Part shown: one piece after another, positions 1 to 64,000 of the stretch
How the letters are laid out: the number at the start of each line of letters is the position of its first letter
Numbering within the stretch: the stretch's first letter is position 1
Assembly: GCA_965216875.1 (NCBI GenBank)
Contig: OZ244207.1
Location: forward strand, 7,328,001 to 7,392,000
From: Rubripirellula sp.
GTDB taxonomy: Bacteria; Planctomycetota; Planctomycetia; Pirellulales; Pirellulaceae
Direction of reading: 5' to 3'
DNA length: 64,000 bases
Notes under the pieces: model-generated
The model's database searches: none
What the model saw: only the letters and a program-made list of their open reading frames with translations
What the model was told of the DNA's origin: nothing
Program-made: the position numbers and the translations under genes

Positions 1-43
1 GCGGAATGCGCGAAGATTCCACCTAAAGCTCGGTACTACAAAC
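1..43. repeat. REP-like palindrome family B, partial (cut by window edge)
   Basis: gaagattccacctaaagctcggtactacaaac is the near-exact reverse complement of the left arm at 56669-56700 and resembles the copies at 41935 and 50402. Confidence 0.7.
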
Positions 44-49
44 GGGTGG

Positions 50-1435
50 TCACTTGGCTTCTTGACGTTCAAGTCGTTCGTTGAGTTTTTCGATTAGCTC
101 ACGCAGTTCTTTTAGTTCGTCTTCTGTTTTGCGTTGCCAATCTTCGCGTGGGCGAATCGATTGCAGTCGTTCGGTTAACGCCTTCAAGTCTTTCTCTTGC
201 TCTTTGCGATTCTTTTCAAGGTCTCGCATCGCCTCTTCAAGGTCGGACCGTTCGACTTTGAGGTCCTGGAATTGCCTTGGAAGTGCTGGTGGTGGAACAA
301 CGACTCGGTCCCACTGCTTGAGAGCATCCAGCTGGTCATCACCACCGAGTGGTACGAGTTTTCCTTCTTCGATTTTGAACGCGTTTGGTGGGCGGTTTTT
401 CGCCGTCTTCATCGGATTGAAAGCGTGGAAGTCGTCTTCGGCATTGACCGCTGACAATTCGATTTGCACCTCGATGGTTTCTTCGCCACGTTTGGCAACC
501 ACATCCACCGTGTCGTCACCGCGGTACATTGCAACGGCGGCCAAGACATCAAGTTGCGATGGTGTGTTGTACGTGCCGACCTTTTCGATCAAGTCGCCAG
601 CGCGAATTCCTGCTTTGGCGGCCGGGAATCCAGCGTTGACGCTGGTTATCTCAGGCGCCTCTTTGTTACCTAAGGTGATCCCGATTCGTCCACGGGCGAG
701 ATCAGACGGGTTCTCGTTTTCTGCTGTTTCGAGCAAACGGCTCAGGTGGGTAGCGGGCAAGCACAACGCTTGGCCCTCGCTGGACCATGTCACGATCCCA
801 ACCAATCCACCCTCTGCATCGACAACAGGGGCACCGATTGCGGAAGCACTTACGTCACTGTCAAGTTTCCAGGTGTAGCCCCGTTCGGGTTGATGTGGAT
901 TCAAGTCACTCGCGACGACGGCGGCATCGACTTCGACGTGGCTGCCATCACTCATCCAGGAAACGGCGATTGGCAAACCAACACCGGGTTGTTCACTACG
1001 GATTTCAATCGGGCTCATCGGATCGCCATCGACCTTTAGCAAGACCAAACCCGTCACCAGATCGCGTACCACTGGGGTCGCCGATCGCGTTTCCCCATTG
1101 CTGGTGGTGATGTCGATGGTTTCGAGATCGGCCGGCAGGTTTAACGAAACGACCATGTCGCTCGAGACCGCAAATCCACTTCGCAGCGCCCCCGCCGTCA
1201 TGCGCCGATCGAGTTCACCAAAAGCCCAGCCTTCGACGGGCACTTGGTCCGCACGCAGTCGTTGCCAACGACGCATCGCCTCGCCCCATCGATCCTCCGG
1301 TAGGATTTGAACTTGCATCGAAACGGTTGCCGGCATTGCGATCGAAGCGGCTTTCCGCAGGTCGACTGCCGACTGAGCACTCGCCACCGCAGCAGCGACA
1401 CAGCAGGTCGCACCGATCAAACTTCGCAAAAGCAT
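50..1435 (-). CDS. Secreted HtrA/DegP-like (trypsin-like + PDZ) protein with C-terminal coiled coil, probably catalytically inactive
   Basis: Signal peptide; trypsin-like scaffold (SGFAVS, GAPVVDAEGGLVGIV); PDZ (RGRIGITL...PAAKAGIRAGDLI); heptad-rich C-terminus; triad residues not conserved. Confidence 0.8.
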   Translation of the reverse strand: MLLRSLIGATCCVAAAVASAQSAVDLRKAASIAMPATVSMQVQILPEDRWGEAMRRWQRLRADQVPVEGWAFGELDRRMTAGALRSGFAVSSDMVVSLNLPADLETIDITTSNGETRSATPVVRDLVTGLVLLKVDGDPMSPIEIRSEQPGVGLPIAVSWMSDGSHVEVDAAVVASDLNPHQPERGYTWKLDSDVSASAIGAPVVDAEGGLVGIVTWSSEGQALCLPATHLSRLLETAENENPSDLARGRIGITLGNKEAPEITSVNAGFPAAKAGIRAGDLIEKVGTYNTPSQLDVLAAVAMYRGDDTVDVVAKRGEETIEVQIELSAVNAEDDFHAFNPMKTAKNRPPNAFKIEEGKLVPLGGDDQLDALKQWDRVVVPPPALPRQFQDLKVERSDLEEAMRDLEKNRKEQEKDLKALTERLQSIRPREDWQRKTEDELKELRELIEKLNERLERQEAK

Positions 1436-1492
1436 TTCTGTTCTCCTTGATTGAGACGCCTTTTCACTGGGATATCTGGAATCCAGCTGGCG

Positions 1493-2083
1493 CTAAAGAT
1501 TGAGTTCGGGTTGGTAGTGGGTGTGCCGGACAGCTTGAGTCGCCGCCTGCGAGCCGTCGTTTCGATAGACCGCTTCGATACTTTTCCATTGCCCCGTAGA
1601 CAATTGATCAAGATCGACCGGCAACCTCTGCTCGGACTCGATCCATCCAATGTGTTCGAGTTGCTGTGTTTCCTTATCGACGCCAAACAGCGGAAGCTGC
1701 CCGCGTACGGTTGCAAAGACGTGCAGCCCTCGACTGGTGGGTTGTTCGGCGAGCGTCGGCGTTTCTTGGCTCGGCGGCGATTTCGGTTGATCGGGTTTGG
1801 CGCCAATGTCAGTGGACTCAACTGCGACGTCGCTCGATGTGGTGTCTTGCGCCACAAGGTCAACACTCGGTGCGTCCCCTGTTGGACGAGCGTTTTCGTT
1901 CGGTAAGAAGCTTGACGCAACCAAGATCGCCAACGCACCTGCGCCCACCCAAGATCCAGATTGGGTCAGGCGTTGGCGTTGAGCGCGTCGGGCGATCGTT
2001 TCGATTCTTGGGATGTTCGATCGCGGTGCCGTTGGCGGTTCCGCGTTTAGGCGTTCTTCAAGTGATTGATGTTGTTCTGGCAT
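1493..2083 (-). CDS. Single-pass membrane protein, putative anti-sigma factor
   Basis: Starts 8 nt after the ECF sigma stop; short charged N-terminus, one hydrophobic segment (WVGAGALAILVASSF), low-complexity linker and small C-terminal domain. Confidence 0.6.
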   Translation of the reverse strand: MPEQHQSLEERLNAEPPTAPRSNIPRIETIARRAQRQRLTQSGSWVGAGALAILVASSFLPNENARPTGDAPSVDLVAQDTTSSDVAVESTDIGAKPDQPKSPPSQETPTLAEQPTSRGLHVFATVRGQLPLFGVDKETQQLEHIGWIESEQRLPVDLDQLSTGQWKSIEAVYRNDGSQAATQAVRHTHYQPELNL

Positions 2084-2091
2084 CGCGTCAC

Positions 2092-2793
2092 TCAGGGTTC
2101 AAGGAGAGGTCGGCGAGCGGCGCCGTCGGTTTGTGATTGATCAACATGCTGCGAAAACTCTTTACGCGGGATCGCTTGCTCGTCGGGCCCAATCTGATTC
2201 TTTAGTCGTTTCAGTCCATGATGAACGCGGCTCTTCACCGTCCCTGAGGAGCAACCGACGACGGCTGCGATTTGTTCGTAGGAAAGCCCCTCGGCATAAC
2301 GCAGCGATACCGCATCACGTTGTGGTTTTGGCAACGCTGCGACCTTAGCCCAAATGCTCTCACGCCATTTCTTTTCCAAATAGATCGATTGTGGGTCGTC
2401 GCACTCGCGCTGCACTGATTCACCTTGAGCGTAGACGAGCAGTCGCCGACGCATTCGTGCAAACGTACGCTTGTGACGTGACCGCAGATTCAGCAAGATC
2501 CCGTACAGCCAAGTTTCCATTGAAGAGCGATTCTTGAACTGGCCAATCCGCCTGACGGCGACCGCAAACGTTTCCTGGGCTAAGTCTTCCGCTTCCCATA
2601 CGTCGCCCGTCATCACCCAAGCCGCTCGGTGGATGCGCTGGTAGTGCGCCGCAATCCAATCGCTGGACAGCTCAGGGCCAAACGACTCGTCACTGGAGTG
2701 CTCGTCACTAGGAAGGGGCTTCGTCAATGACGATCCGTTTTGCAAAAGGAACCGTTTGTTGATTGGGGCGCTTGGGTGCAGAAGGAGCAGCAA
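2092..2793 (-). CDS. ECF RNA polymerase sigma factor (true start probably downstream, e.g. TTG at 2727)
   Basis: Region 2 [10 protein letters not shown]...TWLYGI; region 4 [23 protein letters not shown]...[10 protein letters not shown]. Confidence 0.9.
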
Positions 2794-2901
2794 CGCATCC
2801 TGCTGATCTGGTCATCCACCCGTTAGCAATCAACCATTCGTTCCCGCACAGTCGCGATTGGTTCAAACCAAATTCAAAAAAACTCGACGAACGGCGATTT
2901 G

Positions 2902-3801
2902 CTAGCTCGGCAGGATCTCATCAAGCAATTGTCGCACTTTTTCGACATCGTCGGGGCCAAATTCTTTGAACGGAGCGGCCATCACAGGGCTGCAAACGTT
3001 CATCAGCGAGAGGGCGCACTTGATTCCTTTGACGATCGAGGAGGCGGGGTTGTCGCCAACGTTGTAGATCCGACCAAGCGAAATGACTTCTTTGCAAAGG
3101 CTTTCGGTGTCGCTGCCCTTTTCGGCAGCTTCGAAAAGATCGACGTACAGACGTGGTCGCACATTGGCGCCACCGCAAACGCCTCCGTCGCCGCCAAGTC
3201 GAACGACCTCGTCAAGCAGGTGCTCGGGGCCAACCAACATGGCAAAGTCGTCAACATCCTGGGTGAGCTTGCGGACGGTCGAAAAGTAGTTGATGTCGCC
3301 GCTGCTGTCTTTGAGTCCAGCCACTTGCGGCCAGCTTGCCAGTTGGGCGATCGTTTCAGGCGAGTAGGAGAGCTTCGTCATCGCAGGCATGTTGTAGAGC
3401 ATGACTGGCAACGGAAGCGCGGGGATCAGCTCTTCCAGATACTCGAGCAACTCTTCCTGGCCGGCGGGGAAATAGTAGGGCGGTGCCAGAACCACCGCGG
3501 ACGCCCCCGCCTCGGCGGCATGCGACGCAAGACTGATCGATTCAAAGAAGGAGGGATCGGTGATTCCGACCAAGACGGGAACTCGGCCGCCGACAAACTC
3601 ACAGGCTTTGGTGACGACTTCGCGTTGAAGTTGATGCGACAGCGAGGGGCCTTCGCCTGTTGTGCCAAGGACAAAGATGCCGTGGACGCCACCGGCAAGG
3701 ACGTGTTCGATCAAAGCCCCAAACCCGTGCACATCCAAGCACTCGCGGTCGCTTAGCGGCGTCACGAGCGGTGGAATGATGCCTCGATACGTTTGGCTCA
3801 T
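2902..3801 (-). CDS. Dihydrodipicolinate synthase/N-acetylneuraminate lyase family class I aldolase
   Basis: GIIPPLVTP, GTTGE, PPYY, LYN and Schiff-base Lys motif GLKDSSG. Confidence 0.9.
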   Translation of the reverse strand: MSQTYRGIIPPLVTPLSDRECLDVHGFGALIEHVLAGGVHGIFVLGTTGEGPSLSHQLQREVVTKACEFVGGRVPVLVGITDPSFFESISLASHAAEAGASAVVLAPPYYFPAGQEELLEYLEELIPALPLPVMLYNMPAMTKLSYSPETIAQLASWPQVAGLKDSSGDINYFSTVRKLTQDVDDFAMLVGPEHLLDEVVRLGGDGGVCGGANVRPRLYVDLFEAAEKGSDTESLCKEVISLGRIYNVGDNPASSIVKGIKCALSLMNVCSPVMAAPFKEFGPDDVEKVRQLLDEILPS

Positions 3802-4101
3802 CTTCGCGTGCCTTGCTTTGACTCGATCGGGAGGTAAGGGGCATGTGGCTTTTCAGTCATTGCACACTGGATCGTTGAGAACGTCTAGCCGTGGCAATTG
3901 TGCTGGCTGGAGCTACTTTTTGCGAATGTCGCATACCGGACGCGAAAAAGCCGACGTACAGTCCGATAGGCGGCCCATCACCAGGGACGGTGATCGACTC
4001 AGCCCGTGACTGGCTCAGGCTAGAATGTCGTTTCGGCGATTCACGCCAGACAAGACGAATCCTGCATTGGTTGCAGCAACAACGGGCACTCCACGCGCAT
4101 C

Positions 4102-6000
4102 ATGTTTTCTACTCTTCGTCGCTGGGTGTCGAAACGGTGGTACCCGGCTTGGCTTTCCCTGCTCATCACGGGCGTGATCGCGTCGGTATTGATCAACACG
4201 ATGCTCGCGTCGCCGCTGACAACCGATTGGACCGCGTATCAGTGGGCCTGTGTTGGCATTTGGTTTGGTGCTGCGATTGCATGTGTGGCGACGGCGCTGG
4301 CCGCACTTTCGGCGTCACAGGTTTCGCCTGTGTTACGCTTTGCAAGTTTCTGGATCGTCATCGCAACCGGATTACTTACTGCCTTCGTGGTCGGAGTGGC
4401 GACGGATGCAACCTACAAGGCGGTGCTTGCGTTGCAAGGAAGGGCTGGATTGTGTGGCAGTTTTCTCTGCCTCGGCACATCACTCGCCGCAATCACCTTG
4501 ATGCCATGGGCTTCGAAACAAGTCCGCCGTTTCGCGCCGCCAAGGAGCCAAGCGGCCGGGGTCACCACGCCGTTGCTCGAGCTTCAATTGACCGCGATCA
4601 TGTTGCTTGCCACAGCTTGCTTTCTGATCTACGTGATTGAGTGGACCGAGGCCCATTCGCATGGTGCTTGTTTGCGCCTGGCTGTGTTCCATTTTTCGAT
4701 TGGTTTTGCGTCAACGTTTGGGGTTCGTTGGTTTCACGTCGATCGGACGTTGCGATGGCGCAGGTTGGTTGGAGTGATTGTCGTTGTGCCCGCAACGTAT
4801 CTGGTGGGCGATGCGATGTTTGATCCCAATGGCACGCAGGCGACGCCGATGGACACCTCCCACAATGTCGTCATGTCAATGGGCATCGTCGGATCGTGGG
4901 TGATGACATCGGCCGTGCTTGTTCGAACGCTTCAATGGTCCGGCTGGCGGTTCTCTCGTCGCCGTGTTGCCGTCCCGACGCTTGCTGACGGATCATTGAA
5001 CGAGTCGTTAATTGCGCGCCGCAAGAATCTTATCGCCCAATCCGGCTTGGTGGCGTTGACGGCATTGGTCGTTGCGATCGTCGGTCTCGGAGTCCCGCTT
5101 TACGTGCCAGCGATCGCTATCGAAGAGATCAAGCAAGACTGGCATTCCGGTTTCTATTACCCAGGCTATTCCTACAATGGTTGGGACACCGAGTTCAACC
5201 TGCTCTCGGCCTCGATTCGTACGTTTGCTGTGACGGGCGTGATCGGATTTGGATCGGCCCTCATCATCGTTGCAGTGCATCACCTGCGCGGTTTGGTATC
5301 TCAAACGCTGGTATCCCTTTCGATTATCTGCATCCCTTTGTCTTTGTTCAGCGTGACGCCAAAGAATCTGGAAGAGGGGCTAGGGATTTGCTTTGTGGTT
5401 GCCTTGCCAATCGTGATTGCAACGCGATTGATGCGTGGCATCGAGACTCATTGGACCAAATTCCGTGCTGGGGCGGTGTCAGTTGCAAAATGGCATGTCG
5501 ATATTCGCTCGATCATGTTGCTGACTTTGCTGGTCGGCATTGAGATCCAATTGCTGCGAACGATTGCGGATGCGTCGCTACTGCCAAAAGCGGCAATTGC
5601 GTTTGCGGTAGCTCTCTACTTTCACCTGATCGTTCTGCTTACCATCCGCCGGAGCATTGGCGGTAAGACCTGGCTCAACCTGTTCGGTTGGTGCATGTTG
5701 TGGTTGCTGCTTTTAGTCGGCTCGAACGTCAGCAGTTACCTTGACCAGGACGAGTCGTACTTCGAAGGCAACGTGCTGCTTCTAGCTTGCTTTGGCGGTT
5801 TCTGGGTTTCGATGACGGTCGCCATCCCGATTCTCGTTTTGTGTGGTTGGCATCGTCAGTCCTGCCGAGTCGGCTGGTCCGACCCGGCGCAGAAATCGTC
5901 CGATACATCGCTCGGTTCGCCAAGATCCGTGGGCGAAGCACCAACGAAGACGGTTGAAAAGCAACCGTCTTCGACTGAGTCGCCAACACAATGCGTCTAG
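4102..6000 (+). CDS. Polytopic integral membrane protein, unknown function
   Basis: 632-aa ORF with many hydrophobic helices; no recognisable catalytic motif. Confidence 0.7.
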   Translation: MFSTLRRWVSKRWYPAWLSLLITGVIASVLINTMLASPLTTDWTAYQWACVGIWFGAAIACVATALAALSASQVSPVLRFASFWIVIATGLLTAFVVGVATDATYKAVLALQGRAGLCGSFLCLGTSLAAITLMPWASKQVRRFAPPRSQAAGVTTPLLELQLTAIMLLATACFLIYVIEWTEAHSHGACLRLAVFHFSIGFASTFGVRWFHVDRTLRWRRLVGVIVVVPATYLVGDAMFDPNGTQATPMDTSHNVVMSMGIVGSWVMTSAVLVRTLQWSGWRFSRRRVAVPTLADGSLNESLIARRKNLIAQSGLVALTALVVAIVGLGVPLYVPAIAIEEIKQDWHSGFYYPGYSYNGWDTEFNLLSASIRTFAVTGVIGFGSALIIVAVHHLRGLVSQTLVSLSIICIPLSLFSVTPKNLEEGLGICFVVALPIVIATRLMRGIETHWTKFRAGAVSVAKWHVDIRSIMLLTLLVGIEIQLLRTIADASLLPKAAIAFAVALYFHLIVLLTIRRSIGGKTWLNLFGWCMLWLLLLVGSNVSSYLDQDESYFEGNVLLLACFGGFWVSMTVAIPILVLCGWHRQSCRVGWSDPAQKSSDTSLGSPRSVGEAPTKTVEKQPSSTESPTQCV

Positions 6001-6040
6001 TAGCACGCCATGGCATCGGCGGCGAACCTACCGGTCGCCA

Positions 6041-8275
6041 TTAGCGGCCGGCACGGCCGATCGAACCGAAGACGACATCGACGCCCTCGGGTCCCAGGCC
6101 GCGCGTTGGGCGTCCACGACGTTCTTCGTCGTCCGCATCGTCTTCGTCGTCGCCGTCATCTGGCGGTGCCTGAGGGCCACGCGGAGCCGGGCGTTGATCG
6201 CCATCCGTTCCATCGGGTCCTGTCACCGGTTGAGGTCCACGCGGAGAAAACGGAACGTCATCGGGGCCTTGCCCACCGTCGTTGTCGTTGGTCGGATCGA
6301 CGGGAGCCGGAACGGGCGGATCCACAGGTTGGGGTGGTCGCGGTCGCGATCGGTCCTCATTCGAGTCCACCGGCACGACAAACGCGTTTCGCTGAATCGA
6401 TGTCAATTCGGTGTTGCGCTCGATGACATCCGACAAACGGGTGCTGTCGATTTCGCGGAGTTGTTGTCCGCTGAAAATATTCTGGTACCAAAATCGATCG
6501 CCATCTCGCAGTGCGGTGAACTGATTAAGCAAAGCTGTTCGAGTCAATTCGCCGACACTTCCGCCACGGACGTGGTCTTCGGCCAAGGCACCGACCCAAA
6601 CATCGATGTCATCGACCGATCCGTAAGCTTCCTCCAGTCGAGCTTGGACATCAGGATCGGACGAAATGTCGGCAAAGGTTTCAGCGGGGTCGAGTCCCAG
6701 TTGTTGACGCACTGAGTTGTAATCGGGCAAGCCGTGGTCTCGGCCGCGTTGAATGTTCAATGCGGCGAGGTCAAAGCCGCCTGCACCCGGAGGTCCGAAC
6801 AGGAAGTTACGGACATCATCGACCAACATCGTGTCGACTTCTTGGGAAATGTTCGCCGACAATCCCTTCAAGAGGGAATCGATTCCCTGTTCAACGATTT
6901 CGGCAGGGTTGAAGAACGCGTCCCGGAGCGCAAGGTGCCCATCCTCGATCACGTTGCCATCGTCATCAAGTCGTTTGAGCTCGCCTGAGAGCGTCGTGTG
7001 TCCATAGCGAAACGCGGCCGTTGCAAAAAAGTTGCTGATCGAAGGATCGACTGTCGCATCGTAGCCTTGATACCGTGGCACGGCATCACGTCCGAGCAAC
7101 GACGGTAAGTACTCGTTGAAGGTGATGGCTTGGATCTCGCCGATGACGGTGGCGCGAGCCTGTTGGAAAATTGCCTCGTCCGAAAGGCTTGGGTCGCTTG
7201 CGGCGATTTCATCGGCGAGCCGATTGTGTTCACGGACCCAAAGTGTGTGCATGGCGGTCAGGCCATTTTGTTCGTTTGCGCGAACGTCGCCCGCCTGGAA
7301 GAACCCGAATTCGTCAATGGGCAACAAGTCGCCTTCACTGGTGAGCAAACGCCCACCTTCGAAAGCACGCAACGAGTTTGCGGTTTCTTCACTCGACCCA
7401 TAGACCATCGAGCCATCAATGAATGCAGTGATTTCATTGACGTGGTCACGCGGTGAATCGATTCCCGTTCCCTCGGCAACTGCCGAACGCGTTAGCGAGA
7501 TCTCTTGAGTTCCCGTGTTGAAGGGGTCAAAGAAGGGATCGCCGGTTGGGACGGGAATGTTGAAAGCTTCCTCATGACCTTCGGCGGTCAGGTCAATGTC
7601 GTGATCAATGAATTGTCCCCATTGCCAAACCAAATCGCTCAGTCGGCGGTCATTGAGAACCGATTCGTCCTGAGCCGAGACGACATTGCTGATTTCGCGA
7701 GCGGACGCACGGTCTTGGCCGGAAGGTTCGCCGATACCATCGATATAGTCAGGGTCAAGGACTCGAACAAACGCCGTCCCAGCTGCGCCAAGCGTGGGAT
7801 CGTCGAGGTTGTTGCCGGTACCATCGTAGGACCGAATCTCGGCCAACAGATCTTGTTCGTCACGCGGTTGTCGGCGACCTAGATCGGGGTCGGGTTCATT
7901 GCCGCCGCCAGGGACTCGGTTGCCTGGACCAGGTCCCTCTTCGCGCGCGGGGCTGCCGAGTCGCTCGGATCGCAGCATTCGGTTGATGACGCGCAACGCG
8001 TCGAGCGAGGTCACTTGGCCATCGCCGTTGACATCACGAAACATCGTCAACTGTTCGCCATTGTCCGAACCCCCACCACGTTCTTGGCGAATGCGATTGA
8101 TCACCATCAACGCATCGAGTGACGTCACTTGGCCATCGGCGTTGACATCTTCCGGCATCTCGACATTCTGCATGTCAACGATGTCGCCGGCCAGCAATTG
8201 TCGTCGCTCGAGCGACTGCACGTGCAACCTTCGACTTGGTCGTCGTCGTGATGGTTTTTTTTGCGACTTACTCAT
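6041..8275 (-). CDS. Animal-type heme peroxidase with planctomycete N-terminal motif and dockerin-like repeats (peroxidockerin-like)
   Basis: ATG 8275 with GGAGA RBS; RRLHVQSLERRQLLA; two DVNxDGQVTSLDAL repeats; RSYDGTGNN, WGQFIDHD, DVRANEQ, FRYGH, IQRGRDHG. Confidence 0.9.
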   Translation of the reverse strand: MSKSQKKPSRRRPSRRLHVQSLERRQLLAGDIVDMQNVEMPEDVNADGQVTSLDALMVINRIRQERGGGSDNGEQLTMFRDVNGDGQVTSLDALRVINRMLRSERLGSPAREEGPGPGNRVPGGGNEPDPDLGRRQPRDEQDLLAEIRSYDGTGNNLDDPTLGAAGTAFVRVLDPDYIDGIGEPSGQDRASAREISNVVSAQDESVLNDRRLSDLVWQWGQFIDHDIDLTAEGHEEAFNIPVPTGDPFFDPFNTGTQEISLTRSAVAEGTGIDSPRDHVNEITAFIDGSMVYGSSEETANSLRAFEGGRLLTSEGDLLPIDEFGFFQAGDVRANEQNGLTAMHTLWVREHNRLADEIAASDPSLSDEAIFQQARATVIGEIQAITFNEYLPSLLGRDAVPRYQGYDATVDPSISNFFATAAFRYGHTTLSGELKRLDDDGNVIEDGHLALRDAFFNPAEIVEQGIDSLLKGLSANISQEVDTMLVDDVRNFLFGPPGAGGFDLAALNIQRGRDHGLPDYNSVRQQLGLDPAETFADISSDPDVQARLEEAYGSVDDIDVWVGALAEDHVRGGSVGELTRTALLNQFTALRDGDRFWYQNIFSGQQLREIDSTRLSDVIERNTELTSIQRNAFVVPVDSNEDRSRPRPPQPVDPPVPAPVDPTNDNDGGQGPDDVPFSPRGPQPVTGPDGTDGDQRPAPRGPQAPPDDGDDEDDADDEERRGRPTRGLGPEGVDVVFGSIGRAGR

Positions 8276-8811
8276 GAGTATTCTCCGACAGATGAGACGA
8301 GAGGCATCGACGGTGCGAATGGCTAACCCGTTTGATGCCCGCTGCATGGAAAAGAGATCGCGTCGGGTGGTCTGCCAGTCGTCTTGGCTGACGGTCGGCC
8401 GTCGCGAAGAGTGGACGTTGGTCCATGCCGTCCGGTCTGCACACGAGGATAATCGCTTTTTCGATTTTCGCTCGGAATCCATACCAACGGCACGTCGCTA
8501 CCGGCCACGCTTGAGCTAACGGAGTCTCTGCCACGCGATCCACAACGCTTTTTCATTGGGGATCATCAAGTCGGTTTGTGCCACGGTTGAGTGATTCGAA
8601 AACCGGGAAACTCGATTTATCCCCCCCGGTCGCCACCTCGGTAGGCTCCGATGCGCCCTTGCCAACCGGCTCGCTGTTTTGGGGATCGCCATGGCGGGGT
8701 AGGCTGTAGGAAGTGCTTTCACTCAATCGAATTCAAATACTTTTTCTTTTTGATGCAGTTGGGTGTGGATGAGTTTCCCTTGCCCACGTTGAAATCCCTG
8801 AAACCTTTTCG

Positions 8812-9465
8812 ATGTCAGAGTCAAACGAATCCCAACAACCGATGGTTCCGCCGGAGGATCCGGAGTTGCTGGATCGATTGCGCGCTGACGGCGAGCAAGT
8901 GTTGGCCGACGCGTTTGCGGCAAACCGAGAACGCTTTTGGCATTTGGTTACCTTTCGCATGGATCGTCGTATCGCCGCACGCGTCGATGCCGACGACGTT
9001 TTACAGGAGGCGTTTGTCGCAGCCGTCGCGCGACTCGAACACTACTTACGTGATCCCTCCTTCAGCCTGTTTGTCTGGCTGAGGATGATCGTTTCACAGA
9101 CCTTGATTGATGTTCACAGGCGACATTTCGGAACGGAGATGCGGTCGGCTGGTCGCGAGATTTCGATCGGCGGACCGAAGTACCCACAAACGACATCGGT
9201 TTCATTGGCGGCCCAATTGATCGGCAATCAAACATCACCCAGTGGCGTTGTGGCACGCGATGAGACAAGTGAGGCACTTTCGGCGGCAATTGAACAGATG
9301 TCCGAGATGGACCAGGAAACGATTGCTCTGCGTCACTTCGAAGGTCTGACGAATTCGGAAACCGCTGAGGTCTTGGGGATCAGCGTCACCGCTGCAAGCA
9401 ACCGCTACGTGAGAGCTCTTTCTCGTCTGCGTGACATTTTGGAAGAACTAAACTTGCAAGAGTAA
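8812..9465 (+). CDS. ECF sigma factor of the planctomycete kinase-associated type
   Basis: RVDADDVLQEAF, FVWLRMI, HRRH..R...RE, LRHFEGLTNSETAEVLGIS..AASNRYVRAL. Confidence 0.9.
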   Translation: MSESNESQQPMVPPEDPELLDRLRADGEQVLADAFAANRERFWHLVTFRMDRRIAARVDADDVLQEAFVAAVARLEHYLRDPSFSLFVWLRMIVSQTLIDVHRRHFGTEMRSAGREISIGGPKYPQTTSVSLAAQLIGNQTSPSGVVARDETSEALSAAIEQMSEMDQETIALRHFEGLTNSETAEVLGISVTAASNRYVRALSRLRDILEELNLQE

Positions 9466-9516
9466 CCCCTGACCATCCCAGCTTTCTGAATCCGTTTTCC
9501 AGCCATTACCACCACC

Positions 9517-12384
9517 GTGTCTGACTCTTCAAACAACCCGCAACGCAATCCGATCGAAGCAGTCGCTTCCAACGTTGCCGAATCGATTCGGGGTGGCCGC
9601 AGTGGCGCGGTCGATCCGATCGTTGAGGAGAATCCGGAGATCGAAGCCGAGCTGCGCGACCTGTTGCCGGTGATTCAACGACTGGAAAAGGCTCGCAAGA
9701 CGCAGGCAGAAAGACCTGGCGGGTTGGCAACACTCGGCGCGTCGCGACCGGATCGTTTGGGCGACTTCGAGCTGGTGCGCCAAATCGGTCGCGGCGGGAT
9801 GGGCGTTGTTTATGAGGCTGTGCAGAAGACACTCGGTCGGAAAGTGGCAGTCAAAGTGCTGCCCAAGTCACTGCTGGTCGACGACGAACAACTGAAGCGT
9901 TTCGAGCGTGAAGCCCGAACGGCAGGATCGCTTCACCACACCAACATTGTGCCTGTGTTTGGTGTGGGGGACGATCAAGGCTTTCACTACTACGTGATGC
10001 AGCGGATCTACGGCCAAGGCCTCGATCGTTTGATCGCCGACGGTTCGATGCTCAGCCCAGACCAGGTCGCCGATCTTGGTTTTCAGGCTGCGTCTGCACT
10101 TGCTTATGCACATGATCAAAACGTGCTTCATCGAGACATCAAGCCCGCCAACTTGATCGTCGATGACGAGGGGCAGCTTTGGGTTACCGACTTTGGTGTC
10201 TCCAAAGCGATTGAAGCGGAAGCGGTCACGCGCACCGGTGATGTCGTAGGAACGTTGCGTTACATGGCGCCCGAGCAAATCGTCGGTGTGACCGATGTGC
10301 GAAGCGATATCTATAGCCTCGGCGTGACGCTTTACGAATTACTTGCGGGGCGGCCCGCAATGGACGATGCGTCGGTACGCGAAGCAATCGTGAAACGGCG
10401 TCCCGCGCCGGCACCGACCCCGCTTCGTCAACTGAACCCGGCTGTGCCGCGTGATTTGGAAACGATCCTCAAAACGGCGATGGCGACCGACGCAAAGGAT
10501 CGCTACGCATCAGCCCACGCACTCGCACAGGACCTACAGCACTTTATCGATGGCGATCCGATCTCGGTGCGTCGCATGCCGTTCTGGGAGGTGGCATCGC
10601 GGTGGGCTCGACGCAACCCAGCGGTCGCCGGCCTTTCTGCCCTTTCGGCTCTGTTGCTCGTTTGCGTGACGATCGGTTCGTTGGTCGGATTCCTTTCGGT
10701 TCAACATGCCTACAATCGCGAACATGAATCGCTGCTTGAAGCGAAAGCCAATGCGAAGCTCGCCTCGGGTGCCCTGGACAGTATCTTCCAGCGGTTTTCG
10801 GTTTCCCCCGACGACCTTGGCGATTCATCGTCCGAGTTTTCCGAACCACCTCCGCTTAGCCGTGAAGTGGCCGATCTTCTCGAAGAGCTGATCGGCAACT
10901 ATGACACACTGGTTCAACGAAGCGAATCCGATTCAGAACTGTTGCGTTCGGCTGCCGAAGCGAGGTATGCGATTGGCGAAGTGCACCTGCAGCTTGGCAA
11001 CTATGACGAAGCAATCGCGTCATTCCATCAGGCTCTCTCGGACTACCAACAGCAGTCACTGTGGGCGGATGCCACTTTGGGCGAAGCGAGGATTCGCAAT
11101 CGGATCGGATTGGCTCATCGAATGATCGGAGAACGAAACTTGGCGATCGAGCAGCATGACCTCGCGCTCAAGCTGCTCGATTTTTCGACGACGCCGGGCC
11201 TGTCCGAAAGTCGCGACTACCGGTTTGAACTTGCCAGAACCCATTACCTTCACGCGATGCCGCTGCGACCTGGCATGGGCCCCAACGCATTGCCACCCGT
11301 TGCGGCGCTTGATCTCGCCTCGACGCTCGAGCATCCACGTCCCGGTCGGCCAGATGGACCCGGGCGTCTTGATGGACCCGGGCGACTCGGTGGGCCAGGT
11401 TTTGACGGGCCGCTAGGACGACCACCAGCAACGCGGCTTGGCAATCGCAACCCTCCGCCACCGCGGCTTCGCGCGGGGTTCCGCCACACTCGCCCGACCA
11501 AGTTCGCGTTGACCGACGATGATCGCGAGCATTTGGCGATTGCCATCGAACTCTTACGACAGCTTCATCGGGATCATCCCAATCACATTGGCTACGGAAT
11601 CGCATTGGCATCGTCGCTTCGCGTGCAGTTGAGCGATTCGCGCGGTGACGCAGATGCCGGCGGTTTTGATGTCGACAACGACGCGATCACGCTTTTGCGG
11701 CAACTGTATGATCGCCATCCTCAAGACCCGATCATTCGAAGCGAGTTGGCTGCCGCGCTTTCCGATTTTTCGGTCTTCGAGTCAACGGTTGATTCCGACG
11801 TCATCAACGCGTCCATTGAATCGTTGCGTGAGGCGGTGGTTCACTGCGAATCGCTTTCGTTGGCACACCCGAACGTTCCGACTTACACCAATCGACTCGT
11901 TCACACTCAATTCAAGTTGGCGTCGATGTTGGAACGGGGCGCCGAGCACATCGACGGTCCCAAGGCGCGGGAAGCGTATCAAGAAGCGGGAGTTTCGTTT
12001 GGGCGCGCTGCGCAGCGTTATCGAGAACTTGTAGAGCAATCGCCGGATGCACCGGGATACCGTTGCTGGTATGCCGTTTTCTTGCAACGCCAAGGACAGA
12101 ATGCAATTCGATCAGGATTGTTTGAACAAGCGGCGCGGTGCCTGGAACACTCCATGCGAGAATGGAAAGAGCTGTCCAAAGACAATGCCGAGCATCCGGT
12201 CGCTCGAGCCGCCATGCCGAAGAACTACGCGCTGCTTGCGTTTGTCCATCGCAGACTCGGGCAACACGAGAAGGCTGACGAGATCTTGATGGAGGCAGAA
12301 CTCAATCGGGTCTACCGTGAATTGGATCAGCAAGCTGAGCCGCAACCGGATGACGCGTCAATCGAACCGGCGCCTGAAGACTAG
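9517..12384 (+). CDS. Hanks-type Ser/Thr protein kinase with TM segment and TPR-like C-terminal region
   Basis: IGRGGMGVVY, VAVK, HRDIKPAN, TDFG, GTLRYMAPEQ, SDIYSLG; RRNP-TM helix; helical repeats. Confidence 0.95.
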   Translation: MSDSSNNPQRNPIEAVASNVAESIRGGRSGAVDPIVEENPEIEAELRDLLPVIQRLEKARKTQAERPGGLATLGASRPDRLGDFELVRQIGRGGMGVVYEAVQKTLGRKVAVKVLPKSLLVDDEQLKRFEREARTAGSLHHTNIVPVFGVGDDQGFHYYVMQRIYGQGLDRLIADGSMLSPDQVADLGFQAASALAYAHDQNVLHRDIKPANLIVDDEGQLWVTDFGVSKAIEAEAVTRTGDVVGTLRYMAPEQIVGVTDVRSDIYSLGVTLYELLAGRPAMDDASVREAIVKRRPAPAPTPLRQLNPAVPRDLETILKTAMATDAKDRYASAHALAQDLQHFIDGDPISVRRMPFWEVASRWARRNPAVAGLSALSALLLVCVTIGSLVGFLSVQHAYNREHESLLEAKANAKLASGALDSIFQRFSVSPDDLGDSSSEFSEPPPLSREVADLLEELIGNYDTLVQRSESDSELLRSAAEARYAIGEVHLQLGNYDEAIASFHQALSDYQQQSLWADATLGEARIRNRIGLAHRMIGERNLAIEQHDLALKLLDFSTTPGLSESRDYRFELARTHYLHAMPLRPGMGPNALPPVAALDLASTLEHPRPGRPDGPGRLDGPGRLGGPGFDGPLGRPPATRLGNRNPPPPRLRAGFRHTRPTKFALTDDDREHLAIAIELLRQLHRDHPNHIGYGIALASSLRVQLSDSRGDADAGGFDVDNDAITLLRQLYDRHPQDPIIRSELAAALSDFSVFESTVDSDVINASIESLREAVVHCESLSLAHPNVPTYTNRLVHTQFKLASMLERGAEHIDGPKAREAYQEAGVSFGRAAQRYRELVEQSPDAPGYRCWYAVFLQRQGQNAIRSGLFEQAARCLEHSMREWKELSKDNAEHPVARAAMPKNYALLAFVHRRLGQHEKADEILMEAELNRVYRELDQQAEPQPDDASIEPAPED
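11342..11410 (+). repeat. Imperfect 18-bp coding tandem repeat (PGRPDG/PGRLDG/PGRLGG) in the kinase
   Basis: gatggacccgggcg repeated at 18-nt period. Confidence 0.7.
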
Positions 12385-13661
12385 GCGGCTTTTGAAGCCG
12401 GAATGGAGCTGAGGATCCGCAGTTTCGGTTCTTCGCGAAGGTCGACGATTGCTGGCGGTCGATCCATGTGGTCTTGATGCCACATTTCAATGGTCGGGCG
12501 AACAAAATCGCCACCACCGGATCGGATAACACGGCCAACACACTCGTTGTTGATCTTGACCATGCTGCCAAGTGGAAACAGCGACGTCGCGTGCAACAGC
12601 GATCGAATGACCCGAGAGTCAAACTTTCCCGCCGTCATGTCCTCGAGCATTTGGGCCATCGCATAGTAGCCTTGAATGCCCAAACGATGCGGGCGTCGAG
12701 AGACCATGCCCACGAACGCATCAGCGGCACCCGCGATTTTGGCAAGCATGTGAATTTGGCAGCTCGCACGCCCACGCGGGTAGCCACTGCCATCGCAGCG
12801 TTCGTGAATCTGATACGCAACCATGCGAGAGAGTGTCGAGATGGTGTCGCCGTAACGTCCTGCGATCTCGATGGCCAAAACAGGATGATCCGCGAGGGTA
12901 CGCAACTGGGCGGGCGACAGTGTTTGTTTGCACTCGAACATGCTGAGCCCAACGGCCCGCATGCCAACATCGTGAACCAAGCACCCGACGCCAAGATCGA
13001 TCAGATGAGCGCGGTCAAGGTTCATCTCGAGTCCAATTGCCATGGCGACGCTGGCAAGATGGAGACCGTGCCGTGACGGATACTCGGATTCGTAAGGGTT
13101 GCAGGCCATGCAGACGAGCGCATCTTGATCCTGCATCAGACGCTTGAGAATCTCGGTGCATGCGGTGTGCAAGGGACCAACACTGTCGGCACGCCCTTCC
13201 ATTGCCTCTTCATAGAATTGATCAATCGATTCGATCTGTTCGTCCGCCGAGTGCGACCACTCCGCTTGCAGGCCTTCGATGTACGGTCCGCTGAGTGGAC
13301 GATTGACGCGTTGGGCGAGAGGTTTGTCGGGAACACCGAGTGTCAGGTCGGCGCCATCATCGATGTCGCGATCGATCTGATCGCTGAACTCGTTGAATCG
13401 CTCTGATTTAACGTAGTGGTGTGAGCGAGGAACTTTCTTGCGGCGTCCCTGTGGTTTGAACGAATTGACAATGGCCAAGTCACGTTGGCTCATCACCACC
13501 GTTTCGACGCCGTGTGAGGTCAAGCGATCAATCATGCCCTGGGTGATTCGTGTTCCTTCCGCAAGCAATCGAATGCGCGGATTGTGGGGGTCGGTGATCG
13601 GAGCCCGCAATACAACGCCAGGCGACAATGCGCTGAGCGGGACTTGTTTACATTTCGCCAT
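12381..13661 (-). CDS. HD-GYP domain protein (paralog 1)
   Basis: LVHDVG, DHP, HERCDGSGYP, ADAF..RPHR, GKFD, FPLGS.V. Confidence 0.9.
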   Translation of the reverse strand: MAKCKQVPLSALSPGVVLRAPITDPHNPRIRLLAEGTRITQGMIDRLTSHGVETVVMSQRDLAIVNSFKPQGRRKKVPRSHHYVKSERFNEFSDQIDRDIDDGADLTLGVPDKPLAQRVNRPLSGPYIEGLQAEWSHSADEQIESIDQFYEEAMEGRADSVGPLHTACTEILKRLMQDQDALVCMACNPYESEYPSRHGLHLASVAMAIGLEMNLDRAHLIDLGVGCLVHDVGMRAVGLSMFECKQTLSPAQLRTLADHPVLAIEIAGRYGDTISTLSRMVAYQIHERCDGSGYPRGRASCQIHMLAKIAGAADAFVGMVSRRPHRLGIQGYYAMAQMLEDMTAGKFDSRVIRSLLHATSLFPLGSMVKINNECVGRVIRSGGGDFVRPTIEMWHQDHMDRPPAIVDLREEPKLRILSSIPASKAA

Positions 13662-13951
13662 GGAATTCCGATCCGTTGGTCTCGCCCCCCTCCCCTTATC
13701 CTTCGCCTGCCCAAGATTCGTTTCGTCGCGAAAAAGGGCGGACTTGAGCGTTCACATGGGAAAACAATCCCAGCCAGCGGAGTCTTTTTCCTGGTCGTCA
13801 AAGTTTGCCAGAATCGGTCAAACGCGTGAAACAAAGTGGGTTTGCCAACATGGGGGGAGCAATCGTCGATTTGCCTACTCGACAACCGACTTTGAGGGTG
13901 TCACGATGGGGCCAAATGAACGCCCACGATAGGAAATCAGCTCTGAAGATC

Positions 13952-14161
13952 ATGCGTTTGCTTGCCCCACTTTTTGCCGTCCTGATGCTTGCCCATGTCG
14001 CTTCTGCGCACCCCGGGCACGGTAACGGCGAAACAGGCGTCCTCCACTATGTCAGTCAGCCAGTCCATTGGATGCCGATTGTTGCCTTGGCCGCCTTTTT
14101 GACTTTGGTTTTGTTGTTGTCGCTGGCGTGGCGACGTAATGGCAAAGTCGCCGAAAACTAA
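13952..14161 (+). CDS. Small exported/membrane His-containing protein (69 aa), HupE/UreJ N-terminus-like
   Basis: Signal peptide ending VASA-HPGHG, then GVLHYVSQPVHW and a TM helix followed by RRNGK. Confidence 0.55.
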   Translation: MRLLAPLFAVLMLAHVASAHPGHGNGETGVLHYVSQPVHWMPIVALAAFLTLVLLLSLAWRRNGKVAEN

Positions 14162-15438
14162 GCGGCATCGAAACTTGGAATCGAGCGTGTGATCTTGATC
14201 GCAGATTCTTCTTTCAAGTTGATAATCTCGGGCGTCGAATCGGTTGCGTCCGCTGGCCACATCGCGATCGTCGGTTTGTCGTAGTCGGCACCGCCGCTGC
14301 GGATCACGCGACCTACTTGGTTGTTCGATAGATCCACGCAACTGCCGATCGGATACAGCGATGTGACGTGAAGCAACGCTCGCATCACTGTCGGGTCGAA
14401 CTTTCCTGCTTTCGTTTCGTCGAGCAATTGACGAATCGCGTAGTACCCCATGATGCCGAGACGATGTGGGCGTGCGGCCACCATGGCGATGAACGCATCG
14501 GCAATTCCAGCGATGCGGGCGAGCGGATGAACTTGGTCGGATGACCGGCCTCGGGGATAACCGCTTCCATCGAGCCGTTCGTGGATTTGGTAGGCCACAA
14601 ACTTGGATGCGTCCGAGAGTTCACCGTCAAGGTTGCCGGTCAATTCCATCGCATAGACAGGATGGTCCGCCAAAACCACCAGGTCCGCTTTCGCAGCGAT
14701 TTCCTTTCGCTGGAATTGATTCACACCGATCTTCTGCATTCCGAGATCGTGCACCAAACAACCGATGCCGAGGTCGATCAAGCTCGGTTCGTCCAGTCCC
14801 ATTTCGACACCAATCGCCATCGCCATGCTCGCAACATGAACAGAGTGTCTTGTCGGGTAATCGGACTCGTAGGGGGCGCCCGCCAAACAGACAAGTGCGT
14901 CAACGTCTTCACGCAACCGACTGATGATCTGTTTGCACAGTTCTTGAAAGAGACTCAACGAGGCACCGTTTCCGTGAACTGTTTCTTCGTAGGCCAGCTC
15001 AAGGTCTTCGATTTCCTTGTCGCTGTCGGAAGCCCATTGGTGCGTCAGCCCCTCTTCGTAGCCACAATCGAGCGGTCGCTCGAGCTGGTCCGCCACCGAC
15101 GTTTGCGGTTCGGTCACTTCAAGACCGCCCTCGCGATGAACGAGTTCGTCAATTGCTTTGGTGTGGTCGTTGACGGCAAGTGATTGGACGTAGAGATGAG
15201 GCGGTGGGACCTTGGTTCGCCGTCCTTGCGGCTTGAAGGCATTGAGCATCGCCAAGTCTCGTTGACTCACGACGACTTCCGTGATGCCCCGCCTGGCCAG
15301 CTGCTCCAAAAAGGTCCGCGAGATCGTTACGCCTTCGGTAAGCAGGCGAACATTTGGGTTGTGAGGATCCGCGATCGGTGAGCGCAGCGTCGCGCCCACC
15401 GGCAGTTTGCACACATCGATTTTTTTGCGAATCGCCAA
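14158..15438 (-). CDS. HD-GYP domain protein (paralog 2), TTG start
   Basis: LVHDLG, DHP, HERLDGSGYP, ADAF..RPHR; same 426-aa length and colinear with paralog 1. Confidence 0.9.
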   Translation of the reverse strand: MAIRKKIDVCKLPVGATLRSPIADPHNPNVRLLTEGVTISRTFLEQLARRGITEVVVSQRDLAMLNAFKPQGRRTKVPPPHLYVQSLAVNDHTKAIDELVHREGGLEVTEPQTSVADQLERPLDCGYEEGLTHQWASDSDKEIEDLELAYEETVHGNGASLSLFQELCKQIISRLREDVDALVCLAGAPYESDYPTRHSVHVASMAMAIGVEMGLDEPSLIDLGIGCLVHDLGMQKIGVNQFQRKEIAAKADLVVLADHPVYAMELTGNLDGELSDASKFVAYQIHERLDGSGYPRGRSSDQVHPLARIAGIADAFIAMVAARPHRLGIMGYYAIRQLLDETKAGKFDPTVMRALLHVTSLYPIGSCVDLSNNQVGRVIRSGGADYDKPTIAMWPADATDSTPEIINLKEESAIKITRSIPSFDAA

Positions 15439-15623
15439 GATGTTGCCCCCATCCCCAATGCGAATCGCCCCTGATTCGCATGGCCGCCATCAGATAGCGC
15501 GCCACTTCTTTCCATCGGCTTTGAAGGCTCGCCATTTCACCTTTCTCGCCGTGCAAACTCGGAAACGGGGTTCGTGTCCCCCTATGTCGGCGTATGACGA
15601 CACGACTTTGGTGGGTGACTTTT

Positions 15624-17402
15624 TCACCTCGGCACGTCCAACGTGAATGCCGCTCCCCCGCCTTGAGCGGGCTGATAGGTGAGACGGCCGCCGTGTGCGG
15701 CGGCGGTTTGGCGGGCCAATGCGAGACCGAGGCCGACGCCGGCCGCGGTCTCCGCCGCCCGCTGGGCCGATTTGGAGAATGGTTTGAAGATGTCCGTCTG
15801 CAGCGTTTTCTCGACCCCTGGCCCATGATCGGTGACCACCATTTTCACGCGAGACTCATCAATGCTGACATCAAGATGCACACGCTTGTCGCTTGTATCG
15901 CTCGCGTATTTTGCTGCGTTGTCGATCAGGTTAAAGACCACTTGCTCCATCGCTGCGGGGTCCGTTTGCCAAGGTCCATCCCCTGTTTGATCGACGACCA
16001 AGTCCATCTCCACCGCGGACAAGCGGCTCGTCAGTCTTGGCACGATGCGCTCGATCCATTGGCTGACAACGACCGTCTCCAGTTCGGGTCGTTTGGATTG
16101 TCGTTCCAGTTTTGAATAACGCAAAACGTTATCCACCAGATGTGTCAGTCGGTCCGCTTCGCGCCGCAAGGTTTGCAAGTACTCGTTGCGGTCCTTTTCG
16201 TCGCTCACCATGCCTCGGGCAAGTAGATCGCTGTATAGACGGAACGTGGTTAGCGGTGTTCGTAATTCATGAGTCACTGCCGAAACGAATGACGCGCGAC
16301 GTTCACTCAACGCAATGATTCGACTAAGCGCTAGACCAGCAACGATGGTTGCGGCAATCAACGCCAGCCAAGACAACACGAGCGAGTTGTGCGTTGCCGA
16401 CCACGTTGCGACCTCCGGTGAGAGTTCGGCAGGCTCGATCATGACCGGAAGCGCCGCCAAGATTCGCGACGGGTCAACTTCCTGGTCGGGTTGGACAGCG
16501 ACCAAATCGGCACCGGGCGCGAGGTCATCGATATCGGCAAGTAACGATGCTTCCAGTTTTGGCCAATCAATCCAAACGCCCTCAAGGGTTTTTGCCGAAC
16601 CTCTCATGCCGTCACGAACCACTACCAATTCGTCGTCGATCCAAACCGGAATCAAACGCGTTGGCATGGAGTCGACGATTGCGGCGACTTGCGGTAGCCC
16701 GATCATTTCTTGTTGCTGCATCTGCATCGAATTCGATGCAACCTGTCGCTGAACCGAAAAACTTCGGTTGTCGAGTTCGCGTTGGCTGATGCCATCAACT
16801 TCTTGCTTGAAATTTGCATAACCTGGAACGAGCTGTTGGCCCAAGTTCGAATCGTAGACCGAAGGGACCGCTACTTGTTGGGCCGGTTGATCGGCAAACA
16901 GGCTCGTCTGTTGGTTGGATCGTTCGACAGAAGCTAAGAGCGCATCGACCGGGACGGCTTGGCGAAGCTCCGCATGAGGGTCGATGTTTTGATTGGCTGA
17001 ATTGAGAACGCGTCCGCCCCGAATCACGTCGAACGAATAATAGGCCCGAGCCGTGCTCGCCTTGCCCTGTGCTTGGACAATCGAAAAATGATCGCGAACG
17101 AAATCTGGCTCGAATCCGGCTGCCGGTTGAAAACGTTCTTGCACTCCCGATTGCGCCCGCGGAAGGTCGTGAATCGTTGCGACGTAGGGCGCCAATCTTG
17201 AATCGAGCCTCCACAAGGCCACTCTCAGATTGGTTTGGACGGTTTCTCGCTGCTTGCTCTCTTGATCACGCCGACTCAGCCTCAACGCATGTTTTGACAG
17301 AACCGCTAGTCCACCGACCGCGATACTGACCACCAATGCAAAGCAGAGCCAAAGGGTGGTGGGGCGTTTAAGCCACTGCGACAGGGTAAACGTGAGGTTC
17401 AT
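15624..17402 (-). CDS. Sensor histidine kinase
   Basis: Two TM helices around a periplasmic region; H-box VTHELRTPL; N-box NLIDNAAKY; DHGPG; GVGLGL. Confidence 0.95.
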   Translation of the reverse strand: MNLTFTLSQWLKRPTTLWLCFALVVSIAVGGLAVLSKHALRLSRRDQESKQRETVQTNLRVALWRLDSRLAPYVATIHDLPRAQSGVQERFQPAAGFEPDFVRDHFSIVQAQGKASTARAYYSFDVIRGGRVLNSANQNIDPHAELRQAVPVDALLASVERSNQQTSLFADQPAQQVAVPSVYDSNLGQQLVPGYANFKQEVDGISQRELDNRSFSVQRQVASNSMQMQQQEMIGLPQVAAIVDSMPTRLIPVWIDDELVVVRDGMRGSAKTLEGVWIDWPKLEASLLADIDDLAPGADLVAVQPDQEVDPSRILAALPVMIEPAELSPEVATWSATHNSLVLSWLALIAATIVAGLALSRIIALSERRASFVSAVTHELRTPLTTFRLYSDLLARGMVSDEKDRNEYLQTLRREADRLTHLVDNVLRYSKLERQSKRPELETVVVSQWIERIVPRLTSRLSAVEMDLVVDQTGDGPWQTDPAAMEQVVFNLIDNAAKYASDTSDKRVHLDVSIDESRVKMVVTDHGPGVEKTLQTDIFKPFSKSAQRAAETAAGVGLGLALARQTAAAHGGRLTYQPAQGGGAAFTLDVPR

Positions 17403-18145
17403 GGAAGCGTGGTTTCTTCGCTGCTCGAGACAGGGTCACCGCAATAGGCTTGATCCATCATGTAGCCTCGACCGCGAACCGTTTTGATCACATCGCTTTC
17501 GCCGCAAACAGCATGTAGCTTCTCTCGCAATCGGGCGACGTGCATGTCAACGGTTCGCGTTGTGACTCCTTTGGCGTCTATTTGCCAAACACCACGAAGC
17601 AGTTCGTCTCGATCGATCGGTCGATCAGGATGTTTGGCCAGGTAGTCAAGCAGCGCGAGTTCTCGTTCGGATAGCGATGCAACCGTTTGGTCATTCACAA
17701 GCAGCTCGCGTGTTTTCCAGTCGAGCCGACCCTCGGGGAACGTAAGCGTTGGTCGCGGTGTTTCGCGTGCAGGCGACCGTCGAAGCACGGCTTCCACGCG
17801 GGCGAGCAATTCATCAACGCTGAAAGGCTTCACGACGTAGTCGTCTGCTCCCAAACGCAATCCACGCACCCGGTCACCTTCCTCGCCGCGAGCCGTCAAG
17901 ATGATGACCGGTAGCGTCGGCTTGGTTTGGCGAATCCGCGCGAGCACATCCAACCCGTCACCGCCTGGTAAGACGAGGTCAAGCAACACAAGGTCGCACG
18001 GACGCTGGATTGCCAGCTCGCCACCTTCGTCAGCGCGTTCGGCTTGCCAGACGACGTAGCCGCTTGCCTTGAGTGAATCAACGATCCCGCGACGGATCGC
18101 GGGATCGTCTTCGATCGTCAGTATTCCACGTGGACTCTCTGTCAC
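17399..18145 (-). CDS. OmpR/PhoB-family response regulator
   Basis: GTG start right after upstream stop; ILTIEDD, LLDLVLPGGDG, ILTA, GADDYVVKPF, TRTVDMHVARLREKL, TVRGRGY; 4-nt overlap with kinase. Confidence 0.95.
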   Translation of the reverse strand: MTESPRGILTIEDDPAIRRGIVDSLKASGYVVWQAERADEGGELAIQRPCDLVLLDLVLPGGDGLDVLARIRQTKPTLPVIILTARGEEGDRVRGLRLGADDYVVKPFSVDELLARVEAVLRRSPARETPRPTLTFPEGRLDWKTRELLVNDQTVASLSERELALLDYLAKHPDRPIDRDELLRGVWQIDAKGVTTRTVDMHVARLREKLHAVCGESDVIKTVRGRGYMMDQAYCGDPVSSSEETTLP

Positions 18146-18146
18146 G

Positions 18147-19502
18147 CTACCTTGAGCCTTTCCTTGCGATTCGATCAACATCACGCTTGCGAACAAGTGA
18201 CGCATTTTGATCCGACGACGCCTTAGCAGCCGTTGACAGTGCCGGTTCGATTCGTCCGCCATTGTCGAGGGCGGCGAATTCGGCCTCGGGCGAAAGTCCC
18301 AACCAGGGATCATCCAAGGGCATTCGAAAGGCATCGGCGTAAATCGTTCGCGTCAATGCATCGTAACCCATTTGGGCATGATTGCCTTGTTTGATCGCCG
18401 ATTCAAACCAATCGTCGATCCAAACCTGCAGTCCGTAAAGATTGAACGCGGTGTCTTGAGCAAGCGTTTCCGCAATGGGTTGGACATTCCGCAGCAGTGG
18501 TGTTTCGGCGATCGATTTGGTTGCGGCGATTGGCATCGCGACAGCCGCTTTGGGTTGCTGCGATTCAATCAGAGCGATTGATTCATTGGAAATGGCATCG
18601 GCGACAAAGCTGGATGCAAGTTGGTTCCAACGCGGATCAAGCGGGTCGAGACTGGCCGCGTCGGTCCCGCGGGTGGTCGCTAACTCGGATTCGTTTCGTC
18701 GTTTTTCCGCTCGGCGGTGATGGTAAGCGGCGACAGCTTCCCAATTCTTTGACATGTCGTCGGACCATTGTGCATGCAAGTCAGTCGCCTCGCCGAGCCA
18801 GCGGAGGAATGCCGGGGGCGTCACCAAGCCAGGCATCGCGTCGATGGGATGACCGTCACGACTCAAGACGAGATGCACGCTGTTGCCGGTGAGCGGTTTT
18901 TGTAGTTTGCGGCCATCGCCAAAGTCGATCGTCACCACCGGCACCGATCGCACAGGTTGCCAATGCAAAACGAATTGTTGCCTCAGCCGCTTGGCGATTT
19001 CAGGATCAGGGTACAGCAAGGTGCGAAAGTACCGACTGTTGGCGCAACTCAGGTCCTCGTCGAGTCGACCGAGCATTCGCAGACTCAATACCGGCCGGTT
19101 CGTCTTTTGAGCTTCGACAACAGCGTCGGTGAGCGAGGTGTGCCAAAAGAGTTTTGATTGCGTGGCAAACTTCTGCCCAGCAATTCGGTCGACAAGCCAG
19201 TCAATCCGAGCCAACGTGGGATCGTCCGGACCGTATTCCCCTTCGGCCAGTCGCATCGCGCGATACTGCAAAATGGCGTCGAGCGACTCGGGGCCCCGAC
19301 GACGGAGTTCTCGAATCATCGCGTCCGATTCGAAATGATTGGCCAACTCGACGTTTGAGTACGCGACGTTTCCCAGGTCACTAATCAGAAGACTCGTGTC
19401 TCGCGAGTCACGGACACCGTAGCCACCGCACGCCCATACGACCGCTGCAATCGGAACGGCAATCAAAGCGACCGCACAAGCTAACCGACGTTTCACCACC
19501 AT
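18147..19502 (-). CDS. Exported thioredoxin-fold-like protein
   Basis: ATG 19502 with AGGAG RBS; signal peptide (possible lipobox VWAC); FWHTSLTDAVVEAQKTNRPVL...DLSCANSR...FVLHW. Confidence 0.7.
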   Translation of the reverse strand: MVVKRRLACAVALIAVPIAAVVWACGGYGVRDSRDTSLLISDLGNVAYSNVELANHFESDAMIRELRRRGPESLDAILQYRAMRLAEGEYGPDDPTLARIDWLVDRIAGQKFATQSKLFWHTSLTDAVVEAQKTNRPVLSLRMLGRLDEDLSCANSRYFRTLLYPDPEIAKRLRQQFVLHWQPVRSVPVVTIDFGDGRKLQKPLTGNSVHLVLSRDGHPIDAMPGLVTPPAFLRWLGEATDLHAQWSDDMSKNWEAVAAYHHRRAEKRRNESELATTRGTDAASLDPLDPRWNQLASSFVADAISNESIALIESQQPKAAVAMPIAATKSIAETPLLRNVQPIAETLAQDTAFNLYGLQVWIDDWFESAIKQGNHAQMGYDALTRTIYADAFRMPLDDPWLGLSPEAEFAALDNGGRIEPALSTAAKASSDQNASLVRKRDVDRIARKGSR

Positions 19503-19677
19503 CGAACAATCTCCTGATACGAACACACAAACGTTGGTCCACATCAAGATCGTACGCACGATTCCGGCCTCGGCCGGTAACGTGTTTGTAACGGGTCGCA
19601 TCGCGCAGAGACTGAGCCGACCGGGCACCGTGAACGAAGAGTTTGTGAATGCTCTTCGCTCGGGTGCGTATCGCTTC

Positions 19678-22572
19678 CTATTCGACCAGCCCGCCGCTGA
19701 GCGGTGGGATCGGTGCCTGCGGCATTGGGCCCTGCGGCATTGGGCCCTGCGGCATTGGGCCCTGCGGAACGGGTGCTGACGGAACAGGTGCCTGCGGAAC
19801 AGGTGCTGGCGTTGGCAATTGCTCGACCGAGTCATCATCCAATCGTGGTGGCAGGGTCGCATCGTCGTACGATACCTGATTCAACACGTCGCCAAAGTAA
19901 GGTTCTGGCGGCAATGGATTGAGTTCGAACCCACAATCGTTGCACTCGCATTCGATCATGCCATCGGACGTGGTGCCAGGAAGCATCAATAGGTTCTCGG
20001 GCGAGATCGAGCCTGGATCGATCCACAAACCGTCTGGCGTCAGTTCCATGGTGCCCATGTCAAAGTCGAGCCCACGCCGCAGCACTTCGTAGTTCACAAA
20101 GATGCCGAGCAAGTTGTTCTGGGCACGCAGCAAATCGTTCAACGCGTCGATGGCATCACGAGCGGCGGTCGGCCCCGTTGCTCGTCCACGTGCTTCGTTG
20201 AGCGTCCGAATGTCACCATTGAGTTCGATTTGCTGAGCCGCAATCCGAATCGACTGGCGACCGAGTTCGAAGTTATAGCGATTGGCTTGCAGTTGTCGGA
20301 TCGTCGAACGGAGGAGCTGCCAAATGTCGTCTTCGTACGAGTAGTAACGTCGGCGGTCTTGCTCGTACAGAATCAATTGCGCGCGATAGTCATTGCGTTC
20401 TTGGATTCGTGTGATGGGTGCGTCCCACTCCAAGCCGACGCGAAGTCGACCATTGCGTTTGAAGTCGAACGGTCGATTGTCGCGGCTTTGCAGGTCGCCG
20501 CTGAAAACGACGTCCAATCGGCTTTCAAGCTGATCCGCAACGACTTCAATCTGACGCCAGGAATCAACCAGTGCGGCGCGGGCGTTGGCCCAGTCACGCC
20601 GGTTCTTGCGAGCGATTTCGAAGGCGGATGCCGGCTCGATATTCACTTCAGGCAGCAAGACGCCTTCGGTGCGTGCGCGTGCTTGAATCAATTGCACTTC
20701 CAGAACGTCGTCTCCGAGTTCTGACAACAGATCCTGCGAGAACAGAATGACGTCGGTCCGGATCAACGCGGCCAGTTTGGCCGGGTCTTTTTCGTTGGGC
20801 CCTTGCTCAATGATCTCAGAGAGTCGGATCTGAAGCTGCTCGATTCGCTGTTTGTAGCCAATGCCATCTTCACCGCCGGTCAATCGCAGCTGCAAGTCGC
20901 CGTAGATTCCTCGCAGCTCTTGTCCCAAGCCGTTCAACTCTTGTAGGTCAAAGATCGAATCATCAATGTTCTGAACGCCGACGAGCGAGCAGATACTTTG
21001 TTGTTCGACTCGGTAAAGCTGTTCAAGGTCGGCGTTTTGTCGTTGTCGCAACGGCAATGCCGATTCGAACTGTTCAATGTCGAGAGCAATTTCAGGCAGG
21101 TCCTCTTCTGCCAACGTGCGATTGAAATCACTAAGAGGCGTCAGTTCCTCTTTCAGTGTTTCCAGTGCACGGCGAAGCTCAGGTGACCATTGGACGGTTT
21201 TCCGCGGGATCTGCGTGACCGGATCTTTGACCGTTTCGGAAAGAGCAAGCATCGAGAGGTTGATTTCTCCCACAGCCGCTCGAAGAACACTCAATTGCTC
21301 ACGGCGATCAAGCAGTTTTCGATCGATCAACTGGAATTTGTCAAGAATCGGATCCTGCAAACGGGCGCAAATGTAGGGCGGCAATCCCAAGTCACGCATG
21401 AAGATGTCAAGCGATCGCTGGTAGTTGGCTTGCTGGTTGATGAGCGAGCTTTGTGAGTTGAGCAAACGCTGGCGTGCTTGGGCGACCTGCAGTCGTTCGC
21501 TAATGATCTGTCCCGAGTCGTCAGGAATCTTGGTCAACAATTCGATCAGGTTGTCCTGCTGCAGCAACAGGTTTTCCGTTTGGCGAGCGATGTTCTCTTC
21601 GAGGTTGCGGATCTGCAACTGAGTTTCCAACAGTCCGAGGTATCCGCCGGTGTTGCCGACCACACCCGCGTTGACGCGAACGATCCCATCGGCGCCCAGT
21701 TCGAGTCCGCGTCCGGTGGTGATTCGAAGGAAGAAACTGCGTCGGAATCGTTCGAACGATCGCACATCGGCGAGCAGCGTTCGCTCCGACTGAGTCAGGT
21801 TCTCCATCACGCGATCGCGGCCCGCCCCACGAAGCAGTGGCTGAAGCAACGAGAAGTCGAGGACGGTGGACGTTAGCCCGCTGCGCGTGTCAGGCCCACT
21901 CAGTTCCCAAACGATGCTGTTGGCGACGTTCACGACCAAATCGGCACCGTTAACGAACGCGCGGCTCATCGATAGGTTGCTCGGACCAAATTGATAAAGC
22001 GAACTGCTGCTACCGCCATTTCGGTTGCGTCCTAGCGTTGTCAGCGAGTTTGCCAAGCCTCCGTTGAACTGGGTGTCAAACTGAAAACGCTGCGTGCTGA
22101 CATCGAGTGCCGAGAAGTAAAGATCCTCGATCTGACGTTGATAGTCCGACGAATGCAGCAGCGCGATGCGAACGGCGTTTTCCGCGTTGAGGACCAGCAC
22201 GCCATCTTCGTCGAGCGGCAGGAACTGCCACCAATCCGGACTTTCGGCGGTATTGGTCACGCCGGCCGCTTCCCACATGGGGTACCCGCGGCGACCGTCG
22301 ACGCATTGCATGTAGCGCCACGAGGCGGGATCGTCCAGCGGCATCGGCTGGAAATCGAGGTCAAAGGGGTTGAACATCCGGCTCCGACGATCGACCTCGA
22401 TCCGCAGCTGCTTGTTGGGCTGGCGAGCCATGTGTCGGGCTTTTTCGTCCAGGACGCAGTAGACCTCGTTGTCGGCCTGTTTGCGGTAAAACTGGCGATG
22501 GCAGCCTGAGAATTGGATGACCAGGGCGGCCAACAGGCATGCGGATAGGGTGGGACGAGTAATAATTGACAC
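19678..22572 (-). CDS. Large TolC/outer-membrane-efflux-like lipoprotein with Pro-rich tail
   Basis: Lipobox FSGC; AVRIALLHS.DYQ, QPLLRGAGR, ARKNRRDWANARA, GLEWDAP..R..ERNDYR; long helical insertion. Confidence 0.7.
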   Translation of the reverse strand: MSIITRPTLSACLLAALVIQFSGCHRQFYRKQADNEVYCVLDEKARHMARQPNKQLRIEVDRRSRMFNPFDLDFQPMPLDDPASWRYMQCVDGRRGYPMWEAAGVTNTAESPDWWQFLPLDEDGVLVLNAENAVRIALLHSSDYQRQIEDLYFSALDVSTQRFQFDTQFNGGLANSLTTLGRNRNGGSSSSLYQFGPSNLSMSRAFVNGADLVVNVANSIVWELSGPDTRSGLTSTVLDFSLLQPLLRGAGRDRVMENLTQSERTLLADVRSFERFRRSFFLRITTGRGLELGADGIVRVNAGVVGNTGGYLGLLETQLQIRNLEENIARQTENLLLQQDNLIELLTKIPDDSGQIISERLQVAQARQRLLNSQSSLINQQANYQRSLDIFMRDLGLPPYICARLQDPILDKFQLIDRKLLDRREQLSVLRAAVGEINLSMLALSETVKDPVTQIPRKTVQWSPELRRALETLKEELTPLSDFNRTLAEEDLPEIALDIEQFESALPLRQRQNADLEQLYRVEQQSICSLVGVQNIDDSIFDLQELNGLGQELRGIYGDLQLRLTGGEDGIGYKQRIEQLQIRLSEIIEQGPNEKDPAKLAALIRTDVILFSQDLLSELGDDVLEVQLIQARARTEGVLLPEVNIEPASAFEIARKNRRDWANARAALVDSWRQIEVVADQLESRLDVVFSGDLQSRDNRPFDFKRNGRLRVGLEWDAPITRIQERNDYRAQLILYEQDRRRYYSYEDDIWQLLRSTIRQLQANRYNFELGRQSIRIAAQQIELNGDIRTLNEARGRATGPTAARDAIDALNDLLRAQNNLLGIFVNYEVLRRGLDFDMGTMELTPDGLWIDPGSISPENLLMLPGTTSDGMIECECNDCGFELNPLPPEPYFGDVLNQVSYDDATLPPRLDDDSVEQLPTPAPVPQAPVPSAPVPQGPMPQGPMPQGPMPQAPIPPLSGGLVE
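19716..19805 (-). repeat. 15-bp coding tandem repeat, about 6 units (PQAPV PSAPV PQGPM x3 PQAPI)
   Basis: cctgcggcattgggc occurs three times exactly, with degenerate flanking units. Confidence 0.85.
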
Positions 22573-22849
22573 GTCAGATCGCTCGGTGATTCGAGAACCG
22601 CTTTATCAGTGACAACCGGCATAGCGTGAATTGCCGATTCCATCGGTATCGGATTCGGTGCCGGAGTGGGTCGACCTTGACCGGTATCTCAGGTTGTGCC
22701 GCCTGGTTACGGCAATCAGGGGGCGGCTCGTGCCGGTCGTACCGGTCGTATCGATCGAGCCGGGGCTGTTCGAAATCCGGTTCCGGCGTCGCCAACGGGG
22801 GGAAGGCCCATTCGAAACCGACGAAATCGCCGTGCTAGGCGAGAAATGC

Positions 22850-22878
22850 TTGACGCTGCAAATTGCCCAACTTAATAT
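22850..22878 (+). promoter_or_regulatory. Candidate sigma70-type promoter for 22994
   Basis: TTGACG-17 nt-TAATAT, about 115 nt upstream of the ATG. Confidence 0.45.
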
Positions 22879-22993
22879 TCATTTGCGTACTTTTCCGCTC
22901 GTCTGGAGCATCCTGGCAATTAAATTCTGCCTGTATCGGTGCTTTCCGCAGGGAAGGTTTCTCCTCCCGTTTTAGTGACCCAACTGAACGATC

Positions 22994-24469
22994 ATGAAGT
23001 TTGCGATTATCGGTTTTCTGGTCGTTCTAGTCATTGCGTTCTTCGTGATGATCTGGAAAGCCGCCCGTGATTGGCGCTGGTACCAGATTGTTCCGACCCT
23101 CTTTGTGATGCTGCTGGCCGTCACCTTCATGTTCCCGACGGCGATGGTGCTTAAGAGCCGAGCCGCGTGGCACAAGAAGAAAGAGGAGCTGGAAAAGCGT
23201 GTCGAGGAAGCGAAATCCGAAAACCATCTTTTGAAATACGGTGACCCCACCAACCCGGCCAATCCTGGGATCGACAAGCTCGGCCAAGATTTGGCGTTGG
23301 TGGTTTTGGAAGCCGGACGTCGCTGGCGCGACATGCGAATGACCAACATCAATGGTCGCGCGGTCATCTTGCAGCCAGCTCAGCCGCAAGTCCAAGAAGA
23401 TCTTGGCGTCCCTGCAGCTGACGGCGACGCCGCGGCCGAGCCCGCACCAACACTGCCGCTGATTCCCGAAAAATTGGTCGTTCACGCCTTCGCCGAGCAA
23501 CCAGACGAGGCATTGGGCGGCGTCAATTTGCCGCGAGTCTACCTTGGTGAGTTTGTCGTCACGGCGAGCACTCCCGATCAAGTCACGATCACGCCAACCA
23601 AGTTGGATCCAAGCTCGCCTTACGCAGTGCAGCAAATGCAGATGATGAGCCAGGCTCGATCTTGGGCGCTCTACGAACTGTTGCCACTTGATGGGCACAT
23701 GCCATTCATTGCCGAAGGCAGTAAACAAACCGACGACCAATGGTTTGGACGCGTCGACAAGGAACTAATCAAGAACATCATGGGCCAAGGTGTTGCTCAG
23801 GAGACCATCAGCAAATACGAACGTGACGGAGGTCAAGCGCTTGACAGCGACCCTCCGCTGACGCGTTGGTCAAAGATTGAGTTTCGCAAACGACACTCCG
23901 TCAGCGTTGATAGCCCTGACGCTCGCGGCGTTTTGGACGGCACGTTCTTTGACGGCAACGGCCGAGCGGTTGATAGCCGGTTACAACGTGGCGGGGAAGT
24001 GGTATTCGAACCAAACGACACCGTGTTGATGCTCGAAAGCGCAGCCGCAGAACTCATCGCGAACGAAACCGCCAAACTCCTGGCCACCCACTACATTCGG
24101 CCACCAAACGACTATGGCACGCTGATTCGTAAAACGCTTCTCGGTTTGCAAGAAGATCGTTTGAGGCTTAAGGAGCTTAGAGAAGAGCACAAGACCCTCT
24201 CGGGAACCTTCGAAACGACCAATGCGATGGTCACGGCGAGCCAGGATGAAAAGCTAAAGCTTGAGCAGGATTACGGACAGGTCCAAATTGAACGTCAGTC
24301 GATCGAGAAGTTCGCCAAGGCACGAACCGACGGTCTTGCGGAGATGAAGGCCGAAATGATTCGCCTGCATCGCGAAAACCTTCAGCTCGAACAGAAGCTC
24401 AAGAAGTACCACGGTGATATCGAACAGCGTCTCGACGAACTTGACGCTTCGTTCAGCTTCACCAATTAG
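22994..24469 (+). CDS. Membrane-anchored protein with C-terminal coiled coil, unknown function
   Basis: Two N-terminal TM helices, globular middle, heptad-rich last ~110 aa. Confidence 0.8.
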   Translation: MKFAIIGFLVVLVIAFFVMIWKAARDWRWYQIVPTLFVMLLAVTFMFPTAMVLKSRAAWHKKKEELEKRVEEAKSENHLLKYGDPTNPANPGIDKLGQDLALVVLEAGRRWRDMRMTNINGRAVILQPAQPQVQEDLGVPAADGDAAAEPAPTLPLIPEKLVVHAFAEQPDEALGGVNLPRVYLGEFVVTASTPDQVTITPTKLDPSSPYAVQQMQMMSQARSWALYELLPLDGHMPFIAEGSKQTDDQWFGRVDKELIKNIMGQGVAQETISKYERDGGQALDSDPPLTRWSKIEFRKRHSVSVDSPDARGVLDGTFFDGNGRAVDSRLQRGGEVVFEPNDTVLMLESAAAELIANETAKLLATHYIRPPNDYGTLIRKTLLGLQEDRLRLKELREEHKTLSGTFETTNAMVTASQDEKLKLEQDYGQVQIERQSIEKFAKARTDGLAEMKAEMIRLHRENLQLEQKLKKYHGDIEQRLDELDASFSFTN

Positions 24470-24487
24470 GTTTTCGATACCTTCTCT

Positions 24488-25273
24488 TTAGCCACCGTCA
24501 CTCGGCGGTGCGCTGGGGCAAAGCCCACTCAGCCGCACTCGTACGAGCAAGTCGTTCAGTTGTGGTTGCACTTGTGACCCCTCGGGCAAGTGAGTCGTCT
24601 CGGCCGCCTCATGAAGATCGGCACACAGCTTCTCGTACATTTGACTGTGGAACGTAGCATCGTATTCCGCGTAGGGTTCTTTCTCAGCTCCCTCAACTTT
24701 GCGCGCGATCAGATCATCCAGGAACGAAAGCTGGAACGTGTCGTTCAACGTTCGCAGATTGGCTTCGACCTCGCCGGTGCGCATCATGTGAATCCCGGTC
24801 ATCAGGACACGGTACAGATACAACAGTGGCTTCACGCGGGGCGGATCTTCTGATTGGATGAGTTTCCACTGCGTTGCCGCAAACCCGTTGTAGTGGTGCC
24901 AGTGGTGACGCGTCACACACTTTGCCGCAATCCGTTTGAGTTCCTCGTGTTCCGGCGTCGAATGCACAACCAGAGGCGACGTCACCTGCTCAAGCACATA
25001 GCCGTTCTTCTTTTGCATCAAGCCAAAGAACTTTTTAACGTCGTGCGTGACCAGATCGATTTCCAGTCCGTCCTCCATCCGCGTGGCGTCGACGGTTTCT
25101 TTCAGCGGTGACAAGCCGACCACATCCTCGACGGGCAAAACGTGAATGCCGCGAAGGTCAAAATCCGAATCGGCCGATGGAAATCCATAAAGATGGGCGC
25201 CACTGACCGTCGCGAACAAGAGTGGATAGGGATGACGCTCGACTTGTTCGACGAGTTTCGGCATTTCTTTCAT
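24488..25273 (-). CDS. Pol-beta superfamily nucleotidyltransferase, RlaP/YcgL-like
   Basis: SGAHLYGFPSADSDFDLRG, K.NGYVLE, HY.GFA..Q, KPLLYLYRVLMTGIH. Confidence 0.85.
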   Translation of the reverse strand: MKEMPKLVEQVERHPYPLLFATVSGAHLYGFPSADSDFDLRGIHVLPVEDVVGLSPLKETVDATRMEDGLEIDLVTHDVKKFFGLMQKKNGYVLEQVTSPLVVHSTPEHEELKRIAAKCVTRHHWHHYNGFAATQWKLIQSEDPPRVKPLLYLYRVLMTGIHMMRTGEVEANLRTLNDTFQLSFLDDLIARKVEGAEKEPYAEYDATFHSQMYEKLCADLHEAAETTHLPEGSQVQPQLNDLLVRVRLSGLCPSAPPSDGG

Positions 25274-26199
25274 GGTAGTGTCTTCTTCGTTGCCAACTGC
25301 CGCGCATGAACCAAGAACGCGTTGGCGGCTTCGTAGTCAGGGCGATCAGGCAATTGGGTGTCTTGGTAGGCTCTCGAGAAATCGTCGTGCAATCCGCGTC
25401 GGATCGTTTCAACTTCATCCCACGCCAGCTCACCTCGTTTGATCGCCAACAATTGCTCGCGCTGGTCGCCAACGTCCACGCGGATTTCGTTTTCGGTCAG
25501 GACGTGAATGCCGGATCGCAAAAGGCGAATCAAGTGCATCACGTGTTTCCATTTCACTTTTCCCTGATTGCGGATGTCCGTTTGCATCTTTTTGAATTGG
25601 GATGCGACGTAACCGCTGTAGGTTTGAAACACCAATTTGGAGAGAAACATTTCTCTGCGGTCGAGCAATTCTTGCGCGAGTGGCGTGACGGTTTCAACTA
25701 ACGGAGTGTAGAGGCATTCAAGGATGTTTGGGTTCGCCTTGAGCGCCATCACGATGAATTTCTGCAGCTCCCAATACGCCTCTTCGGTCGCATCGTTTTC
25801 AAGCTGCTCTGGTACACCGAAGAGCGACCAGTGCAGCTCGGCCGGCGGCAGATAGATGCCGCGCCGATCCGTGTCGGATGCCTCATCGTCAAGGCCGAAC
25901 GCCCGCGAACCGACGACACAGCGATAGATGACGCGATTGAACAACCCGTGGCTCGAGAGCGTGCACTTGGCGTCACCTTTCTTGTAGTCGGCCAAAGAGA
26001 CGAGTTGCTCGTGGCGCAGCGGGGCCTCGAAGCCATCAAGGAATTTCACGCGATAGGCGTGCCGACGATCGATCGGCGCGCGGACAACGACGCCCACCGC
26101 ACCGGCCGGATGAGCGACTTCGCCGGTCGATCCGTTGACTTGTTTTTGCGTGACGACCTGAGTGCCGACGCTAAAGAGAAGATGAGATGGTTCCGACAT
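25270..26199 (-). CDS. RlaP-like nucleotidyltransferase with extra small N-terminal beta domain
   Basis: VGSRAFGL...SDTDRRG, KANPNILE, TYSGY..SQ, KHVMHLIRLL, LP.RPD; 4-nt overlap with the downstream paralog. Confidence 0.85.
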   Translation of the reverse strand: MSEPSHLLFSVGTQVVTQKQVNGSTGEVAHPAGAVGVVVRAPIDRRHAYRVKFLDGFEAPLRHEQLVSLADYKKGDAKCTLSSHGLFNRVIYRCVVGSRAFGLDDEASDTDRRGIYLPPAELHWSLFGVPEQLENDATEEAYWELQKFIVMALKANPNILECLYTPLVETVTPLAQELLDRREMFLSKLVFQTYSGYVASQFKKMQTDIRNQGKVKWKHVMHLIRLLRSGIHVLTENEIRVDVGDQREQLLAIKRGELAWDEVETIRRGLHDDFSRAYQDTQLPDRPDYEAANAFLVHARQLATKKTLP

Positions 26200-26420
26200 G
26201 TCCTCGCCTGATTATGAATGTCCAGCCTATTTGACCAGCAAACGCCGCCGGGATGTGGCAGCGTCAGTAAACCACGAATAACACGGATCACACGAATGAG
26301 CATGATCAGCACTGGGCAAGCCGGGACTCTTTTTTGCCCCTTCCCCGCTTGGTCGTGGGGCGAACTATGCTGGAGGCCGTTTTCTTGACTGACCCGCCCC
26401 ATTGCCCACGCTCGCTGCGA

Positions 26421-29400
26421 ATGAATCTCCGCTCTTTCCTAGCCATGACGGTGGCCCTTGTGCTGTTGCTCCCGGTTTCCGGAGAAATTGCCCATGGACA
26501 AAACCGTGTTGCGGCCGAACCGATCGTCGGTCTTCGCGAGAACCGCCCAACTCAGTTCGCGTTGACCAATGCGCGGATCGTTCTGTCGCCAACGGAGACG
26601 TTGGCGATGGGAAGTGTCTTGATTGATCGCACTTCGATCCTCGCGGTCGGCCCGGACGTTTCGATTCCCAACTCCGCCATCCAAATTGACTGTCGCGACA
26701 AGACGATCTATCCGGGGTTCATCGATGCCTTTGGCGAAATCGAAGTTGCACGGACCGACGGTGAATCGGGGCATTGGAACAAGCACATCGTTCCAGAGCG
26801 ATCGGCTGGGACCATTGCTGCAAGCTCGCTCGAGTCGAAGGCGAAGTTTCGTTCACAGGGCTTTGCCACAAAACTTGTAGCGCCCGATGACGGCATCCTC
26901 AAGGGAACGAGTTGTGTGGTGTTGCTTGGCAGTGATGAGGGCGGGCGATCACTACTGAAAGATCGCGTTTGGCATCACATGGAACTGTCCGTGCCGCGAC
27001 GCAACCCTGGCGAGCGATATCCCAACTCGCCAATGGGGGCCACCGCCCTGCTGCGACAAACGCTCTACGACGCGAATTGGTACCGTGACGCGTGGAACGC
27101 GTACCGGGCACAACCACAATTACCTCGGCCTGAAACGAACCTAGCACTGGCGGCCTTGGCCGATTCGATGGGGACTGCCACGTTTGTGGTGGATGCTCCC
27201 AACGAACGCATGGCACTTCGCGCTGATTCGATTGCCAAGGAATTCTCGCTCGACGTCATCTTGCGAGGTTCCGGCCGCGAGTACCGACAGCTCGATGAGA
27301 TTGCGGCAACGAACCGACCGGTTTTGGTTCCGGTCGACTTTCCTGAGAAGCCCGATGTGAAAACGAGCCGCGCCGAGCGCGGTACGACGCTGCGTGACTT
27401 GATGCATTGGGATCTGGCGCCAACCAATCCAGGATTGCTACACGCCAAGGGTTTGCAAATCTGCTTGACCACCGATGGGCTTGATGACGTTGGCGCGTTT
27501 CACAAACGCGTTGCAACCGCGGTCGAAAGAGGGCTTCCCAAACAGGCCGCACTGGCCGCGATCACGACGACGCCTGCTCGATTGTTGGGGATCGATGAGG
27601 TGACAGGCCGAATCGGATCTGGAATGCTCGCCAATTTGGTGATCACTGACGGCGATCTCTTTGATTCCGATACCAAGATTTTGGAAACCTGGGTCGCTGG
27701 AGAGCGTTTTGAAGTCACCACCAAGAAAGGAACCAGCGCCGGTCAATTTGCTGGTCATTGGGAACTACGATTTCGCAGCGGCAAACAGACGGTCCAGGTG
27801 ATCGCTGAGATCACAGAGAAGGAGGACAAACTGGAAGCGAAACTTAGTCCAACAGATTCGCTTGTCAAAAATAAGGACGAAAACAAAACGGACGACGAGG
27901 AAGAGGAAAAGCCCATCAAGCTTTCCAATGTCGAGTTCGAGCATGAGTTGTTCACCGCTTCGATCGACCTGAGCGGTCTCGACGAGGCCTACCCATCGGG
28001 TGTGAGCCGTCTTGAAGTGATTGCGACCGGCCAGCCAACCGAATTGTCAGGATCGGTCCACCTGCCAACGGGCGAGACGGTCGCACTGACAATTTCTAGG
28101 ACGCCTGAGCCTAAAGAGTCCCAAGAGCCCAAAGAGTCCCAAGAGCCAGAGGACGAGGAAGAAAACTCTGAGAAAACGGACGAAGACTCGGCCAGGGACA
28201 AAGACGAAAACGAATCGGACGATCCCAAACAACAGGATGAACCAACCTCTCATGACACGCTCGCGGCCACACCCATCAATCATCCCCTCGGCGCGTATGG
28301 TCGACTTGAACCACCGGCGCTAACGCCACATTTCATGTTGCGTGGAGCAACCGTTTGGACCTGTGCCGAAGATGGCAAGATCGAAAACGGTGATGTTCGC
28401 GTCAAAGACGGCGCGATTGTTGAAGTCGGCGCCGACCTTGAGGTACCAAAGGGTTGCGTTGTGATCAACGTGGGCGGAAAACACATCACGCCCGGACTGA
28501 TTGATTGTCACTCACATATGGGCACGGACGGTCACGTCAACGAATCGGGACAAGCGATCACCGCAGAAGTTCGGATCGGCGATTTTGTTGATAACAGCGA
28601 CATCACGATCTATCGCCAACTTGCCGGTGGCCTGACCACATCGAACATTCTGCATGGATCGGCAAATCCGATCGGAGGTCAAAACCAAGTCATCAAACTC
28701 CGCTGGGGTGACACGATGGAAGGGATGCGAATGACCGAAGCGCCCGCCGGAATCAAATTCGCTCTCGGCGAGAATGTCAAACGTTCGACGTCCCGTTATC
28801 CGAACACGCGAATGGGTGTTGAACAAATCATTCGTGACCAGTTGCTCGCCGCTCGCGAATACGATGCACGGTGGCGAGCTTGGCGACGCGGCCAACGCGA
28901 TTCGCTGCCACCACGAGTCGACCTTCAGTTGCAGGCACTTTCGGAGGTGCAGCGAGGCGAGCGGTGGATTCATTGCCACAGTTATCGCCAAGACGAGATT
29001 CTGGCCACGCTGGACGTGTTGGAAGAATTTGGGATCCAAATCGGAACGCTGCAACACATTCTGGAAGGCTACAAGGTTGCCGACCGCATGGCGAAGCATG
29101 GGGCAATGGGTTCCGCGTTTTCAGATTGGTGGGCCTACAAGTTCGAAGTCTTTGACGCGATTCCGTACAACGGGGCGCTGATGCACAACCAAGGCGTCGT
29201 CGTTTCCTTCAACAGCGACGACCGCGAACTCGGACGCCATTTGAATACCGAAGCGGCCAAGGCCACGAAGTATGGAGAGGTGCCCGAGGAGGAAGCCCTC
29301 AAGTTCGTGACATTGAATCCCGCGAAACAGCTGCGAATCGATGACTACGTCGGATCGATCGAAGTTGGCAAACATGCGGATTTGGTCGTCTGGAGTGGGC

Positions 29401-29663
29401 GGCCTTTGTCAACGATGTCGCGATGTGAACAAACATGGATCGATGGCAAACGCTACTTTGATCTCGAAAGCGACTCGAAGCTGCGTCAACGGGATGCTGA
29501 CCTGCGTGCTCGACTCGTTCAGAAAGCACTCGACGCAAAGTCCGGCAAAGAGAAGGACAAGAACAAAGAAGGGGAAGTCGACGAGGAAGACCGCTGGGTT
29601 CGTTACGACGCCTTCTGTACCGCACATGGATCGGCCGCTCGAAAAGAAAGGAGCCGCAACTAA
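26421..29663 (+). CDS. Exported tandem-domain amidohydrolase family protein
   Basis: Signal peptide from ATG 26421; domain 1 YPGFID...TPARLLGI...ANLVI; domain 2 TPGLIDCHSH, KFALGEN, HCHSY, NSD, NPAKQL...GSIEVGK.AD. Confidence 0.9.
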   Translation: MNLRSFLAMTVALVLLLPVSGEIAHGQNRVAAEPIVGLRENRPTQFALTNARIVLSPTETLAMGSVLIDRTSILAVGPDVSIPNSAIQIDCRDKTIYPGFIDAFGEIEVARTDGESGHWNKHIVPERSAGTIAASSLESKAKFRSQGFATKLVAPDDGILKGTSCVVLLGSDEGGRSLLKDRVWHHMELSVPRRNPGERYPNSPMGATALLRQTLYDANWYRDAWNAYRAQPQLPRPETNLALAALADSMGTATFVVDAPNERMALRADSIAKEFSLDVILRGSGREYRQLDEIAATNRPVLVPVDFPEKPDVKTSRAERGTTLRDLMHWDLAPTNPGLLHAKGLQICLTTDGLDDVGAFHKRVATAVERGLPKQAALAAITTTPARLLGIDEVTGRIGSGMLANLVITDGDLFDSDTKILETWVAGERFEVTTKKGTSAGQFAGHWELRFRSGKQTVQVIAEITEKEDKLEAKLSPTDSLVKNKDENKTDDEEEEKPIKLSNVEFEHELFTASIDLSGLDEAYPSGVSRLEVIATGQPTELSGSVHLPTGETVALTISRTPEPKESQEPKESQEPEDEEENSEKTDEDSARDKDENESDDPKQQDEPTSHDTLAATPINHPLGAYGRLEPPALTPHFMLRGATVWTCAEDGKIENGDVRVKDGAIVEVGADLEVPKGCVVINVGGKHITPGLIDCHSHMGTDGHVNESGQAITAEVRIGDFVDNSDITIYRQLAGGLTTSNILHGSANPIGGQNQVIKLRWGDTMEGMRMTEAPAGIKFALGENVKRSTSRYPNTRMGVEQIIRDQLLAAREYDARWRAWRRGQRDSLPPRVDLQLQALSEVQRGERWIHCHSYRQDEILATLDVLEEFGIQIGTLQHILEGYKVADRMAKHGAMGSAFSDWWAYKFEVFDAIPYNGALMHNQGVVVSFNSDDRELGRHLNTEAAKATKYGEVPEEEALKFVTLNPAKQLRIDDYVGSIEVGKHADLVVWSGRPLSTMSRCEQTWIDGKRYFDLESDSKLRQRDADLRARLVQKALDAKSGKEKDKNKEGEVDEEDRWVRYDAFCTAHGSAARKERSRN

Positions 29664-30931
29664 TGTTGACTCGACTCTCCATATTGATCGCAGCACTCGG
29701 TCTCGTTGCGTGTCCAGTTGCCTCGGCAAGCGACCAGATTCCTGGTGCTCCTCAGTCACGTCCGATCGTGATTCGAGGTGGCACGGTGCACGTTGTTGAT
29801 GGTCCCGCGATCGAACAAGGCGCCGTCCTGTTTGACAACGGAGTGATCACCGCAGTTGGCAAGAAGGTTGCCGTTCCTGAAAAGGCGATCGAAATCGACG
29901 CTACGGGAAAACACGTCTATCCAGGTTTGATCGAGTCCATCACCGACCTTGGCCTGAGAGAGATTTCCGCCGTCGATGCAACGGACGATCGCACGGAGTA
30001 CGGGCGCGTGAACCCGAATGCCCGGTCGTGGGTTGCCGTCAATCCGGACAGCGAACTCATTCCCGTTGGCCGAGCCAGCGGCGTGTTGGTTGCGATGACA
30101 GCACCACGTGGCAGATGGATGCGCGGGCAGTCGGCAGTCATTCAACTCGATGGTTGGACGGTCGACGAGATGACATTGTTGGCCCCCGCCGGATTGTGTG
30201 TCGATTGGGGCGCGATGCCACGAGAACGAGAGAACTTTGATGATCTCCTCGAGCAAGCCAAGAAGCACCGAATCGCTCTCAAAGAAGATCCGTTGACGCC
30301 CACCGACGTGCGACTCGAGTCGCTGCTGCCTTTGATTGATCGTCAGTTTCCATTGATTGCCGAAGCGGATCGCCAGCATGAAATTGAGTCGGCAATTGCT
30401 TATGCACAAAGCCAGAACTTGCGGCTTGTCATCTACGGTGGGTACGACGCCGAGCGATGTGCGGCCCTTCTGAAGCGGCATGACGTTCCAGTGATCGTTG
30501 ACGGCACGTATCGGTTGCCGATTCGGCGAGATGATCCTTATGACGCTTCGTACACGCTCCCAAGTCGACTTCAGCGAGCGGGTGTGACGTTCGCGTTGGC
30601 TGGCGCCGGCGGAGGTTCGCCAGGTGGCGCCGCAGCAACAAGGAACCTGCCGTTTCATGCGGGCAACGCGGTTGCCTATGGCTTGACGCAACGTGACGCC
30701 GTTCGAGCGATCACCTTGTCAGCTGCAGAGATCCTTGGCGTTGCCGATCGCGTCGGTTCATTGACCGTAGGCAAAGACGCGACACTCATTATCGCCGATG
30801 GCAATATTCTGGAAACGGAAACCAATGTCACCAGCGCCTACATCCAAGGGCGCTCGGTCGACTTGAGCAGCAGACACCGAATGTTGTACGAAAAATACAA
30901 GACCAAGTATTTGCGTCGACCGCCGCGCTAG
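29663..30931 (+). CDS. Exported amidohydrolase family protein (metal ligands degenerate)
   Basis: TAATG coupling with upstream gene; signal peptide; YPGLIES, AITL.AAEILGV..RVGSL.VGKDA. Confidence 0.85.
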   Translation: MLTRLSILIAALGLVACPVASASDQIPGAPQSRPIVIRGGTVHVVDGPAIEQGAVLFDNGVITAVGKKVAVPEKAIEIDATGKHVYPGLIESITDLGLREISAVDATDDRTEYGRVNPNARSWVAVNPDSELIPVGRASGVLVAMTAPRGRWMRGQSAVIQLDGWTVDEMTLLAPAGLCVDWGAMPRERENFDDLLEQAKKHRIALKEDPLTPTDVRLESLLPLIDRQFPLIAEADRQHEIESAIAYAQSQNLRLVIYGGYDAERCAALLKRHDVPVIVDGTYRLPIRRDDPYDASYTLPSRLQRAGVTFALAGAGGGSPGGAAATRNLPFHAGNAVAYGLTQRDAVRAITLSAAEILGVADRVGSLTVGKDATLIIADGNILETETNVTSAYIQGRSVDLSSRHRMLYEKYKTKYLRRPPR

Positions 30932-30933
30932 GC

Positions 30934-32451
30934 TCACTTCGGAAGCGTGACGTAAACCAATGCCAAGAGTGCCATGAGTGTCAGTACCGCGGTCATTCGT
31001 GGGGCCCAGCGATCTTTGGCAGACAGCTTTCGATCGGCTCGGATCCCGCGGGCCCACAGGATGAACGACGATCCGATCATGATCGTTAACACATTGACGC
31101 TGACGAGCAAGATTGGCCCAATGATGGGAACGCCATTCTCGTTGGAATTGAATTCGCCGAATGCGATTTGTAATCCGGCCGTTGCGATTGGCGGAACCAA
31201 GGCAGCCGCGATGGCGGCGCCGGCAAGGGCACTCGACAAATGGCTCCGCGTTCGTGCGTAGGATGCAGCCATGCCTCCCACCAATCCAACACAGAAGTCC
31301 AGCGGTGATGGCCGACATCGGGCCCACATTTCGCTTGTGGTTTCAATGTCTTTCATCACTGGAACATTCAACAACTCTTGCAGGAAGCGGACCAGCAGCC
31401 CAAAAGCAATGCAGGTGAGAAGTGCGCCGAAGAATCCCATCGTGATGGTGACGAGCGACGACCGGAACAGTGGTCTGTTGCCATGAGTGAGGGCGAGTCC
31501 CGCACCCAGAATCGGTGTCATCAACGGGGCGATCAACATTGCGCCGATCACCACCGCGGCTGAATCTTGAAGCAAACCAAACGCGGCCAGCATCGAGGAT
31601 GCCGAGATGAGGCCGAGAAATTCAAGATTGGGAAGTGAACCGCTTTCCAAATCATTCGCCAAGTGAATGCGTTGTTCGCGGTCCATCGGTGGGGCGACCG
31701 AAGCCGACCATTTTTTGATTTTGGCGCCCAAGGTGTCTTTAAGTGATTCGCCGCCGCGTACAACTCCGAGCGATGTCGCACATTCGTTTTCGAGCATCCT
31801 GAGCGCGACGCGATAGACGGGATCGTCTCGATGAACGGTTGCGACACCGACCAACACGAGATCGCCCGATCGATCCGCAGCCATCTCGACCCTGCGCGTC
31901 ATGGTCGTGACCACCTCTTCGATCAATGGTTCATCAACTCCGCCCTCAAGCGAACCGTTGCCCTCAAACGAACCGGCGTCTTCGAACGGATCGGGTAAGA
32001 CCGCGGGCGGGACGGCTGCGAACAAACGCTGCGAGACGTGAGAAGTCACGTCAGCATTGCGGCTCATTCCAGCGAACAAACGCGCCTGAGTTTCCGGTGG
32101 CGGACCACTGACCTGGAGCCAGATTGCGGGGATCCCACATTTTTCAAACACGACCTGCTGAACTTCCGCAGCACTTGCGGTGTAGATCATCAAAGCGGCG
32201 GAGGCGTGTGTTGCTTTGAGGTGTTGCAGGATAGCGTCGGCGCTCGATTCGATCGATTCGACGGACAAGCGGTCTTGAGACACTTCGAGGGCGTCCGCGA
32301 GTTTGCGGCGACTTCGCTCAAGCAACACTTTGCTGTCGGCGCCCGTGACCGCCACCTTGACGGGCTCGCCGTTGGCATCGGAGATGGTTTTGCACCATGC
32401 GATCCCGCTGCTGAGTTGCTTTTCGGAACCGACAATAAAGACAACACTCAT
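30934..32451 (-). CDS. DUF389 (TIGR00341-like) membrane protein with soluble N-terminal domain
   Basis: GLLQDSAAVVIGAMLIAPLMTPI, GAAIAAALVPP. Confidence 0.85.
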   Translation of the reverse strand: MSVVFIVGSEKQLSSGIAWCKTISDANGEPVKVAVTGADSKVLLERSRRKLADALEVSQDRLSVESIESSADAILQHLKATHASAALMIYTASAAEVQQVVFEKCGIPAIWLQVSGPPPETQARLFAGMSRNADVTSHVSQRLFAAVPPAVLPDPFEDAGSFEGNGSLEGGVDEPLIEEVVTTMTRRVEMAADRSGDLVLVGVATVHRDDPVYRVALRMLENECATSLGVVRGGESLKDTLGAKIKKWSASVAPPMDREQRIHLANDLESGSLPNLEFLGLISASSMLAAFGLLQDSAAVVIGAMLIAPLMTPILGAGLALTHGNRPLFRSSLVTITMGFFGALLTCIAFGLLVRFLQELLNVPVMKDIETTSEMWARCRPSPLDFCVGLVGGMAASYARTRSHLSSALAGAAIAAALVPPIATAGLQIAFGEFNSNENGVPIIGPILLVSVNVLTIMIGSSFILWARGIRADRKLSAKDRWAPRMTAVLTLMALLALVYVTLPK

Positions 32452-32581
32452 GAAGCAAACGTTTCTGCGAAAAAGCTCAGGATCAGCGTGCGATTGTGCG
32501 ACAGCTTAACGGATTGACCCGAGCACGGGGCGGCATGTTATCCTGCCCGCTAACTCAATGTCCCAATAAGGTTCTCGCTGC

Positions 32582-33859
32582 TTGACTAACTCGTCACCTT
32601 CACCGTCGGCCGATGTCACGTCGGTCACCCTTGTCGCTTGGCAAGCGTTGCCGGCGATCGACCCGAATGCGGGGCGAAACATCGGCGGGCTTGAAACGGG
32701 CGCGTGGCGTTTGGCGAAGAATCTCGCCGCGCTCGATGGAGTTGAGTCGTCGATTGTGGTCCGTTCGTCGAAGCGACGGTCGCCTCAAGTTGTCGACGGC
32801 GTGCGCGTGGTCCCGCATGTGAACCCGAGAGAATACACCCGCCGAGATGTTTCACAATGTTTGGAGTTTGGTAAGGGCGTTCGAGTCAAGCAATGGTCGC
32901 CAAATCTGTTATGGCAAGTTCCCTACCTCGGTGTGACTTGGCCCTTCCGCCAACGCGACCCCCAGCCAATGTCACCTGACCCGAGGTTGATGCCACATCC
33001 GACCGATCTATGGATTGCCTTGGGAGCAAGTCGCGACAGCGCGGGGGTTATCGCAACTGCAGCGGCGCAAAACAAACCAAGCATGCTGATGCTGCAATCG
33101 AACGCCGACCTGGACGCTCGCTACCTTTCCGATCCCCAGTGGCGGAACCCCTATGGCGAAATCGGTGAACATTGTCGGTTCGCAATCGACCATGCGAGCG
33201 TTGTGGTCTGCCAAACGGAGTGGCAGCGGGAACAATTGCGGCAGCGTTTCGATCGCGACGGCGTCGTGCTAAAGAACGCATGCGACCCCACACCTTGGCA
33301 AGCGGCGGCCAGACAACAATCCGCCAACAATAAACAGGGGCGGTATGTGTTTTGGCTTGGTCGCTACGATCAGTTTCATAAGCGAACGGAACTCGCAATC
33401 GAGATCGCGCGGCGCTGTCCTGAGATTCCTTTCCAGATGGTGATCAATCACCACGATCCCGAAGTCGAAAAACGCATTCTTGCCAATCGACCGGCAAACG
33501 TCACGATCGGCGACTATTTGCCCTACGACGCGCTTCCCGATTGGTTTGCGGAATCACGATTGCTGCTTTGTACGGGCTCGGCAGAGTATGAAGGTTTCCC
33601 AACGATCTTGTTGCACGCGGCCGCCACTGAAGTTCCGATCGTTTCACTTGATGACTTTGACGATTTCATTGCTCGAAGTCGTGCAGGCGTGACTTGCCCA
33701 GGAGGTGTCGAGGAAGCTGCCGAGGCCATCAAACGTTTGTGGCAGTCCTCTGAGTCGATCGATCGCCAACACGCACTTGCGTATTTGAAGGAGCACCATA
33801 GCGCTGACGTGATCGCATCCGATCTGGCCAATCTGATCGCCGAAACAACAAACACGTAG
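32582..33859 (+). CDS. Glycosyltransferase family 4 (GT-B)
   Basis: GGLE N-terminal motif; WLGR..FHKR; EGFPTILLHAA...PIVS. Confidence 0.8.
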   Translation: MTNSSPSPSADVTSVTLVAWQALPAIDPNAGRNIGGLETGAWRLAKNLAALDGVESSIVVRSSKRRSPQVVDGVRVVPHVNPREYTRRDVSQCLEFGKGVRVKQWSPNLLWQVPYLGVTWPFRQRDPQPMSPDPRLMPHPTDLWIALGASRDSAGVIATAAAQNKPSMLMLQSNADLDARYLSDPQWRNPYGEIGEHCRFAIDHASVVVCQTEWQREQLRQRFDRDGVVLKNACDPTPWQAAARQQSANNKQGRYVFWLGRYDQFHKRTELAIEIARRCPEIPFQMVINHHDPEVEKRILANRPANVTIGDYLPYDALPDWFAESRLLLCTGSAEYEGFPTILLHAAATEVPIVSLDDFDDFIARSRAGVTCPGGVEEAAEAIKRLWQSSESIDRQHALAYLKEHHSADVIASDLANLIAETTNT

Positions 33860-33934
33860 CTACCTTCGCCAGAAGGTGGAACGCTCCGGTTAGCCGCTTT
33901 CCAGTACACTCCACGCTCTGGCGAGCGTAGCTAC
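33856..33934. repeat. GTAG-type REP doublet (family A), copy 1
   Basis: gtagctaccttcgccagaaggtgg...ccacgctctggcgagcgtagctac inverted arms. Confidence 0.85.
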
Positions 33935-33959
33935 GGGAAGAGAAACTCAACGTCTTTGT

Positions 33960-34038
33960 GTAGCTACCTTCGCCAGAAGGTGGAACGCGTCGGTTAGCCG
34001 CTCTCCAGTACACTCCACGCTTTGGCGAGCGTGGCGAC
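33960..34038. repeat. GTAG-type REP doublet (family A), copy 2, slightly degenerate
   Basis: Near-identical to copy 1 including the spacer, offset 104 nt. Confidence 0.85.
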
Positions 34039-34053
34039 GGCGAACTGCAAGTC

Positions 34054-34290
34054 TCAAAACAGCGTGTAAATGAACGGCGCTGCTGGCGACGCCGAGAGGA
34101 TCGCGAGCCCAACGAGTGCGAGCGTCGCTAAAAGAATCGGCGTCAACCACCACTTTTTGTTGAAACGAAGAAAGTCAACAAACTCGCGCACGATTCCGGG
34201 ATCCGAAGCCGTCGCCAAACGTTCAAAGTCACTCCTGTCCTCTGGCGGCACCAAAGGTTCGCGTGAGTCGTTGGAATCGTCGTCTGGCAT
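34054..34290 (-). CDS. DUF5989 / SxtK-like small membrane protein
   Basis: EFVDFLRFNKKWWLTPI...AAPFIYTLF signature. Confidence 0.85.
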   Translation of the reverse strand: MPDDDSNDSREPLVPPEDRSDFERLATASDPGIVREFVDFLRFNKKWWLTPILLATLALVGLAILSASPAAPFIYTLF

Positions 34291-34323
34291 TGCGCTGATG
34301 ATCTGTGAATCGATTCGGATGAA

Positions 34324-34722
34324 TCAGTACGTTTGATAATAGCTTGCAGGATCGTCGTCGTCTTCGCGTGCCACCCAATAGGAGTCGCGTTGTTCACAGC
34401 TGGTAATGCTTTTGCCAAAGACTCGCATCATGAATCCGATGGGTGTGACAACGAGATAGAAGAGCATTCCCAAGAGAAGGATCGTCAGCATCCATTGGAT
34501 CGGAGCGGTGAGAAGTCGAAAAGCGTCATAGATCGGACGCTGACTTGCAGGAAACGCGTAGTAGACGAAGAGTAGTCCGATTGCCGAGACGCCCAGGGCG
34601 ATCGCTGTCGAAGTTGCTTGGAAACGCCATTCGACGACGAATGTGATTGCCGCGAGGAACGCGGCCAAGACGAACCCGAAGGATCGCAATTGGCGGTTGG
34701 TGAGTGTGTGGGACGTGAACAT
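34324..34722 (-). CDS. SxtJ-like membrane protein
   Basis: RQLRSFG, TM helices, LFYLVVTPIG, SYW...YQTY C-terminus; lies between the carbamoyltransferase and the DUF5989 gene. Confidence 0.8.
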   Translation of the reverse strand: MFTSHTLTNRQLRSFGFVLAAFLAAITFVVEWRFQATSTAIALGVSAIGLLFVYYAFPASQRPIYDAFRLLTAPIQWMLTILLLGMLFYLVVTPIGFMMRVFGKSITSCEQRDSYWVAREDDDDPASYYQTY

Positions 34723-34729
34723 GGTTGCC

Positions 34730-36562
34730 CTAATCGTTGTGGGCTTGAACGGATGGTTGGTCGGCGAAACGTGCCACCAAGGCACTTGGTTGTTTTGCTT
34801 TGGTCAGAACAAAATCCTCGATCACCAGAACATCCATTTGCGTTTTCATGAAGCAACGAATGGCATCTTCGGGTGAGCAAACGATCGGTTCACCGCGCAC
34901 GTTGAAGCTGGTGTTGATCAGTACAGGGCAGCCCGTTTTCTCGTAGAACGATTGCAGCAATGCACGGAACGAGGGATTGTCGTTTTGATTGACCGTTTGC
35001 ACGCGCGCAGAATGGTCGACGTGCGTCACGGCGGGAATGGTGCTGCGAATATCGTTTACTCGCTCGAGGCCGGCATGGGCGCCGACGACCTCGCGTCGCT
35101 GCTGGCGTGCGACTTCAAAGACAAGTTGCATGTAGGGACTTTGCATTCCCTCGGGCAAGTCAAAGAAGTCGGCCGCATGCTCGAGCAGGATGGCCGGCGC
35201 GAAGGGACGAAAGGATTCACGAAACTTTGTTTTTAGATTCAGTCGTGATTGCATGTCGCCCGAGCGTGGATCAGCCAGGATGCTGCGGTTGCCAAGAGCA
35301 CGTGGGCCAAATTCCATCCTTCCCGAAAATCGGCCAACGATTTTTCCGTCGGCCAGATTGCTTGCCACGACTTGGGCCAATTCGCTTGCGTCCTGCACCC
35401 TTTGGTAGGCAGCACCAAATTGCTTGAGTACCTGTTCAACTTGATGGCTCGAAAAACGCGGGCCGAGCAAGCTTGCCTGTTGCGAATCCGTTGAATCCGG
35501 CTCGCGAGCATCGCCGAGTAGCTGATGGGCAATCAACAACGCGACTCCGAGTGCGCCGCCGGCATCGCCAGCAGCAGGTTGCGCCCACACCTGTTCGAAC
35601 GGACCTTCGCGGACAAGCTTGCCATTGGCAACACAATTGAGCGCGACGCCACCGGCAAGGCAAAGGTTGTTGAGGCCGGTTTTCCGGTACAGGTGATTGG
35701 CTGTCTTCAACACGATCTCTTCGGCGACGACTTGGATCGATGCGGCAAGGTCCATGTCCAGGGTATCGATCGAAGCATCGGCAGGGCGCGGTCCGCGGCC
35801 GAACAGTTTGTGAAAGCGAGGCCCGGTCATGGTGAGCCCGGCGCAATAATTGAAATACTTGAGGTTCAATTGAAAGGAACCGTCATCGCGAATGTCGACG
35901 AGGTGATCACGAATGACATCCACATATTGGGGTTCACCGTACGGCGCCAGGCCCATCAGCTTGTATTCGCCTGAGTTGACGCGGAAGCCGCAGTAGTAGG
36001 TGAACGCGGAATAGAGCAGGCCAAGCGAGTGTGGGAAACGAATCTCGTCGGTCAATTGAATCGTGTTGTTGCGACCGATTCCCAAGCAGGTGGTTGCCCA
36101 TTCACCAACACCGTCCATCGTGAGGATGGCGGCTTCTTCGAAGGGCGACGGAAAGAACGCGCTTGCGGCATGTGATTGATGGTGTTGGCAAAACGAGACG
36201 CGGCCGCGGTAAGCACTCTGAAGTCCACGTTGGATCTCGCGGCGAAGATGAAGCTTTTGGCCAACCCACTGTGGCATCGCTTTGAGGAAGGATTGAAATC
36301 CCAAAGGCGCGTAGCTCAGGTAGGTATCGAGCAGACGGTCGAACTTGAGAAGTGGCTTTTCATAGAAGCCGACGTGGTCGAGCTCTGCGGGGCTCAATCC
36401 CGCAGCTTGGAGGCAATACTCGATCGCCTGGGTCGGAAAGGATGCGTCATGTTTGATGCGGCTGAAACGCTCTTCTTGGGCCGCCGCGACGACCTTTCCG
36501 TTCACCACAATGGCCGCAGCCGCGTCGTGATAGAAGGCGGAAATGCCAAGGATGGCGGTCAT
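34730..36562 (-). CDS. O-carbamoyltransferase (NodU/CmcH/SxtI family)
   Basis: GISAFYHD, HHQSHAASAF, DGVGE, KLMGLAPYG, GGVALN, EFGPRALGNRS, KFRESFRPFAP, NTSFN. Confidence 0.95.
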   Translation of the reverse strand: MTAILGISAFYHDAAAAIVVNGKVVAAAQEERFSRIKHDASFPTQAIEYCLQAAGLSPAELDHVGFYEKPLLKFDRLLDTYLSYAPLGFQSFLKAMPQWVGQKLHLRREIQRGLQSAYRGRVSFCQHHQSHAASAFFPSPFEEAAILTMDGVGEWATTCLGIGRNNTIQLTDEIRFPHSLGLLYSAFTYYCGFRVNSGEYKLMGLAPYGEPQYVDVIRDHLVDIRDDGSFQLNLKYFNYCAGLTMTGPRFHKLFGRGPRPADASIDTLDMDLAASIQVVAEEIVLKTANHLYRKTGLNNLCLAGGVALNCVANGKLVREGPFEQVWAQPAAGDAGGALGVALLIAHQLLGDAREPDSTDSQQASLLGPRFSSHQVEQVLKQFGAAYQRVQDASELAQVVASNLADGKIVGRFSGRMEFGPRALGNRSILADPRSGDMQSRLNLKTKFRESFRPFAPAILLEHAADFFDLPEGMQSPYMQLVFEVARQQRREVVGAHAGLERVNDIRSTIPAVTHVDHSARVQTVNQNDNPSFRALLQSFYEKTGCPVLINTSFNVRGEPIVCSPEDAIRCFMKTQMDVLVIEDFVLTKAKQPSALVARFADQPSVQAHND

Positions 36563-36736
36563 GAAGTGTCCAGCGTCGGTGGGGTGGCGTCGTCCACGAC
36601 ATCTTGGACTCGTTGCCTGGACACTACCCTAAAACCAACCCTGCATCGGGGCAAGCTTGTCCGAAATTTGACAAGTCGTCGGGAAAAAAAGCCAATCCGA
36701 GTTGGAACAAATTCGAATCGTCGTTAGCCTGGGGGG

Positions 36737-37390
36737 ATGCCAGCATCACACGCAGACTCGGGCGAAGCCGACTCCTATCTTGTTCAACGAATTCGTGAAG
36801 GTGATTCCGACGCATGGCAGGCGTTGATTGACCGTTACGAAGGTCGGCTGATGGCGTACACCGACAGCCGAATTCGCAATCGTGCGACGAGCGAAGACAT
36901 CGTCCAGGAAGCGTTCGTGGGATTCTTGATCAGTCTGCCCAACTACGACGGGGCGCGGTCGCTCGAAAGTTATCTGTTTTCGATCTGTGCCTACAAGATG
37001 ACCGATCATCTTCGGCGTGAAGGTCGGCGGCCGTCGATTCAAATGCATCGCCGCGGCAGCAGCGGTAGCGGGTTGGTTGAACCGGTTGGCGGCGACCGAG
37101 TCGCAAGTAGCATCGCTCGAAGTGTTGAGCGAAAAGAGATCGAAGAATCGGCTGTTCGCGAAGCGATTTCTGAACAGATTCAGCGTTGGAAGAGTAGTGA
37201 TGGTTGGACCAAGCTTCGGGTAATTGAATTGTTGTTTGTACGTGGTCTTCCCAATAAGGAAGTTGCCGCGAAAACGGACCTGACCGAACAGCAAGTCGCC
37301 AACTACAAAAGCGACTTCCAAATCCGGTTGCGATCGATTGTGCGACGCATGAGCCTTGATGAAGGCGTCTTTCCCGAGTTGGCCGAGTAA
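36737..37390 (+). CDS. ECF sigma factor, no adjacent anti-sigma
   Basis: LVQRIREGD..AWQALIDRYEGRL, EDIVQEAF, YLFSI...DHLRR; HTH NKEVA. Confidence 0.85.
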   Translation: MPASHADSGEADSYLVQRIREGDSDAWQALIDRYEGRLMAYTDSRIRNRATSEDIVQEAFVGFLISLPNYDGARSLESYLFSICAYKMTDHLRREGRRPSIQMHRRGSSGSGLVEPVGGDRVASSIARSVERKEIEESAVREAISEQIQRWKSSDGWTKLRVIELLFVRGLPNKEVAAKTDLTEQQVANYKSDFQIRLRSIVRRMSLDEGVFPELAE

Positions 37391-37471
37391 GATTGGGCCA
37401 ATTCCGCCCACGCTGAAGACCCGGCCTGGGGCCGCTTAGAGATCGGACGACCCAACTGGCGCTGCTCATTC

Positions 37472-38806
37472 ATGTTTCGCGATTTTGCCCAGCGAATCCA
37501 ACTCGACCGCCCACTCGCATATGCGTTGTCGAGTCGTGTTTGGCAGGCTGCCGCAGGTCCGGTCACGATTGCCTTGGTGATTCGTTGGCTTAGCGAAGAC
37601 GAAACAGGCATCTATTACAACTTGGTTCCGATCATTGGCATCCAAGCCTTTTTCGAACTTGGCTTGTTGAATGTTTTGATCAGCCAAGCCGGGCACGCCA
37701 ACGCAGCCTATAACGCGGCTCGCGATTCGGATGACTCGGACGCGATTGCAGCTGCGTCGTCACGCATGGCCGAATTGATTCGGGCGTCGCATCGTTGGTT
37801 TGGTTTGGCGAGCGTCTTGTTTCTGTTTGCCGCGTGGGTCTACGGTTGGAGTCTGTTTTCCAACAGCGATCTAAATTCGGGCTGGCAAAACCCTCTGCTA
37901 GTGATTGCTCCTCTCGCCGCAGTGACGGTTCTCTTTTCACCGTCGCTTGCGATACTTGAGGGGGCTGGGCAACGGGAACTGATCTACCGTTTTCGGTTTG
38001 TCCAGCTTGTCTGTGGCAGTCTTGCCGTCTGGTTCGCGCTGAGTGTCGGGCTCGGTGTTTGGGCAATGGTTTTTGCGGCGCTTGTCCAGGCATTGTTTGT
38101 GGTTTACTTGGCACTGATTCATCGACGCGATTTTTTTCGGCAATTCCGACGATCGGAAACGTCCGAGCATTTCTCGTGGTGGCACGACGTGATGCCGCTT
38201 CAGTGGCGCGCCGCTGTGATTGGTGCGGCGCATCACTTGGCGACGCAGTTCTTGGCCAACGTTGTCTTGGCGTATCACACCGCTGCCGAATCGGGGCGAC
38301 TGGGGATGACGCTCAGTATCACCATGGCCATCCAGATGCTTGCTCTCGCATGGGCACAGACCAAGTACTCGGTCATCTCGGGGTTGCACGGCCAAGGCGA
38401 GCGTGAACAAGCTGGTACGATGTGGCGCCGGACGGCGGTCGTGTCGACAATCCTTTTGGTCGCTGGTTTTTCAGCGCTGATCGTCGTCATCCTTGGACTT
38501 GGGCTGTTCGAACGAGGCTGGGAAAAGCGATTCGTCGAACCGTGGCACCTGGCAATCCTTGGTGTTGGCTGTCTCGCCAATCATCTGGTCGCGCTTCAGA
38601 GTTTTTACTTGTTGGCTCGAAACGAAAAGCCAATGGTCGCGGCTTCGGTGCCTGGACTGTTGGTGACCGCCGCATGCGTTTGGGTCGGCGGGTATCACTA
38701 CGGCACGTCAGGTGTTGTGGTCGCGTTCGCCGTCGGTTTGGGGTTGATCCTGTTGCCGATGCATACGATTGGCTACCTGCGGCGACGCGCGAACGTCGCC
38801 AGCTGA
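37472..38806 (+). CDS. Wzx-like polysaccharide flippase/export protein
   Basis: About 12 TM helices; LSEDETGIYY, FFELGL, GRLGMTLS. Confidence 0.7.
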   Translation: MFRDFAQRIQLDRPLAYALSSRVWQAAAGPVTIALVIRWLSEDETGIYYNLVPIIGIQAFFELGLLNVLISQAGHANAAYNAARDSDDSDAIAAASSRMAELIRASHRWFGLASVLFLFAAWVYGWSLFSNSDLNSGWQNPLLVIAPLAAVTVLFSPSLAILEGAGQRELIYRFRFVQLVCGSLAVWFALSVGLGVWAMVFAALVQALFVVYLALIHRRDFFRQFRRSETSEHFSWWHDVMPLQWRAAVIGAAHHLATQFLANVVLAYHTAAESGRLGMTLSITMAIQMLALAWAQTKYSVISGLHGQGEREQAGTMWRRTAVVSTILLVAGFSALIVVILGLGLFERGWEKRFVEPWHLAILGVGCLANHLVALQSFYLLARNEKPMVAASVPGLLVTAACVWVGGYHYGTSGVVVAFAVGLGLILLPMHTIGYLRRRANVAS

Positions 38807-38824
38807 AGAAACTCGTGGTTTTGG

Positions 38825-41767
38825 CTATTCCGGTGCCGGTGGCGTGAGAGGGGACGAGATCAGGTAACCGGACCAGAACAGTGGTTCATTTCCGCTTAGA
38901 TCGGGTACGGCCTGGTCGGCTTTGGTCAACAACGGCTCGGCGATCGGATCGAGGTTGGCACTGCGTAAAATCATCCGCGCCCGTTGCCACGATTTGAACA
39001 GTCCACCGAACGGCAGTTCCTGGACAAGTTCTCGCATAGCAAGTGCGGTTGATTCGCCACCGACAGGCCAGCGGCTGAGCATCACGTCACGAACGCCGGC
39101 GCTGTGCAAGCCGCAAAGGGTGACAAACAGTTCTTGTCCCGTTCCAGTTTGGCTGACGTCGACCGGTGTGCGGAAGCCCGGCAGCACGACGGTTCGCGGA
39201 ACGGTGGCCGGAAAACGCGTCCAGCCTGCGATCGTTCCGGCCGGATTGTTTTGGTCGTAGCCAGCAACGCTTGTCGCCAGTAGTGACTTCATGTTCGGTG
39301 TGCGCACGCCGCCAACAACAAGGTGTCCGACTGAATCCCCCAACAGCCCCGTGGGCGTGTCGGAAGATTCGGGCAAACGAACGGGCTCGGCGATCACGTC
39401 CACAATCGACTGGGCAATCACTTCATTCTGGTCGGGATCGCGCGGTGCAAAGAAGGATTCGGTCGCGACGCCAATCGCACGACTTTGCGGCGGCATGGCT
39501 GTCGGATAGAAAGCGAATCCGGGAGTGGGGGCGTAACGAACTCGCATCACGTCACAAATCAGATCAGATTCTTCGCCACCAACCGGCAAGACTTCAAAGG
39601 GCAGGTACCACAGAGCGCCATCGGGAACGACGATCAGTTCATCAATGCGGTCTGACGTGACGGTTGCATCATCGGGCAACAGTTTTCTTCGCAGGGTCAC
39701 CGCAGCCTTGCGCCACGAATCGTTTTCGGGGAGTCGGTTTCCGCGTGGTTTACCGACACCGTAGCTCGAGAGTAACGCGTTGATTTCGCCAGCGAGTCGC
39801 TTTGTCGAGGGGACCTTCCAGGTTGAGGTCCGTCCGTCGACCGAAAACGTTGCGTGCACGCGATTGCCGACTTCGACGAACATCAGCATGGCGGTTCGCG
39901 GCGGGAGTTTTGTCAGGGGCAGCTTTTCGTCAAGCTGCGGTGGCATCGACAGGGGAAGGTGATGCTTGGACAGTGCGACTGCGCAAGCGCCCGCTTCGAG
40001 TTTCTGAGAAGTGATTGCGTTGGGCTGAGCCGCGGCGTTTGCGGCGCCACGAAGTTCTTTGAATTGGGGCGGCGCGGTTTTGCGAAACTCAACCGCCTCT
40101 TTGCTCAGCAGCATTTCTTCCGAACGTGCCAGATGACGCACTTGAGCAATGCGTCCACCCAGCGGGAGACGTTGACGGAACCTTGCGGCAAACAGATCGT
40201 TGGCTCGCTTCAGGACTGCTTCGCCATCACTTTGCGACGCAGCGAGTTGCAAACGCAGGAGCGCAAGCTTTTCGCGGTCGGCCATCACCGAAGCCAAGGC
40301 GTTGACCGCGTCACGACGCCAGACATCGGGTGCTGGGTCGTTGACATAGATCTTCAAAAGATCGTCGCTCGATTTTCCGCCCAGGCTCGTGCCCGTTGCC
40401 GCACGCACCAATTCGATTTGGTAGATCCGTGGCATCGATACAAAGACTTGCCGGCTTCGCGATCGGTTATTGAACGCAAAGTTCTGAATCTGGCTGATCG
40501 CTGCATCGAGTTCGGTGGGAGCGTTGATCCCGACCGAGTTCCCCTTAGCAGCGGCTATACGAGCGGCGACGTAGCTCGCGTAGGTCTCGACGCGCGGCAT
40601 CATTACGTCGCGCCGCGCGGCCAACGTCCTGGCTTGTTCGAGCAAGACGATGGCAGCTTCGATGTTACCGGCAGAGACGGCTGCGTCAGCGCCCGCGACC
40701 AAACAATGAAGTGCTGCGAATCGTGAACGACGATGAATGCCAGCTGCAACTTTGGTCGCTGCTTGTCGTACCAAATCGGCTTGTTCCGGTGTGGTCGCAC
40801 ACCCTGCGGCGATCTGCATCGCCTCGCCCATCCATTCAGGTTGACGTAGCGCTGCCGCCGAGTTGGTCGCAGAAATCGCGAGCGGAACCGCGGTGGCTGG
40901 GTTTTTCGATCCCGCCAGCGCGGAACAGTTCGTCACCATCGCGATCGCGGTGATCGGATGCACGCCTCCGTTGAAGGTCACGGATTGTTGTGCTTCAGCA
41001 ACCGCTTGCTGGTCATCGTGCAGAGCGAAACGGACACTTGAACGCATCGAACCAACGAGCGATCGGACGATTGGCAGATTGGCCCCAGCTGGATACTTGG
41101 TCGCGTCCAACAAGCCAACTGCAAGTGGATCTTGGATGGAGAGCTGACCCAAGATGACGCGCCGCCGGTATGCGGCGATCGCCAACCCACGCATCAATTC
41201 GACGATGTCCATCGGACGCAGGGTGGGTTCTTCGATCGCTCCGCCTCGACGAATGTCATTGGCGTTCACCAATTTGCCTGCGCCATACATGATCTTGTCG
41301 GAGACAGACACACGTTGGATTGCAGCTGCTTCAGGCCAAAGTCCAGCGTCCTGTGGGACGACGCCCGCTTGCAGTGTCTGATCCCAACCTACTTTGGACA
41401 GCCAACCACGATTGCGTATCGCGATCTGAAAAACTTCGTCCACCGCCTGCCGAGCTGCAACGACATTTCCAAGTTGCCAGTAACACTCGGCACGCATCGC
41501 CAGCACAGGGATCGAATCAATCCACCTGCCATTGATGTCGCGTCGAGTCGGCACGCGCTCGAACATGTCGGTCGCGGACTTGAGGTCACCGCTGCGATAA
41601 ATGTCCAAGGCGAGGTAATACGACTGGTGCGGGTAAGTCCCCGGAGGTTCGGTGCCGCCGAGCACACCCTGAGCGGAAACGCCCTGGCACAACAAACCAA
41701 CAAGACATGCCATTCCAATCAAACGCTTTGAGATTGACCGGAAAGCGGTATCGCCATCAAGTTTCAT
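38825..41767 (-). CDS. Exported helical-repeat protein with C-terminal CHAT-like domain
   Basis: Signal peptide; LIVVPDGALWYLPFEVL, AGVRDVMLSRWPV, PLFWSGY. Confidence 0.8.
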   Translation of the reverse strand: MKLDGDTAFRSISKRLIGMACLVGLLCQGVSAQGVLGGTEPPGTYPHQSYYLALDIYRSGDLKSATDMFERVPTRRDINGRWIDSIPVLAMRAECYWQLGNVVAARQAVDEVFQIAIRNRGWLSKVGWDQTLQAGVVPQDAGLWPEAAAIQRVSVSDKIMYGAGKLVNANDIRRGGAIEEPTLRPMDIVELMRGLAIAAYRRRVILGQLSIQDPLAVGLLDATKYPAGANLPIVRSLVGSMRSSVRFALHDDQQAVAEAQQSVTFNGGVHPITAIAMVTNCSALAGSKNPATAVPLAISATNSAAALRQPEWMGEAMQIAAGCATTPEQADLVRQAATKVAAGIHRRSRFAALHCLVAGADAAVSAGNIEAAIVLLEQARTLAARRDVMMPRVETYASYVAARIAAAKGNSVGINAPTELDAAISQIQNFAFNNRSRSRQVFVSMPRIYQIELVRAATGTSLGGKSSDDLLKIYVNDPAPDVWRRDAVNALASVMADREKLALLRLQLAASQSDGEAVLKRANDLFAARFRQRLPLGGRIAQVRHLARSEEMLLSKEAVEFRKTAPPQFKELRGAANAAAQPNAITSQKLEAGACAVALSKHHLPLSMPPQLDEKLPLTKLPPRTAMLMFVEVGNRVHATFSVDGRTSTWKVPSTKRLAGEINALLSSYGVGKPRGNRLPENDSWRKAAVTLRRKLLPDDATVTSDRIDELIVVPDGALWYLPFEVLPVGGEESDLICDVMRVRYAPTPGFAFYPTAMPPQSRAIGVATESFFAPRDPDQNEVIAQSIVDVIAEPVRLPESSDTPTGLLGDSVGHLVVGGVRTPNMKSLLATSVAGYDQNNPAGTIAGWTRFPATVPRTVVLPGFRTPVDVSQTGTGQELFVTLCGLHSAGVRDVMLSRWPVGGESTALAMRELVQELPFGGLFKSWQRARMILRSANLDPIAEPLLTKADQAVPDLSGNEPLFWSGYLISSPLTPPAPE

Positions 41768-41934
41768 AGGTGAGGCCTGAGAAAAGCAAAGAGAGACGCT
41801 TGCAGAAACACAGCAACCGCGCGTTATTACCGACGCGGTGGATCGAAGATCGAAGTCTGCCTGGCACCATATGCCATCCTAAAGTGCGAGCCGATCGGCG
41901 TCGAATGTTTTCTTTTCTGCGGTTGGTGTAAGCC

Positions 41935-41998
41935 GTTTGTAGTCCAGCTTTTTGGGCGGATAGAGAGAAGATTCCGGCCAAAGCTCCGAACTACAAAC
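41935..41998. repeat. REP-like palindrome family B
   Basis: gtttgtagtccagctttttgggcgga...ttccggccaaagctccgaactacaaac imperfect inverted repeat. Confidence 0.7.
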
Positions 41999-42057
41999 TG
42001 GCGTCGAGGACGGGTCTACAATGATGCCAGTCAGAATCCCCCGAACGAGATTGCAGT

Positions 42058-42756
42058 GTGAACGAGTCGGAAGAATCCAGACCAGAGGCTGCCGACTCTG
42101 TGCCGCCAAAGTCTCCACCGCCCAATCCCTTTCAGGCGGATCCGCTGCAGGCCGCTTCCAGCGACGAACGGCCGATCGACGCACCCTTGAATCCCTACGC
42201 GCCCTCGGCGATTGAAGATGACCCGACACTTCAGGCCGAAATGTTGGGAAAAACCCGTTCCGAGGAGCCCGACGCGCCTCTGACACTGACCCGAACCGCG
42301 GTTCGATGGTGTGCGGTTTGCGGCCTAAGTGCCATACCGAGCTTCGTTTTTGGGATGATCGCGACGAGCGGCCAAGTCGCAGGCATGCTGGTCGGCATCG
42401 CGATTTTTGCCGCCGGATACACGCTCCTTGATTTTCGAACGGCCCACTGGTCGGTCCGCAAGCGACGCGACGTTCGCCGCACGCTGAAGATCGCTTATGG
42501 GACGCGAGTCACGATTTCGATCGTCTTTCCGGTTGGCGCCTACCTCGACATGATTTGTGGCATTGGCACGCTGGCGATATCGGAAAGTCTTTTTGGACAA
42601 GGGGTTACATCAATCGACAGCGGGGTGACGACCGCGTTCTTTCCAGCTGTTTTCGCGACGCTGCTGCAGGGTGTGATTCTTAACGTTTTGCTCGCATTCT
42701 ACGCTGGTGTGGTGCATTTGATTCAGCTCGCGATCCTGGCGTTGACCAAGCCTTGA
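42058..42756 (+). CDS. Membrane protein with disordered N-terminus carrying an NPYAP motif
   Basis: GTG start; Pro/acidic N-terminus (PNPF, LNPYAP); about 4 TM helices. Confidence 0.7.
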   Translation: MNESEESRPEAADSVPPKSPPPNPFQADPLQAASSDERPIDAPLNPYAPSAIEDDPTLQAEMLGKTRSEEPDAPLTLTRTAVRWCAVCGLSAIPSFVFGMIATSGQVAGMLVGIAIFAAGYTLLDFRTAHWSVRKRRDVRRTLKIAYGTRVTISIVFPVGAYLDMICGIGTLAISESLFGQGVTSIDSGVTTAFFPAVFATLLQGVILNVLLAFYAGVVHLIQLAILALTKP

Positions 42757-43303
42757 GCAGGCGAGAAATGCCCGAAAAACAATCGCAGTTGACCCATTTT
42801 CCCTAAACACGTAACTTTAGCTACGGGAACGATTTAGGTTCGCTGCACCAGAAAGGTCTGAAACCAAGGAAAAGGTTTCGGGCGTTTCGACGAATAAACC
42901 CCATCGCAATGGAAGCGACACGAGTTGCTTTCACCTAGCCACCAATTGCGCGGCAGGAAGCTGCATCATGTGCCCAGCCGGCATGCACTTCCCGTCTAGC
43001 GTTCGATGGCTTCGTGCCGGGGACGTCAAAGGTGTTGCGCCGCGAACGTCGAAGGTTTGTACCGGGACGACGGTGGCGTAGCGTCGACGATGTCGAGTGC
43101 AATGCGCGGGCAAGGGTGTCGAATCATGTCGTTCCAAACAACCGAGGTGAGCGCGCATCAATTCAACGATGGCGGTCAGACGTAGGCCATCAGCGGTGGG
43201 GACCTTCTGTTCCTCTTTGCGATGGTCGATCGGTTATTAGAAAGCACATCCGAACAACAATCGTGGGCGGTCGCGTTGGCGACCCGGTTTATCAAGCATC
43301 ACC

Positions 43304-47008
<3,705 letters not shown>

Positions 47009-47052
47009 GTCGCTGTTTAGATAACGTCAGCAACCACACGGAAAGGATTCCG

Positions 47053-48375
47053 ATGATTGCCAACCTGATTTACCTTGCCGCTTTGGCGGTCGCATCACCG
47101 TGGATCCTTTTCCGGATGGTGCATCAGGGACGTTATCGACGCGGGCTTTCCGAAAAGTTGTTCGGGCTTTCAAGGAAGCGTGCCCAGGAGATGGTTGGCG
47201 ATAATGCGTGCGTTTGGTTTCACGCCGTCAGTGTGGGCGAAGTCAATCTGTTGCCAAACCTGGTGCGGCGTTTCGAAATCGAAAACCGTGATTGCAATGT
47301 CGTGATCAGCACTTCGACCGACACCGGGTACGACTTGGCGGTCAAGTTCTTTGGTTCCGAACGTGTGTTCTTTTGCCCGCTCGATTTCACCTGGGCCGTG
47401 AATCGAACGCTTGCGAATCTTAAACCAGAACAATTGGTGCTGGCGGAATTGGAACTATGGCCCAATCTGATTCGCCTTGCACGCAAAACCGGTGCCCAAG
47501 TCTTGGTCGCCAACGCGAGATTGAGTGAACGATCGTCACGCGGTTATCAAAGATTCAAAGGCCTAACGGCGCCAATGTTTCGTCGGCTCCATTGGGTTGG
47601 ATGCCAAGACCAAGCCACGGCAGAACGTTTCGTCTCGTGCGGTGCGGCCAAAGAGAACGTCGACCTGACCGGGTCGATCAAGTTTGATGACGCACCGGTG
47701 TCGCGTGACAATGGCGAAGTTCAATCACGCGTTGATTGGGCGGGGATTTCGCCATGGCACCGCGTTTGGGTGTTGGGAAGCAGCGGGCCTGGCGAAGAGA
47801 AGATGGCGATCGATGTCTATCGCAAGCTTCAAGAAAAGCACCCTGAATTAAGACTGGTGATCGTTCCGCGTCATGTGCCTCGTTTTGATGCCGTTGCCGA
47901 GTTGATTCGCAATGAGGGCTTTGAGCCGCACCGTCGCAGCGACGGCGATCCGATAGATGAACAAGCGTGGCATAGCGACACGATCATTTTGGTCGACACG
48001 ATCGGTGAGCTTCGGCATTGGTGGGGCGTCGGACATATCGCCACTGTTGGCGGGAGTTTTGGCAAACGTGGTGGTCAAAACATGTTGGAACCAGCCGGCT
48101 ATGGATTGGCCGTCTCCTTTGGTTCTGACACAAAGAACTTTCGCCAAATCGCCGACCGTTTGCTCGAAGCCGATGCTGCCGTTCGGGTGAACGACATCAC
48201 GGAGTTGCACGGTTTTGTGCACAAGTGTTTGGTCGATATCCCGGCTGCGGACGCACTCGGACGATCGGCGCAACATGTGATCGCCAGCCAACGCGGCGCG
48301 ACTGAAAGAACGGTCAACGCATTGACGCGCGTGCGACACAAGCAAGTTCATCAAGTCGTTCGCAGCGCCGCTTGA
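47053..48375 (+). CDS. waaA: 3-deoxy-D-manno-octulosonic acid (Kdo) transferase
   Basis: GAAAGGA RBS; WFHAVSVGE, PLD, ELELWPN, NARLS.RS, GSIKFD, VPRH, DTIGEL, GGQNMLEPA. Confidence 0.93.
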   Translation: MIANLIYLAALAVASPWILFRMVHQGRYRRGLSEKLFGLSRKRAQEMVGDNACVWFHAVSVGEVNLLPNLVRRFEIENRDCNVVISTSTDTGYDLAVKFFGSERVFFCPLDFTWAVNRTLANLKPEQLVLAELELWPNLIRLARKTGAQVLVANARLSERSSRGYQRFKGLTAPMFRRLHWVGCQDQATAERFVSCGAAKENVDLTGSIKFDDAPVSRDNGEVQSRVDWAGISPWHRVWVLGSSGPGEEKMAIDVYRKLQEKHPELRLVIVPRHVPRFDAVAELIRNEGFEPHRRSDGDPIDEQAWHSDTIILVDTIGELRHWWGVGHIATVGGSFGKRGGQNMLEPAGYGLAVSFGSDTKNFRQIADRLLEADAAVRVNDITELHGFVHKCLVDIPAADALGRSAQHVIASQRGATERTVNALTRVRHKQVHQVVRSAA

Positions 48376-48376
48376 A

Positions 48377-49447
48377 TCAACCAGCCGTGTCCATCAAGTA
48401 TTTCGTTGGGACTTCGAAACTGTCCTCGTAGGGGCGGCTTCCAACGGTTCCGATCACTTCGAACTTGATGTTCTCTGGTGGTACCAACCCGTCGTGGTAG
48501 CGATCGGGTAATTGAGGGACGGGAACGTTGATTTCGGAATGCTGTCCCACGGTATCGACGCCAGAGACCTGAACAAAATCGGAGTCACCGATTTCGTCTT
48601 CTTGGCCGACCTTGTTGCTTGGCGGTGGCGGAATGCGCCAGCGGGTCTCCAAGTCGACTTGACCGTCGAACTTCGAAGGCAGCTGCAAGATTGCATTTTC
48701 AGTGCAGGGGTTGTCCAGGACCAACCTGCCTACCGATGGGTGCTTCTTGAAGCGATAACGCCAACAAAGGTAAACGACTGTCGCTGGAATACAGCCGGCG
48801 ATCGCCGAAAACAAGGCTGTCCATTGGCCGGACATCAGGCTCATCACCGAGGTCGGCCAAACGATCAGGCACAACAGACTGTGGAACAACACCATCACAA
48901 GACAGATGGCGCGGACGGTGCGATTCTCTGAATCGATGGTCACCTTACCCGAAGCGTGCTCTTTGGGATCGCGATGCAGAAAAACAAGCGTGGCGATGGG
49001 TAAGCCGATGCTGCCAAAGGCGACTGCAAAGACGAGTTTGAAAATCATCATGCCGGGCCGAAACGCCAGGTCCAACATGGACTGACTCGGCTCGTCTGGA
49101 TTCACATAACAGTCGATCCCGTCAGGAACACCTTTGGCGGCCGAGATGCGTTGATGAAGGTCCCAGTGATAGGAACCAACATTGTCCGACATCGTGTAGA
49201 TCCCGGCACGCTCGCCGTTAAAGTTCCGTCCTTCGTAGCGATAGGTGTATCGGCACTCGACATGTGCGGTGCCTTCATCTTCGTCCAACTCAACACTTTG
49301 AACGGTTGCTCGCACAACGTCCCAATTGGCCGATCGAAACCAAAGGGAAGCGTCCCAGTAAAGAGCGACGCTCGCACCAACGCCAACCGCGCCGAATGCC
49401 CCGCCAAAGAGTAGCCCAAACAGGTAGAGTCCAAGCTTCGATTTCAA
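48377..49447 (-). CDS. DUF3592-like membrane protein
   Basis: TM, then W..V.ATV, Y.Y.YEG..F, YVNPDEPSQS.L, further TM helices. Confidence 0.7.
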   Translation of the reverse strand: MKSKLGLYLFGLLFGGAFGAVGVGASVALYWDASLWFRSANWDVVRATVQSVELDEDEGTAHVECRYTYRYEGRNFNGERAGIYTMSDNVGSYHWDLHQRISAAKGVPDGIDCYVNPDEPSQSMLDLAFRPGMMIFKLVFAVAFGSIGLPIATLVFLHRDPKEHASGKVTIDSENRTVRAICLVMVLFHSLLCLIVWPTSVMSLMSGQWTALFSAIAGCIPATVVYLCWRYRFKKHPSVGRLVLDNPCTENAILQLPSKFDGQVDLETRWRIPPPPSNKVGQEDEIGDSDFVQVSGVDTVGQHSEINVPVPQLPDRYHDGLVPPENIKFEVIGTVGSRPYEDSFEVPTKYLMDTAG

Positions 49448-49573
49448 AGGAGGGTCTCCAGAGAAAAGATGACAAGTGAGCTTCCCATCGTATACGGGAA
49501 CTCATCCGTCGTGACAGGCGGCGATGGATCGGAATCGAGGCGGGGTGCTGGCCATTTTTTGACCCATTTTTGC

Positions 49574-49602
49574 TGCGTCTTTTCGGCTTCGGTCACGTCT
49601 AT
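49574..49602 (+). promoter_or_regulatory. Candidate ECF-type promoter upstream of the Cys-peptide/sigZ operon
   Basis: TGCGTC-16 nt-CGTCTAT; CGTC -10 core typical of ECF promoters; about 90 nt upstream of the peptide ATG. Confidence 0.4.
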
Positions 49603-49691
49603 GGGGTGAAGGGCCAACGAAGTGACTCTTTTCGGATCTTCCCCTTCTTCACGTTCCAAGCGAATTCCCATCCAAACGAGGAGACTAAATC

Positions 49692-49835
49692 ATGAGCGAT
49701 GACAAGAACCATGAAGCTGCAAAGACGAATCCCAACGAAACGGAGAAGTGCTGCACGCCGTGTTGTTGCTGCTGCTGTTGCTGTTCACAATGCAATGTTC
49801 AGCCGGCACGCACCGACGCTTCCTGTTGCGGGTAA
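49692..49835 (+). CDS. Cys-rich 47-aa peptide, metallothionein-like (not in ORF track)
   Basis: GAGGAG RBS 8 nt before ATG; MSDDKNHEAAKTNPNETEKCCTPCCCCCCCCSQCNVQPARTDASCCG*; stop overlaps the next ATG (TAATG). Confidence 0.75.
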   Translation: MSDDKNHEAAKTNPNETEKCCTPCCCCCCCCSQCNVQPARTDASCCG

Positions 49836-50422
49836 TGATGCGGATGCAATCTAACGACATGACCGAGCAAATCTGGCGTGAGCTGAATCAACGGCTGCGC
49901 CAGTTTGTGCGGTCGCGTGTCGATTCGGAATCGGATGTCGATGACATCTTGCAAACGGTTTTTCTGCGGATCCATACGCAGCTGGGCACTTTGCGCGATG
50001 CTGATCGGCTTGAGTCGTGGGTGTTTCAGATCGCCCGCAATGCTGTGGTGGACCACTATCGCGCGCATCGGCCAACTGAAAGTGAGGTTGATTCGATCAT
50101 CGAGCCTCGTAAAGACGACGATGTTGCCGGAGAACTCGCGGGTTGTCTGTCGGCGATGATTCAACGACTGCCGCAGGATCAGCGCCGTGCCGTATCGCTT
50201 TATGAACTCGAGGGGATTTCACAAAAAGAGATTGCTGCTCACGAATCGATTTCACTCTCCGGCGCCAAGTCGCGGATTCAGCGGGGCCGCAAGTCACTTG
50301 AAACGATGATGAAAGCTTGCTGTGAGTTTCAATTCGATGTTCGCGGGAAGGTCATCGACTACGGCGCTGCCGATTCGGATTGTTGCGAAGGGACGTGTGC
50401 CGTTCGTAGTACCGAGCTTTAG
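49835..50422 (+). CDS. sigZ: SigZ-like ECF sigma factor with Cys-rich C-terminal extension
   Basis: DDILQTVFLRIH, SWVFQIARN..DHYR, LAGCL, SLSGAKSRIQRGR, ACC...D.RG.VID, DCCEGTC; alternative starts at 49838-49859. Confidence 0.85.
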   Translation: MMRMQSNDMTEQIWRELNQRLRQFVRSRVDSESDVDDILQTVFLRIHTQLGTLRDADRLESWVFQIARNAVVDHYRAHRPTESEVDSIIEPRKDDDVAGELAGCLSAMIQRLPQDQRRAVSLYELEGISQKEIAAHESISLSGAKSRIQRGRKSLETMMKACCEFQFDVRGKVIDYGAADSDCCEGTCAVRSTEL

Positions 50423-50464
50423 CCGGTATCTGCTCACAAACCGCCTGAAGGCTGGACTACGAAC
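50402..50464. repeat. REP-like palindrome family B overlapping the sigZ 3' end
   Basis: gttcgtagtaccgagctttagccgg...ccgcctgaaggctggactacgaac. Confidence 0.8.
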
Positions 50465-50480
50465 CGCCTTGCCACGCTTC

Positions 50481-50556
50481 GTAGCTAGCTACGCTCGCCA
50501 GAGCGTGGTGGAAAGCGGTCTACCAATGAAAACCACCTTCTGGCGAAGGTAGCTAC
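50481..50556. repeat. GTAG-type REP doublet (family A), copy 3, inverted relative to copies 1-2
   Basis: tagctacgctcgccagagcgtgg...ccaccttctggcgaaggtagctac. Confidence 0.85.
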
Positions 50557-50569
50557 GGGCCGTGATGAT

Positions 50570-50651
50570 TGAGCCGTAATCGCGTAAGCGGACGGGCTTT
50601 GTTCTTTTTAATCGCCGTTTCGAAGGGCCCGACGCTTGCGTGTACGGCTCA
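50570..50651. repeat. Imperfect long inverted repeat (REP-like family C, single copy here)
   Basis: tgagccgta..cgcgtaagcg..cgggc ... gcccg.cgcttgcg..tacggctca. Confidence 0.55.
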
Positions 50652-50986
50652 GGTGCTTGAGCGATTGCATGGATGGATCATGAGCCGAAACTCGTTCGCG
50701 TTCGCCGGCTGGACGCGTTTGGATCCCCCGATCGGAGGTGGTTGGGGTGGTTTGTGAGGAACTTTTGCTCAGTGGTTCCGGTCAAAAAGTGTCGCAGTCT
50801 GTCGTGGTTGGGCCCTATTCCTGGCAAAACCCTCATCTTCGGATCGGCGGTGTGTATTTTAGTAGCACCCTGTATCCACAGATGGATCAGGAAAAAGCGG
50901 CCATTTGACTGGATGTCTTGCACGTCGGCGAGGCTGCGCATCGAGGCCCCTCCCCACTTCTCCCACACCTCGGAATCGACCGCCCC

Positions 50987-53900
50987 ATGCGACTTCGCAA
51001 ATTGCTCTCCCGTTCGGAAGCGACCCGCCGCAAAACCAAACGTCGTCGGCGCGCGTTGGTTGAATCACTTGAGCGAAGAAACCTGTTAGCGACGTTTACC
51101 GTCGTCACCGGTGGTGATGCTGGTAATGGAGTTTGTAGCGCCGGCCAATGCACGCTTCGAGATGCCATCACGGCTGCCAACGCAACGGCGGGTGAAGACA
51201 CGATTCAATTCAGTCCCGCCGTGACTAACCCGATTGTGCTCGATGCAGCGCGCGGCGAGTTGTCGATCACGCAGCCGCTACAAATCTTCGGCAGCAGTAC
51301 GTCCAATACCGTTGTCAGTGCGGATGCAGCCGTCACGCCTTTTCGCGTGTTTGACATGACCGCTTCGGCAACCAACGTCACCATCGAAGGTTTGACGATC
51401 ACCGGCGGTCGAGCTCCGGACGATCCGGGCGGAGCGATTCAGTTTCAGTCCGAAGGCGTGCTCACGATTCGCGATAGCGTGATCACGGGGAACACCGCTG
51501 CAAATGGGGGTGGCATCTACAGCCTCTATGCCGGCAGTGTCGTCATCTCTGACAGTACGATTTCTGGGAACACCGCGCTGTATGGCGCCGGCGGCGGCGT
51601 CCAGGTTGTGGACGGTGACATCACGGTCAGCGCCAGCCTTGTTGATGGCAACATTGCGCTCGATTCCGGCGGTGGTCTGTTTGCCCAACATGGTGGCGAC
51701 ATCACCGTGACCGATTCTCAAATCTCCAACAACCGGACAACCTATTCGGGATACAACGGCGGTGGGATCAATAGCGGCGATGGCAATCTGACGATCACCG
51801 GCAGCACCATCACCGGGAACACTGCCGAGGGCGATGGCGGCGGTATCTACAACTACGGGGGCGCTGTCTCGATCAGCGGCAGCAACATCAGCGACAATGT
51901 CGCAGCGTATGCCGGCGGCGGGATCTTGAATGAGACGGGCGATGTCACGCTGAACCAATCAAACCTTTCTGACAACAACGCTTTGTATGGCGACGGCGGT
52001 GGTCTCTCTACCATTTCGGGTAACGTCACCATCACGCGTTCCAACATCTCGCAAAACCGAAGCGTCGATGCCGGCGGTGGTATCTCGACCAACTCGGGGC
52101 GGGTGGTCACGTTCGAGTCAACAATCTCTGGCAATACTACCGGCGAAGATGGTGGCGGTATCTCGAGCAGCACGGGCTTGGTCTCGCTCACCAACACAAC
52201 GCTTTCGGCAAACGTTTCCAATGCCGAAGGTGGCGGAATTCATTCGGCAAGCGGTCCTGTTCGATTGTTGCAATCGACGGTGACGCTCAATCAAGCAGCC
52301 GATGCGGGCGGCGGAATTGGTGTAACAGCGAACGATGACGGCGAAGCAATCTCGATCGTCAATTCCATTGTTGCTGGAAACACGGCAGGCCAGAATCCTG
52401 ACTTCACCGCACCAGGTAACCTGAGCAACCGCGAGGTGGTGTCGAGTCTGATCGGTGACAACAGCGGGACGTTTTTGCCCCCTTCGTCATTGGGGGCTGG
52501 CAGCGTTCCATTGCCTGATGCCCGCGGGAATCTTGTTGGCGGATCGCCACGTCCAGTCATCGATCCCATGCTTGGCCCACTCTCCTTCAACGGTGGCATC
52601 ACTCGAACGCATGTGCCGCTCGATGGCAGTTTGGCCATCGATGCTGGGGACAATTCGCTTGCCGTGAATCCTGGCGGCGATGGAGTCCCCGGGGGCGGTG
52701 ATGACGCGGCGATGACGAATGATCAACGAAGTTTTCCCTTCGTGCGTCTCGCCGATGGCGGATCGGGTTCCGTCACGGTCGACATGGGGGCTGTGGAAGT
52801 TCAGCAAGCTCCGATCTTTCTGGTGGACAACTTAAGCGATGTGGTTGACGGCGACCTTTCCGAAGGCAATCGAAGTCTTCGTGAAGTGATTGCGCTGACC
52901 AATGCGAGCCTCGGTGCTGACACGATTCAAATTGCGTCACACCTCTCAGGATCGATCTTGCTCGAGGCAAGCAACGGAACTCTCGAGATTACCGATTCGC
53001 TCTCGATCGAAGGTCCAGGGGCTGATCGGATCACGATCACGCCAGCCGTTGGCACGCAGTTGCGCTTGTTCAACGTGGATGCCGATGATTTCGCGATCTC
53101 AGGCGTGACGCTTGCACGCGGAACGGCTGCCACCGAGGGAGGTGCGATTCGTTTTGGTGGATCTGGAAAGCTAACGGTCAGCCACAGTGTTCTGCGCGAC
53201 AATCGGGCTGCACTTGGCGGTGGTATCTACAACGACAGCGGCGACGTCGAGATCATCGCCAGCACGTTGCACCGCAATGATGGGAATTCGCACGGTGGTG
53301 GTGTTGCCGCGCTGAGCGGAACGATTCTGGTTCATTCGTCGACGATCTCCAACAACGACTCAAGCGGCTTGGGCGCAGGGGTCTACAGCGTCAACGCTCA
53401 GGTTCAGATCTTGAATTCAACGATCACTGACAACGAGGCTGGCCTTGAAGGTGGAGGCGTTGGCTTGATTGACGATGACGGCGGCGAGACGTTGTCAATC
53501 GACAACTCAATCATCGCGGGCAATTCAGCACTCAACCATCCAGACTTCAACGCCCCAGGGAATCCAGCAAGCAACCTGCGCGTGCGATCGAGTTTGATTG
53601 GCGACAACGCAGGAACGACTCTCGCCGAATCCAACGAGAGCGGCGGAGTGCCTCAACCAACCGCTGATGGCAATCTGATTGGTGGCGTAACGGGCGGTGC
53701 AATTGATCCGCTTCTCGAGCCACTCGGCGACAATGGCGGCCCCACGCCAACACATGCACTCGGTGACGGTAGCCTTGCCATTGACAGCGGCGACGCCACG
53801 ATTCTTCCCGCCGACAGCGGTGACATCGACAACGATGGCGATCTGCTTGAAACCTTGCCGACCGATCAACGTGGTGCGGTACGCGTGGTTGATCAGCTTG

Positions 53901-56587
53901 ATATTGGTGCTTTCGAAATCCCGCCCGTTGCCACCATCACTTGGGACCAACCCGCTGACATTGTTTTTGGGACGTTGCTTAGCGACACTCAACTCAATGC
54001 GTCGGCGGATGGATCCGGAACGTTCGACTACACACCAGCGGCTGGCACGCAACTTTCCGTCGGCAATGGGCAAGTCTTGTCGGTGTCCTTCACGCCCGAC
54101 GATCCGCTAACGGTTCGCCCCTCGACGGCAACCACTCAAATCAATGTTCTCAAGGCCGACCCAGTTGTCACGTGGAATGATCCAGACGCGATCGACTTTG
54201 GAACGGCCCTGTCGGCCACGCAGCTCAACGCAATTGCGGACGTTGCGGGCACGTTCGTCTATGACCCTTCCTCGGGAACCGTTCTCGATGCAGGCACGGG
54301 GCAAACCCTTGCCGTCACGTTCACTCCGGACGACACCAGCAACTACAACGTCGTCAACGCGAGCGTGTCGATCGACGTCAATCGTGTTGACCCAGTGATC
54401 ACATGGGACGATCCGGCTGCGATCGATTTTGGAACGGCTCTTTCGGGCACGCAGCTCAACGCGATCGCAGACGTGGCTGGCACATTTGTCTATTCGCCCG
54501 TGAGCGGCACGATCCTAGACGCTGGGAATGCCCAGACACTGTCGACCACGTTCACGCCCGACGACACGACAAACTACAACACGGTGAGTGCCAACGTGTC
54601 GATTGATGTCAACAAGATCGACCCGATTGTGGCCTGGAGCCTTCCGAATCCGATCGTCTTTGGAACTGCGCTCAGTGCCACCCAGCTCAACGCGATCGCG
54701 GACGTCCCTGGTACGTTCGTTTATGATCCCGCCGCCGGAACCGTGCTCGACGCCGGAGATCAGCAAATCTCTGTCACGTTCACTCCAGATGACACAACGA
54801 ACTACAACACACGTGTTGCAACGACAACGATCACTGTCGAGAAAGCCGACCCGATTGTTACCTGGAACAACCCGGCCGATATCGCTTTTGGGACGCCTCT
54901 TGGCAATGAGCAATTGAATGCGATCGCGAACGTGCCTGGAACGTTCGTTTACAACCCTGCCGCCAGGACGATCTTGCCCGCGGGAACAGGGAACCAATTG
55001 GGCGCGACGTTTATCCCCGACGATTCGGGTAACTACAACAACGCGATCGCCTCGGTTCTCATCAACGTCGAAGCGGCGCTCGATTACGGCGATGCACCGA
55101 GCCAGTACCCTGTTCTGCTTTCGCAAGATGGTGCTCGTCACACGGTTGGGACGTTGCGATTGGGAAGTGACATTGACGCGGATGCTGATGGCCAACCGAG
55201 CGCCAATGCAGGGTTAGATTCGGGCGACGATGGCGTAACGCCCATTGCGGACGCGGTTGCCGACGTTGCGAGTTCGACCACGAGCAGTTTTCTCGTCACG
55301 AGTACGGGAGACGGGTTCGTCGATGCCTTTATCGATTTCAATGGCGACGGTGATTGGGGCGATGCAGGCGAACAGATTGCGACTAACTTTGCCGTTGTTG
55401 CTGGCGACAATCTGCTTAGCTACACCATTCCTGCTGGAGCAACACCGGGTGATACTGCGGCACGCTTCCGACTCAGTTCCGCTGGCAATTTGAGCCCTAC
55501 GGGCTTGGCTGCCGATGGCGAAGTCGAGGACTATGTGGTGACGCTGCTTGATGCGTCCGCCGCGGCTGACGTGACGATCAACCTTCCCGGGGCTCAGGGT
55601 GACGTTAGCTTTGACTCGGGACGAACCAGCGTCGGCGATGGTTCCGTCGTTCTCTTTGACGCGCCGACCGATTCGATCGGTCAAGCAACCGTTGTTGGTG
55701 GAAGTGGCGACAATCAAATCAATCTTGATCTCGGTGGTGACGGGGTTCCCGCATCCGGTTTGTCGATCGATGGCGGTGGTGGTGAAAATGGTGTCGCGAT
55801 CAGCGGACAAGCTGCTCTCGATACGACTGCAGACGGTAACGTTGACGCGGTCAATGTTCACGTGGTGGATATGGCGACATCTGATGATCTATCAAGCTTG
55901 GTGATCGACGCCGCCGCCGTCGCAGCGTTATCGCCCTCCAACAACACGATCAGCGTGCTGGGCGGAAACGGCGACGATATCGATTTCCAAGATGCTGAAG
56001 ATTGGGAAATGATCGATCCGGTGATTGAGGATTCGCTCTTCTACAACGTTGCATCGAATACCGAAACGGGCGAAATCGTTCGCATCAACGCTGCACGTCC
56101 ATGGCAAAACCCAATTGAACTGTCCGACGTCAACAACGACGGAAACGTGACAGCGAATGACGCGTTGCTGGTCATTAACGAACTGGGGCGACGCACGTTT
56201 TCGGACGATGAGACCGCTCAGCTTGACGATCCGCTCACGGTTGTTGTTTGGCCAGGTGTTTATTACGACCAGAGTGGGGACGGGCGCGCAACGGCACTCG
56301 ACGCACTTCGCGTGATCAATCGATTGGCTGTGATCTTCAACGGTGGTGCCGAATCGGTCCAAGGCATCGTGGGACGATTACCAGAAGCCGAATCGATTGC
56401 TGACGCCAATCCGCTCCAGGGCCCTGACGCGGCAATCCTGTTTAACGATCATGCCGTCGCTAGCTTTGAAGTGAATGATGAGCAGCACGGCATCGTTGAT
56501 GCGATTGCGATCGAGAGCCCGTCCCGGGTTTCCGCCGATTCCGTTGATGAAGTCTTTGGCAACCATCTCGACGCGCCCCTGTTCTAG
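50987..56587 (+). CDS. Giant surface protein: planctomycete N-motif, 2x CSLREA-like/beta-helix modules, 5 Ig-like repeats, GEVED, dockerin-like pair
   Basis: LVESLERRNLLA; CTLRDAI and RSLREVI; many GGGI/ISGN repeats; NGG.T.TH...SLAID.G; W..P..I.FGT.L...QLNA x5; DYGDAP...GEVEDY; DVNNDGNVTANDAL. Confidence 0.9.
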   Translation: MRLRKLLSRSEATRRKTKRRRRALVESLERRNLLATFTVVTGGDAGNGVCSAGQCTLRDAITAANATAGEDTIQFSPAVTNPIVLDAARGELSITQPLQIFGSSTSNTVVSADAAVTPFRVFDMTASATNVTIEGLTITGGRAPDDPGGAIQFQSEGVLTIRDSVITGNTAANGGGIYSLYAGSVVISDSTISGNTALYGAGGGVQVVDGDITVSASLVDGNIALDSGGGLFAQHGGDITVTDSQISNNRTTYSGYNGGGINSGDGNLTITGSTITGNTAEGDGGGIYNYGGAVSISGSNISDNVAAYAGGGILNETGDVTLNQSNLSDNNALYGDGGGLSTISGNVTITRSNISQNRSVDAGGGISTNSGRVVTFESTISGNTTGEDGGGISSSTGLVSLTNTTLSANVSNAEGGGIHSASGPVRLLQSTVTLNQAADAGGGIGVTANDDGEAISIVNSIVAGNTAGQNPDFTAPGNLSNREVVSSLIGDNSGTFLPPSSLGAGSVPLPDARGNLVGGSPRPVIDPMLGPLSFNGGITRTHVPLDGSLAIDAGDNSLAVNPGGDGVPGGGDDAAMTNDQRSFPFVRLADGGSGSVTVDMGAVEVQQAPIFLVDNLSDVVDGDLSEGNRSLREVIALTNASLGADTIQIASHLSGSILLEASNGTLEITDSLSIEGPGADRITITPAVGTQLRLFNVDADDFAISGVTLARGTAATEGGAIRFGGSGKLTVSHSVLRDNRAALGGGIYNDSGDVEIIASTLHRNDGNSHGGGVAALSGTILVHSSTISNNDSSGLGAGVYSVNAQVQILNSTITDNEAGLEGGGVGLIDDDGGETLSIDNSIIAGNSALNHPDFNAPGNPASNLRVRSSLIGDNAGTTLAESNESGGVPQPTADGNLIGGVTGGAIDPLLEPLGDNGGPTPTHALGDGSLAIDSGDATILPADSGDIDNDGDLLETLPTDQRGAVRVVDQLDIGAFEIPPVATITWDQPADIVFGTLLSDTQLNASADGSGTFDYTPAAGTQLSVGNGQVLSVSFTPDDPLTVRPSTATTQINVLKADPVVTWNDPDAIDFGTALSATQLNAIADVAGTFVYDPSSGTVLDAGTGQTLAVTFTPDDTSNYNVVNASVSIDVNRVDPVITWDDPAAIDFGTALSGTQLNAIADVAGTFVYSPVSGTILDAGNAQTLSTTFTPDDTTNYNTVSANVSIDVNKIDPIVAWSLPNPIVFGTALSATQLNAIADVPGTFVYDPAAGTVLDAGDQQISVTFTPDDTTNYNTRVATTTITVEKADPIVTWNNPADIAFGTPLGNEQLNAIANVPGTFVYNPAARTILPAGTGNQLGATFIPDDSGNYNNAIASVLINVEAALDYGDAPSQYPVLLSQDGARHTVGTLRLGSDIDADADGQPSANAGLDSGDDGVTPIADAVADVASSTTSSFLVTSTGDGFVDAFIDFNGDGDWGDAGEQIATNFAVVAGDNLLSYTIPAGATPGDTAARFRLSSAGNLSPTGLAADGEVEDYVVTLLDASAAADVTINLPGAQGDVSFDSGRTSVGDGSVVLFDAPTDSIGQATVVGGSGDNQINLDLGGDGVPASGLSIDGGGGENGVAISGQAALDTTADGNVDAVNVHVVDMATSDDLSSLVIDAAAVAALSPSNNTISVLGGNGDDIDFQDAEDWEMIDPVIEDSLFYNVASNTETGEIVRINAARPWQNPIELSDVNNDGNVTANDALLVINELGRRTFSDDETAQLDDPLTVVVWPGVYYDQSGDGRATALDALRVINRLAVIFNGGAESVQGIVGRLPEAESIADANPLQGPDAAILFNDHAVASFEVNDEQHGIVDAIAIESPSRVSADSVDEVFGNHLDAPLF
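53930..55072 (+). repeat. Five ~228-bp intragenic Ig-like domain repeats
   Basis: Repeated TW.DP..I.FGT.LS.TQLNA.A...GTF.Y.P..GT.L..G...L...FTPDD. Confidence 0.85.
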
Positions 56588-56597
56588 GAACGCCTAA

Positions 56598-56758
56598 GTC
56601 ATGCTCCGCATGACAAGTTGCGCACTGAAGCTATGCTCGCCAGGGCGTGGTGCATGCAATAGCTGCCAGTTCGTAGTAACGAGCTTTAGCCGGAATCTTC
56701 ACACAGACCGCCTAGGGGCGGGACTACAAACGGCGTTACCACGCGGAGCGTGGTAACG
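56598..56758. repeat. Mosaic cluster of palindromes between convergent genes
   Basis: gtcatgctccgcatgac (56598-56614); degenerate family A half (56627-56650); family B (56669-56731); cgttaccacgcggagcgtggtaacg (56734-56758). Confidence 0.75.
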
Positions 56759-56771
56759 AGGGTTGAGGTCG

Positions 56772-57587
56772 CTACTTCATGCCTTTGATCGTGTAGTAAG
56801 ACATCTGCGGACCGCCGCGCGCCCAGGTTTTGGACCACACACGTTTGTTGTCGTAGTCCACCTGCAACGGAACCATCGTCATACGTGCGAGGGCGTATCG
56901 CCAGGACAGTCTTGCATCGTTGTCACCTTGAACTGCCTCGACAAGTAACAGAACCTCGGGGTCGGTGCCCTGCACAAAGGCGAACATCGCGCCATCAATG
57001 ACGTCACGGGTATCCTCTTTGGGATAGCGGTAAAGCGGCTGAGTCAGCATGCGAAGTTGCTTCATCTTGTCAGGACTCGGCCCAACCTTTGCCGAGAACT
57101 TGCGTGCGACGTGGCGCATTTGTCTTAGCCGCAGCGCGGGTGTCGATCCGCTCATGTTCTCTGGCAGTTCGATCGGAGTGAACTCCAAACCGTCGGCAAG
57201 CGGTGACCAGACGATGCTCTTGTCGTGGTCAGCGATCAGTGTGTCGGTGGCGAGCGATTGAAACTCGTGATCAAACGTGCCAACGTTTGGGTAGATGCAC
57301 ATGGCCACGCAGGGACGTCCCTTGTGCGTCCAAATGAACGTTGCACCTGCGGGCGTCTTGCGTTCGGGATTGGTCCAATTCAGTATCGGTCGCTCGATAA
57401 ATTCAAGCCGCTTGCGTTCGGAGCCAAGGAAAAGGTTGTAGCGCCGCGCGGACTCGAGAAAGTGCTCGGCCGAAAGTGTGGAATCATCAACTGGATCGTC
57501 AGCGTCCACGTGACAAGGAGTCGTCGCGAGGATCGCCAGGCCAATCCAAAGTGAACGGGAAACTCGATTCAATCTTTTGCCAATCAT
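56772..57587 (-). CDS. Exported hypothetical protein
   Basis: Signal peptide; RLRQMR..ARKF, LRML.QPLYRY, DGAMFAFVQGTDPEVLL motifs. Confidence 0.75.
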   Translation of the reverse strand: MIGKRLNRVSRSLWIGLAILATTPCHVDADDPVDDSTLSAEHFLESARRYNLFLGSERKRLEFIERPILNWTNPERKTPAGATFIWTHKGRPCVAMCIYPNVGTFDHEFQSLATDTLIADHDKSIVWSPLADGLEFTPIELPENMSGSTPALRLRQMRHVARKFSAKVGPSPDKMKQLRMLTQPLYRYPKEDTRDVIDGAMFAFVQGTDPEVLLLVEAVQGDNDARLSWRYALARMTMVPLQVDYDNKRVWSKTWARGGPQMSYYTIKGMK

Positions 57588-58037
57588 CCCACCAGCCTTT
57601 CCGAATACCCCAAGCCCATTCGCTCGCGCGATCAGCAGCTTAGAAACGATTCAAAACGAACGTAGACATAACGTCTAAATATCAGTGCTCGTCCAGCGTG
57701 CGTCAAGCAAATCAGCAGATCGGAGCCGGAACAAAACGGGGCGGATCGTTGTCGAAGCACGCGGCAGGCTCTACGCTCTGCGAGCCAAGCTCCCAGGCGG
57801 GGTGGTTGCTCGCTTGAATTTCGGATCCCTACAACCGTTCAAATCGTTGTATTTCGGCGCTCGGGATACGATTTGAAAGCGTGACAGGGCATCGCTACCC
57901 CTGCACGATCGGGGATGGCGAGCACCACAAAGGTCTCGGCAATTAGACTGGGGACGCCGAAACCCTGCCCAATCAGGTGGCAAATGCCGTTTGGCAGACC
58001 TCTCCTCACTTTTCCAGCTTCCATTTCGCAGCTTTTC

Positions 58038-61000
58038 ATGTCATCTCGCGCTAACAGAAAATCGGTTGCACGTCGAAACAAACTCCGTCAACGACGGCGA
58101 CGAATGAGGCTTGAATCGCTCGAAGATCGGCGGCTGTTGGCCGTCTCATTTGAGTTCAACTATATCGGTGGCAATGGGGTTGGATTCAATGATCCGGTTG
58201 AAGGGCCGGAGTTTCGATCGGCCCTTGAATCCGCTGCCTCACGACTGGGCGGATGGATGTTGCACGACGCGACGGTTCAGCTCGATGTGCATTCGTTCGA
58301 GTTCACCGGATCGGCTGTGGCGCATGCATCGTCGGCAATCCCACCATCGCCTGCGACCGGTGGTTTTCTTGACACGATCATCGGACAGAAGATCAAGGGA
58401 TTGAATGATGCCAACGGGGCAACTTCCGATGGCGAGATCGAGGTCTTTTTCTTTGACGGCAACGATCCATTCACCTATGTCACCGATCCGACCGAGGTCG
58501 ATGCAGACAATGAACTCGATTTCCAAGCGTTGGTGATTCACGAGCTTGCGCATTCGATCGGATTCACCAGCGCGACCAACGCCGACGGCACCGATGACGA
58601 TGGCAATGGCGTCGGCAGTCCAGGAACCTGGCGTCCCTATGACCGTTTCCTTTCTGACGTTGATGGCAATCGCTTGATCGATGCCGACCCCTTGTCGGCG
58701 ACTGCATTTCAGATGGATGCGACAGGTTGGTCACAGCACAGTGTTGGTGGCAAAGGGCCCGATGCCGGTTTGTTCTTTGACGGTCCCAAAGCGACCGCAG
58801 TGTACGGCGCCCGCGTACCCCTTTATTCACCCGCAGCATTCAGTTTGTCATCGAGTGTGAGTCATCTCGACAGCGAAGGCGCTCCTGACGATTCGATCTT
58901 TTCGCCGACCACGCACTTGATGTCGCACGCGACCATTGATCTCGCTGTTCCGCAAGAATTCACGCTTGTCGAAAAAGCGATTTTTGCGGACATCGGAATC
59001 AATCTGATCGAAGACACGCTGCCGGAAATCACGCCACCGCAAGACATCACCCTTGAAGGCAATACAAGCGGTGGGTTTTCAGGAACCAACGCGGCACTCA
59101 CCGCGTTTCTTGACGGCGCCATCGCGACAGACCTTTTTGATGACGATGTCACGATCACCAACGACGCGCCCAGCCTTTTTCCGCTAGGTCAAACGACGGT
59201 AGTGTTCACGGCGACCGATGATTCTGGCAATGAAGCGACCGCGACGGCGCGTGTGAGGGTGGTTGATACTGCCTCACCCGTCCTTTCGGTCACACCAACA
59301 GTAGCGACCCTCGAGGCGACAGGGCCTTTTGGTGTGCTGAACCCGACCCTGCCGTTTTCACCGACGGTGAGCGATGTTGTTGATGCCTCGCCATCCTTGG
59401 TGTTCAGTTCGCGATCGACGTACCCGCTGGGAACGACGGTCGTTACCTACACTGCCGAAGACAGTTCGGGAAACCAAGCGGCGTTTCCCGTGAGCGTCGT
59501 AGTCGAAGACACGACGCCACCCGACTTTAGCATGCCGTCGACGCTGACCATCCCCGGCAACGTGCCGGGTGGGGCCGACCTAAACAATTCCATTTTGGTG
59601 GATTTGTTCGATTCGCTTGCCAGTGACATCGTGGACCGTGATGTTGCGATCACGGCTTCACCAAGTACGTTCCCCGTTGGACAAACCAACGTCACCTTCA
59701 CAGCAACCGATGACTTTGGCAACTCGACCGACGTGGCTGTCGACTTGACCGTTTCGGGCATCACCTACACCGTGACCACGCTCGATGATGAACTTGACGC
59801 GGACCCCGGGTCGGCGCCTCAAGACTTGAGTCTTCGCGAAGCGATCTCGTTGGCCAACGCGACGGTCGGTAGCGACGAGATTCGCTTTGACCCGAGTTTG
59901 AACGGCACAGTGGTGCTCTCTTCGGCGCTGGGAGCGTTGCAGATCAACGATGGTGTTTCGATCATCGGCAATGGTCGCGATGACACGATCATCGACGGCA
60001 ACGACGAAGTGCGGGTCTTCGATGTTTCCCAGTCGGGCGGCAATGTCCAATTGCTCGGATTGACGATTACGGGTGGCTTGGCAACCGGCGAATTTGAATT
60101 CGGTGGTGGGATTCGATTCTTGTCTGGCGACACGTTGACCATCGAGTCGGCGACCTTTACCGATAACCACTCAATTGGACTCGGAGCGGCCGGGGGAGCA
60201 ATCTATGCCTTGGGTACAGTCGAAATCACCGATTCGATTCTCTCAGACAACTCAACCACTTCGTCGTTTGGCGGTGGCGGCGCCTTGTACCACGCTGGCG
60301 ATATCACCATCACGCGTTCCGTCGTGACTGGCAACCGAACCAATAACGAATTGGCTGCTGGTGGAGGTGCCTACATCAGCGAAGGCGAGGCGACGATCAT
60401 CCAAAGCACCTTCACGGATAATCAAACGGCGGGAGAACGTGCCGGTGGCGCTGGGCTAGTCGTGTTGAGGTCTACAGTGACCATTCGAGACTCGACGATC
60501 TCGGGCAACATGACCAGTGGGTCTGAGGCCGACGGTGCTGGCATCCAGTTAATCAATTCGCCAACCACGATTATCAATTCAACCATTTCGGGTAACACCG
60601 CAAGCGGTGAAGGAGGTGGTTTGTACATCGGTGGACGGCACGTATCGATCCACAACAGCACGGTCACTTCGAACGTTGCGGCCGAACGTGGTGGTGGGAT
60701 CACCACCTTTACCCAGGCAGGCGATGCTTCCTTTAGCCTGGACCATTCCATCGTTGCTGGAAACAGTGACGACGGGACGGCCCCTGATTTTTTGGGCACT
60801 CGGCTTGCCGCCGGAAATGATTCGGTCATCTACAGCCTTGTCGGTGACAACACGGGAACGACTCTCGGAGAATCGCAAACGGCGCACCCAACGACAGGCA
60901 GTCTGATCGGCGATCCCAATGGCGGCGGGCTGATTGACCCGCAACTGAGTGCGCTGGCCGACAATGGTGGACCAACTCAAACCCATTTGCCACTTCAATC

Positions 61001-63425
61001 GAGTCCCGTTCTCGATGCTGGTGACCCTCAGTTCAATCGCTCGATCTTCACGCCACCGTTGGACAACGACCAACGCGGTGTGAACTTTCCGCGAATCGCA
61101 GGTGGCAACATCGACATTGGTTCCGTTGAACGTCCCACCGGGGTGACGATCAACTGGGCCGACCCAGCGCCGATCGTCTTTGGCACCGCACTCAGCGCGA
61201 CCCAGCTCAATGCCACCGCTGACGTGACGGGCACGTTTGTCTACACGCCAGCGCTCGGCACGATCCTAAACGCTGGTGACGATCAGCAACTTTCGGTTGA
61301 GTTCACGCCCGATGATCTCGTCAATTTTGAAGTGACGACCGCAACCGTCTTTATCGACGTGCTGCGAGAAGACCCCGTCATTACGTGGGACACTCCGGAT
61401 CCGATCGATTTCGGAACCCCGCTTAGCGCGACCCAGCTCGATGCATCGGCCGATGTGCCCGGTACGTTCAGCTACACGCCTGATCTCGGCGCGATCCTTG
61501 CGTCCGGCGATGGGCGCGTGCTCTCGACGACCTTTACCCCGGTCGACACCACGAACTTCAATGTCGTTTCGACTTCGGTCTTTATCGATGTGCTCAAGGG
61601 TGTGCCCGTTGTGACGTGGGCCGACCCCGACCCCATCGTGTTTGGTACAGCGCTTAGCAGCACGCAACTCAACGCAACCGCCGACGTTGACGGTACGTTC
61701 AGCTACATTCCGCCGGCCGGGATTTTTATGTTGCCGGGGAACAACCAAACACTCTCGGTGACCTTCACACCCACGGATGCAACGAACTTTGAAAGTGTGA
61801 CCGAAACCGTTCAGATTGATGTGCTCAAAGCGGATCCAGTCATCACCTGGAATGATCCCGCTGACATCATCGTTGGCACTGCCCTGGGAACGGAGCAACT
61901 GAATGCCGAAGCGTCGGTCAGCGGCACTTTCGAATACGACCCTAATCTCGGAACGGTCTTGTCGGTCGGTGATGGTCAAACACTTTCGGTCACCTTCACC
62001 CCCGACCTCACGAGCCGATTCAATGTCGTGCAAGCGACCGTGTCGATCAACGTTTTGGCTCCGCAAGACTACGGCGACGCACCTGACGCGTACCCGGTAA
62101 CACTCGCCGAAGACGGCGCGCGACACACCACGACTTCATTGCGACTGGGCGATGTCGTTAGCAACGATTTTGATGGAACGCCTTCGGCTGCGGCCGACTC
62201 CGATGATGACGACGGCATCACCTTCTTGGCGAGCTTGGTTTCCGATGGCGGGTCGGTGACCACATCGAGCCTATCGGCCGACGTTTCTGAAACCGGCAAG
62301 CTAGATGGTTGGATCGACTTCAACCAGGACGGTGACTGGGACGATGCCGGCGAGCAAATCTTGTCGAGTGTTGACGTTGCCGCGGGAGGCAACACACTCT
62401 CGTTCACCATTCCCGCCGGAGCGTCGATTGGCGATACCGCTGCCCGCTTGCGACTTAGCTCGGCCGGAGGATTGTTGCCAACCGGCGCAGCAGCCGACGG
62501 TGAGGTCGAAGACTACATTGTTACCATCCTTGATGGCTCACAGGCTCCCGATGTTCTGGTCACGCTTCTGAACGCATCGGTTGCGATCGATTCCGAAGGC
62601 AACGACGTTGTTGTTGAAAGCGGTGGCGTCGAACTCTTCGCCGCGCCGCAAGCAAGCGTCGGAGCCCTGAGTGTTACGGGGACGGCTGAGGACGACACCG
62701 TTGACCTGCATGCCGCGGGCGGCACGTTGCCAGCGGGTGGACTCAGTCTTGATGGGAATGGTGGCGATGACACGCTTCGATTGATCGGCAACGCAGGTGT
62801 CTTCGACCTGACCGATCCCAATATCCAAATTGACCGTTTCAACACGCTCGACCTGTCTTCATCGGATGCTGTCACGCTTGTCGTTGACGCAGCAGCGATC
62901 GCTCGTTTGTCGCCGATCACCCGTTCGGTCTTTATCGCCGCCGGCGAAGAAGACGTGTTCGATTTTGAAGATGTCGACAGCTGGCTGTTGACCGACCCCG
63001 CTCAGATCAATGACCGCTTCATTCAGACCGCAACCAACAGCGACACGGGAGAAATTGTCCAGGTCGAACAGCCCGATCATTGGCGAAACTTCCTTCGCGC
63101 TGGCGACGTCAACAACGATGGTGCTGTGACCGCGCGTGACGCGCTTCGGATTATCAACGAGCTGGGACGCCGCAATTTCTCGGATGACGAGACTCAAACC
63201 TTGGTCGATGCTGCCACGCTCACCCCGTGGCCGGATGTCTACTTTGATCACAACGGCGACGGACGCGTTTCCGCGCTCGATGCGCTTCGCGTGATCAACG
63301 AATTGGCTCGTATCTCAAACGTCGTTGATGGCGAATTGGTTGTCTCACTTGAAGACGAAGCCGTGGGGCGGACCAACGTGGATACGTTACTTGCCGATGA
63401 TGATTTCCTCGGGTCGCTCTTCTAG
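58038..63425 (+). CDS. Giant surface protein: planctomycete N-motif, Zn metalloprotease, ~3 HYR-like domains, beta-helix module, 4 Ig-like repeats, GEVED, dockerin-like pair
   Basis: LESLEDRRLLA; IHELAHSIGF...SHLD...HLMS; (F/Y)P.G.T.V..TA.D..GN x3; LSLREAI; NGGPTQTH; DYGDAP...GEVEDY; GDVNNDGAVTARDAL. Confidence 0.9.
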   Translation: MSSRANRKSVARRNKLRQRRRRMRLESLEDRRLLAVSFEFNYIGGNGVGFNDPVEGPEFRSALESAASRLGGWMLHDATVQLDVHSFEFTGSAVAHASSAIPPSPATGGFLDTIIGQKIKGLNDANGATSDGEIEVFFFDGNDPFTYVTDPTEVDADNELDFQALVIHELAHSIGFTSATNADGTDDDGNGVGSPGTWRPYDRFLSDVDGNRLIDADPLSATAFQMDATGWSQHSVGGKGPDAGLFFDGPKATAVYGARVPLYSPAAFSLSSSVSHLDSEGAPDDSIFSPTTHLMSHATIDLAVPQEFTLVEKAIFADIGINLIEDTLPEITPPQDITLEGNTSGGFSGTNAALTAFLDGAIATDLFDDDVTITNDAPSLFPLGQTTVVFTATDDSGNEATATARVRVVDTASPVLSVTPTVATLEATGPFGVLNPTLPFSPTVSDVVDASPSLVFSSRSTYPLGTTVVTYTAEDSSGNQAAFPVSVVVEDTTPPDFSMPSTLTIPGNVPGGADLNNSILVDLFDSLASDIVDRDVAITASPSTFPVGQTNVTFTATDDFGNSTDVAVDLTVSGITYTVTTLDDELDADPGSAPQDLSLREAISLANATVGSDEIRFDPSLNGTVVLSSALGALQINDGVSIIGNGRDDTIIDGNDEVRVFDVSQSGGNVQLLGLTITGGLATGEFEFGGGIRFLSGDTLTIESATFTDNHSIGLGAAGGAIYALGTVEITDSILSDNSTTSSFGGGGALYHAGDITITRSVVTGNRTNNELAAGGGAYISEGEATIIQSTFTDNQTAGERAGGAGLVVLRSTVTIRDSTISGNMTSGSEADGAGIQLINSPTTIINSTISGNTASGEGGGLYIGGRHVSIHNSTVTSNVAAERGGGITTFTQAGDASFSLDHSIVAGNSDDGTAPDFLGTRLAAGNDSVIYSLVGDNTGTTLGESQTAHPTTGSLIGDPNGGGLIDPQLSALADNGGPTQTHLPLQSSPVLDAGDPQFNRSIFTPPLDNDQRGVNFPRIAGGNIDIGSVERPTGVTINWADPAPIVFGTALSATQLNATADVTGTFVYTPALGTILNAGDDQQLSVEFTPDDLVNFEVTTATVFIDVLREDPVITWDTPDPIDFGTPLSATQLDASADVPGTFSYTPDLGAILASGDGRVLSTTFTPVDTTNFNVVSTSVFIDVLKGVPVVTWADPDPIVFGTALSSTQLNATADVDGTFSYIPPAGIFMLPGNNQTLSVTFTPTDATNFESVTETVQIDVLKADPVITWNDPADIIVGTALGTEQLNAEASVSGTFEYDPNLGTVLSVGDGQTLSVTFTPDLTSRFNVVQATVSINVLAPQDYGDAPDAYPVTLAEDGARHTTTSLRLGDVVSNDFDGTPSAAADSDDDDGITFLASLVSDGGSVTTSSLSADVSETGKLDGWIDFNQDGDWDDAGEQILSSVDVAAGGNTLSFTIPAGASIGDTAARLRLSSAGGLLPTGAAADGEVEDYIVTILDGSQAPDVLVTLLNASVAIDSEGNDVVVESGGVELFAAPQASVGALSVTGTAEDDTVDLHAAGGTLPAGGLSLDGNGGDDTLRLIGNAGVFDLTDPNIQIDRFNTLDLSSSDAVTLVVDAAAIARLSPITRSVFIAAGEEDVFDFEDVDSWLLTDPAQINDRFIQTATNSDTGEIVQVEQPDHWRNFLRAGDVNNDGAVTARDALRIINELGRRNFSDDETQTLVDAATLTPWPDVYFDHNGDGRVSALDALRVINELARISNVVDGELVVSLEDEAVGRTNVDTLLADDDFLGSLF
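61140..62057 (+). repeat. Four ~228-bp intragenic Ig-like domain repeats
   Basis: Same consensus as 53930-55072. Confidence 0.85.
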
Positions 63426-63588
63426 AGCCGACATGGTCTGAGCGACCGATTCTTCTTATGATGCGGCCAAAGCAGGCAAGGTAATTGCACTCTTTGAATG
63501 ACCGGTGGTCGCCCTCACAGAGGGCAACTCCCGCAAGGCAGGGGCCAGGATCGAGGTCTCGGTCGGCGACCATGCGAAAGCGACTCTG

Positions 63589-64000
63589 ATGTCAGCACAA
63601 GATTCACAACCCCATTCGGCCGTCGAACCTCTGCGCAGCGTCCACACTTCGAACCTGCCCGAGATTCTTCAGCAACTTGGCGTCTCGGTGATGGTCACGA
63701 CCTATCAGGCCGGGCGTTTGGTCATCTTGCGTAGCCAAGACGGTGTCCTCAACACGCACTTCCGAGTTTTCGATAAACCGATGGGACTCGCCGTCGGCGA
63801 CAATCGACTTGCGATCGGCAGCGCGATGAGTGTTTGGGAATTTCACAATTTGCCAGCTGTTTGCCAAAGGCTGAACGTCAGCGAAGACGGCTCGCCCCTA
63901 CCGCAACAACACGATGCCTGTTTCTTGCCTCGGACGACGCATTGGACCGGCGACATCCAGATCCACGAAATGGCTTGGGTCGGAAGTGGTAACGATGCCG
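63589..64000 (+). CDS. TIGR03032 / DUF4915 family protein, 5' part (runs off the window)
   Basis: Manual translation: MSAQDSQ...PLRSVHTSNLPEILQQLGVSVMVTTYQAGRLVILR...THFRVFDKPMGLA...DACFLPRTTHWTGDIQIHEMAW; no stop before window end. Confidence 0.85.
   Translation, partial: MSAQDSQPHSAVEPLRSVHTSNLPEILQQLGVSVMVTTYQAGRLVILRSQDGVLNTHFRVFDKPMGLAVGDNRLAIGSAMSVWEFHNLPAVCQRLNVSEDGSPLPQQHDACFLPRTTHWTGDIQIHEMAWVGSGNDA

Follow-up and report, generated by a model that had tools for sequence, protein, structure and literature searches.

What does a cysteine-packed open reading frame of 47 codons do immediately in front of the gene for an ECF sigma factor? The question is raised by a 64,000-nt stretch of the genome of the planctomycete Rubripirellula sp. 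(GCA_965216875.1, contig OZ244207.1, positions 7,328,001 to 7,392,000; hereafter the window). In the original prediction, the pair had been described as a hidden micropeptide coupled to a sigma factor, together forming an autoregulated metal-sensing and metal-sequestering module. The features on which an answer depends are the following:

49575-49601, + strand: predicted SigZ-type promoter, with the -35 element GCGTC(TTTT) at 49575, a 16-nt spacer and the -10 element CGTC(TA) at 49596
49678-49683, + strand: Shine-Dalgarno (SD) sequence GAGGAG of the small ORF, 8 nt 5' of its ATG
49692-49835, + strand: Cys-rich small ORF of 47 aa, with 13 Cys (28%) and 0 aromatic residues
49761-49784, + strand: run of 8 Cys codons within the small ORF, 4 TGT and 4 TGC
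49833-49837, + strand: TAATG stop/start overlap, with the TAA at 49833-49835 and the sigma ATG at 49835-49837
49835-50422, + strand: ECF sigma factor SigZ of 195 aa

The first step is to establish whether the small ORF is a gene. Re-reading of the sequence gave the same 47 codons, 13 Cys with eight of them consecutive, and GAGGAG at 8-nt spacing that had been claimed. The peptide has a polar N-terminus, a CC-xx-C8-xx-C core and a CC at its C-terminal end, and thus five further Cys outside the run. The mixture of TGT and TGC codons, which had been taken as a sign of selection on the protein, is real, but alone it is weak evidence for such selection, because the shifted frame reads YTG, and hence Leu, either way. 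Two more mixed TGY runs, of 7 and 11 codons, occur in the genome at 8083568 (+) and 3864095 (-), neither in such a small ORF; both probably lie antisense to Gln-rich tracts. The 8.26-Mb genome has six ATG ORFs of 20-90 aa that follow an SD and have a Cys content of 20% or more, and the one in the window is the sole one above 45 aa. Of the 20 ECF-like loci of the genome, 3, among them the window locus, are preceded by a small ORF in which Cys makes up 15% or more, and the ORFs at the other two are of 24 aa and are not preceded by the promoter motif.

Database searches contributed little to its identity. The peptide had no match in Pfam or NCBIfam, and 22 related peptides gave no metallothionein family match in Pfam (0/23 with that of the window). 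AlphaFold returned no confident fold (pLDDT 51, pTM 0.15). A profile search from the peptide alignment, a method uninformative for low-complexity sequence, listed 310 candidates, none with E ≤0.001, and in the ESM Atlas two unnamed 50-aa clusters were similar at 0.75-0.76, which are leads only. When nine peptides, including that of the window, were looked up exactly among about 15 billion proteins, none was present.

The same codons can be read in another frame. In the ORF list, the sigma starts earlier, from a GTG at 49748, by way of a poly-Leu reading of the run, as the original prediction had pointed out. Its further claim that this hides the peptide from gene callers holds for the peptide, which is absent from the protein collection, but not for the sigma, whose 195-aa form there is correct and whose 224-aa form is absent. 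The N-termini of homologs align with 49835, which led to the rejection of a start at 49748 and of the poly-Leu extension. An LLLL N-terminal extension is carried by 25 of the 120 listed sigma homologs, and these extensions are likely the same mis-called start. That the real product is this extension after all, or that the small ORF encodes a RiPP precursor, is hardly credible: the polar leader with its Cys-rich core and a Leu frame open into sigma at 9 of 15 loci would suit such products, but the Leu frame is closed or shifted at the other 6, the Cys frame is intact in 15/15, and it is the Cys frame that the SD and ATG serve. As for a RiPP, which had already been judged the less likely option, YcaO is absent from the genome, the window holds no CxxxCxxC ORF of at least 250 aa, and the 15 longer loci listed and compared have no conserved neighbour of the sigma besides the peptide.

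The strongest argument for a gene comes from relatives. A scan upstream of sigZ orthologs, as the original prediction had proposed, revealed a peptide of 41-53 aa with 12-16 Cys directly 5' of the sigma at all 12 other loci with a sigma of ≥55% identity (L004, L005, L011, L016-L020, L037, L038, L162 and L163), and the same pattern recurs at four loci with sigmas 46-48% identical (L145, L147-L149). Further variants comprise six CC-repeat peptides, four from Phycisphaeraceae-titled records and one Lys-rich peptide, and the peptides of relatives, too, have SD-like words before their start. Among 15 aligned peptides, Cys accounts for 22-31% of residues, aromatic residues number 0-2 and a terminal CC is found in 13, and the longest Cys run ranges from 3 to 9. 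Mean column identity is 38%, the non-Cys positions being variable. It appears, from these alignments, that the composition of the peptide rather than its sequence has been maintained. In a strain from another study, the motif, SD, ORF and overlap are all kept, with 23 differences in 949 nt, and its small ORF shows 7 differences in 5 codons, residue-changing or silent, none of them in a Cys codon; this comparison relies on the one of four sequencing runs (X5) that covers the cassette, with 49755-49791 skipped as a repeat. Taken as a whole, the small ORF looks like a real, conserved and usually uncalled Cys-rich gene, whose translation is predicted.

The distribution of SigZ itself is patchy, with 22 of 400 genomes of the family, 14 of 400 of the order, 8 of 300 of the class and 16 of 400 of the phylum, and it was not found in two congeners (84% and 97% complete). 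At L011 the sigma frame stops at about 70 residues, with the peptide and motif intact. L004, from a contig that bears the title uncultured Acaryochloris, is a poly-Cys cassette with 10 of 12 Cys codons TGT and SulP/UspA-like neighbours, and represents either cross-phylum transfer or mis-binning. L012 has a sigma of 28% identity that is preceded by a 50-aa ORF, CxC-rich and metallothionein-like, and by no SigZ motif.

The second step concerns the sigma factor. It passes both NCBIfam cut-offs for SigZ, with 193 bits for TIGR02959 (168.65) and 214.9 for NF007215 (212), and the Cys tail that had been claimed is there as KACC...DCCEGTC. C104, C162 and C163 are invariant in 50/50 aligned homologs, and C183, C184 and C188 are present in 37, 34 and 43 of them, respectively. 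A structure model contains the helices of sigma2 and sigma4 and, after C162-C163, a beta-hairpin; its Cys tail is of low confidence. The description as SigZ/CorE-like stands in its first half, the factor being SigZ (former ECF24) by both cut-offs, but not in its second: no CxC lies between sigma2 and sigma4 in any of the 120 listed homologs, the window sigma has a single Cys there (C104), and CorE-type membership was ruled out for lack of that linker. The C-terminal extension formed by C162, C163, C183, C184 and C188 is short and Cys-rich, as in ECF238, to which we infer that the sigma belongs from the placement of SigZ in that group (PMC7826278). Two observations concern the surrounding DNA. 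A palindrome-like repeat at 50400-50565, with 442 blastn matches in the genome, overlaps the 3' end of the sigma gene, and AVRSTEL, the residues past its last Cys, derives from it. Downstream, 50918-56587 and 57915-63425 are repeat-rich ORFs of 1889 and 1836 aa that resemble each other in their C-terminal parts; they are unrelated to the cassette and look like typical planctomycete surface proteins.

SigZ factors (TIGR02959; former ECF24, now ECF238) have C-terminal cysteines, as does the window sigma, and no anti-sigma gene alongside; at the cassette, the peptide gene is the one conserved neighbour, and its product could be an anti-sigma. In the available text of the 2021 classification, ECF238 is described as having promoters that are not conserved, no autoregulation and little context conservation, and the activation signal of SigZ is called a "long-standing enigma"; the string "arsen" occurs 0 times in the ECF238 supplementary text at hand (PMC7826278). 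The cassette differs from that description by a conserved motif, likely autoregulation, an arsenic-gene context and a coupled peptide. In B. subtilis, the function of SigZ is listed as undetermined, yrpG is its suggested target, and SigZ reportedly does not direct its own transcription (PMC4105308). A SigZ-like motif near 4953 (-) of L190 (NZ_CP137803.1), a Priestia megaterium plasmid, is aimed at a divergent aldo/keto reductase. The product of yrpG is presumably an aldo/keto reductase as well.

The closest functional model is found in CorE and CorE2 of Myxococcus xanthus (former ECF44), which are ECF sigmas with a short Cys-rich tail like that of SigZ, have no anti-sigma, and serve as a model of direct ion activation (PMC8999054, PMC4937300). 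They differ from the window sigma in their Cys spacing, in their signals (Cu and Cd/Zn) and in the CxC linker, described there as defining and essential in CorE-type factors; the word "metallothionein" is absent from the main text of the CorE2 paper (PMC4937300). By analogy, the window sigma may work like CorE.

The third step is the arrangement of the two genes. The TAATG overlap is as had been claimed, and in 11/11 usable loci the stop-to-start gap lies between -4 and +3 and the sigma is not preceded by an SD-like word, a count that omits four loci at which the script had picked an upstream GTG. Since the sigma start has no SD-like word of its own, translational coupling of peptide and sigZ, as originally proposed, is probable. 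Neither a terminator between the peptide gene and sigZ nor a sigma-70-type promoter at the locus was found, and an Rfam scan gave a single match at chance level. Coupling raises the possibility that the ORF is a functionless remnant which merely brings ribosomes to an SD-less sigZ. Enzyme remnants are indeed known in this slot, but coupling requires no Cys, and yet every one of the 15 diverged peptides has kept 22-31%, which makes this very improbable.

The main rival to a sequestering peptide, which the original prediction did not raise, deserves more weight. The ORF could be mainly a cis-acting, sensing uORF, in which a pause on the Cys run, caused by scarce Cys-tRNA or by ion-bound nascent thiols, sets the level of sigma. 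The parallel is the mycobacterial attenuator Ms5788A, likewise an unannotated first ORF of an operon with eight consecutive Cys codons (10.1101/834739), and metal-sensing uORFs such as CruR exist (PMC9426467). The tight coupling at 11/11 usable loci fits such a role, the Cys tails of ArsI and DUF2703 proteins likewise end shortly before sigZ, and the 24-aa Lys-rich peptide of L096 (488-559), with 7 consecutive Cys and an overlap with the sigma start, comes closest to an attenuator among the variants; L064 carries that frame but no in-frame ATG. Unlike Ms5788A, however, the window ORF is SD-led rather than leaderless, has five Cys beyond the run, precedes a sigma rather than cysteine metabolism, and has a tract that is not predicted to pair with the start further on, a pairing that is said to be shown solely for Ms5788A (10.1101/834739). 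Here the tract has 0.10 expected base pairs with the sigma start, versus 1.24 in synonymous controls, and 0/12 usable loci exceed all 30 controls (4 of the 16 rows are left out, namely L147-L149 for start offsets and L096 because the test window overlaps its own run). The missing terminator, a run length that varies from 2 to 9 at a steadily high Cys content, a gap of 70-85 nt at four loci, the peptides found 3' of sigZ, the lack of cysteine or sulfur genes recognised behind the motif and the lack of a RAPP arrest motif all speak against it, and a mainly cis-acting role is considered unlikely. As coupling would make sigma output depend on Cys-tRNA, both such a role and the sequestering one discussed below could hold.

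The fourth step asks what switches the pair on. Upstream lies a motif, overlooked in the original prediction, with the consensus GCGTCYTTTT...CGTCT, in which 16 nt separate GCGTC and CGTC. Across 119 distinct SigZ loci (537 kb), 86 copies lie on the sigma strand and 2 on the opposite one, against 0-1 in shuffles and a genome background of about 1 per Mb per strand; these loci are mutually related, and their metagenome part consists of the best 80 out of 469. In 82 of the 119 the motif stands before the first gene, and 37 have no motif in the DNA examined. Because the pattern was originally read off a few of these same loci, the weight is carried by the strand control and by a genome-wide matrix test. 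The matrix, trained on 44 sites before ArsM, ArsI and DUF2703 genes only, ranks the window site first in the 8.26-Mb genome with 29.1 bits, followed by 18.0 for the next site and 16-23 for the best column-shuffled scores; no second site exceeds the controls. In each of five relatives with a peptide, the sole match in the 21-nt register is the peptide's own site. With one outstanding site, the peptide is probably the only target of SigZ besides itself, and weaker targets may exist. Positions 49575-49601 are a predicted SigZ promoter, and the autoregulated two-gene operon of the original prediction is likely, its motif lying upstream of the pair and being the top site genome-wide.

The identity of the genes behind the motif points to a signal. 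The 119 loci contain 85 distinct motif-led ORFs, which comprise 26 ArsM and 15 ArsI/CadI proteins above cut-off (a family that takes in cadmium-induced proteins as well), 5 DUF2703 and 2 ArsP_1 proteins, 2 look-alikes outside the Pfam scan, 27 peptides rich in Cys and 8 others. None of them was recognised as belonging to cysteine or sulfur metabolism. The substrates of ArsM and ArsI are As(III) and methylarsenite (PMC6138428). One of the motif-led ORFs, at 4633-4692 of L048, ends in YCVE with a stop after 20 codons. It resembles the start of a SelW/Rdx-type selenoprotein.

Since the peptide is conserved before SigZ, behind a motif that in relatives precedes arsenic-detoxifying genes, the pair is likely a self-contained alarm with its sponge, directed at arsenic or at similar metals that bind thiols. 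The best explanation, with a probability somewhat better than even, is that SigZ, under its own control, produces a thiol sponge of metallothionein-like kind, whose ligand is probably trivalent arsenic or a similar ion; the larger part of that probability falls on arsenic, which as the specific ion is rated a little short of an even chance. A toxic ion, most likely As(III) or methylarsenite, would bind the SigZ cysteines and activate the factor without an anti-sigma, as modelled for CorE and CorE2. Active SigZ would then transcribe the peptide gene and sigZ from the motif, and ribosomes ending the peptide would re-initiate at sigZ, giving positive feedback. The 13 thiols of the peptide would chelate the ion, protect the cell and deprive the sigma of its ligand, giving negative feedback; the tuning of the sigma by the peptide that was first proposed is conjectural. 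The claim of a metal(loid)-sequestering peptide therefore remains the best guess from composition and context, but on comparative evidence arsenic is placed ahead of the Cu, Cd and Zn first named.

Bacterial metallothioneins such as SmtA/BmtA and MymT are small, with about 30% Cys and almost no aromatic residues, have no predicted fold in the metal-free state and often go uncalled. With 47 aa, 28% Cys and 0 aromatics, the peptide has the same operational traits, and it resembles them in its missing predicted fold. It differs in having no family match, in Cys arranged in runs and CC pairs and in a context that points to arsenic. SmtA/BmtA and MymT are controlled by an SmtB- or RicR-type repressor, whereas an activating sigma is predicted here. 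The peptide is metallothionein-like by composition only. Several findings weigh against the preferred explanation. The 8-Cys run departs from the CxC/CxxC spacing known in classical metallothioneins and is as long as that of Ms5788A. No arsenic gene lies near the cassette in the window, and a genome search gave no ArsI/CadI and no Acr3 match. The arsenic link is an association via sigmas 35-50% identical. At about 5214600-5216900 of the genome (L160), an arsS radical SAM gene above cut-off stands before the gene of an ArsM-like methyltransferase whose tail carries CC, which suggests an arsenosugar-type pair; it is not among the top motif sites of the genome. In the literature searched, with subscription journals mostly out of reach, no description was found of this module, of SigZ with arsenic, or of a metallothionein in Planctomycetes with an ECF sigma.

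Whether the product acts in trans can be judged from other placements of the gene. Cys-rich peptides are also encoded downstream of sigZ with a motif of their own (L053, L066 and L173), and two behind the motif, in L066 (992-1132) and L167, have a hydrophobic, signal-like N-terminus and are possibly exported binders. Such peptides under their own motif and such N-termini favour a product acting in trans. A product made 1:1 with SigZ through coupling could also be its direct partner, acting as a small anti-sigma or as a chaperone by which the Cys tail of the sigma is given the ion or relieved of it. The conserved terminal CC, the coupled synthesis and a cassette that travels as a pair agree with this, but most SigZ loci carry an enzyme gene and not a peptide in the slot, the peptide varies at its non-Cys positions, and ECF238 is described as without anti-sigmas (PMC7826278), which leaves a direct partner quite improbable.

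The flanks differ at each of the longer loci listed, related Phycisphaeraceae records excepted, so the cassette seems to be a small portable unit: motif, SD, peptide gene and the SD-less, overlapping sigZ are conserved together over about 0.85 kb amid unrelated flanks. Two CC-repeat peptide cassettes adjoin arsA, one of them also arsD. At four annotated plasmid loci that were examined, an ars operon lies beside one, a convergent 58-aa Cys-rich peptide at another, a divergent aldo/keto reductase at the third, and a VOC protein with a glutathione S-transferase at the last. Upstream of sigZ at L039, a 97-aa ferredoxin with a C-terminal CC is encoded, which presumably resembles HgcB of mercury methylation.

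As for the origin of the peptides, enzyme remnants occupy the same slot:

L026 2082-2291, - strand, and also L199 and L198: ArsI/CadI remnants as first gene of a SigZ operon, with no catalytic VOC core and with the Cys-rich tail retained

At L026 and L199, the catalytic core of ArsI is lost and the Cys tail kept (blastp of the tails, E 1e-13 to 4e-4); these remnants are known as assembled sequence, in which an assembly error is possible. As read, they show one route to such peptides. ArsI/CadI and DUF2703 tails share with the peptides the CC pairs, the operon slot and the motif, and a GGCTGA...TCAGCC-type hairpin is common to ArsI-led and CC-repeat-led leaders. In single-sequence folds, a small hairpin was seen in the 5' leader at many loci, with no larger common structure apparent. 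Quick sigma trees place 14 poly-Cys loci on one side of a branch (SH-aLRT 93-94) and the CC-repeat peptides inside an ArsI-led group (98), with other peptide types elsewhere; a single clade of poly-Cys and CC-repeat loci was rejected (AU p 0.002), the groups having been named after the first tree. Descent of the CC-repeat peptides from an ArsI/DUF2703-type tail is plausible. Tail descent is supported for the ArsI remnants; for the poly-Cys clade of the window it would be one possible origin. A wider proposal remains doubtful: SigZ factors would be dedicated sensors of trivalent (organo)arsenic acting through GCGTC-N16-CGTC, the cassette would be their smallest, mobile form, its peptides would recur partly by deletion of the ArsI core, and the Cys run would gate sigma translation by cysteine.

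The cassette combines known kinds, SigZ and a metallothionein-like peptide, and its function is one that we infer from comparison. Together with the ArsM/ArsI/ArsP context, the motif makes the signal of SigZ directly testable with arsenicals. If the peptide binds arsenic, a metallothionein-like family would have been overlooked by gene callers, the same family would be a source of false poly-Leu N-termini on many SigZ records, and a two-gene sensor-and-sink circuit usable for biosensing would be at hand. If the reading of the pair as alarm and sponge is true, the poorly understood SigZ family would gain a testable signal.
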